A stretch of DNA of 36,326 bases, taken from Acidobacteriota bacterium. Lineage in GTDB: Bacteria; Acidobacteriota; UBA4820; DSQY01. The notes below the pieces were generated by a model. The model was not told where the DNA came from. It saw only the letters and a list, made by a program, of their open reading frames with translations, and searched no databases. The DNA lies in NCBI GenBank assembly GCA_037440125.1, contig JBBIUU010000003.1, positions 27,266 to 63,591 on the forward strand, in the 5' to 3' direction. The number at the start of each line of letters is the position of its first letter. The first letter of the stretch is position 1. Both the position numbers and the translations under genes were made by a program. Positions 1 to 36,326 of the stretch are shown here, piece after piece.

Positions 1-27
1 GCTCCCCAGCTCTCCGGCTCCATCTTC

Positions 28-44
28 CTGGCACTTCCTTTGCT
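28..44 (+). promoter_or_regulatory. sigma54 (-24/-12) promoter upstream of the enhancer-binding protein-degP operon
   Basis: CTGGCACTTCCTTTGCT; GG at 30-31 and GC at 42-43 have the canonical 12-bp offset; 35 bp upstream of ATG 79, which has a GGGAGG RBS. Confidence 0.7.
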
Positions 45-78
45 TCTCTTGTATATTCTGGCAGGGAGGCGTGCCATT

Positions 79-1494
79 ATGGCGCAGGGTTCGGTTCTAA
101 TCTTCGAAGACGAGGCTGAGAACCTCCGCAGCCTCACCAAGGCGCTCGAGAAGGTGGGCTACGAGGTCAAGGGGTTCCAGAACCCCCGCGACGGCATGGC
201 GTACTTCGCCGCGCGGGGCGACATCGACCTCGTCCTGACGGACCTCCGCATGCCCGGGATGGACGGCATGGAGGTCCTCAAGCGCGTGAAGGAGAGCGAG
301 CCCTCCGTGGGCGTGCTCCTCATCACGGCCTTCGGCTCCGTGGAATCGGCCGTCCAGGCCATGAAGGTGGGGGCCGACGACTACCTCGCCAAGCCCGTGG
401 ATCTCTACGAGCTGCGGCGCCGCGTCCAGGCCCTCGTGGAGAAGCGCCGCCTCAAGAACGAGGTGGACGAGCTCAAGGCCAGGCTGGACGAGCGCTTCGG
501 TTTCGAGCACATCATCGGCAACTCCCGCCCCATGCGCGAGCTCTTCCAGCAGGTGAGGATGGCCGCCCCGACCAAGGTGACGGTCCTCATCCAGGGCGAG
601 TCGGGCACGGGCAAGGAGCTCATCGCCAACGCCATCCACCAGAACTCGGACCGCAAGCGGAGCCGCTTCCTCCCCATCAACTGCGCGGCCATCCCGGCCA
701 ACCTCATCGAGAGCGAGCTCTTCGGCCACGAGCGCGGCAGCTTCACGGGCGCCGAGAAGGCGCACCCCGGCAAGTTCGAGCAGGCCACCGGCGGCACCCT
801 CTTCCTGGACGAGATCGGCGAGCTCTCCCTGGACCTCCAGGCCAAGCTCCTGCGCGTCCTCGAGGAGCGCGTCGTGACGCGCGTCGGCGGGACGCAGCCC
901 ATCCACGTGGACGTGCGCATCGTGGCGGCCACGCACCGGGACCTCCTCCAGATGGTGGCGGAGGGGAAGTTCCGCGAGGACCTCATGTACCGGCTGAAGG
1001 TCGTGGAGCTGCGCATCCCGCCGCTCCGCGAGCGCCTCGAGGACATCCCCCTCCTCGTGCAGGCCTTCATCTCGCAGTTCGACCGCGAGCACGGGAAGGA
1101 TATCCAGGGCGTCTCGCCGGAGGTCCTCCGACTGCTCGCCGCATACCCGTGGCCAGGTAACGTCCGCGAGCTCCGCAACCTCGTGGAGCGCATGGTCATC
1201 TTCTGCACCGAGGAGGAGCTCCGCGTGGCCCACCTCCCCTACGACTTCAAGGCGGGAACCCTCCAGCCCGCGGCGGCCCAGATCGCGGGGGCGCCTGCGC
1301 CCCTGCGCCTCTCCGCGGCCGCGGACCCGGTCCAGGCCCTCGACGAGATGGAGCGCCAGGCCATCTACCGAGCGCTCCAGGAGACGGGGGGGAACAAGAC
1401 CCAGGCGGCCCGGATCCTCGGGATCGGGGTCCGCACCCTGCATCGCAAACTCAACGAGTACCGCACCCAAGATGAAGAAAGGAGCACCTCATGA
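79..1494 (+). CDS. sigma54-dependent two-component response regulator (NtrC/AtoC family: receiver, AAA+, Fis-type HTH)
   Basis: Receiver [14 protein letters not shown]; Walker A GESGTGKE; [15 protein letters not shown] loop; Walker B LFLDEIGE; WPGNVREL; [20 protein letters not shown]; ATG 79 follows GGGAGG. Confidence 0.95.
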
Positions 1495-3029
1495 AGATCG
1501 CGAAATGGATGATGCTCGCCGGCTTCGGCTGCCTGCTTGTCCTGGCCGGCTTCGGCCTGGCGCAGCTCAGGAACGTCAGCTCGCCCACCGCCCGCGCCGT
1601 AACGGCCTCGGCCCCCGCGGCCGTCTCCGGCGCCGCCGTGTCCGCGCCGGGCGCGCCGAGCTTCGCCGACATCGCCGAGAAGGTGAACCCCGCCGTGGTA
1701 GGCATCACCGCGATCAGCGTCGGCGGAAAGGGCGAGGGCGAGGACCAGGGCCCCGACCAGGGTCCCAACAACATGCCCGATCCCTTCGAGTTCTTCTTCG
1801 GCATGCCCCATCCGAACGTCCCCGGCGCACCCCGCGGCCAGAAGCCCGTCCAGGAGGCCGGCGGCTCGGGCTTCATCATCAGCACCGACGGCTACATCCT
1901 CACCAACAACCACGTGGTGGACGACGCCACCAAGGTGACGGTGAAGCTGAACGACGACCGCGAGTTCCCCGCCAAGATCGTGGGCACCGACAAGGAGACC
2001 GACGTGGCGCTCCTGAAGGTGGAGGCCTCGGGCCTGCCCACCCTGCCCCTCGGAGACAGCGACGCCATCCGCCAGGGCGACTGGGTCATGGCCGTGGGCA
2101 ACCCGCTCAACTACAACCACACCGTCACCGTGGGCGTAATCTCCGCCAAGGGCCGCCGCATCTCGAGCAGCTCCCTCGACGACTTCATCCAGACCGACGC
2201 GGCCATCAACTTCGGCAACTCGGGCGGCCCGCTCGTGAACGCGCGGGGCGAGGCCGTCGGCATCAACACCGCCATCACCCGCAACGACTACATGGGGCGC
2301 ATGGTCGAAGGCATCGGCTTCGCCATCCCCATCAACCTCGTGCGCGGCGAGATCGACCAGCTCAAGACCTCGGGCAAGGTGTCCCGCGGCTGGCTCGGCG
2401 TCTCCGTGGCCTCCGTGGACCCCGACGCCAAGAGCTACTACAAGAGCAAGTTCGGCGTGGACGTGAAGGGCGGCGCCCTCGTGCAGCGGGTGGAGGAGAA
2501 CTCCCCCTCGTCGAAGGCCGGCCTCCAGAAGGGCGACATCATCCTCGAGGTGGACGGCACCGAGCTCAAGGGCAGCCAGGAGCTCGTGCACAAGATCGCC
2601 GGCTATCCGCCGGGCCGCGCCGTCAACCTCCTCGTCCTCCGCGGGGGCGAGAAGAAGACCGTCAAGGTGACCCTGGGCGACCGCGCCAAGGCCATGAACG
2701 GCGAGGAGCCCGGCCAGGGCGGCAAGAACGAGGACGCCAACGAGACCAAGCTCGGCATCAAGGTCCAGAACCTCACCGCTCAGGTCCGTCAGATGTACCG
2801 CATCCCGCAGGAGATCACGGGCGTGGTGGTGGTGAGCGTGGAGCCCAAGTCCAACGCATACGCCAAGGGCATCCGCGAGGGCCTGATCATCTCCGAGCTC
2901 AACGGCCAGACGATCAAGAGCGTGGACGACTACCGCAAGGCCAGCGCCGGCGTGAAGCCGGGCGACCCCGTGAGCATCTACATCCAGGACGGCCAGGGCG
3001 GCACGTACCTCTACTTCCGGGCCGACTGA
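1491..3029 (+). CDS. degP: DegP/DegQ (HtrA, Do family) periplasmic serine endoprotease with two PDZ domains
   Basis: N-terminal hydrophobic signal; TNNHVV, DVALLKV and [15 protein letters not shown] catalytic motifs; two PDZ-like regions; ATGA overlap with upstream gene. Confidence 0.9.
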
Positions 3030-3050
3030 CCTCCCTTTCCGAGAAGGGCC

Positions 3051-3085
3051 AAACTGGCGCGCCATTTTGGCGCGCCAGTTTTTTT
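3051..3085 (+). terminator. Rho-independent terminator after degP
   Basis: AAACTGGCGCGCCA-TTT-TGGCGCGCCAGTTT perfect stem running into a T-tract. Confidence 0.85.
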
Positions 3086-3135
3086 CCCCCGTACCCTGCG
3101 GGTCCCGCATCGCCGGAGGACTTGGTTCTACCGCC

Positions 3136-3206
3136 CGGCGTCTCGCGTCTGGTGTCTTTCGTCGGGCGTCTAACGTCTCCCGTCTTACCTCCCGCGTTCA
3201 CCCGTC
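3136..3206. repeat. degenerate heptamer tandem repeat (NNNCGTC family)
   Basis: CGGCGTC TCGCGTC TGGTGTC TTTCGTC GGGCGTC TAACGTC TCCCGTC TTACCTC...; several units are reverse complements of units at 30327-30402. Confidence 0.7.
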
Positions 3207-3212
3207 CAACCT

Positions 3213-3240
3213 CCACAAAGTCAAGGCTTTGTGGTATGAT
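3213..3240 (+). promoter_or_regulatory. putative extended -10 promoter of lysS with an overlapping inverted repeat
   Basis: CCACAAAG-N6-CTTTGTGG palindrome abutting TG-G-TATGAT (TATGAT at 3235-3240). Confidence 0.5.
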
Positions 3241-3275
3241 TCCGCTTTACGGTCCCAGAGGAAAAGGAGACCTTC

Positions 3276-4772
3276 TTGGAAGACGAGCTCATCGCCCAAC
3301 GACGCGCCAAACTCCAGCAGTGGGCTGAGGCGTTCCCCGGCTCCAGCCCCGACCGCTTCGAGACCACCGCCTCCCTCGCCGAGCTCTGCGAATCCCACAA
3401 GGACGCCTCCGCCGAGGCCCTCAACGCGAACCCCGGGACGGTCCGGGTAGCGGGGCGCCTCCTGGCCCTGCGCAAGATGGGCAAGCTCACCTTCGCCCAC
3501 GTGGCGGCGGGGGGCGCCCGCCTCCAGCTCCTCTTCGAGCGCGGCGCGGACGAGGCGGCCTACGCCAGGCTCTCCCTCCTCGACCTGGGCGACTGGATCG
3601 GCGCCGAGGGGACCCTCACGCGCACCAAGACCGGTGAGCTCACGGTGAGGGTGGCCTCCTACCTGCCGCTGAGGAAGTGCTTCCGCCCCCTGCCCGAGAA
3701 GTGGCACGGCCTGGCCGACGTGGAGCAGCGCTACCGCCAGCGCCACCTGGACCTCATCATGAACCCCGAGTCCGTGGAGCGCTTCCGGGGCCGTTCGCGG
3801 ATGACCGCGGCGGTGCGGGAGTTCATGGTCGCCGACGGCTTCGAGGAGGTGGAGACGCCCATGCTCCACCCCATCGCGGGCGGCGCCGCGGCGCGTCCCT
3901 TCGCGACGCACCACAACGCGCTGGACTGCGAGCTCTTCCTCCGCATCGCGCCCGAGCTCTACCTCAAGCGCCTCGTGGTGGGCGGCATGCCGCGCGTCTT
4001 CGAGATCAACCGCAACTTCCGGAACGAGGGGATCGACACCAAGCACAACCCCGAGTTCACCATGATGGAGTTCTACCGGGCCTTCGCCTGCGCGAGCGAC
4101 CTCATGGATTTCACCGAGCGCCTCCTCGTGCACACCGCCCAGCGGACCACGGGCGGCCTCGAGGTGGCCTACGAGGGCCGGCCCCTCTCCTTCGCGCCGC
4201 CCTTCCGGCGCCTGAGTCTGCGCGAGGCGGCCAAGGCCGCGCTCGCCGAGCGCGGCGTCCCCGAGGGCGCGTGGCTCACCGCCGAAGGCCGCGCCGAGTG
4301 GGCGAAGAAGCTCGACATGAGCGTGCCCAAGTCCAACACGCCCGAGAAGTTCCTCGTGGAGGCGTGCGACGCCCTCGTGACGCCGAACCTCTGGGAGCCC
4401 ACCTTCGTCTACGACTACCCGCTCGAGGTGTCGCCCCTCTCGCGGCGCAAGCCGGGGAGCGACGACACGGTGGACCGCTTCGAGCTGTTCGTCGCGGGGA
4501 TGGAGCTCGCCAACGGCTTCTCCGAGCTCAACGACCCCGACGACCAGCGCGCCCGCTTCATCGAGCAGGTGAAGGAGAAGGCCGGCGGCGACGACGAGGC
4601 CATGCCCTACGACGAGGACTACTGCCAGACCCTCGAGTACGGCCTGCCCCCCACGGCGGGGGAGGGCCTCGGCATGGACCGCCTCGCCATGCTCCTGACG
4701 GGCACGGCCTCCATCCGCGACGTGGTCCTCTTCCCGCTCCTCAAGCCCCGCGCCGACGCCCAGGGCTCATGA
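3276..4772 (+). CDS. lysS: lysine--tRNA ligase (class II)
   Basis: OB-fold anticodon domain; LPEKWHGL, RYRQRHLDL, EVETPML, LRIAPELYLKRL, NFRNEG and GLPPTAGEGLGMDRL motifs; TTG start after AAGGAG. Confidence 0.97.
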   Translation: MEDELIAQRRAKLQQWAEAFPGSSPDRFETTASLAELCESHKDASAEALNANPGTVRVAGRLLALRKMGKLTFAHVAAGGARLQLLFERGADEAAYARLSLLDLGDWIGAEGTLTRTKTGELTVRVASYLPLRKCFRPLPEKWHGLADVEQRYRQRHLDLIMNPESVERFRGRSRMTAAVREFMVADGFEEVETPMLHPIAGGAAARPFATHHNALDCELFLRIAPELYLKRLVVGGMPRVFEINRNFRNEGIDTKHNPEFTMMEFYRAFACASDLMDFTERLLVHTAQRTTGGLEVAYEGRPLSFAPPFRRLSLREAAKAALAERGVPEGAWLTAEGRAEWAKKLDMSVPKSNTPEKFLVEACDALVTPNLWEPTFVYDYPLEVSPLSRRKPGSDDTVDRFELFVAGMELANGFSELNDPDDQRARFIEQVKEKAGGDDEAMPYDEDYCQTLEYGLPPTAGEGLGMDRLAMLLTGTASIRDVVLFPLLKPRADAQGS

Positions 4773-5993
4773 GCGTGGTCCTCTTCGTCGGGCGCCGCTA
4801 CCTCGTGGCGCGCCGGCGGCAGGCCTTCATCTCGCTGATCACAATCATCTCCACGCTCGGCGTGGCCGTGGGCGTCATGGCGCTCGTCATCGCGCTCGCC
4901 ATCTCCACGGGCTTCACGACGCGCATCCAGGAGAAGATCCAGCTCCTCAACGCGCACCTCAACATCCTCACCGGGCCGCAGGGCCTCGACCAGGACGAGG
5001 CCGGCGCGGTGCGGCGCGTGCTCGACGCCGACCCCCGCGTGAAGGCCTACACGCCCATCGTCCTGGGCACGGCGCTCGTGGTGGGCCCCACGAGCCGCAC
5101 GGGCACGGTGGCCAAGGTCCTGGGGATCGACCCGGCCACCCAGTCCGCGGTGGTCGACCTCCAGCCTTACGTGGAGGGCACGCTGCCCTCGACGGACGTG
5201 ATCCAGGGCGAGGGCACGGCGGTGATCGGGGCCGAGCTCGCGCGCTCCCTCGGCGTGATGGAGGGAGACACGATCCAGCTCCTGGCCCCGCGCGTCACGC
5301 TGTCGCCCTTCGGCAACCTGCCCAAGCTCGTGCCGCTGCGGGTCGTCGGGATCCTCCGCACGGGCTACTACCTGTACGACACGGAGTTCGTCTACGTCGC
5401 CCTGCCCCTGGCCCAGCGCCTCTACACGGGGCCGGGCGCGGTGAGCGCCATCCAGGTGCGGCTTAAGGACGGGCGCGACCTGACGCCCTGCCGGCTGGAC
5501 CTCCAGAAAACTCTGGGGCCGAGCTACCGCGTCCTCGACCTCATCGGGTCCAACGCCGAGTTCTTCAAGGCCCTGCGGATGGAGAGGGTCCTCCTCTTCC
5601 TCGCCATCGGCCTCATCGTCATGGTGGCCGCGCTCAACATCGTCTCCACCCTCATCCTCATGGTCATGGAGAAGGTGCGCGACATCGGCATCCTGCGGAG
5701 CATGGGCGCCTCGCCCGCGGACATCCTGAGGATCTTCCTCTTCCAGGGCGTGGTCATCGGCGCGGTGGGCACGACCCTGGGCGCCGCCGTCGGCGTGGCG
5801 GCGTGCAAGGTGCTCGACCGGACCCACGCCATCCCCCTCTCCCTCGACGTCTACCCCCTGCCCTTCGTGCCCTTTATGACCTCCGCGGGGCAGGTGGCCT
5901 GGGTATGCGCCTTCGCCATGGCGGTCTCCTTCCTCGCCACGCTCTACCCCGCCTACCGGGCCGCCCGGCTCGACCCCGTTGAGGCGCTCCGCT

Positions 5994-6001
<8 letters not shown>
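4769..6001 (+). CDS. lolE: lipoprotein-releasing ABC transporter permease (LolC/E family)
   Basis: Real start MSVVLFVGRRYL (ATGA overlap with lysS stop); N-terminal TM; VAALNIVSTLILMVMEK..DIGILRSMGA; C-terminal AARLDPVEALRYE; adjacent to lolD. Confidence 0.9.
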
Positions 6002-6692
<691 letters not shown>

Positions 6693-6715
6693 GGCTCCGG
6701 AGGGGTCCGTTCGGG

Positions 6716-6744
6716 GTGACAGCCCGGGGCCGGGATGGTATACT
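6716..6744 (+). promoter_or_regulatory. sigma70-type promoter for the clp-bamA-lpx operon
   Basis: GTGACA-17 bp-TATACT with extended TG at 6736-6737. Confidence 0.65.
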
Positions 6745-6765
6745 CGTGCGGTTTAGGGAGCTCGG

Positions 6766-9054
6766 ATGAGCGAGAAGTACACCGAGCAGGCACGGCGTGT
6801 CCTCTATTTTGCCCGGTACGAAGCGCACCAGGCCGGCAGCGCCGTCTCTGACACCGAACACGTCCTGCTGGGGCTGGCCCTGTCGGACACCCCCGTCCTC
6901 GCGGAGATCTTCTCCAAGGCCCACCTTTCCGCGGACGAGGTCCGTCAGGAGCTCGAGCTCAGGCCCTCCGGCGAGGCGGGCCCGACGCCCCTCGCCCCCC
7001 CGACGTGGTCGCGGGACGTCCGGCTCCTGCTCGAGAAGTACGCCCCCGAGGAGGCGGAGCGCCTCTCGGCCCTCCGCATCGCCCCTGAGCACCTCTTCCT
7101 CGGCCTCCTCAGGCTGGAGGGCTCGGCCGCGGGGCGCCTCCTGAGCGAGCACGGCGTGACCCTCCCCACCGCGAGGGAGCGCGTGGTCCTCTCCCTCAAG
7201 CGCCAGGCTTTCGAGAAGCGCAAGGAGGGGAAGCCGGTCCTCGACGAGTTCACGCAGGACTTCACGGCCATGGCCGCCGAGGGCGCCTTCGACCCCCTGG
7301 TGGGGCGCGACGAGGAGCTCGAGCGCGTGGTCCAGATCCTGGCCCGCCGCCACAAGAACAACCCCATCCTCCTCGGCGAGCCCGGGGTCGGCAAGACGGC
7401 CCTCATCGAGGGCCTGGCCCAGCGCGTGGCCTCGGGCCAGGTGCCCGACTCCCTCGCCCACAAGCGCATCCTCGCCCTGGACCTCTCCCTCGTCATCGCC
7501 GGGACCAAGTACCGCGGCCAGTTTGAGGAGCGCCTCAAGGGCATCCTCAAGGAGGTGGCCGAGGACGGCTCCGTCATCCTCTTCGTGGACGAGATCCACA
7601 CGCTGGTGGGCGCGGGGAGCGCCGAGGGCTCCCTCGACGCGGCGAGCATCCTCAAGCCCGCCCTGAGCCGCGGCACGGTGCAGTGCATCGGCACGTCCAC
7701 GTTCCGGGACTACAAGCGGCACATCGAGAAGGACCGCTCCCTCGTCCGCCGCTTCCAACCGGTGAAGGTCCTGCCGCCGGACGAGGAGCACACCCTCGGC
7801 ATCCTCGAGGGGCTCCGCCCCAAGTACGAGTCCTACCACGGGGTGCGTTACAACCCCGAAGCGCTCCGCCACGCGGTCATGCTGAGCAACCGCTATATCA
7901 CGGACCGCTACCTCCCGGACAAGGCCATCGACGTCATCGACGAGGCCGGCGCCAAAGCGAAGATCGCGGCCCAGTTGCGCGGCGCCCGGGCCGAGGGCCA
8001 GGAGCAGGAGACTCCCGTGGTGAACCGCGCCCGCGTGGAGGAGGTGGTGGCCCTCTGGACGGGCGTCCCCGTGACGGCCATCCGCGAGGACGAGCGTGAG
8101 AAGTTTCTCCGCCTCGAGGAGCACCTGCACCGCCGCGTCATCGGGCAGGACAAGGCGCTCTCGGCCCTCGCGCGCGCCATCCGGCGCTCCCGCGCGGGGA
8201 TCAAGAACCCCTACCGGCCCATCGGGTCCTTCATCTTCCTCGGCCCCACGGGCGTGGGCAAGACGGAGGCCGCCAAGACCCTGAGCGAGTTCCTGTTCGG
8301 GGACGAGCGCTCGCTCATCCGCCTCGACATGAGCGAGTACATGGAGAAGCACTCGGTGGCGAAGATGATCGGCTCGCCGCCGGGGTACGTGGGCTTCGAG
8401 GAGGGCGGCCAGCTCGTGGAGCGCGTGAAGCGGCGCCCCTACTCGGTCATCCTCTTCGACGAGATCGAGAAGGCCCACCCGGACGTGCTGAACATGCTCC
8501 TCCAGGTCCTGGAGGACGGGCACCTCACGGACAGCTACGGCGAGACGGTGGACTTCAAGAACACCCTGCTCATCCTCACGAGCAACCTCGGCTCCAAGTT
8601 CATCCTGGACCGCGGGCCGCTCGGCTTCGAGGACGCGGCGTCGCAGGCGGCGCCCTCGCTCAAGAGGGACGAGGTCCTGCGCCACCTCAAGCAGGCGCTC
8701 CTGCCCGAGTTCCTCAACCGGCTCGATGAGATCGTGGTTTTCGATCCCCTCGGCCGCAAGGAGCTCCTGGCGGTGGCCCGGCGTATGATTGACGACCTGA
8801 ACCGCACCCTCGTCTCGCACGGCGTGCGCCTCGTGCCGGGGGAGGGCGTGCTGGAGTTCCTGGTGGACGAGTGCTGCTCCGACCCGGCCTACGGGGCCCG
8901 GCCGCTGCGGCGAGGCGTCCAGAGGCACATCGAGGACCCCCTGGCGGAGTGGATGCTCGTCAACGAGGCCAGGGAGGGCAGCGAGATCACCCTAGAGGTG
9001 CGCGGCGGCCGGATCGAGCTCGTCCAGCCGGTGCCCGCTCCCATATCAGGATAG
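6766..9054 (+). CDS. clpC: ATP-dependent Clp protease ATP-binding subunit (ClpA/ClpC type)
   Basis: Clp N-domain repeats (EHVLLGL, EHLFLGL); two AAA+ modules (GEPGVGKT, GPTGVGKT); pore loops GTKYRG and GYVG; LGF ClpP-docking loop; GARPLRR. Confidence 0.88.
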   Translation: MSEKYTEQARRVLYFARYEAHQAGSAVSDTEHVLLGLALSDTPVLAEIFSKAHLSADEVRQELELRPSGEAGPTPLAPPTWSRDVRLLLEKYAPEEAERLSALRIAPEHLFLGLLRLEGSAAGRLLSEHGVTLPTARERVVLSLKRQAFEKRKEGKPVLDEFTQDFTAMAAEGAFDPLVGRDEELERVVQILARRHKNNPILLGEPGVGKTALIEGLAQRVASGQVPDSLAHKRILALDLSLVIAGTKYRGQFEERLKGILKEVAEDGSVILFVDEIHTLVGAGSAEGSLDAASILKPALSRGTVQCIGTSTFRDYKRHIEKDRSLVRRFQPVKVLPPDEEHTLGILEGLRPKYESYHGVRYNPEALRHAVMLSNRYITDRYLPDKAIDVIDEAGAKAKIAAQLRGARAEGQEQETPVVNRARVEEVVALWTGVPVTAIREDEREKFLRLEEHLHRRVIGQDKALSALARAIRRSRAGIKNPYRPIGSFIFLGPTGVGKTEAAKTLSEFLFGDERSLIRLDMSEYMEKHSVAKMIGSPPGYVGFEEGGQLVERVKRRPYSVILFDEIEKAHPDVLNMLLQVLEDGHLTDSYGETVDFKNTLLILTSNLGSKFILDRGPLGFEDAASQAAPSLKRDEVLRHLKQALLPEFLNRLDEIVVFDPLGRKELLAVARRMIDDLNRTLVSHGVRLVPGEGVLEFLVDECCSDPAYGARPLRRGVQRHIEDPLAEWMLVNEAREGSEITLEVRGGRIELVQPVPAPISG

Positions 9055-9061
9055 GTGAGGC

Positions 9062-11452
9062 ATGAGCCGACGAAGGACCCTTCTCCTGGCCGCCCTGACC
9101 CTCATCGCCCTCTCCTGGGCCGCCGCCGCGCAGGAGCTGCCGCCCGCGGCCCCCGCCGCCCCCACGACGTCCCAAGGTCCGGTGAAGATCGAGAAGATCG
9201 TCCTGGACGGCAACGACCGTCTCACCCAGGACGCCTTCCTCGCGCTCACCAGCCTGCGGCCCGGCGAGGTCTACAGCGCCGAGCGCATCCGCCAGGAGTA
9301 CGACAAGATCTGGGCCTCCGGGCTCCTCGAGGACCTCAGCGTCGAGGTCACCGACGGCAAGGAGGGCAAGGTCGTCACCTTCCACATCAAGGAGCGCCCC
9401 ATCATCTCCTCCGTGGAGTACACGGGGAGCAAGTCCCTCACCGCGAGCACGAACCTGGACAAGCTCAAGGAGAACAACGCCGACATCAAGACCGGCACGG
9501 TCCTCGACTACACCAAGATCAAGAGGACCGAGGCGGCCCTGCGCTTCATGGCCGCCGAGAAGGGCTTCGGGGACGCGGTCGTCACGACCAAGGTCCAGAG
9601 CATGGGCCGCTCGGCCGTGGCCATCACCTTCAACATCCAGGAGGGCCCCAAGACCCGCATCGAGAAGGTCCTCTTCCTGAACCAGAAGGTCTACGGCCAG
9701 ATGAAGCTGCGCTGGACCATGAAGAAGACGCGCCAGCACTGGTTCCTCTCCTGGGCCACGCGCCACGACATCTACTCCGAGGGGCGCTACTTCGAGGACA
9801 TCAAGGCCGTCCGCGAGCTCTTCGAGAGCAACGGCTACCTCGACGTGGACATCGGCGACCCCATCATCGACAGCCACTACGACAAGGGCAAGACGCACAA
9901 GTGGCTGACGATCTCCATCCCGGTCGAGCCGGGGGTCTCCTACAAGCTCGGCACCGTGTCGTTCGAGGGGAACAACGTGTTCACGGACGCGGAGCTGAGG
10001 AAGCCATTCCTCCTCAAGCCGGGCAAGGTCCTCGACAAGGTGGCCCTCGGGTACGTCATCAAGCGCATCGAGGGGATGTACGGCGCCAAGGGCTACATCT
10101 ACGCCACCGCCACACCCATCTTCGACAAGGACGCCAAGACGGGGGTCTGCAACCTCTCCATCTCGATCACCGAGGACCAGATTTACTACGTGAACCACAT
10201 CGACTTCCTCGGCAACTCGCAGACGCGCGACTACGTCCTGAGGCGCAACATGCTCGTCTACGAGCAGGAGGTCTTCAACTACAGCAAGTACCAGACGGGC
10301 CTCTACCAGCTCAAGCAGACGGGCATCTTCGAGATCAAGGAGGACCCCGTCGTCACCAAGGTGCCCAACACCAACACGGTCAACGTGACGGTCAAGGGCA
10401 ACGAGGCGAACAAGAACGAGCTCCTCTTCGGCGGCGGCTACGGCGGCGTCAACGGATTCTTCGTGTCGGGATCCTTCAGGACCTACAACTTCCTGGGCAT
10501 GGGCACGACCTTCGCCGTCAACGCCGACGTGGGCAAGTACCAGAAGCTGTTCGCCATCAACTACAGCGACCCCTGGCTCTTCGGACACCGCGTGGGCGGG
10601 TCCATCTCGGTCTTCAACCGGAAGATGGTCTACCTGCAGTTCGACCAGTCCTCCATCGGCGGCAACCTGGCGGTGACCTTCCCCATCGGCAACTTCGCCT
10701 ACTGGCAGGTGGGCCTCTCGCACGACCGCTCGAAGATCACCAACCTCCAGGGCTACGCGTCGGTCAACCCCGACTACGTGTCGAGCCTCAACAACAGCAC
10801 GACGACCGCCGTGACGGCGGGCATCGGGTTCAACACCATCAACAACCCCTTCCGGCCCACCAACGGCATGTCCGCCGCGCTGAACGTCTTCTTCGCGGGC
10901 ACGTGGCTGGGCGGGCAGAACCAGTACTACAAGCCCACGGGCCAGTTCTCGATCTTCCTCCCCACCTTCAGGCGCCAGAACCTGGCGTTCCGGCTGCAGG
11001 GCGGCTACCTGGCGGCCTACAACGGTCAGACGATCCCCATCTGGGAGCGCTACTTCCTGGGCGGCGAGGACAGCCTGCGCGGGTTCGGCGTCCGCACGGT
11101 CTACCCCGAGGTGGAGGTCACCAGCAAGAGCGGCGACAAGTACTACCGCTACTTCATCGACCCCGGCACGGGCACGATCGAGGGCGGCAACCGCTACTAC
11201 CTGCTCAACACCGAGTACGTCTTCCACATCGTCGAGCAGGTGGACGTGGCCGCCTTCGCGGACATCGGCAACACCTACCACGAGCGCCAGAAGGTCCAGC
11301 TCTCCAACTACCGCGCGGACGCGGGCGTCGAGGTCCGCTTCTTCATCCCGACCTTCAACGTCCCCCTGCGGCTCATCTGGGCGAACAACCTCAACCCTCG
11401 CCCCCACGACGACTTCAGCACCTTCCAGTTCTCGATCGGTCTCACGTTCTAG
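9062..11452 (+). CDS. bamA: outer membrane protein assembly factor BamA
   Basis: Signal peptide; POTRA-like repeats (GNDRL, FEGNNVF, FLGNSQTRDYVLRR); barrel motif LGGEDSLRGF; C-terminal FQFSIGLTF; followed by skp-lpxD. Confidence 0.95.
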   Translation: MSRRRTLLLAALTLIALSWAAAAQELPPAAPAAPTTSQGPVKIEKIVLDGNDRLTQDAFLALTSLRPGEVYSAERIRQEYDKIWASGLLEDLSVEVTDGKEGKVVTFHIKERPIISSVEYTGSKSLTASTNLDKLKENNADIKTGTVLDYTKIKRTEAALRFMAAEKGFGDAVVTTKVQSMGRSAVAITFNIQEGPKTRIEKVLFLNQKVYGQMKLRWTMKKTRQHWFLSWATRHDIYSEGRYFEDIKAVRELFESNGYLDVDIGDPIIDSHYDKGKTHKWLTISIPVEPGVSYKLGTVSFEGNNVFTDAELRKPFLLKPGKVLDKVALGYVIKRIEGMYGAKGYIYATATPIFDKDAKTGVCNLSISITEDQIYYVNHIDFLGNSQTRDYVLRRNMLVYEQEVFNYSKYQTGLYQLKQTGIFEIKEDPVVTKVPNTNTVNVTVKGNEANKNELLFGGGYGGVNGFFVSGSFRTYNFLGMGTTFAVNADVGKYQKLFAINYSDPWLFGHRVGGSISVFNRKMVYLQFDQSSIGGNLAVTFPIGNFAYWQVGLSHDRSKITNLQGYASVNPDYVSSLNNSTTTAVTAGIGFNTINNPFRPTNGMSAALNVFFAGTWLGGQNQYYKPTGQFSIFLPTFRRQNLAFRLQGGYLAAYNGQTIPIWERYFLGGEDSLRGFGVRTVYPEVEVTSKSGDKYYRYFIDPGTGTIEGGNRYYLLNTEYVFHIVEQVDVAAFADIGNTYHERQKVQLSNYRADAGVEVRFFIPTFNVPLRLIWANNLNPRPHDDFSTFQFSIGLTF

Positions 11453-11479
11453 TTCCAGGGATCACACGGAGGATCGCAC

Positions 11480-11989
11480 ATGCAGAAGTGGGCAACACTC
11501 GCCGTCGCCGCCACCCTCACCCTCGTCTCGGCCGCCGCCTTCGCCCAGGCCACTCAGAAGGTCGCCGTCCTGGACACCATGAAGGTGGCCAACGAGTCCA
11601 AGGAGGGCAAGCGGATCCAGACCACCCTCAAGGACTATCACGACAAGAAGCAGGGCGAGATCAACGCGAAGGAAGCCGATCTCAAGGCCCTCGAGGACAA
11701 GAGCAAGGACCCCAAGGTGAGCGACGCCGCCAAGGACGACCTGCGCAACCAGTTCACGCAGAAGATGTACGAGTACCAGGCCTTCGCGAAGGCCGCGCAG
11801 GACGAGATGGAGAGCCGCTCCCAGAAGATGCAGCAGGACTTCCAGGGCAAGCTCTCGGGCGTCATCGCCAAGTACGCCCAGTCCAAGGGCATCTCCCTGG
11901 TGGTCGAGAAGGGCATCTGCCTCTTCAACGCCGACTCCCTCGACGTCACCGCCGACGTCATCGCGGAGATGAACAAGGCCTACCCGTAA
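11480..11989 (+). CDS. skp: periplasmic chaperone Skp/OmpH
   Basis: Signal peptide, KVAVLD start, long coiled coil, C-terminal DVTADVIAEMN; canonical position between bamA and lpxD. Confidence 0.9.
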   Translation: MQKWATLAVAATLTLVSAAAFAQATQKVAVLDTMKVANESKEGKRIQTTLKDYHDKKQGEINAKEADLKALEDKSKDPKVSDAAKDDLRNQFTQKMYEYQAFAKAAQDEMESRSQKMQQDFQGKLSGVIAKYAQSKGISLVVEKGICLFNADSLDVTADVIAEMNKAYP

Positions 11990-12023
11990 GCCTGGCGCCC
12001 CAGGCTCCAGGCCCGTGGACACG

Positions 12024-13037
12024 ATGAAGGCCGCAGAGATTGCCGCCCTCGTGGGCGCCACCGTGGAGGGGGACCCCGCCGTCGAACTGAGCGGCGTGGC
12101 CCCCCTCGAGCGCGCCGCGGGGAGCGACATCTCCTTCCTCTCCAACCCGAGATACAGGGACGCGGCGCTGCGGAGCGCGGCGGGCGCCATCCTGGCGTCG
12201 TCGGGATCCGACCTGCCCGGCCGGACGGTCCTGGTGTGCGCGGACCCGTACGCGGCCTTCGCCAGGATCATGCAGCACTTCCACCCGCCGCGCCGCCGGC
12301 CCCCTGGCGTCCACCCCTCGGCCTGCGTCGCCGAGGACGCCAGGGTTTCCGCCGAAGCCCACGTCGGGCCCAACGCGGTGATCGGGGCCGGCTCGACGGT
12401 CGCCGAGGGCGCCCAGATCGACGCGGGGTGCGTGATCGGCGAGGGGTGCACCGTGGGACGCGACTGCCACCTCTTCCCCCGCGTCGTGCTCTACGACGGC
12501 ACCTCCCTCGGGGAGCGCGTCGTCCTCCACTCGGGGGTGGTCGTCGGGGCCGACGGCTTCGGCTACGCCTTCGAGGCGGGCCGCCACCTCAAGATCCCGC
12601 AGGTGGGCCGCGTGGTCATCGAGGACGACGTGGAGATCGGCGCCAACAGCACCGTGGACCGCGGCGCCATGGAGGACACCCGGATCGGCGCGGGCACCAA
12701 GATCGACAACCTCGTGATGGTCGCCCACAACGTGCAGGTGGGGCCGCACTGCATCCTCGTGGCGCAGAGCGGCATCAGCGGCAGCACCCGCCTGGGTCAC
12801 CACGTGATCATCGCCGGGCAGTCCGGCGCCGTCGGGCACATCCACATCGGCGACGGGGCCAAGGTGGGCGCGAAGTCCGCCGTGACCCACGACCTGCCGC
12901 CCGGAGCCTTCGTCACCGGGCACCCCGCACAGGACCACCGCCGCTGGCTCAAGGAACGCGCCCTGGCCGGCAGGCTCGAGGAGTTCTTCCAGCGCCTGAG
13001 GCGGCTCGAATCGCGCGTCGACAAGGAGGAAACTTGA
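12024..13037 (+). CDS. lpxD: UDP-3-O-(3-hydroxyacyl)glucosamine N-acyltransferase
   Basis: ISFLSNPRY; hexapeptide repeats; [27 protein letters not shown] and [12 protein letters not shown] motifs; alternative GTG start at 12015. Confidence 0.95.
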
Positions 13038-13471
13038 GCGTCATGGACGTGACCGAAATCCAGAAGATCCTGCCCCACCGCTACCCCTTCCTCCTCGTGG
13101 ACCGGATCCTCGAGGTCGAGCCGGGCAAGCGCATCGTGGGCATCAAGAACGTGACGGCGAACGAGGAGTTCTTCCTCGGCCACTTCCCCGGGAAGCCCGT
13201 CATGCCGGGCGTGCTCATCGTGGAGGCCATGGCACAGGTGGGCGGCGTGCTCCTCCTCAGTGACGTGCCCGACCGGGAGAACAAGCTCGTCTACTTCATG
13301 GGCATCGACGAGGCGCGCTTCCGGAGGCCCGTGGTGCCCGGGGACCAGCTGCGGATGGAGCTCGAGGTCCTCAGGCTCAAACAGAGCACGTGCAAGCTGC
13401 AGGGCAAGGCCTTCGTGGACGGCCAGCTCGTAGCCGAGGCCGTGGTCATGTCGGCCATGGTGGACAGATAG
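13034..13471 (+). CDS. fabZ: 3-hydroxyacyl-ACP dehydratase FabZ
   Basis: [12 protein letters not shown] and [20 protein letters not shown] motifs; TTG start after AGGAGG (or ATG 13043). Confidence 0.95.
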
Positions 13472-13516
13472 AGCCGGGGAGTCGGCGAGCCGGAGACGGG
13501 GGAGGAAGGCAGACCC

Positions 13517-14302
13517 ATGGCAACCAACATTCATCCTTCGGCGGTGGTCGAGAAGGGCGCGCAGTTCGGCGAGGGCTGCACCGTATCGGCCTTCGCGTAC
13601 GTGGGCCCCGAGGTGACGCTGGGAGACCGGTGCTCCGTGGGGCCGCACTGCGTCCTGCACGGCAAGGTGACCATGGGGTCGGGCAACACGCTCGTGTCCC
13701 ACGCCGCCATCGGCGGCCCGCCCCAGGACATCAGCTTCAAGGGCGAGCGCAGCGAGGTCATCGTCGGGGACGACAACGTGTTCCGCGAGTTCGTGACCAT
13801 CAACCGCGCAACGTCCAAGGAGCAGCGCATCACGCGCCTCGGCAGCCGGGGCCTCTACATGGCCTACGCCCACGTGGCGCACGACTGCCACGTCGGCGAC
13901 AACGTCATCTTCGCCAACAACGCCACGCTGGCGGGCCACGTGCACGTCGGCAAGCACTCCACGGTGGGGGCGCTCTCCGCCGTCCACCAGTTCTGCACCG
14001 TGGGCGACTACGCATTCATCGGCGGAGGCTCCATCATCACCCGCGACGTCCTGCCCTTCGTGAAGACAGTCGGCGCGCGCGGCGAGGGGCACACCTACGG
14101 GATCAACACCATCGGCCTCCAGAGGAAGGGGTTCTCCGCCGAGTCCATCGAGGCGCTCAAGTCGGCCTACCGGACGATCTTCCACTCCAAGCTCCTCTTC
14201 ACCGAGGCGGTCGCGACCGTGGAGCGGGAGATGGGCCATGTGCCGGAGGTGGCCTATCTCGTGAAGTTCATCCGCGAGTCCAAGCGGGGGATACAGAGAT
14301 AG
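13517..14302 (+). CDS. lpxA: acyl-ACP--UDP-N-acetylglucosamine O-acyltransferase
   Basis: IHPSAVVE, PQDISF, REFVTINR, YAHVAHDC, LAGHV and VHQFC motifs. Confidence 0.95.
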   Translation: MATNIHPSAVVEKGAQFGEGCTVSAFAYVGPEVTLGDRCSVGPHCVLHGKVTMGSGNTLVSHAAIGGPPQDISFKGERSEVIVGDDNVFREFVTINRATSKEQRITRLGSRGLYMAYAHVAHDCHVGDNVIFANNATLAGHVHVGKHSTVGALSAVHQFCTVGDYAFIGGGSIITRDVLPFVKTVGARGEGHTYGINTIGLQRKGFSAESIEALKSAYRTIFHSKLLFTEAVATVEREMGHVPEVAYLVKFIRESKRGIQR

Positions 14303-14328
14303 AGCTGGGGAGCTGGGGAGCTGGGGAG
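14303..14328. repeat. octamer tandem repeat (AGCTGGGG)x3
   Basis: Directly visible after the lpxA stop; related octamers at 1-28, 13471-13500 and 31621-31661. Confidence 0.7.
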
Positions 14329-14370
14329 AGAAGAACACCAACACAGCAGACGGCGCGGAGCGAGGGCAGG

Positions 14371-15303
14371 ATGGCTGCGAACGATGCCTTGAGAATTGCG
14401 GTGGTGGGGGTGGGCAGCCTGGGTCAGCACCACGCCCGGATCCTGTCCGACATGCCGGGCGTGAAGCTCGTGGGCGTGGCGGACACGAACGAGGCGCGCG
14501 CCGCGGAGATCGCCGGCAAGTATGGCACGGCGCCCTTCGCCTCCCCCGACGCCCTGCCCGAGGTGGACGGAGTCGTCATCGCCGCCCCGACGCGGCTGCA
14601 CTGCGACCTCTCCTCGGGGTTCCTGGGACGCGGCGTGGGCGTCCTCTGCGAGAAGCCCATGGCCACTTCGGTGGAGGAGTGCGACCGCATCCTCGCCGCC
14701 CGCGACCGCTCGGGGGCCCCCCTCCTCGTGGGGCACATCGAGCACTTTAACCCCGGCGTCCAGGCCATCGCGCCCCTGGTGAAGTCCCCGGGCTTCCTCG
14801 AGGTGCACCGCCTCGGCGTCATGCCGGGGCGCTCCCTGGACGTGGACGTGGTCCTCGACCTCATGATCCACGACATCGAGATCGCGCAGAGCCTGGTGGG
14901 ACGCCCCGTCGCAAAGGCGGAGGCCGTCGGCGTGCACGTGCTGACGCCCTTCGTGGACCTCGCCAACGCGAGGCTCACCTTCGAGGGCGGGTGCGTGGCC
15001 AACCTGACGGCGAGCCGCATCTCCCGCGAGCGCGTGCGGAAGCTGCGGGTCTTCCAGCCCGAGGCCTACCTCTCCGTGGACTACGCCGAGCAGTCGGTGG
15101 AGTGCTACCGGGTCGAGGCGGGCGATTCGGCGAAGCAGATCGTGAAGGTCCCCGTGGAGGTCGAGAAGAGGGAGCCGCTGCGCTGCGAGCTCGACCACTT
15201 CGTCGACGTGCTCCGCGGGAAGGCCGCGCCCCGGGTCGGCGGAGAGGCGGCGCGCGCCGCCGTGGAGACGGCCCAGGCCATCCTGAGATGCATGGGGACC
15301 TGA
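14371..15303 (+). CDS. Gfo/Idh/MocA family NAD-dependent oxidoreductase (GnnA-like UDP-GlcNAc 3-dehydrogenase candidate)
   Basis: Rossmann VVGVGSLGQHHAR; CEKPMA; VGHIEHFNP; DVVLDLMIHDI; ANLTASRIS; immediately downstream of lpxA. Confidence 0.85.
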   Translation: MAANDALRIAVVGVGSLGQHHARILSDMPGVKLVGVADTNEARAAEIAGKYGTAPFASPDALPEVDGVVIAAPTRLHCDLSSGFLGRGVGVLCEKPMATSVEECDRILAARDRSGAPLLVGHIEHFNPGVQAIAPLVKSPGFLEVHRLGVMPGRSLDVDVVLDLMIHDIEIAQSLVGRPVAKAEAVGVHVLTPFVDLANARLTFEGGCVANLTASRISRERVRKLRVFQPEAYLSVDYAEQSVECYRVEAGDSAKQIVKVPVEVEKREPLRCELDHFVDVLRGKAAPRVGGEAARAAVETAQAILRCMGT

Positions 15304-16352
15304 ACAGCGGCCGCGTCGCGTCCGCCCTCACCGCGATCTGCCCCTCGAAAACTCCCGGCTTCGCGTGGAGCGTCACGGACGCTTCGGGGCGCCGCCTCGC
15401 TTGGGGTTGCCAGGGGAGCGCGGTGGTGGACCCCATCCGGCAGCCGGTCGGCGAAGACACGCTCTTCGACCTGGCCTCCCTCACCAAACCCCTCGTCACC
15501 GCGGCCCTCGCCCTCCAGGCCGCCGACCGCGGCGAGCTGGACCTTGAGGCGCCCGTGGCCGGGACGGGCTTCACGCCCCTCCAGCTCCTCCGGCACGAGG
15601 CGGGCTTCCCCGCCTGGCGGCCGCTCTACGCCTTCGCCCGCGACCGCGAGGGAGCGAGGCGCTGGCTCCTCCTCGGGTGCCCGAGGGAGGAGCCGGGGTG
15701 CAGGACCGAATACACCTGCCTGGGCTACATCCTTCTCGGGTTCCTCTTGGAGGAGTTCTTGCATGCCCCGCTGTCCGGCCTCTTCGCCGAGCGCCTCGCG
15801 GCGCCTCTCGGGCTGAAGCCCGAGGACGCGTGCTTCTCGCCTTCGGAGAGCCTTAGAGCCCGTGTGGCGGCCACCGAGCGAGGGCCCCTCCACGAGGACG
15901 GATTGGCGCGCCAATATGGCAGTGAGCCGCCGTCGTTCAGGGAACCGGCGGGCTGGGGGGAGGTCAATGACGGTAACGCGAGGATGCTCGGAGGCGCCGC
16001 GGGAAACGCCGGCCTCTTTGGGAACCTGCACGCCGTGGAGGGACTGGCCGCCGCGTTCAGGCCGGGGTCGGCCCTCCTCTCCGAGCGCGCGCTGCGCCTC
16101 GCGTGGGACGCCACGCCCGGTTTCCGGACGGCAGGCTGGAAGGCCGCCGGGACCCCCGGGTGGGCCGCGGGCGCGTGCCTCCCGCGGGGCGCCGTGGGCC
16201 ACGAGGGCTTCACGGGAACGGGCGTGTGGATGGAGCCGGGACGCGGCCGGACCTTCATCCTGTTGGCGAACCGGGTCCATCCGGTGCATCCTGAAGACGA
16301 CTTCGGCCCGGCGAGGGCGCACTTCCTCGCCGCCGCGAGGGAGCTGAGTTGA
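15288..16352 (+). CDS. serine hydrolase (beta-lactamase/AmpC-like fold)
   Basis: FDLASLTK (SxxK), LLRHEAG, EYTCLGYILLG, AGNAGLF and VGHEGFTGT motifs; start uncertain. Confidence 0.8.
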   Translation: MHGDLNSGRVASALTAICPSKTPGFAWSVTDASGRRLAWGCQGSAVVDPIRQPVGEDTLFDLASLTKPLVTAALALQAADRGELDLEAPVAGTGFTPLQLLRHEAGFPAWRPLYAFARDREGARRWLLLGCPREEPGCRTEYTCLGYILLGFLLEEFLHAPLSGLFAERLAAPLGLKPEDACFSPSESLRARVAATERGPLHEDGLARQYGSEPPSFREPAGWGEVNDGNARMLGGAAGNAGLFGNLHAVEGLAAAFRPGSALLSERALRLAWDATPGFRTAGWKAAGTPGWAAGACLPRGAVGHEGFTGTGVWMEPGRGRTFILLANRVHPVHPEDDFGPARAHFLAAARELS

Positions 16353-17401
16353 CGGAACGCTGGACCCACGCCACGGCCTTCGGCATCGCCGTGGTGCTGC
16401 ACCTCCTCTTGCTGGTCTTCGCCTCGAGGCAGTACTACGCCTCCGCGGCTCGCCCGCAGATGCTGAACCAGGCGGTGCGGCGCCTGGACCAGATCAACGG
16501 CCAGCCCGTCCGGTTCATCTACGTCAAGGACATGGTCCCGAGCAAGCTGCCGCCCATGGATCCCTCGCGCCTGAGCGACGTGAACCGGCGCGGCGCGAGC
16601 CCCGACCCGCGCAAGGGTAGCTCTCCCGATCCGACCATGAAGGGGGGCATCGCGACGCGGCAACTGGGAGGCCCGGGCGACGCACCCGTCACGCGTCCCA
16701 CGGTCATGCCCTCCCCCGCATCCCCGCCTCCGGAACCCGGCCGACCGGGCGCGGGCGAGGACCAGAGCGAGGCCCGACAGGCCTCTCGCCCCGCCTCCCA
16801 GCAGAACCGCGCCGGACGAAGCGCCAAGCCCTCAAGCAACACCGAAGCCAAGCCCGGCGCAGGCCAGGGGGTCCTGTCTACAGGGAAGCCCGAGAACGCC
16901 CAGGCGGGCCTCCCCGTGGGCGGCGAGGAGCAGGCCATGGCCTCCTCCAGCCCCGGGTCCTCCGGGCAACGGCCCGTTCCGCCGAGGCCGGGCGTGGGCG
17001 CCGCCCTCCAGCAGATGATGACGGGCAGCCTCCAGGGCGGGTATTCGAACCCGAACGCGAGCCGGCTCAACACGGGGTCGCTCTCCTTCGACACCGCCGG
17101 CTGGGACCTCGGGCCCTACGCCCGCAAGGTCCAGGAGCGCGTTCAGAGCAACTGGCACATCCCCGAGGCGCAGCAGGTCCTCAGGCAGCGCGGCTGGGTC
17201 GCGATCCACTTCAACGTGCACAAGGACGGCTCCATCACCGACCTGCAGGTGGTGCGTCCTTCGGGCATCCCCTCCTACGACCAGTCCGCCATCGACGCCC
17301 TGCGCTCCTCGAACCCCCTGCCGCCGCTCCCTGCGGAGGTCACCGTCCCTCAGATCTCCGGATTGTTCCGCTTCTACTACAACATGCACGACGACGAGTA
17401 G
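16349..17401 (+). CDS. TonB family energy-transducer-like protein (TM anchor, Pro-rich linker, TonB/TolA C-terminal domain)
   Basis: N-terminal TM with His (AVVLHLLLL); Pro/Gly/Ser-rich spacer; C-domain VQSNW..VAIHFNVHKDGSI..SGIPSYDQSAIDAL..PLPPLP. Confidence 0.8.
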   Translation: MTERWTHATAFGIAVVLHLLLLVFASRQYYASAARPQMLNQAVRRLDQINGQPVRFIYVKDMVPSKLPPMDPSRLSDVNRRGASPDPRKGSSPDPTMKGGIATRQLGGPGDAPVTRPTVMPSPASPPPEPGRPGAGEDQSEARQASRPASQQNRAGRSAKPSSNTEAKPGAGQGVLSTGKPENAQAGLPVGGEEQAMASSSPGSSGQRPVPPRPGVGAALQQMMTGSLQGGYSNPNASRLNTGSLSFDTAGWDLGPYARKVQERVQSNWHIPEAQQVLRQRGWVAIHFNVHKDGSITDLQVVRPSGIPSYDQSAIDALRSSNPLPPLPAEVTVPQISGLFRFYYNMHDDE

Positions 17402-17404
17402 GAC

Positions 17405-17536
17405 CTTTCCCGCCTTTCCCCCTTCGGCCTCCGCCCTTCCCCCATTTGCCCTTTGCCTCTCGCCTTCGTTTCCGAATTCCGCCTTCCGAATTTCGAATTG
17501 AAGCATCATTTTCCGCCTTTCGCCTTTCGCCTTCCC
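17405..17536. repeat. degenerate heptamer tandem repeat (TTTCGCC / TTCCGAA family)
   Basis: CCTTTCG- and TTCCGAA-like units; exact 22-bp CGCCTTCGTTTCCGAATTCCGC shared with 31499-31520. Confidence 0.7.
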
Positions 17537-17537
17537 G

Positions 17538-17554
17538 TTGGCATCCGCATTGCA
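17538..17554 (+). promoter_or_regulatory. sigma54 promoter 1 (candidate sRNA1)
   Basis: TTGGCATCCGCATTGCA; GG 17540-41 and GC 17552-53 at 12-bp offset. Confidence 0.75.
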
Positions 17555-17564
17555 TATATCTTGG

Positions 17565-17613
17565 TCTCATCCCCCTCCATTCCTCCATTGGCCCCGGTTT
17601 GGGGCTCTTTTTT
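17565..17613 (+). ncRNA. candidate sigma54-dependent small RNA 1 (~50 nt, C/U-rich seed plus terminator)
   Basis: Lies between sigma54 promoter 1 and the terminator GCCCC-GGTTT-GGGGC-TCTTTTTT; contains CCCCCTCCATTCCTCC; no ORF. Confidence 0.6.
17590..17613 (+). terminator. intrinsic terminator of candidate sRNA1 (may also end the upstream operon transcript)
   Basis: GGCCCC GGTTT GGGGCT stem followed by CTTTTTT. Confidence 0.7.
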
Positions 17614-17748
17614 GTTCATTTTCAAGCAGTTGCGCCGATTGACGCCTCTGGGACATTAAGGACTCAAAAGCCACAACGGGTGACCAAAGGGGGCACATGC
17701 TCGCTCGGGTCTGCCAGATTGTCCGGTTTTCTCGGGCGTTGAACTCCG

Positions 17749-17761
17749 CAACTCATTGATT
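17749..17761 (-). promoter_or_regulatory. IHF binding site
   Basis: Minus strand AATCAA-TGAG-TTG matches WATCAA-N4-TTR exactly, ~16 bp upstream of sigma54 promoter 2; a one-mismatch site TTTCAAGCAGTTG is at 17620-17632. Confidence 0.6.
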
Positions 17762-17776
17762 TCATTCAGCAAGCCG

Positions 17777-17793
17777 TTGGCACGCCCATTGCT
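17777..17793 (+). promoter_or_regulatory. sigma54 promoter 2 (candidate sRNA2)
   Basis: TTGGCACGCCCATTGCT matches the consensus TGGCACG-N4-TTGCW exactly. Confidence 0.85.
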
Positions 17794-17803
17794 CATCGTC
17801 AGG

Positions 17804-17860
17804 CGGTAGAACACCCCTCCCATTCCTCTGCGGGGGCCTCGCGGCCCCCGCCCTTCTTTT
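17804..17860 (+). ncRNA. candidate sigma54-dependent small RNA 2 (~57 nt, C/U-rich seed plus terminator)
   Basis: Lies between sigma54 promoter 2 and a 9-bp terminator stem; contains CCCCTCCCATTCCTC (13/15 identical to the sRNA1 motif). Confidence 0.65.
17830..17860 (+). terminator. intrinsic terminator of candidate sRNA2
   Basis: GCGGGGGCC-TCGC-GGCCCCCGC followed by CCTTCTTTT. Confidence 0.75.
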
Positions 17861-17873
17861 GCTCCTGCGAGCG

Positions 17874-17902
17874 TTGACAGCCAACGGGTGCACCCGTAGA
17901 CT
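17874..17902 (+). promoter_or_regulatory. sigma70 promoter of the pseudokinase-TonB gene with a palindrome in the spacer
   Basis: TTGACA-17 bp-TAGACT; perfect palindrome ACGGGTGCACCCGT at 17884-17897. Confidence 0.7.
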
Positions 17903-17923
17903 TTGCGCAAGAGAGGGGGCCCC

Positions 17924-19846
17924 ATGTCTCAGAACTGCCTTGGTTCATACATCCTGGGAAATCCGCTCGGTTCGGCGGCCCTGGGCGATCTCGTCCGCGC
18001 CCTTCCCTTCGAGGGGACGCCCGTCATCAGGCTCGTCCAATCCCTGCCCGCATCTTTCGCCAAGCACCCCGACGCGGCGGCCCTCTTGCAGCGCAACGCA
18101 CGGCAGTGGATGTCGGTCCGCGACCTCCACACCCTGAGCCTCGTGGCCCTCGAGCAGGACGGTGACGCGCCCTTCCTGGTCTATGAATACCAGCAGGGCC
18201 GACTCCTCTCCGACATCCTCGCCCGCTGCCACCAGGAAGGGCTCCCGCTGAGCGCTGACCAGGCCGTCTACATCGCCGAGAGGCTCGCGGGCGCCCTCCT
18301 CTCCGTGTCCGCTTCCGGCACCGCCTACGGATGCCTTACCGCACAGAGCGTGCTCGTCACCTTCGAGGGCGAGGTCAAGCTGCTCCCGGGCGCCTTTCGA
18401 GATCTGCACACCACCTCCCTCTCAGCCGACCCGTCGCTCCAGGACTACCGCCGTGGGCTGCCCCCGGGCCTGGGCGCCGACAAGGCCACGCGCCTGTCGG
18501 CCGACCGCTACGCCCTCGGCGCGCTGATGTTCGAGCTCCTCTCCCGCGAGCCCTTCCGGACCTCCGACGGCGCGTTCGACGCCGCGGCCCGCATCTCCGC
18601 GGCGAGGGCCGGCGAGTGCGGCCTGGAACCCGTGCCCGAGGCGCTCACGGCCATCCTGCAGCGGGCGTGCGTGCTCGAGTCCTCCGAAGCCTACGAGGAC
18701 CTCGCGGCGATGAAGGCGGACCTCGACCAGCTCATCGCCTCGGGCGAGTACAGCCCCACGACCTTCAACATCGCCTTCCTGATGCACACGCTCTTCCGCG
18801 GCGAAGATGAGGCGGACACGGCGGCGGACCAGTCCTTCCTCTCGGTGGACCGGGAGAGCTTCAAGCCCGCTCCGCCGCCTCCGCCTCCGCCGGCACCCGT
18901 CGTCGAGGCGTCCCGGCCGGCGCCGAAGCCGGCGCCGCCCCGCGAGGAGCCCGCACCCACCTTTGGGATGCTCGAGGAGGAGCCCCCGCCCAGCCGGAAG
19001 GGGCTCATCATCGGCCTCGCGGCGGCCGCGGGCATCGTGGCCATCGTCGTGCTCTCCTACTTCGCCTTCTTCCGCGAGAAGGGCCCGTCGCAGGCCGAGA
19101 TCGCCGCGAAGGAGCAGCTCGCGAAGATGCTGAAGGATCAGCAGGAGATGACCGTGCGGATGAAGGCACTCGAGGACGAGCGGGCCTCCCTCGCGAGCCA
19201 GGTCGCGAACGCGAAGACCACTGAGGAGAAGCAGAAGGCGCAGAAGGCTCTCGAGGACACGCAGAAGAAGCTCCAGGCCCAGAAGGAGGAGCAGAAGCGG
19301 CTCGCCGACCAGACCGCCGCAGCGGCCGCCGCGGCGCCCGCGCCCACCGAGAAGGCCCCGGCGCCCGCCCCGGCGCAGGTCGCCGAGAAGGCCCCACCTC
19401 CGGCGACGCCGCCGGCCCCGGGCACCACGCCATCCGCTGCGCCCGCCACCCAGCCCTCCCCCGAGAAGTCCGCTCCGGCGCCCTCCTCGCCCGCGCCGGC
19501 CCAACCACCAGCACCCTCCGGGGCGCCGGCCTCGGAGGCCGCCGTGAAGCCCGGTGATTTCGTGGAGATGTGGGGCCTGGACGTGAAGCCGAAACAGATC
19601 AGCGACCTTCGCGTGAGCCCGCCCTCGGCCGCCGTCTCCCAGCACCTCACGGGCACCGTCTACGTCGAAGTGCAGATCGACGAGACCGGCAAGGTGACCG
19701 CCGCGAAGGTCGTGAAGGGGCTCGGCTCCGACTTCGGCCTCAACGCCGCGTGCGAGGAGGCCGCCATGAGGCTCAAGTTCAGCCCGGGCATCAGCAAGGG
19801 CGTGCCCGTGAAGACGAAGATGACCTTCCCCATCCTGTTCAAGTAG
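17924..19846 (+). CDS. membrane protein with N-terminal degenerate Ser/Thr kinase-like domain, TM, coiled coil, Pro/Ala linker and TonB C-terminal domain
   Basis: Kinase-fold remnants (LGSYILGNPLG, FLVYEYQQGRLL, YGCLTAQSVLVTFEGEVKLL, ADRYALGALMFELLS); TM GLIIGLAAAAGIVAIVVLSYFAFF; TonB_C GTVYVEVQIDETGKVTAAKVVKG..ACEEAAMRLKFSPG..GVPV. Confidence 0.8.
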   Translation: MSQNCLGSYILGNPLGSAALGDLVRALPFEGTPVIRLVQSLPASFAKHPDAAALLQRNARQWMSVRDLHTLSLVALEQDGDAPFLVYEYQQGRLLSDILARCHQEGLPLSADQAVYIAERLAGALLSVSASGTAYGCLTAQSVLVTFEGEVKLLPGAFRDLHTTSLSADPSLQDYRRGLPPGLGADKATRLSADRYALGALMFELLSREPFRTSDGAFDAAARISAARAGECGLEPVPEALTAILQRACVLESSEAYEDLAAMKADLDQLIASGEYSPTTFNIAFLMHTLFRGEDEADTAADQSFLSVDRESFKPAPPPPPPPAPVVEASRPAPKPAPPREEPAPTFGMLEEEPPPSRKGLIIGLAAAAGIVAIVVLSYFAFFREKGPSQAEIAAKEQLAKMLKDQQEMTVRMKALEDERASLASQVANAKTTEEKQKAQKALEDTQKKLQAQKEEQKRLADQTAAAAAAAPAPTEKAPAPAPAQVAEKAPPPATPPAPGTTPSAAPATQPSPEKSAPAPSSPAPAQPPAPSGAPASEAAVKPGDFVEMWGLDVKPKQISDLRVSPPSAAVSQHLTGTVYVEVQIDETGKVTAAKVVKGLGSDFGLNAACEEAAMRLKFSPGISKGVPVKTKMTFPILFK

Positions 19847-20077
19847 GCTCGGCGCCTCCGGCGTCGGAAGCTCGGGGATTCAGCGGGCGGCCCTCTCCGG
19901 GCCGGCCCACCCCGGACCACTTCGAAGGGTACCGCCGGGGGCTCCTTGGAACCAAGACCCGGGCTGTTCCCCGAAGGCCGACCCCAGAGAATCAGCGGGC
20001 CTGCACATGCATCCCCTGCCCGACTACCGACGCCGCGAGGGCCGATGCATCGAGGGGCCACAGGCTCCACCCAATAG

Positions 20078-20105
20078 CTAAAGGGAGGGGCCGGAGCCCC
20101 TCCCT
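20078..20105 (-). terminator. putative terminator of the PKD-repeat gene
   Basis: AGGGAGGGGC-CGGA-GCCCCTCCCT 10-bp stem followed by TTTAG on the minus strand, ~30 bp after the stop. Confidence 0.6.
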
Positions 20106-20133
20106 CGGGAGTTTCAGATGTCGAGCGGGCCGC

Positions 20134-23100
20134 TCAACGGACCACGGTGGCTCCGTTCGAGAGGCCGCCCGTGGGGTTCAACACCTGCACCGTGACGGGC
20201 ACGCCCTTGGGGAGCATGGCCTTCAGGAGCGCGTCGCCCTTGGCCATCATCATGGTCGTGCTCCTGAACTCGCTCAGGGGTGCGGCCTGGCCGTTGATGA
20301 GGACGATGGCGCCGGGCATGAAGCCGGAGCCGAAGACCTTGATGCGGAGGGGGGACGTGGCGATCTTGGCGTCACTCACGATGGGGTTGCTGAGCGTGAT
20401 GGTGATGGGCGTGGTCTGGGCCGACCTGCCCAGGGAGTCGACCACCATGGCGTAGACCGACAGGGAGCCGTTGTATCCCGTGCTGTCCCAGACGAAGGTG
20501 TAGGGCGCGCTCGTGGCGACGCCGATGGCGACGCCGTTGGCGTAGTACACCACCCTGAGCACGGGCACGTTGTCGTAGACCGTGCTCTGGAAGGTGACCG
20601 AGGCGCCGTAGGTGCCGCCGTCCACCGGCGAGGTCATGGCGATGGAGGGCGCCTGGAGGACGTTGATTTGGAGGTGCGAATCGGTCGCCGTGTAGACCTT
20701 CCCGCAGGCGTCCGCCGCCGTCACGGTGAGCGTCACGGTGTAGGTTCCCGCCGTCTGGTAGAGGTGGTTCGGGTGCGAGCCCGTGTCGGACGCGCTCCCA
20801 TCGCCGAAGTCCCAGCTGTAGGTGAAGGGGCCCGCGCTCCCGCTGACGGACGACGAGAAGTTGACCAGGAGCGGCACGAGGCCCGACGTCGCGTCGGCCG
20901 AGGCGAAGGCCTGCAGGTTCATCATCGCCGCCGCGTGGATGACCGCGTTCGCCGAGCCCACGTTGCCGAGGGAGTCGGTGGCCGTGAGGATCACCGTGAA
21001 GTCGCCCGCCGACAGGAAGTTGTGGCAGGGCTTCTGGTCGGGGCTCACGGGCGAGCCGTCGCCGAAGCTCCAGGAGTAGATGTAGGGAGGGACGCCGCCT
21101 GTGGCCGAGGGGTCGAAGCACACGTTCAGGGGCGCGGTCCCGCACGTGGCGCTCGCCCCGAGGCTGGGCACCACGGGGGCGTAGGCGTTGACGGTCAGGG
21201 TGCCCGTCTGGGAGTGGCCGCAGCCGTCGTTGACCGTGAGAACCGCGTCGTAGGTTCCCGCGGCCGTGTAGGTGTGCTGCGCGGAGCTCGAGGGCACGGC
21301 GTTGGAGCCGTCCCCGAAGTCCCACGAATAAGTGTAGGGCTGGGTGCCGCCCGTCACGGCGCTCGCGAAGTTCACCGTGAGGGGCGCGGGGCCTGTGGTG
21401 CTGGGCAGACCCGTCACCGCCACGATCATCTGGGCCGTGGTGGTGATGGTCACCGTGCCCGACCCGATGCGTCCGACATGGTCGGTCACGGTGAGGGTGG
21501 CGGTGAAGGGCCCGATGGAGAGGTAGCTGTGGGACGGGTTCGCCAGGGTGCTCGTACCCCCGTCCCCGAAGGACCACGCGTAGGTGAGCGGCGGAACGCC
21601 GCCGACCACGTTGCCGGTGAAGGCCACGTTGAGCGGCGCGTAGCCGCAGGTGACATCGGCGGCCGGCGTGACGGTCACGGGCCCGTAGGAGTCGATGGGC
21701 AGGTGCGCCACCACCTGGTGGCCGCAGCTGTCGGAGACCGTCAGGGTGACGTCGTACTGCCCCGCGAGCCACGTGTGCTGGTCCGACGGGCTGTTGCTGT
21801 TGGGGCTGCCGTCCTGGAAGTTCCAGTCGTAGGTGTAGGGCGGCGTGCCTCCCGCGACGGTGCTCGAGACGTTCACCGTCAGGGGCGAGGGGCCCGCCGT
21901 GGCGGGCAGGCCGTGGGCCGTCACGGTCAGCTCGGGGGTCACGCTGACGTCTACGGTGCCCGTCCCCGTGTGGCCGAGGGAGTCGGTGACGGTGAGCGAT
22001 GCGGTGTAGGTGCCCACGGCGAGGTAGCTGTGGCTCGGGTTCGGCAGGGTGTCGGTGCCACCGTCGCCAAAGGCCCAGGCATAGGTGTAGGGCGGGACGC
22101 CGCCGGTGGTGCCGCCCGTGAAGATGACGTTGAGGGGCGCGTAGCCGCAGGCGAAATTCACCGTCGGCGTCGGCGTCACGGGCCCGTAGGCGTTGATGGG
22201 CAGCGTGGCGGACTGGGTCTGGCCGCAGCTGTCGGTCACCGTGAGGACCACGTCGTAGGTCCCGGGCGCGGCCCACGTGTGCTGGTCCGCCGGGCTCACG
22301 CTGTGCTCGCTCCCGTCGGCGAAGTCCCAGTCGTAGGTGTAGGGCGGCAGGCCGCCGGTGGCTGTGCCGGAGACATCGACGGTCAGCGGTGCGGGTCCGA
22401 CCGTCGCCGGCAGGCCCTGGACAGCGACCGAAAGGGGCGTGATCACCTTGACGTCCACCGACGTCGTGCCCGAGACGCCGAGCGCGTCGGTGGCGGTGAG
22501 GTGGGCCGTATAGGTGCCCGCGGCCAGGTAGCTGTGGCTTGGGCTCTGCTGGGTGCTCGTCTGGCCGTCGCCGAAGTCCCACGCCCAGGTGAAGGGCGGC
22601 TTCCCGCCCACCGCACCGCCCGTGAAAATGACGTTCAGCGGGGCGACGCCGCAGGGTTGGTTCACCGACGCCGTGGCGTTCACCGGATAGACCACGATGA
22701 AGATCGAGCTGTTCGAGGCCGTCGACGACGGGGTGCAGCCGTCGGTGACCGTGAGCTTCACGTTGTAGTAGCCCGGCTGGAAGACGTGGAGGGGGTTGAC
22801 GACGGTGTCGGTCGTCCCGTCACCGAAGTCCCACGCGTAGGTGAAGGGGCTCGTACCGCCCGTGACGGAGCTCGTGAAGTAGGCCGTGAAGGGCGCGTAG
22901 CCGCTGGTGCGGCTGACGCTCGTCACCACCGACAGCGGGTCGGTGATGGACACGATGATGTGGCTGTCCACGCTCGTGTGGGCGGCGGCGTCCGTCACCG
23001 TCATGGCCACCGTGTAGTCGCCCGCGGCCGCGTAAACGTGGCAGGGTGCCTGACCGGCGACCACGGGGCTCCCGTCGCCGAAATTCCACGAGTACGTGTA

Positions 23101-24114
23101 CGGCGGCGTGCCGCCGATGGCGGTCCCGGCGAAGCAAGCGTTCGTCCCGGCGGGACCGCAGAGGCGGTCCACCGTGGCCGTGCCCGCCAGGGCGCCGGGC
23201 ACCACTTTGATCACGAGGTGCGTGTCGGTGACGACGGTGGGCGGCTCGCACGAATCGGTCACCGTGAGGGTGACGTGGTAGGTTCCCGGATCGTTGTAGC
23301 CGTGCTGGGTGGCCCAGTCGTAGCACAGCGCCGAGCCGTCGCCGAAGTCCCAGACGTAGGAGTAGGGCGGCATGCCTCCCGACACGAACCCGCAACCGGA
23401 GTTGAACTGGACGAGGAGCGGGGCCGGGCCGTTGGTGGGCGTGACGCACGGCGTCACGGTCAGCGGGGTGGTCGTGATCTCGATGGAACCCACACCCGTG
23501 TTCCCGTCGCTGTCCACGACCTGGCACGTGACCAGGTAGTAGGTGTTCGGCGTGGTGAACGTGTGGCACGGCTGCGGGTCCTGGAAGTTCGGCGCGGGGT
23601 AGGTGCCGTCGCCGAAGTCCCAGTTATAGCTGTACGGTGGCGTGCCGGCCGGGACCGCAGCGAAGCAGACGTTGAGGTAGGCCTCGCCGCAGGTGGTGTT
23701 GGCGGTGATGTCCACGGGCAGCAGGACCACGATCGGCCCGAGAGTGTCCGTCCCCGTGAGCCCGTTGGCGTCCACGACGAGGACGCTGACCATGTACGAT
23801 CCCGGTGCGCCGTAGGTGTACTGCGGGTTCTGGGTGGCGCCGGCCCCGCCGTCACCGAAGTCCCAGGTCCACGTGTAGGGGAGCGTGCCGCCGGCAACCG
23901 TCGAGGTGAAGTTCACCGTCAGCGGTGCCGTGCCCGACGTGGGTGCGGCCGAGGCGTTGACCGTGAGCTGGGCCATGGCCGGCACCGATTGGAGCGCAAA
24001 GGCCGCGCCGACCAGGACGAGCACCGTCCACAGCAACGCCCGGAACGCGGGCTTGGCGACGCCGGCGGTACGAGGCCTCTGAACTCCACCAGCCAGAGGT
24101 TGGGTTCCAGACAT
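20134..24114 (-). CDS. large secreted/surface protein with 13 PKD domains, one bacterial Ig-like domain and a C-terminal IPT/TIG-like domain
   Basis: ATG 24114 after AAGGAGG; signal peptide ending AMA-Q; 13 W[DNSA]F[GAQ]DG motifs with GxYxVxLTVTD; Ig-like TSPVDGGTY..SAPYTFVWD. Confidence 0.88.
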   Translation of the reverse strand: MSGTQPLAGGVQRPRTAGVAKPAFRALLWTVLVLVGAAFALQSVPAMAQLTVNASAAPTSGTAPLTVNFTSTVAGGTLPYTWTWDFGDGGAGATQNPQYTYGAPGSYMVSVLVVDANGLTGTDTLGPIVVLLPVDITANTTCGEAYLNVCFAAVPAGTPPYSYNWDFGDGTYPAPNFQDPQPCHTFTTPNTYYLVTCQVVDSDGNTGVGSIEITTTPLTVTPCVTPTNGPAPLLVQFNSGCGFVSGGMPPYSYVWDFGDGSALCYDWATQHGYNDPGTYHVTLTVTDSCEPPTVVTDTHLVIKVVPGALAGTATVDRLCGPAGTNACFAGTAIGGTPPYTYSWNFGDGSPVVAGQAPCHVYAAAGDYTVAMTVTDAAAHTSVDSHIIVSITDPLSVVTSVSRTSGYAPFTAYFTSSVTGGTSPFTYAWDFGDGTTDTVVNPLHVFQPGYYNVKLTVTDGCTPSSTASNSSIFIVVYPVNATASVNQPCGVAPLNVIFTGGAVGGKPPFTWAWDFGDGQTSTQQSPSHSYLAAGTYTAHLTATDALGVSGTTSVDVKVITPLSVAVQGLPATVGPAPLTVDVSGTATGGLPPYTYDWDFADGSEHSVSPADQHTWAAPGTYDVVLTVTDSCGQTQSATLPINAYGPVTPTPTVNFACGYAPLNVIFTGGTTGGVPPYTYAWAFGDGGTDTLPNPSHSYLAVGTYTASLTVTDSLGHTGTGTVDVSVTPELTVTAHGLPATAGPSPLTVNVSSTVAGGTPPYTYDWNFQDGSPNSNSPSDQHTWLAGQYDVTLTVSDSCGHQVVAHLPIDSYGPVTVTPAADVTCGYAPLNVAFTGNVVGGVPPLTYAWSFGDGGTSTLANPSHSYLSIGPFTATLTVTDHVGRIGSGTVTITTTAQMIVAVTGLPSTTGPAPLTVNFASAVTGGTQPYTYSWDFGDGSNAVPSSSAQHTYTAAGTYDAVLTVNDGCGHSQTGTLTVNAYAPVVPSLGASATCGTAPLNVCFDPSATGGVPPYIYSWSFGDGSPVSPDQKPCHNFLSAGDFTVILTATDSLGNVGSANAVIHAAAMMNLQAFASADATSGLVPLLVNFSSSVSGSAGPFTYSWDFGDGSASDTGSHPNHLYQTAGTYTVTLTVTAADACGKVYTATDSHLQINVLQAPSIAMTSPVDGGTYGASVTFQSTVYDNVPVLRVVYYANGVAIGVATSAPYTFVWDSTGYNGSLSVYAMVVDSLGRSAQTTPITITLSNPIVSDAKIATSPLRIKVFGSGFMPGAIVLINGQAAPLSEFRSTTMMMAKGDALLKAMLPKGVPVTVQVLNPTGGLSNGATVVR

Positions 24115-24223
24115 GCCACCCTCCTTCTTCTGGGACATCCGCATACGACGAAGACTCGCCCCCCGGGCGATTATTTGACTGAAATCTCCGCAGTTTGACC
24201 CCAAATCTCTAACCACATTTCCC

Positions 24224-24252
24224 AAGTTACATCCCAACATCGCGTGTGTCAA
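24224..24252 (-). promoter_or_regulatory. sigma70 promoter of the PKD-repeat gene
   Basis: Minus strand TTGACA (24252-24247)-17 bp-TAACTT (24229-24224). Confidence 0.6.
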
Positions 24253-24473
24253 GAGCCTTCAAGCACTTGCCCACCTTTCGCCGCCTCGCTCGGAGGGAGG
24301 ACAAAAATGGCCTCGCTCCGGGGCGCCGACGCCTCCCGCCGCAGGATCCCCGCGGGCGCCGGGAAGGCGGAATAATCCGGTCCGAAAGAGGTTGCACCCC
24401 TGAAACCGACATGAAACCGCCGTCGAGCCCGATTTGTATTATGATACAGCCGGTTAGCATGGGGTGCAAGGCG

Positions 24474-25214
24474 ATGGAGTGGTGGCTGGCCCAAGGGGGC
24501 TTTCCGGCGGAGGATCTGGCCAGGGAGGAGCTTCTCCTCGCGTCCGCGGACCGCCCGCTGGGGTTCCTGTACCGCTGGGACCGTCCCGCCCTCGTCCTCG
24601 GCTACGGCCAGGAGCCCTCCAGCGTGGACCTCGGGGCGTGCCGCCGGCTCGGTGTTCCGGTGCTGAGGCGGGCTACGGGGGGCACGGGAGTCCTCTACGA
24701 CGGGGACGTCGCGGTCTCCCTCGCGCTCCCGGCCGGGCACCCCTGGGCGGCCACCATCGGCGGCCTGTACGACCCCTTCGTGGAGTCCCTCCGCCTTTCC
24801 CTCGCGACCCTCGGCGTGACCACCGAACGGGGCAGCGGCAGGGCCCGGGCCGGGAACCGGTCACCCATCTGCTTCGAGGACCACCTGTCGGAGACCCTGG
24901 CGGTGGAGGGCAGAAAGCTCCTGGGCTGCGCCCAGGCTCGCCGGCGGGAGGCCGTGCTCGTCCACGGCGCCCTCCTGTTGAGCGTCCATGCGGCCCTCCA
25001 GGCGGAAGTCTACGGCGTGGCGCAGGAGCGCATCGAGAAGGTCCTGGGCTGCGTCCCCCGGGGGAGCTACGCTTCCCCCGAGGCCCTGATGCGAGCCCTC
25101 GCCACGGACCTCTCGGCGCGGCTCGGGGAAGGTGAGCCCCGCTTCTCGCCGCCGCCTGCCCTCCACGGCCCGCTGGCCGGGCGGGCCTCGGACCCCAAGT
25201 GGGTCATCGCCTGA
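24474..25214 (+). CDS. lipoate-protein ligase / octanoyltransferase family protein (LplA/LipM-like, catalytic domain only)
   Basis: LYRWDRPALVLGYGQ, VLRRATGGTGVLY and GRKLLGCAQ..VLVHGALL motifs; adjacent to a lipoyl-dependent dehydrogenase operon. Confidence 0.85.
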   Translation: MEWWLAQGGFPAEDLAREELLLASADRPLGFLYRWDRPALVLGYGQEPSSVDLGACRRLGVPVLRRATGGTGVLYDGDVAVSLALPAGHPWAATIGGLYDPFVESLRLSLATLGVTTERGSGRARAGNRSPICFEDHLSETLAVEGRKLLGCAQARRREAVLVHGALLLSVHAALQAEVYGVAQERIEKVLGCVPRGSYASPEALMRALATDLSARLGEGEPRFSPPPALHGPLAGRASDPKWVIA

Positions 25215-25231
25215 GCGGGAGTGCCCCCGGG

Positions 25232-25247
25232 CGGCACGCTGCTTGCT
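25232..25247 (+). promoter_or_regulatory. sigma54 promoter upstream of the 2-oxoacid dehydrogenase operon
   Basis: CGGCACGCTGCTTGCT; GG 25233-34 and GC 25245-46; ~60 bp before ATG 25306. Confidence 0.65.
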
Positions 25248-25305
25248 TAGAAGACACGGGCTACGGCCCGCTGAAACACCCGAACAAGCCCAGAGGAGAA
25301 TCGGG

Positions 25306-26379
25306 ATGCCCAAGATACCCATCCACGAGGCCATCACCCTGCGCCTGGAGATCCTGGACAAGGACGGCAAGGCCGACAAGACCCTCATGCCGGACCTCTC
25401 CGGCCAGCATCTGCAGGATCTCTACCGCTCCATGGTCCGCATGCGCAAGGTCGACGAGAAGGCGCTGAACATGCAGCGCCAGGGCCGCATGGGGACCTAC
25501 GGCTCCATCCGGGGGCAGGAGGCCGCCCAGGCAGGGCTCGCCGCCGCCATGGAACCCCAGGACTGGACCGTGCCCTCCTTCCGCGAGCAGGGGATCATGA
25601 TGGAGCGGGGCGTCCCGCCGCACCTCGTGTACGCGTTCTGGAAGGGCGACGAGCGGGGCAGCGTGTTCCCCGAGGGCGTGCGGTGCCTGCCCATCGCCAT
25701 CCCCGTGGCGAGCCAGTTCCTCCACGCGGCCGGCCTCGGCATGGCCTTTAAGCTCAAGGACGAGGACGCCGTGGCCGTGGGTTTCGGCGGCGACGGCTCC
25801 ACCTCCGAGGGCGACTTTCACGAGGCCCTGAACTTCGCCGGCGTCTTCAAGGCCCGCACCGTCTTCTTCGTGCAGAACAACCAGTGGGCCATCTCGTTGC
25901 CCTTCAAGCAGCAGACCGCCGCGCAGAGCATCGCCCAGCGCGCCCACGGATACGGCATCGAGGGGATCCAGGTGGACGGCAACGACATCCTCGCCGTGTA
26001 CGCCGCCTCCAAGGAGGCCCTGGACCGCGCGCGCCGCGGCGACGGGCCCACACTCATCGAGGCCCTCACCTACCGCATGGAGAACCACACCACGGCCGAC
26101 GACGCCACGCGCTACCGCCCGGCGGAGGACCTGGAGTACTGGCGTCAGCGCGACCCCATCGACCGCATGAAGAAGTTCCTCGTCGCGCAGAAGCTCTGGA
26201 ACGACAAGAAGGAGCAGGCGCTGCTCGAGGAGTGCGCCGCCCTCGTCGAGACCGAGGTGGCCGCCCTCGAGGCCATGCCCGCGCCGGACCCCACGGACAT
26301 CGTGAGCTACATGTTCAAGGAGCTGCCCTACAACCTGCGCGAACAGCGGGAGCAGCTCGCCCGGGAGGTGGGACGATGA
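25306..26379 (+). CDS. pdhA: pyruvate/branched-chain 2-oxoacid dehydrogenase E1 alpha subunit
   Basis: QRQGRMG, GQEAAQ, TPP motif GDGSTSEGDF..NNQWAIS, and HTTADD; RBS GAGGAG. Confidence 0.9.
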   Translation: MPKIPIHEAITLRLEILDKDGKADKTLMPDLSGQHLQDLYRSMVRMRKVDEKALNMQRQGRMGTYGSIRGQEAAQAGLAAAMEPQDWTVPSFREQGIMMERGVPPHLVYAFWKGDERGSVFPEGVRCLPIAIPVASQFLHAAGLGMAFKLKDEDAVAVGFGGDGSTSEGDFHEALNFAGVFKARTVFFVQNNQWAISLPFKQQTAAQSIAQRAHGYGIEGIQVDGNDILAVYAASKEALDRARRGDGPTLIEALTYRMENHTTADDATRYRPAEDLEYWRQRDPIDRMKKFLVAQKLWNDKKEQALLEECAALVETEVAALEAMPAPDPTDIVSYMFKELPYNLREQREQLAREVGR

Positions 26380-27401
26380 GCAACGTGGCACCCCAGCCGA
26401 GCCTCCGCGCGGTCCCCGAGGGGGCCGAGCGCCTCACCCTCGTCCAGTCCGTGAACCGCGCCCTCGCGCAGGAGATGGAGGCCGACCCCTCGGTCCTCGT
26501 CCTCGGCGAGGACGTGGGCAAGGACGGCGGCGTCTTCCGCGTGACGGAGGGCCTCCTCGATACCTTCGGCCCGAACCGGGTCATGGACACGCCCCTGGCC
26601 GAGAGCGGCATCGTGGGCGTCTCCATCGGGCTCGCCCTCGGCGGCTTCCGGCCCGTCCCCGAGCTCCAGTTCATGGGCTTCATGTACCCCGCGGTGAACC
26701 AGATGTTCGCCCACGTGGCGCGCTACCGGAACCGCACGCGGGGCCGCTACCACCTGCCCATGGTCATCCGCATGCCCTACGGCGGCGGCATCCACCCGCC
26801 CGAGCACCACAGCGAGTCCTACGAGGCGCTCCTCGTCAACACGCCGGGCCTCAAGGTCGCCATCCCGAGCAACCCCTACGACGCCAAGGGCCTGCTGATC
26901 TCGGCCATCCGGGACGACGACCCCGTCGTCTTCCTCGAGCCGAAGCGAATCTACCGCGCCTTCCGCGAGGAGGTGCCCTCCGGGTCCTACACCGTCCCCC
27001 TCGGCAAGGCCCACGTGGTCAAGGAGGGGAAGGACATCACGCTCATCGCCTGGGGCTCCATGGTCCGCCAGGCGCTCGAGGCCCACGAGGCCCTGGGCCG
27101 CGAGGGTGTGAGCGCCGAGGTGCTGGACCTGCGCACCCTGGTCCCGCTTGACATCGACGCGCTCATCGGCTCGGTGTCCAAGACGGGCCGCGCCGTGGTC
27201 GTCCACGAGGGGCCGCGCAACAGCGGCTTCGGTGCCGAGGTGGTGGCCCTCATCAACGAGCGCGCGCTCCTCGACCTGCAGGCGCCCGTCCAGCGGGTGA
27301 CGGGGTTTGATTCGGTCTTCCCGTACTCCATGCTCGAGCAGCACTACCTGCCCTCGAGGGAGCGCGTGGTGGCGGCCGCCAAGAAGGCGCTGGAGTATTA
27401 G
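26376..27401 (+). CDS. pdhB: 2-oxoacid dehydrogenase E1 beta subunit
   Basis: GEDVGKDGGVFRVT, DTPLAESGI, HHSESYE, FLEPKRIYR and DLRTLVPLD motifs; ATGA overlap with E1 alpha. Confidence 0.9.
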   Translation: MSNVAPQPSLRAVPEGAERLTLVQSVNRALAQEMEADPSVLVLGEDVGKDGGVFRVTEGLLDTFGPNRVMDTPLAESGIVGVSIGLALGGFRPVPELQFMGFMYPAVNQMFAHVARYRNRTRGRYHLPMVIRMPYGGGIHPPEHHSESYEALLVNTPGLKVAIPSNPYDAKGLLISAIRDDDPVVFLEPKRIYRAFREEVPSGSYTVPLGKAHVVKEGKDITLIAWGSMVRQALEAHEALGREGVSAEVLDLRTLVPLDIDALIGSVSKTGRAVVVHEGPRNSGFGAEVVALINERALLDLQAPVQRVTGFDSVFPYSMLEQHYLPSRERVVAAAKKALEY

Positions 27402-27405
27402 GGGA

Positions 27406-27488
27406 CAGGCATGAGGCGCGAGTGGCGAGGCACGAGCAAAGTCAATGACGTAGAATTGGCCTTGACTCACGCCTCACGCCTCACGCCT
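27406..27488. repeat. inverted heptamer repeat forming a long hairpin between E1b and E2
   Basis: AGGCATGAGGCGCGAGT ... ACTCACGCCTCACGCCTCACGCCT; arms are complementary. Confidence 0.65.
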
Positions 27489-27507
27489 AGTTGAGAGGGG
27501 TTCCGTA

Positions 27508-28785
27508 ATGGCATTCGACTTCAAGTTCCCCGATGTGGGCGAGGGCATCCACGAGGGCACCATCGTCGCCTGGCTCGTGAAGGTGGGCGACGCGGTGGCC
27601 GTGGACCAGCCCTTCGTGAGGGTGGAGACCGACAAGGCCGTGGTGGACCTCCCGGCGCCCAAGGCCGGCGTGGTCCTCGCCCTGCACTTCGAGAAGGGCG
27701 CCACGATCCACGTGGGCGACGCCATCATCACCTTCGGCGAGGCCGGCGAGAAGTTCGCGGCCCAGCCGAAGGCCGCCGCGGCCCCTGCCGCGCCGCACCC
27801 CGTGGCCGTCGCCGGCGCCCCCGCCGCTACGGCCGCAGCGCCTTCCGCAACCCCCGGGCGCGTGCTCGCCACACCCCACACCCGGGCCTACGCCCGCAAG
27901 CGCGGCGTGGATCTCGCCGCGTGCGTCCCCACCGGGAAGAACGGCCGCGTCACCGACGAAGACGTGGACCGCGCCCTTTCGCAGGCAGGAGTGCCTGCGC
28001 CACGGACGGCCGGGGCCGCCGCTTCTTCCGCCTCCGCGCCCGCGGCTGCGCCCCTCGGCCCGGTGGAAATCACGGAGGCCGGCCCGGTGGAAAGGGTGGC
28101 GGCCACGCACCTGCGGAAGGTCATCGCCCAGGCCATGACCCTCAGCGCCCAGACCTCCGTCCACGTGACGCACGTGGACGAGGCCGACGTGACGGACCTC
28201 GTGGCCGCCTACCGACGCATGAAGGCCCACCTGGAGAAGGACGGCACGACGAAGTTCAGCCTCATGCCGCTCTTCATCAAGGCCGCCGTGACGGTCCTCA
28301 AGGACCACCCCCTCTTCAACGCCAGCTACGACGCGGCCGCGGGCCAGCTCGTGTACAAACGGTACTTCCACATGGGCGTCGCCGTGGACACTCCCGAGGG
28401 CCTCATCGTCCCCGTGGTCCGCGACGTGGACAAGAAGGACATGGTCACCCTGGCGCGCGAGCTCGCCGACCTCGCTGCGCGGGCGAGGGAGCGCCGCCTC
28501 ATGCTCGACGAGCTGAAGGGCGCCTCCTTCACGCTGACCAACATCGGCGCCATCGGCGGCCTCATGGCCACGCCCGTCATCCACCAGCCGGAGCTCGCCA
28601 TCTGCGGGCTCTTCGCCATCAAGGACCGCCCCGCCGTCGTGGATGGCCAGGTGGTCCCGCGCAAGCTCATGAACCTCTCCGTCACTTTCGACCACAGGGT
28701 CATCGACGGCGCCCAGGGCGCGCGCTTCATGCGCGATCTCGTGGCGCTCCTCGAGCACCCCGAGCTGTTGATGGCGAGGCTATAA
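27508..28785 (+). CDS. pdhC: dihydrolipoamide acyltransferase E2
   Basis: Single lipoyl domain (VETDKAVV); E3-binding domain (ATPHTR..GKNGRV); catalytic FDHRVIDG. Confidence 0.92.
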   Translation: MAFDFKFPDVGEGIHEGTIVAWLVKVGDAVAVDQPFVRVETDKAVVDLPAPKAGVVLALHFEKGATIHVGDAIITFGEAGEKFAAQPKAAAAPAAPHPVAVAGAPAATAAAPSATPGRVLATPHTRAYARKRGVDLAACVPTGKNGRVTDEDVDRALSQAGVPAPRTAGAAASSASAPAAAPLGPVEITEAGPVERVAATHLRKVIAQAMTLSAQTSVHVTHVDEADVTDLVAAYRRMKAHLEKDGTTKFSLMPLFIKAAVTVLKDHPLFNASYDAAAGQLVYKRYFHMGVAVDTPEGLIVPVVRDVDKKDMVTLARELADLAARARERRLMLDELKGASFTLTNIGAIGGLMATPVIHQPELAICGLFAIKDRPAVVDGQVVPRKLMNLSVTFDHRVIDGAQGARFMRDLVALLEHPELLMARL

Positions 28786-28790
28786 TCAGA

Positions 28791-28890
28791 ATTGGGATAG
28801 CGGATTTGGGATTTGGGAAACGGCGGCATTGTCACGAGCGCCCCAATCCTGATCGGGTCCGTTTCCGAAATCCCATTTCCCACATCCGAT
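28791..28890. repeat. inverted heptamer repeat (GGATTTG / AATCCC) between E2 and E3
   Basis: GGGATTTGGGAAACGG ... CCGTTTCCGAAATCCC (one mismatch in 16 bp), extended by degenerate units. Confidence 0.65.
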
Positions 28891-28907
28891 ATTGTTAGGG
28901 GGTTCCC

Positions 28908-30326
28908 ATGGTCGTCGGATCGTTCGCGAAGGGTTGCCAGGTGGTGGTCATCGGCTCGGGCCCGGGAGGGTACCTCGCCGCCATCCGCCTCGCCCAGCTC
29001 AAGAAGGACGTGATCCTCGTGGAGGCCGAGCCCTCCCTCGGCGGCATCTGCCTCAACGAGGGGTGCATCCCCTCCAAGGCCCTCATCCACGCCGCCGATT
29101 TCTTCACCGACACGCGCACGTCGGGCACCTTCGGGATCCACGTGGAGAAGGTCTCCCTCGATCTGCCCAAGGTCATCTCGTGGAAGGACGGCGTGGTCCA
29201 GCGACTCACGGGCGGCGTGAAGACGCTCTGCACGAAGAACGGCGCCGAAGTCATGCGCGGCAAGGCCCGCTTCATCAGCGACCGGCAGCTCGATGTGGCG
29301 GGCCCCGACGGCGTTCAGATCGTGCAGTTCGAGCAGGCGGTCATCGCCACGGGCTCCGTGCCCTTCGACCTGCCCGGCTTCGCGCGCGACGGCGAGACCA
29401 TCATCGGGTCCAAGGAGGCGCTCTCTCTGAAAGAGGTCCCGGGCAAGCTCGTCGTCATCGGCGGCGGCTACGTAGGGCTCGAGCTCGGGAGCGTCTACCG
29501 CAAGTTCGGTTCCGAGGTGGCGGTGGTGGAGTTCTTCCCCGAGCTCCTCGGCCAGCACGACCCCGAGGTGCGCGACGCCCTCACGCGCCGCCTGAAGGCC
29601 CTCGGCATCAAGCTCTACCTCGGCCACCGCGCCGTCTCTTTCGAGAAGGGAAGCCCCTCCAAGGTCACGGTGCAGGACAGGGACGGCAAGTCCTCGGTGC
29701 TCGAGACCGACAAGGTCCTGATGAGCGTGGGGCGCGTGCCCAACGTCCAGGGTCTCGGCCTCGAGAACGCCGGCGTCAAGCAGGACGCCAAGGGCTTCAT
29801 CCAGGTGAACGCGCGGATGGAGACGAACGTCGCCGGGATCTACGCCCTCGGCGACGTGGTGGGCGGCCCCCTCCTCGCGCACAAGGCCTACCGCGAGGCC
29901 AAGGTGGCCGCCGAGGTCATCGCCGGCGAGCCCTCCGCCTTCGACAACATCGTCATCCCCGCGGTGGTCTACACGGACCCGGAGGTGGCGTGGGCAGGGC
30001 TGAGCGAGATGGAGGCCAAGGCCAAGGGCTTCAACGTGGTGACGGGCACCTTCCCCTTCCGCGCAAGCGGCCGCGCCATGACGCTCAACGCCACGGAGGG
30101 CTTCGTGAAAACCGTGGCGGACGCCGACACCAAGCGCATCCTGGGCATCCACATCGTGGGCGCCGGCGCGAGCGAGCTCGTGTCGGAGGGCGCCCTCGCC
30201 ATCGAGATGGGCGCCTTCCTCGACGACCTCTCGGGCACGATCCACCCCCACCCAACCCTCAGCGAGGGCCTCATGGAGTCGGTGGAGGCCGCCCTCGGCG
30301 AGGCCATCCACGTGATGAACAAGTAG
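28908..30326 (+). CDS. lpdA: dihydrolipoyl dehydrogenase E3
   Basis: GSGPGGY, redox disulfide GGICLNEGCIPSK, GGGYVGLE and HPHPTLSE motifs. Confidence 0.96.
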   Translation: MVVGSFAKGCQVVVIGSGPGGYLAAIRLAQLKKDVILVEAEPSLGGICLNEGCIPSKALIHAADFFTDTRTSGTFGIHVEKVSLDLPKVISWKDGVVQRLTGGVKTLCTKNGAEVMRGKARFISDRQLDVAGPDGVQIVQFEQAVIATGSVPFDLPGFARDGETIIGSKEALSLKEVPGKLVVIGGGYVGLELGSVYRKFGSEVAVVEFFPELLGQHDPEVRDALTRRLKALGIKLYLGHRAVSFEKGSPSKVTVQDRDGKSSVLETDKVLMSVGRVPNVQGLGLENAGVKQDAKGFIQVNARMETNVAGIYALGDVVGGPLLAHKAYREAKVAAEVIAGEPSAFDNIVIPAVVYTDPEVAWAGLSEMEAKAKGFNVVTGTFPFRASGRAMTLNATEGFVKTVADADTKRILGIHIVGAGASELVSEGALAIEMGAFLDDLSGTIHPHPTLSEGLMESVEAALGEAIHVMNK

Positions 30327-30402
30327 GCGTGAGGCGTGAGACGTTAGACGGCAGACGCGAGACGCAAGCCGCGAGACACAAAACACAAGACACCAGACAC
30401 CC
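30327..30402. repeat. degenerate heptamer tandem repeat (~11 units, GACRCNA/GGCGTGA family)
   Basis: GGCGTGA GGCGTGA GACGTTA GACGGCA GACGCGA GACGCAA GCCGCGA GACACAA AACACAA GACACCA GACACC. Confidence 0.75.
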
Positions 30403-30415
30403 GTAGGATTTCCCG

Positions 30416-31417
30416 ATGGCCGATCAACCCTGGACGCGAGAACGGTTGATGGAGGTCTCGGGCGGGTACTGGGCCGCCTGCGCCCTGCACGCCGGCCTCA
30501 AGCTGCGCGTCTTCGACGCCGCGGGTGAAGGGGGCGCGACGGCGACGGAGGTCGCGGAGGCCTGCTCGGGCGACCTGCGCGGCGTCGCTACCCTCCTCAA
30601 CGCCCTGGCCGCCATGGGCCTCATGAGCAAGGAGGGCGCCCGCTTCGCGGACACGCCGGTGGCCCTCGACCTGCTCTGCTCTTCGTCGCCGCACTACCTC
30701 GGGCACATCCTCCTGCACCACCACCACCTCATGTCCCGCTGGAGCAGGCTCCACGAGGCCGTCCGCTCCGGCCGTCCCGTGAGCGTCCCGTCCTCCCACA
30801 CGCACGACGAGGCGGAGCAGGAGGCCTTCCTCATGGGGATGTTCAACATCGCCTCGGGGATGGCGCCCGCGGTCGTGAAGGCGGTGGACCTGAAAGGACG
30901 GCGGCGCCTTCTGGACCTGGGCGGCGGGCCAGGGACCTACGCCATCCACTTCTGCCTCGAGAACCCCGGACTCTCGGCCGTGATCTACGACCTGCCGGGC
31001 ACGCGGCCCTTCGCCGAGAAGACGGTGGCCCGCTTCGACCTCTCGGACCGCGTGGCCTTCGCGGCGGGCGACTTCAACGAGGACCCGCTCCCGGCCGGCT
31101 TCGACGTGGCATGGCTCTCCCAGATCCTCCACGGCGAAGGGCCCGAGGAGTGCGCGAGGCTCGTGGCGAAGGCCGCGGGCGCGCTCGAACCCGGAGGCGT
31201 CCTCCTCATCCACGAGTTCCTCCTGGAGGACACCATGGACCGGCCGCTGCACCCGGCGCTGTTCTCGTTGAACATGCTCGTGGGCACGGAGCGTGGGCAG
31301 TCCTACTCGGAGGGCCAGGTGCGGAGCATGATGGAGGCCGCCGGCCTGCGCGACGTCCGGCGAATCGACCTCCCCGCGCCCGCCACGTCCGCCATCCTCG
31401 CGGGGACGATGAGCTGA
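30416..31417 (+). CDS. SAM-dependent O-methyltransferase (dimerisation plus Methyltransf_2 domains)
   Basis: N-terminal winged-helix dimerisation region; LLDLGGGPG, YDLP, GDF and WLSQILH..ALEPGG motifs. Confidence 0.88.
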   Translation: MADQPWTRERLMEVSGGYWAACALHAGLKLRVFDAAGEGGATATEVAEACSGDLRGVATLLNALAAMGLMSKEGARFADTPVALDLLCSSSPHYLGHILLHHHHLMSRWSRLHEAVRSGRPVSVPSSHTHDEAEQEAFLMGMFNIASGMAPAVVKAVDLKGRRRLLDLGGGPGTYAIHFCLENPGLSAVIYDLPGTRPFAEKTVARFDLSDRVAFAAGDFNEDPLPAGFDVAWLSQILHGEGPEECARLVAKAAGALEPGGVLLIHEFLLEDTMDRPLHPALFSLNMLVGTERGQSYSEGQVRSMMEAAGLRDVRRIDLPAPATSAILAGTMS

Positions 31418-31474
31418 TCAGGCAATTGGATGATCGGCTGATCCAGAGGTCGGAGGACTAGCCGGGAGGCCCTA

Positions 31475-31540
31475 TTTCGCCTTTCGCATTTCGCCTTTCG
31501 CCTTCGTTTCCGAATTCCGCTTTCCGCTTTCCGAATTCTC
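31475..31540. repeat. degenerate heptamer tandem repeat (TTTCGCC / TTCCGAA family)
   Basis: TTTCGCC TTTCGCA TTTCGCC TTTCGCC TTCGT TTCCGAA TTCCGCT TTCCGCT TTCCGAA; same family as 17405-17536. Confidence 0.75.
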
Positions 31541-31542
31541 TC

Positions 31543-32421
31543 TTATCCCTTCCACCGAAACTTGCCCCGCCCCTTCTTCCCGAGCCCCCTCGGCTTGGAT
31601 TTCGCGGCGGGGTTCTCCCTCTCCGGCTCCCCGGCTCCCCGGCTCTCCGGCTCCATCCTCCCCGCGGGGTCCTGCCGGTAGTACTCCGAGAGCGCGTCGT
31701 AGAGCTCGGGGTGGAACTGCTTCAGGCGCGCACCCCGCTCGAAGAAGGCCTCCGTGGCCACGGCGAAGCATTCCGCCTCGTCCTCGGCGCCATAGGTGTC
31801 GAGGACGGGGTCCCGGCGGCCCGAGTCGTCTAGGTCGCAGAGGAGGTCGTAGGTCCCTTGCAGCACCCGCTTCCACCGCGCGTGCCGCTCCCGCTCCTCC
31901 GCCGTCGCGGGCCGCGTGGCGCGCAGGAAGTCGAGGAGGTCCACCTGGTGGGCGAACTCGTGCAGGACGAGGTTCCTGCCGTCGAGGCGCCTGGCGTCCT
32001 GGCGGACGTCGGCCCACGAGAGGACCACCTGGCCGCGCTCCCAGGCCTCCCCCTCGCGGTCGTCCACCATCTCCGTGACGACGCCGAACTCGTCCTCCTC
32101 GGCGTCGGGAGCGAGGTAGCGCTCGGGGTACACGAGGATGGTCCGCACGTGGCCGAAGGCGTCCACCGAGCGGCCCAGCCCGAGGAGGCACGCCTGCATG
32201 GCGATGACGGCCTTGCGCTCGGGCGTGAGGTCCATGCCGCCGCACGGCTCCCAGTTGCGCTCGGCGACGAAGACCCGGACGTCGTCCTCGAGCCGCGCCC
32301 GCTCCTCCGGCGACATCGTCCGCCACAGCGCGACGTCGCGCTCGAGGGCAGCTCTCCAGTTTTCGGGGAAGGGGCCGGCGAGGATGCGCTCGCGCCGCCT
32401 CCGTCTCAGCCAGCTGAACAT
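31543..32421 (-). CDS. zinc metallopeptidase, M90/MtfA family
   Basis: IAMQACL, ILVYP, GEAW..VVLSW, NLVLHEFAHQVD (HExxH) and ECFAVATEAFFE..YYRQDP motifs. Confidence 0.88.
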   Translation of the reverse strand: MFSWLRRRRRERILAGPFPENWRAALERDVALWRTMSPEERARLEDDVRVFVAERNWEPCGGMDLTPERKAVIAMQACLLGLGRSVDAFGHVRTILVYPERYLAPDAEEDEFGVVTEMVDDREGEAWERGQVVLSWADVRQDARRLDGRNLVLHEFAHQVDLLDFLRATRPATAEERERHARWKRVLQGTYDLLCDLDDSGRRDPVLDTYGAEDEAECFAVATEAFFERGARLKQFHPELYDALSEYYRQDPAGRMEPESRGAGEPERENPAAKSKPRGLGKKGRGKFRWKG

Positions 32422-32464
32422 CTCTCCTGCCTGGGGTCGTGACGCGGGCGCGGGACGGCCGCGC

Positions 32465-33385
32465 TCAGTCCCCGCGCCGATCGCCGAAGGCGAGCTCGAC
32501 GTCCAGGTCGCAGGCCGCCGCCCAGGCGCGGAGGAAGTGGACGGTGGGATTGGAGCGCCAGCGCTCGGCCTGCGCGATCGCCTGCTGGGAGACCCCCAAC
32601 CGCTCCGCGAGCTCCGACTGCGTCTTGTGGGCGCGCTCCCTCGCCTCGCGCAGCAGGTACCCCGCGGAGAACTCCTCCCACGGCGGGAGTTGCCCCCACC
32701 GCCGCAGGGCCGCCCACTTCAGGTAGGCGCGGGGCCGCCGGCGCCTCGGCGGAGGCGGCGCGTGGGGCTTCCCGCTGTGGGCGCCCCGGGGCTCGTAGGT
32801 CTCCACGGCCCAGCGCTCCAAAGCCCCCGCGGAGCGGGACCTCGCCGCCGCGAAGGCGCGGAGTTCGGCCAGCGCGGCCTGCACGCCCCGCTCCTTCGCC
32901 ATCGCCTCGAGGGATCCGGCGTCGATGGCGCCCCTGGGGCGGGTGAAGAGGTAGAAGGCGTTCATGCCGTCGACGGGAGAGGCCCACGTGCTCCACGAGG
33001 CAAGCCGGTTCACGATCAGGGCCTCCCGGCCGATGCACAGCACCTCGTGGCTCCCGGTCCGTACGGAGACGGCGAGCTCCCGCGTCGCCGCGTCCGCGCC
33101 GCGGAACTCGAGGAGGGTCCGCCAACTCTCGTTGAGCCACTCGCGGCCGTGGTGCTCGAACCCGGCCTGGACCAGGGCGCGCCCGACGGAATCGGGCACG
33201 TTCCCCACCAGATCCAGGTCGCCCGTGGTCAGCGCCGGGGCCGCGTAGAGCTCCACGGCGGCGCCGCCCACGAGGACGGGTTCCTGCCCTCGGGCATAGA
33301 GCCCCTGCACCCACGCGGCCAGGGACGCCAGACGATGCCTCCGGTCGCCCGCTCCCGCCAGGTCCGGCAAATTCTTCGGTGCCAT
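32465..33385 (-). CDS. nucleotidyltransferase-like N-terminal domain fused to a C-terminal XRE-family helix-turn-helix
   Basis: PVLVGGAAVELY..TTGDLDLV (GG..DxD motif of the Pol-beta-like NTase fold); C-terminal LLREARERAHKTQSELAERLGVSQQAIAQAE..NPT. Confidence 0.7.
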   Translation of the reverse strand: MAPKNLPDLAGAGDRRHRLASLAAWVQGLYARGQEPVLVGGAAVELYAAPALTTGDLDLVGNVPDSVGRALVQAGFEHHGREWLNESWRTLLEFRGADAATRELAVSVRTGSHEVLCIGREALIVNRLASWSTWASPVDGMNAFYLFTRPRGAIDAGSLEAMAKERGVQAALAELRAFAAARSRSAGALERWAVETYEPRGAHSGKPHAPPPPRRRRPRAYLKWAALRRWGQLPPWEEFSAGYLLREARERAHKTQSELAERLGVSQQAIAQAERWRSNPTVHFLRAWAAACDLDVELAFGDRRGD

Positions 33386-33556
33386 ATTCAGAGCCTAGCA
33401 CGACGGCGCTCCCCCCCGCCAGGACCGGCCCCCCGGTGTGCCTCGGGCGCCGCACTCCGTGTTAAACTGAACTCTGTCTGCACCCGGCCTGGAGCGGACC
33501 GCCACCACAGGAGCGCCCGCCATGGACGCCGTTTCCGCAGGACCGAACCCGCACCC

Positions 33557-35455
33557 ATGACCCCCGTCAACGGCCACGCCACCTCCGCCCACGGACGGTA
33601 CCTGTTCGCCCTCTCCATCGGCGCCCTCGGCGTCGTCTTCGGCGACATCGGCACCAGCCCGCTGTACGCGCTGAGGGTCTGCTTCGACAAGGAGACGGGG
33701 CTGCCCGTGTCGGAGCCGAACGTCCTGGGGGTGCTCTCGCTCATCTTCTGGGCGCTCGCGCTGACCATCTCGGTCAAGTACCTCATCTTCATCCTGCGGG
33801 CGGACAACCGCGGGGAGGGCGGCATCCTGGCCCTCATGGCGCTCGCCCGGCCCGACCACCGGGCGGCGGGGCGGAAGGCCGCCATCCTCATCGGCCTCGG
33901 GCTCTTCGGCGCCGCGCTCCTCTACGGGGACGGGATCATCACCCCCGCCATCTCGGTCATGAGCGCCGTGGAGGGCCTGGAGGTCGCCACGCCCGTGGTG
34001 GCGCCCTACGTCGTGCCCATCACCGCGCTCCTCCTCGTGGGCCTCTTCCTCCTCCAGCGCCGCGGGACGGGCGGGGTGGGCGCGCTCTTCGGTCCGATCA
34101 TGACCGTATGGTTTCTGGTCATCGGGCTCCTCGGCGTCCACGGGATCCTCCAGGCCCCCGGCGTGCTGGCGGGCCTCAACCCCGTCCACGCCGTCACCTT
34201 CTTCGTCGAGAACAAGGTCCGCGCCTTCCTCGCCCTCGGGGCGGTCTTCCTCGTGGAGACGGGCGGAGAGGCGCTCTACGCTGACATGGGCCACTTCGGG
34301 CGCAGGCCCATCCGCCTTGCGTGGTTCACGCTCGTCCTGCCCTGCCTCCTCCTCAACTACTTCGGCCAGGGCGCGCAGCTCCTGATGAACCCCACCGCCG
34401 AGGAGAACCCCTTCTTCTGGCTCGCCCCGTCGTGGGCCGTGATCCCGCTCGTGGTCCTGGCCACGGCGGCGACGATCATCGCCTCCCAGGCCGTCATCTC
34501 GGGCTCCTTCTCCCTCACGCGTCAGGCCATCCAGCTCGGCTTCAGTCCCCGCATGCTCATCCGGCATACCTCCAAGGACGAGATCGGACAGATCTACGTC
34601 CCCGCCGTCAACTGGGGCCTCATGGTGGCGACCATCGCGCTCGTCGTGGCCTTCAAGAACTCGGACAACCTGGCCGCGGCCTACGGCGTCGCCGTCACGA
34701 CCACCATGGTCATCACGACGATCCTGTTCTACGTCGTGGCCACGGAGCACTGGCGGTGGTCCCGCTGGCTCGCGGCGCCTCTGTGCGGCATCTTCCTCGT
34801 CGTGGACGCGGCCTTCTTTTCCGCCAACATCATCAAGGTGGAGCACGGCGGCTGGCTGCCCCTCCTCATCGCGCTCGCTATCTTCATCCTCATGTCCACG
34901 TGGAAGCGCGGGCGCCAGATCCTGGGCGCGCGCCTCACCGAGGAGACGCTCGACATGGAGCTCTTCCTCGCGGACATCGAGCGCCGCAGCCCGGTCCGCG
35001 TGCCGGGGACGGCCGTCTTCATGACGGGCAACCCCCGGGGCGTCCCTCCGGCCCTCCTGCACAACCTCAAGCACAACCACGTCCTCCACCAGCGGGTGGT
35101 GCTCGTGACCATCGTGACCGAGGAGGTGCCACGCGTCCGCGCCGAACAGCGCCTCCAGGTCATCGACCTCGGCCAGGGCCTCTACCGCCTCATGGCGCAC
35201 TACGGGTTCATGGAGACGCCCCACGTGCCCAGGCTCCTGGAGGGCGCGCGCGCCTCGGGGCTGGAATTTCCGGTCATGGAGACGACGTTCTTCCTCGGGT
35301 GGGAGACGGTCATCCCCTCCTCCTCTCACCCGGGGATGGCCCGGTGGCGCGAGTGGCTCTTCGCGGTCATGTCGCGGAACGCCCAGCGGGCCACCGCGTA
35401 CTTCCGCATCCCCGTGAACCGCGTGGTGGAGCTCGGCCAGGAAGTGGAGATCTGA
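33557..35455 (+). CDS. kup: potassium transporter Kup (KUP/HAK/KT family)
   Basis: [49 protein letters not shown] and GQIYVP motifs; C-terminal [13 protein letters not shown]. Confidence 0.96.
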
Positions 35456-35456
35456 G

Positions 35457-36326
35457 ATGAGGAAGAAATCCGTGGGAGCCCACGTCAGTGCCGAGGGCGG
35501 CGTCCAGAACGCCCCCGTCAACGCGGCGGCCCTCGGGGCCACGGCCTTCGCCCTCTTCGTAAAGAACGAGAAGCGATGGACGGCCCCGCCCATCGGCGAC
35601 GAGACCGCCGAGGCCTTCCGCGCCAACTGCGCTGCGAACGGCTTCGACCCCGGGGTCATCCTCCCGCACGACAGCTACCTGATCAACCTGGGCAACCCGG
35701 ACGCCGAGGGCCTCGCCAAGTCCCGCGCGGCCTTCGCCGACGAGATGGCGCGCTGCCAGCGCCTGGGCCTGAGGCTCCTCAACTTCCACCCCGGGAGCCA
35801 CAAGGGCGAGATGTCCGAGGAGGCTTGCATGGACCGCATCGCCGAGTCGGTGAACCTCGCCCTCGCCGGCAGCGAGGGCGTGACCGCCGTCTTCGAGAAC
35901 ACGGCGGGGCAGGGCGGGTACCTCGGGCGCACCTTCGAGCAGCTCGCCGCCATGATCGACCGCGTTGAGGACAAGTCCCGCGTGGGCGTGTGTCTCGACA
36001 CGTGCCACATGTTCGGTGCGGGCTACGACCTGCGCACCCGAGAGGGCTACGAGGCCACCATGAAGTCCTTCGGGGACACGGTGGGCTTCAGGTACCTCAA
36101 GGCCATGCACCTGAACGACAGCAAGGGGACGCTGGGCAGCCGCGTGGACCGCCACCACAGCCTGGGCGAGGGCGAGCTCGGCCTCGAGCCCTTCCGCTGG
36201 GTCATGCAGGACCCCCGCACGGACGGCATCCCCCTCGTGCTCGAGACCATCGAGCCCGAGCGCTGGGCCCGCGAGATCGCTCTCCTGAACTCGTTCCTGG
36301 AAGAACCCGAGACCGGAGAGGCCTAG
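35457..36326 (+). CDS. nfo: endonuclease IV (AP endonuclease)
   Basis: [41 protein letters not shown] and VLET zinc-ligand motifs. Confidence 0.96.

What the first reader, a model, noticed from the sequence alone, without database searches (positions are those of the whole stretch)
17538..17860. Tandem pair of candidate sigma54-driven sibling small RNAs with a shared anti-Shine-Dalgarno-like seed
Seen in sequence: this ORF-free gap holds the same three-part unit twice, 239 bp apart. (1) A sigma54 promoter, CCGTTGGCA-N5-ATTGC (17538-54 and 17777-93; the second is a perfect TGGCACG-N4-TTGCT). (2) A short transcribed stretch with a conserved pyrimidine motif (CCCCCTCCATTCCTC vs CCCCTCCCATTCCTC, 13/15 identical). 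(3) A GC stem plus U-tract terminator. The two terminator stems differ in sequence while promoter and seed are conserved, which suggests selection on function rather than recent duplication. Established knowledge: sigma54-dependent sRNAs exist (Vibrio Qrr1-5, enterobacterial GlmY, myxobacterial Pxr), and CU-rich anti-SD sibling sRNAs exist (alphaproteobacterial cuckoo RNAs, Listeria LhrC). Inference: these are ~50 and ~57 nt trans-acting sRNAs that pair with GGAGG-type ribosome binding sites. I do not recognise them as a named family.
Basis: partly seen in the sequence, partly recalled or inferred. Interest (0 to 1): 0.85.

Follow-up and report, generated by a model that had tools for sequence, protein, structure and literature searches.

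The report
Paired sigma54-driven small RNAs, Acidobacteriota
Two neighbouring short genes for regulatory RNAs, each with its own sigma-54 promoter, a pyrimidine-rich pairing stretch and a terminator, are conserved across one family of Acidobacteriota and probably shut off translation of a TonB-dependent outer-membrane receptor.

Summary
The gap 17539-17860 holds two units, 239 bp apart, each made of TGGCA-N6-TTGC, a single-stranded CCUCC-rich stretch, and a hairpin with a U tract. The genome has rpoN, Hfq and about 24 enhancer-binding proteins.

Covariance models find copy 1 in 25 of 25 genomes of the family (6 genera) and copy 2 in 23 of 25. Only weak hits appear in 145 other genomes of the phylum. 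Conservation starts where a sigma54 transcript should start, and the promoter spacers vary. The copy-2 hairpin shows compensatory changes. Flanking genes differ between genera, so the pair is an independent unit. Rfam has no match.

New lead: sRNA1 is complementary in three blocks to the ribosome-binding site and start codon of one conserved TonB-dependent receptor gene. That site is unique in the genome and found only in this family.

No expression data could be obtained. Generic target energies do not discriminate.

Verdict: a new sRNA family of a known kind. Real genes about 0.85; anti-SD pairing about 0.6; the receptor as target about 0.5.

The parts
17539..17553 (+). Promoter P1, sigma54 type (TGGCAT-N5-TTGC; GG at 17540-41, GC at 17552-53)
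   Evidence: The TGGCA and TTGC boxes are invariant and the spacer varies in 15 aligned species.
17564..17613 (+). sRNA1, about 49-50 nt. The 5' end is inferred from the promoter geometry (+1 near 17564/17565). The 3' end is the U tract.
   Evidence: Model R1 gives 62.4 bits here and at least 42.3 bits in 25 of 25 family genomes. Fold.
17564..17586 (+). sRNA1 pairing stretch. Block A is GUCUCAU (17564-17570), block B is CCCUCCAU (17573-17580) and block C is CCUCC (17582-17586).
   Evidence: Unpaired in the fold. CCCTCCAT is the near-invariant core in the 25 genomes aligned (all but one row, which is misaligned). The three blocks pair with the receptor's translation start region.
17590..17613 (+). 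sRNA1 terminator: hairpin 17590-17606 and U tract 17608-17613
   Evidence: In relatives 93.7% of cells are paired, but there is no covariation because the core never varies.
17749..17761 (+). CAACTCATTGATT, a site that resembles the IHF consensus (consensus recalled from memory), at -55 to -43 of P2. A candidate DNA-bending site.
   Evidence: Partly conserved (AAC..T.TGAT) in the 6 same-genus genomes. Resemblance only.
17778..17792 (+). Promoter P2, sigma54 type (TGGCAC-N5-TTGC)
   Evidence: Boxes are invariant in 15 species.
17804..17860 (+). sRNA2, about 57 nt. The 5' end is inferred from the promoter geometry.
   Evidence: Model R2 gives 73.5 bits here and at least 33 bits in 23 of 25 family genomes.
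17814..17828 (+). sRNA2 pyrimidine-rich pairing stretch, CCCCUCCCAUUCCUC
   Evidence: Unpaired in the centroid fold. Conserved as a C/U-rich tract with genus-specific variants.
17830..17860 (+). sRNA2 terminator: 9-bp hairpin 17830-17851 and tail CCUUCUUUU
   Evidence: In relatives 100% of cells are paired and 3 of 9 pairs show changes on both sides; 0 of 500 shuffles reach the covariation score.
17874..17902 (+). Sigma70-like promoter (TTGACA-17-TAGACT) of the downstream gene (ATG at 17925). It is not part of the sRNAs and marks the end of the unit.
   Evidence: TTGACA is kept in same-genus genomes.

Best explanation
The gap holds two independent genes for short regulatory RNAs that are old paralogues.

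How they are made: each is transcribed by RNA polymerase with sigma54, so each needs an ATP-driven enhancer-binding protein and is off by default. Each ends at its own intrinsic terminator. The products are about 50 nt (sRNA1) and about 57 nt (sRNA2).

What they look like: each RNA is a single-stranded 5' arm with two CCUCC-type motifs identical to the anti-Shine-Dalgarno core (as recalled), followed by one GC hairpin and a U tail that could bind Hfq.

How they act: the arm pairs with GGAGG-type ribosome-binding sites and blocks translation initiation.

Likely target: for sRNA1 the best candidate for a core target is the mRNA of a 1017-aa TonB-dependent receptor (G000 contig C8). Its start region, GGAGG-UUAUGGAGG-UGAAGAU-AUGAGGC, pairs in three blocks (5, 8 and 7 bp) with sRNA1, covering an upstream SD-like box, the SD and the start codon.

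Shown versus inferred:
- Shown by computation: the anatomy, the conservation, the hairpin covariation and the complementarity.
- Inferred: transcription, RpoN and activator dependence, Hfq use, pairing and repression.

Sub-odds: real sRNA genes 0.85; action by anti-SD pairing 0.6; this receptor as a direct sRNA1 target 0.5.
For: Promoters:
- There are 2 of only 29 genomic TGGCA-N6-TTGC matches in one gap.
- Most of the other matches sit upstream of GGAGG plus a start codon (read by eye).
- rpoN is present, and 24 strong Sigma54_activat matches are found.

Conservation profile:
- In 15 species the boxes are invariant while the spacers and the -12 to +1 stretch vary.
- The transcribed part is conserved through to the U tract.

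Distribution:
- R1 hits 25 of 25 family genomes at 42.3 bits or more, and R2 hits 23 of 25 at 33 bits or more.
- Sister families: 1 weak hit in 5 genomes. Other phylum genomes: 4 weak hits (26.5-27.6 bits) in 140.
- 14 of 75 pattern matches among species-representative genomes are real, and all 14 are Acidobacteria MAGs.
- 13 of 36 pattern matches in metagenomes are real.

Structure:
- The seeds are unpaired.
- The sRNA2 hairpin is 100% paired with 3 compensatory pairs.
- Loops are GNRA or UUCG type in most species outside the window's own genus, whose sRNA1 loops differ (read).

Independence: the upstream gene is kept in 4 genera and the downstream gene differs between genera. The downstream gene has its own sigma70-like promoter.

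Hfq is present.

Target:
- The receptor has CarboxypepD_reg, Plug and barrel domains.
- Its start region is nearly invariant in 19 genomes of 5 genera.
- The three-block motif occurs once in the own genome.
- It occurs in 21 of 25 family genomes, 0 of 5 sister-family genomes and 0 of 140 other phylum genomes.
- sRNA1's best site on the 134-nt leader is -22 to +8 in 15 of 19 genomes.
- True seeds beat 300 composition-matched shuffles in all but 0-5 cases, in each of 6 genomes.

Matched changes between sRNA and mRNA:
- All 5 genomes of genus g4 have AGAGG in the mRNA and CCUCU in sRNA1. Genus g1 has GGAGG with CCUCC, and 3 of the 4 g6 genomes have GGAGG with CCUCU (a G-U pair); G014 has CCUCA.
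- G014 has AUGAGA in the mRNA with UUCUCA in sRNA1, where its relatives have AUGAGG with UCCUCA.
Against: Expression: there is no expression evidence of any kind. No RNA run was listed, and all members are metagenome-assembled genomes.

Target energies are weak evidence:
- Duplex energies against 2190 predicted start regions barely differ from those of shuffled C-rich oligos. The means are -19.8 and -17.8 against -17.5 to -18.8.
- In the own genome the receptor site ranks only 91st of 2190 by energy.

Co-evolution is not statistically supported: cognate sRNA/mRNA genus pairings are not better than permuted ones (22 of 120 permutations do as well). The co-evolution argument therefore rests on two or three individual changes.

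Genus g5 fits poorly: sRNA1's best site there is not the start region (0 of 3), and the 5' block fits poorly in G009 and G024.

Other weak points:
- The receptor hypothesis arose after looking at the top hits, so the enrichment test is post hoc.
- The conserved start region could be kept for translation efficiency alone.
- The sRNA1 hairpin shows no covariation.
- The activator is unknown.
Confidence: 0.6

Rival explanations
1. They are real sigma54-driven small RNAs, but they act by binding or titrating a protein or another RNA (a sponge or decoy) rather than by blocking ribosome-binding sites on mRNAs.
For: Two repeated CCUCC motifs per RNA and two RNAs in tandem resemble multi-site decoy RNAs (recalled: CrcZ and RsmY/Z are built from repeated motifs, and CrcZ is sigma54-dependent). 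Generic target energies do not discriminate.
Against: No candidate protein that binds CCUCC is known to me. The 5' block of sRNA1 (CUCAU) has no role in such a model, yet it is conserved and complementary to a start codon region. The three-block match to one leader is unique in the genome.
Confidence: 0.12
2. They are cis-acting leaders or attenuators. Sigma54 transcription starts here and is terminated or read through into the downstream gene.
For: Copy 2 ends 65 nt before the downstream start codon. That gene's ribosome-binding region (GAGAGGGGG) is complementary to the C-rich stretch.
Against: The downstream gene differs between genera: kinase-like, transporter-like or other. Copy 1 is followed by another promoter, not a gene. 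Both terminators are strong and conserved. The downstream gene has its own sigma70-like promoter, kept within the genus. No alternative antiterminator fold is seen.
Confidence: 0.05
3. They are conserved DNA-level elements that yield no stable functional RNA. Examples would be poised sigma54 holoenzyme sites, or promoter-plus-terminator insulators beside the TonB-like gene.
For: Sigma54 holoenzyme binds promoters stably without firing (established knowledge). P1 lies directly after the stop codon of the TonB-like gene in several genera.
Against: Conservation is strongest in the transcribed 25-nt arm rather than in the promoter spacer. Compensatory changes keep an RNA hairpin. Tetraloop-type loops point to RNA.
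Confidence: 0.05
4. The conserved stretches encode a very small protein on either strand.
For: The minus strand reads GGAGG...ATG and opens an 82-codon frame (17340-17588).
Against: That frame has third-position GC of 0.42 in a genome where genes run near 0.9. It also runs through a tandem-repeat stretch that relatives lack. The plus strand has no ATG or GTG in the conserved arm. Conservation ends at the terminator.
Confidence: 0.02

Closest known systems
Pxr of Myxococcus and its tandem paralogues in Cystobacter (passages read in PMC5568312)
   Same: An intergenic sRNA with its own predicted sigma54 promoter. In Cystobacter, paralogues lie in tandem, each with its own sigma54 promoter. Restricted to one lineage.
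   Different: Pxr is about 108 nt with two or three stem-loops and lies next to its activator gene nla19. Here the RNAs are about 50-57 nt with one hairpin, have a linear pyrimidine arm and no adjacent activator, and belong to another phylum. There is no sequence relation (no Rfam match).
Cuckoo RNAs / CcsR (RSs0680) and NfeR1-type alphaproteobacterial sRNAs (passages read in PMC4615179; NfeR1 seen in listings only)
   Same: Repeated anti-Shine-Dalgarno-like C/U motifs, sibling copies often clustered, and presumed occlusion of ribosome-binding sites.
   Different: In cuckoo RNAs the CCUCCUCCC motif sits in hairpin loops of 2-4 modules. Here the motifs lie in an unstructured 5' arm. The promoter type also differs (recalled: RpoHI/HII for CcsR), as does the phylum.
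OmrA/OmrB of enterobacteria (recalled, not read here)
   Same: Two adjacent sibling sRNAs with a conserved 5' pairing end that repress outer-membrane proteins, including TonB-dependent receptors. This is the closest analogue to the circuit proposed here.
   Different: OmrA/B depend on OmpR and sigma70, are about 85 nt, and are not anti-SD mimics. They are not homologous.
Qrr1-5 of Vibrio and GlmY of enterobacteria (recalled)
   Same: Sigma54 plus an enhancer-binding protein drives small Hfq-type or decoy RNAs. Qrr RNAs are multi-copy siblings.
   Different: Different sequence, size, structure and targets. The Qrr genes are dispersed.
Rfam RF00519 suhB/MmgR (the only Rfam model with any score)
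   Same: A short RNA with a CCUCCC stretch before a GC terminator. Copy 2 aligns end to end with the model.
   Different: The score is 14.9 bits against a gathering score of 41, with E = 2.2. Copy 1 does not hit. It is an alphaproteobacterial family. The resemblance is one of composition, not membership.

Membership tests
Any Rfam 15 family | Score at or above the family's gathering threshold | tested here: not met
   There are 0 matches in the window. In 15 related loci only 2 tRNAs match. With lax filters on 17380-17960 the best result is suhB/MmgR at 14.9 bits against 41.
Sigma54-dependent genes | -24 GG and -12 GC boxes with exact spacing (TGGCAC-N5-TTGC), conserved in relatives | tested here: met
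   Boxes are invariant in 15 species. All pairs listed keep them; one copy in G014 reads TGGTAC.
Sigma54-dependent genes | The organism encodes RpoN and enhancer-binding activators | tested here: met
   RpoN DNA-binding domain at 211.5 bits. There are 24 strong Sigma54_activat matches.
Sigma54-dependent genes | Transcription lost without RpoN; a cognate activator and its upstream binding site identified | not testable with these tools
   Only candidate sites were seen: GGCAC/GTGCC palindromes 60-110 bp upstream of P2 in several genera and an IHF-like site in the own genus.
Trans-acting base-pairing sRNA (Hfq type) | A discrete short transcript with its own promoter and an intrinsic terminator | tested here: inconclusive
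   Promoter and terminator are present and conserved. The transcript was not observed, because no RNA run was listed.
Trans-acting base-pairing sRNA (Hfq type) | A conserved, accessible seed | tested here: met
   Seeds are unpaired. The CCCTCCAT core is near-invariant in 25 genomes.
Trans-acting base-pairing sRNA (Hfq type) | A conserved complementary site in a target mRNA | tested here: met
   There is a three-block match to the receptor's start region in 19 genomes of 5 genera. The site is unique in the own genome. The statistics of co-evolution are weak.
Trans-acting base-pairing sRNA (Hfq type) | Hfq present in the organism | tested here: met
   Hfq family match at 64.9 bits. Binding was not tested.
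Cuckoo RNA family | 2-4 adjacent hairpins, each carrying CCUCCUCCC in its loop | tested here: not met
   There is one hairpin only, the motifs lie outside it, and no CCUCCUCCC is present. The family definition comes from PMC4615179.
Pxr family | An RNA of about 108 nt with multiple stem-loops, lying between nla19 and an NADH dehydrogenase gene | tested here: not met
   Size, fold and neighbours all differ. The definition comes from PMC5568312.

The most novel reading that the evidence does not exclude
The pair is a dedicated two-RNA switch, so far confined to one family of Acidobacteriota.
- An unknown enhancer-binding protein turns on both sRNAs through sigma54.
- Together they coat the unusual leader of one TonB-dependent receptor mRNA, which carries several GGAGG boxes.
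- sRNA1 sits on the SD and start codon. sRNA2 sits on the invariant GAAAGGAGGUG box near the 5' end.
- Related receptor-like envelope proteins with a CarboxypepD_reg domain would be secondary targets.

These would be the first riboregulators with a defined circuit in this phylum.
Probability: 0.3. Interest if true: 0.7.

Novelty: new member of a known kind. Interest (0 to 1): 0.58.

Why it matters
Acidobacteriota are among the most abundant bacteria in soils and sediments. Six full-text searches found no described base-pairing sRNA or sigma54-driven RNA in them.

- **A testable circuit.** The locus proposes the chain signal, activator, sigma54, sibling sRNAs, TonB-dependent receptor. Every nucleotide of the proposed pairing is specified.
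- **An annotation tool.** The two covariance models can annotate the RNAs in genomes and metagenomes.
- **A parallel with enterobacteria.** Tandem sibling sRNAs that control outer-membrane receptors appear to have arisen independently of OmrA/B, here under sigma54 control. This fits the view that sigma54 governs the cell exterior (recalled: Francke et al. 2011).

Tried and rejected
1. Rfam. Gathering and lax modes on the window, and gathering mode on 15 related loci, gave nothing usable.

2. Expression. No RNA holder was listed for window 16900-18600.

3. Earlier findings of this scan.

4. Genome-wide target prediction by duplex energy.
- The first script timed out.
- The k-mer-seeded version ran, but its top sites are mostly inside coding regions.
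- On 2190 heuristic start regions, the true seeds are hardly better than shuffled ones. The energy ranking was rejected as evidence.

5. Best own-genome site for sRNA1. This is the start region of a 955-aa VIT/vWA/PDZ lipoprotein on contig C74 (-43.9 kcal/mol, 22 bp). A full-length orthologue was found only in G010, and not in the 5 same-genus genomes. G010's site is weaker. It was kept only as a strain-specific candidate.

6. Cognate versus non-cognate genus pairings of sRNA1 and the receptor leader. Not significant: 22 of 120 permutations do as well.

7. Assigning the activator. There are about 24 candidates. The NtrC-type gene at window 40-1494 has its own sigma54 promoter but lies 17 kb away. 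No shared upstream motif was established, and in the own genome the palindromes seen in other genera are degenerate.

8. Extra weak R1 and R2 hits.
- G000 C40, 23 bits: a plain terminator after a gene.
- G000 C54 and C41, about 26 bits: not followed up.
- G027 and G037, 27-31 bits: G027 has no sigma54 box upstream; G037 was not inspected.

9. Small-ORF and minus-strand readings. Rejected.

10. Gene calls. In some searches these are my own heuristic: ORFs of at least 90 codons, third-position GC of at least 0.8, and an SD-based start. Some starts are wrong.

11. Labels not checked by a tool. In the report, the names CysK-like and antitoxin-like for two of the four start-region matches are by eye, and the CarboxypepD_reg-like N-terminus of the 420-aa protein on C21 is by eye too. 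The NCBI titles are the only source for the taxon name.

12. Supplements of papers were not needed and were not opened.
Full report
**What is in the sequence**

The ORF-free gap between a TonB_C-domain gene (16349-17401) and a kinase-like/TonB_C gene (ATG at 17925) holds two like units on the plus strand.

| | Unit 1 | Unit 2 |
|---|---|---|
| Promoter boxes | TGGCATCCGCATTGC, 17539-17553 | TGGCACGCCCATTGC, 17778-17792 |
| Pyrimidine arm | includes CCCCCUCCAUUCCUCC | includes CCCCUCCCAUUCCUC |
| Hairpin | 17590-17606 | 9 bp, 17830-17851 |
| Tail | CUUUUUU | CCUUCUUUU |

- The boxes are 239 bp apart.
- The window has 3 matches to TGGCA-N6-TTGC against 0.14 expected; 0 of 100 shuffles reach 3.
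- The whole 3.22 Mb, 68% GC genome has 29 such matches on both strands. By eye, most of the others sit just upstream of a GGAGG and a start codon, as real sigma54 promoters would.
- The terminator scan finds only these two sites in 17000-18300.
- Folded as RNA, both units leave the pyrimidine arm unpaired and form only the terminator hairpin. sRNA2 has z = -2.6. sRNA1's short hairpin is no better than shuffles.
- If the C of the -12 GC is taken as -12, transcription would start near 17564/17565 and near 17804.

**The organism**

- The genome encodes RpoN, Hfq and 24 strong matches to the sigma54-interaction domain.
- Public contigs that carry the same units are titled Acidobacteria, Acidobacteriota or uncultured Thermoanaerobaculia MAGs. 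That is my only source for the taxon name.

**Conservation**

- BLAST against 40 relatives found both units in all 5 same-genus genomes and, more weakly, in other genera of the family.
- A strict promoter-plus-motif pattern, run over one genome per prokaryotic species, matched 75 stretches. Fourteen are real, meaning they have a hairpin and U tract, and all 14 are Acidobacteria MAGs. Ten hold both copies by the strict pattern. The other four hold a diverged second copy. The other 61 lack the hairpin and are chance matches.
- Alignments of 15 species show invariant TGGCA and TTGC boxes. The spacers and the stretch between -12 and +1 vary, and conservation then runs from about +1 to the U tract.
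- I built two covariance models from the transcribed parts only.
- R1 finds sRNA1 in 25 of 25 genomes of the family (6 genera) at 42.3 bits or more.
- R2 finds sRNA2 in 23 of 25 at 33 bits or more. G014 truly lacks copy 2 at the locus. G017's copy 2 runs into a garbled contig end.
- In the two sister families of the class there is 1 weak hit in 5 genomes (31 bits; no sigma54 box upstream).
- In a sample of 140 other genomes of the phylum there are 4 weak hits of 26.5-27.6 bits. One of the 140 genomes is flagged unpublished.
- In JGI metagenomes, 13 of 36 pattern matches are true sRNA1 copies, and 8 have sRNA2 beside them.
- The own genome has one strong copy of each RNA.

**Structure evidence**

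- sRNA2 hairpin: all cells form standard pairs. Three of 9 pairs carry changes on both sides (G-C to A-U in 8 of 18 distinct sequences at one pair). None of 500 shuffles reaches the covariation score, and slid registers collapse to about 50% paired.
- sRNA1 hairpin: the core never varies, so it says nothing either way.
- Loops are GCAA, GAAA, GAGA or UUCG in most species outside the window's own genus, whose sRNA1 loops differ. These are typical stable RNA tetraloops (recalled).

**Independence from neighbours**

- The upstream TonB-like gene is kept in 4 of 6 genera.
- The downstream gene is kinase-like, transporter-like or something else, depending on the genus.
- In the own genus the downstream gene has its own TTGACA-17-TAGACT promoter.
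- This argues against a leader or attenuator. Copy 1 is followed by a promoter, not by a gene.

**Regulatory DNA (weak evidence)**

- In the own genus, a CAACTCATTGATT-like site lies 43-55 bp upstream of the sRNA2 start (17749-17761). It resembles the IHF consensus as I recall it.
- In other genera, GGCAC/GTGCC palindromes lie 60-110 bp upstream of P2. These are candidate activator sites only.
- I could not name the activator.
- The window's own NtrC-type gene (40-1494) has a sigma54 promoter at 29-43 and is followed by an HtrA-type protease. It is one of about 24 candidates.

**Target search: what failed**

- Energy-based scans are nearly useless in this G-rich genome. Against 2190 heuristic start regions, the true arms (means -19.8 and -17.8 kcal/mol) are scarcely better than shuffled C-rich oligos (means -17.5 to -18.8).
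- The best single site for sRNA1 is the start region of a VIT/vWA lipoprotein on C74. It has a full-length orthologue in only one other genome of the family, G010.

**Target search: what held**

- Proteins with the same N-terminal CarboxypepD_reg domain ranked 1, 4, 24, 38, 91 and 1168 of 2190 for sRNA1. This test is post hoc.
- Following their orthologues across the family exposed one gene: a 1017-aa TonB-dependent receptor with CarboxypepD_reg, Plug and barrel domains (G000 C8:9125-12178, minus strand).
- Its translation start region is almost invariant in 19 genomes of 5 genera, while the leader on either side of it varies.
- In the own genome it reads CGGAGG-UU-AUGGAGGUG-AAGAU-AUGAGGC. It pairs with sRNA1 in three blocks:

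| Block | sRNA1 | mRNA | Pairs |
|---|---|---|---|
| C | CCUCC, 17582-17586 | GGAGG | 5 bp |
| B | CCCUCCAU, 17573-17580 | AUGGAGG(U)G | 8 bp, one bulge |
| A | GUCUCAU, 17564-17570 | AUGAGGC (start codon and next four bases) | 7 bp, one G-U |

- The sRNA1 core CCCTCCAT is the near-invariant part of the RNA in the 25 genomes; one row is misaligned.
- The three-block motif occurs once in the own genome.
- Written as a degenerate pattern, it occurs in 21 of 25 family genomes, 0 of 5 sister-family genomes and 0 of 140 other phylum genomes. That is the same distribution as the sRNAs. It is also what shared ancestry alone would give.
- Of the four family genomes without it, G004 (67%) and G017 (86%) are incomplete, G006 has the gene start at a contig end, and G013 (91% complete) had no match to the gene.
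- sRNA1's best site on the 134-nt leader is -22 to +8 in 15 of 19 genomes. All three misses in g5 and one in g4 fall on an upstream GGAGG box.
- In six genomes, true arms beat 300 composition-matched shuffles in all but 0-5 cases.
- In genus g3 the duplex is nearly continuous, at -37 to -42 kcal/mol.

**Matched changes between sRNA and mRNA**

- All five g4 genomes have AGAGG in the mRNA and CCUCU in sRNA1. Three of the four g6 genomes have GGAGG with CCUCU (a G-U pair); G014 has CCUCA. g1, g3 and g5 have GGAGG with CCUCC.
- G014 has AUGAGA with UUCUCA, where its nearest relatives have AUGAGG with UCCUCA.
- These read like compensated steps, but they are few.
- A genus-level permutation of cognate pairings is not significant (22 of 120).
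- The 5' block fits poorly in two g5 genomes.
- I therefore put this receptor as a direct target at about even odds.

**Further hints**

- Eleven places in the own genome match blocks B+A. Four of them lie at plausible gene starts: the receptor; a 420-aa secreted protein whose N-terminus looks CarboxypepD_reg-like by eye; and two unrelated genes.
- The receptor leader has a second invariant box, GAAAGGAGGUG, 65-75 nt upstream of the AUG.
- sRNA2's best duplex often falls on that box. This suggests, no more, that the two RNAs share one leader.

**Comparison with known systems**

- Nothing in Rfam 15 matches. The only score is 14.9 bits to suhB/MmgR against a threshold of 41.
- In working terms the closest systems are:
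  - Pxr, which has a sigma54 promoter and tandem paralogues each with its own sigma54 promoter in Cystobacter (passages of PMC5568312).
  - The cuckoo/CcsR RNAs, which are siblings carrying anti-SD CCUCCUCCC motifs, but in hairpin loops (passages of PMC4615179).
  - OmrA/OmrB, adjacent siblings that repress TonB-dependent receptors (recalled).
- The locus meets none of their family definitions.
- Six full-text searches found no described sRNA of this kind in Acidobacteria. Subscription journals are outside that library.

**Verdict**

- These are very probably genuine sigma54-dependent sibling sRNA genes that form a new, family-restricted RNA family of a known functional kind.
- The proposed mechanism is anti-SD pairing, with a TonB-dependent receptor leader as the prime candidate. 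It is specific and testable, but unproven.

Noticed in passing
window 17404-17533: Short tandem repeats lie directly upstream of P1: CCTTTCCC x2.5, TTCCGAA x4.3 and CGCCTTT x2.9. Similar low-complexity stretches match dozens of other intergenic places in this genome and in same-genus genomes, but not the orthologous gap in relatives. This looks like a genus-specific dispersed repeat class of unknown nature.
   Followed up: partly
window 29-3029: A consensus sigma54 promoter (29-43) precedes an NtrC-type response-regulator activator (40-1494), followed directly by an HtrA/DegP-type protease (1491-3029). Downstream lies an outer-membrane biogenesis cluster with BamA, Skp, LpxD and FabZ. This may be an envelope-related sigma54 circuit. 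No link to the sRNAs was shown.
   Followed up: partly
L129 (G001), L131 (G003), L132 (G005): Three same-genus genomes carry a third, weaker R1-like element (28-33 bits) right after a stop codon: CCUCCAUCCCUCC plus a terminator, with no sigma54 box. It may be a 3'UTR-derived relative of the sRNAs. It was not found in the window's genome.
   Followed up: no
L204 3279-3390 minus strand (G000 C8, leader of the TonB-dependent receptor): The receptor leader has a TTGACA-17-TACCCT promoter-like site and up to four GGAGG-type boxes. One is an invariant GAAAGGAGGUG 65-75 nt upstream of the AUG in all 19 genomes aligned. sRNA2's best duplex often lies on that box.
   Followed up: partly
G000 C74:8038-8061 (L137): The start region of a 955-aa lipoprotein (CarboxypepD_reg, VIT, vWA, PDZ) forms a 22-bp duplex with sRNA1 (-43.9 kcal/mol), the best non-self site in the genome. 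A full-length orthologue was found in only one other family genome, G010.
   Followed up: yes
L133 (G027, sister family, about 45% GC): A 51-nt element, UUUUCAACCUUCCUCCACACCUC plus hairpin and U tract, scores 31 bits with R1 but has no sigma54 box upstream. It may be a distant relative under another promoter, or a chance match.
   Followed up: no
window 19570-24198: A 1542-aa open frame downstream of the kinase-like gene has no Pfam match at E <= 0.001.
   Followed up: no
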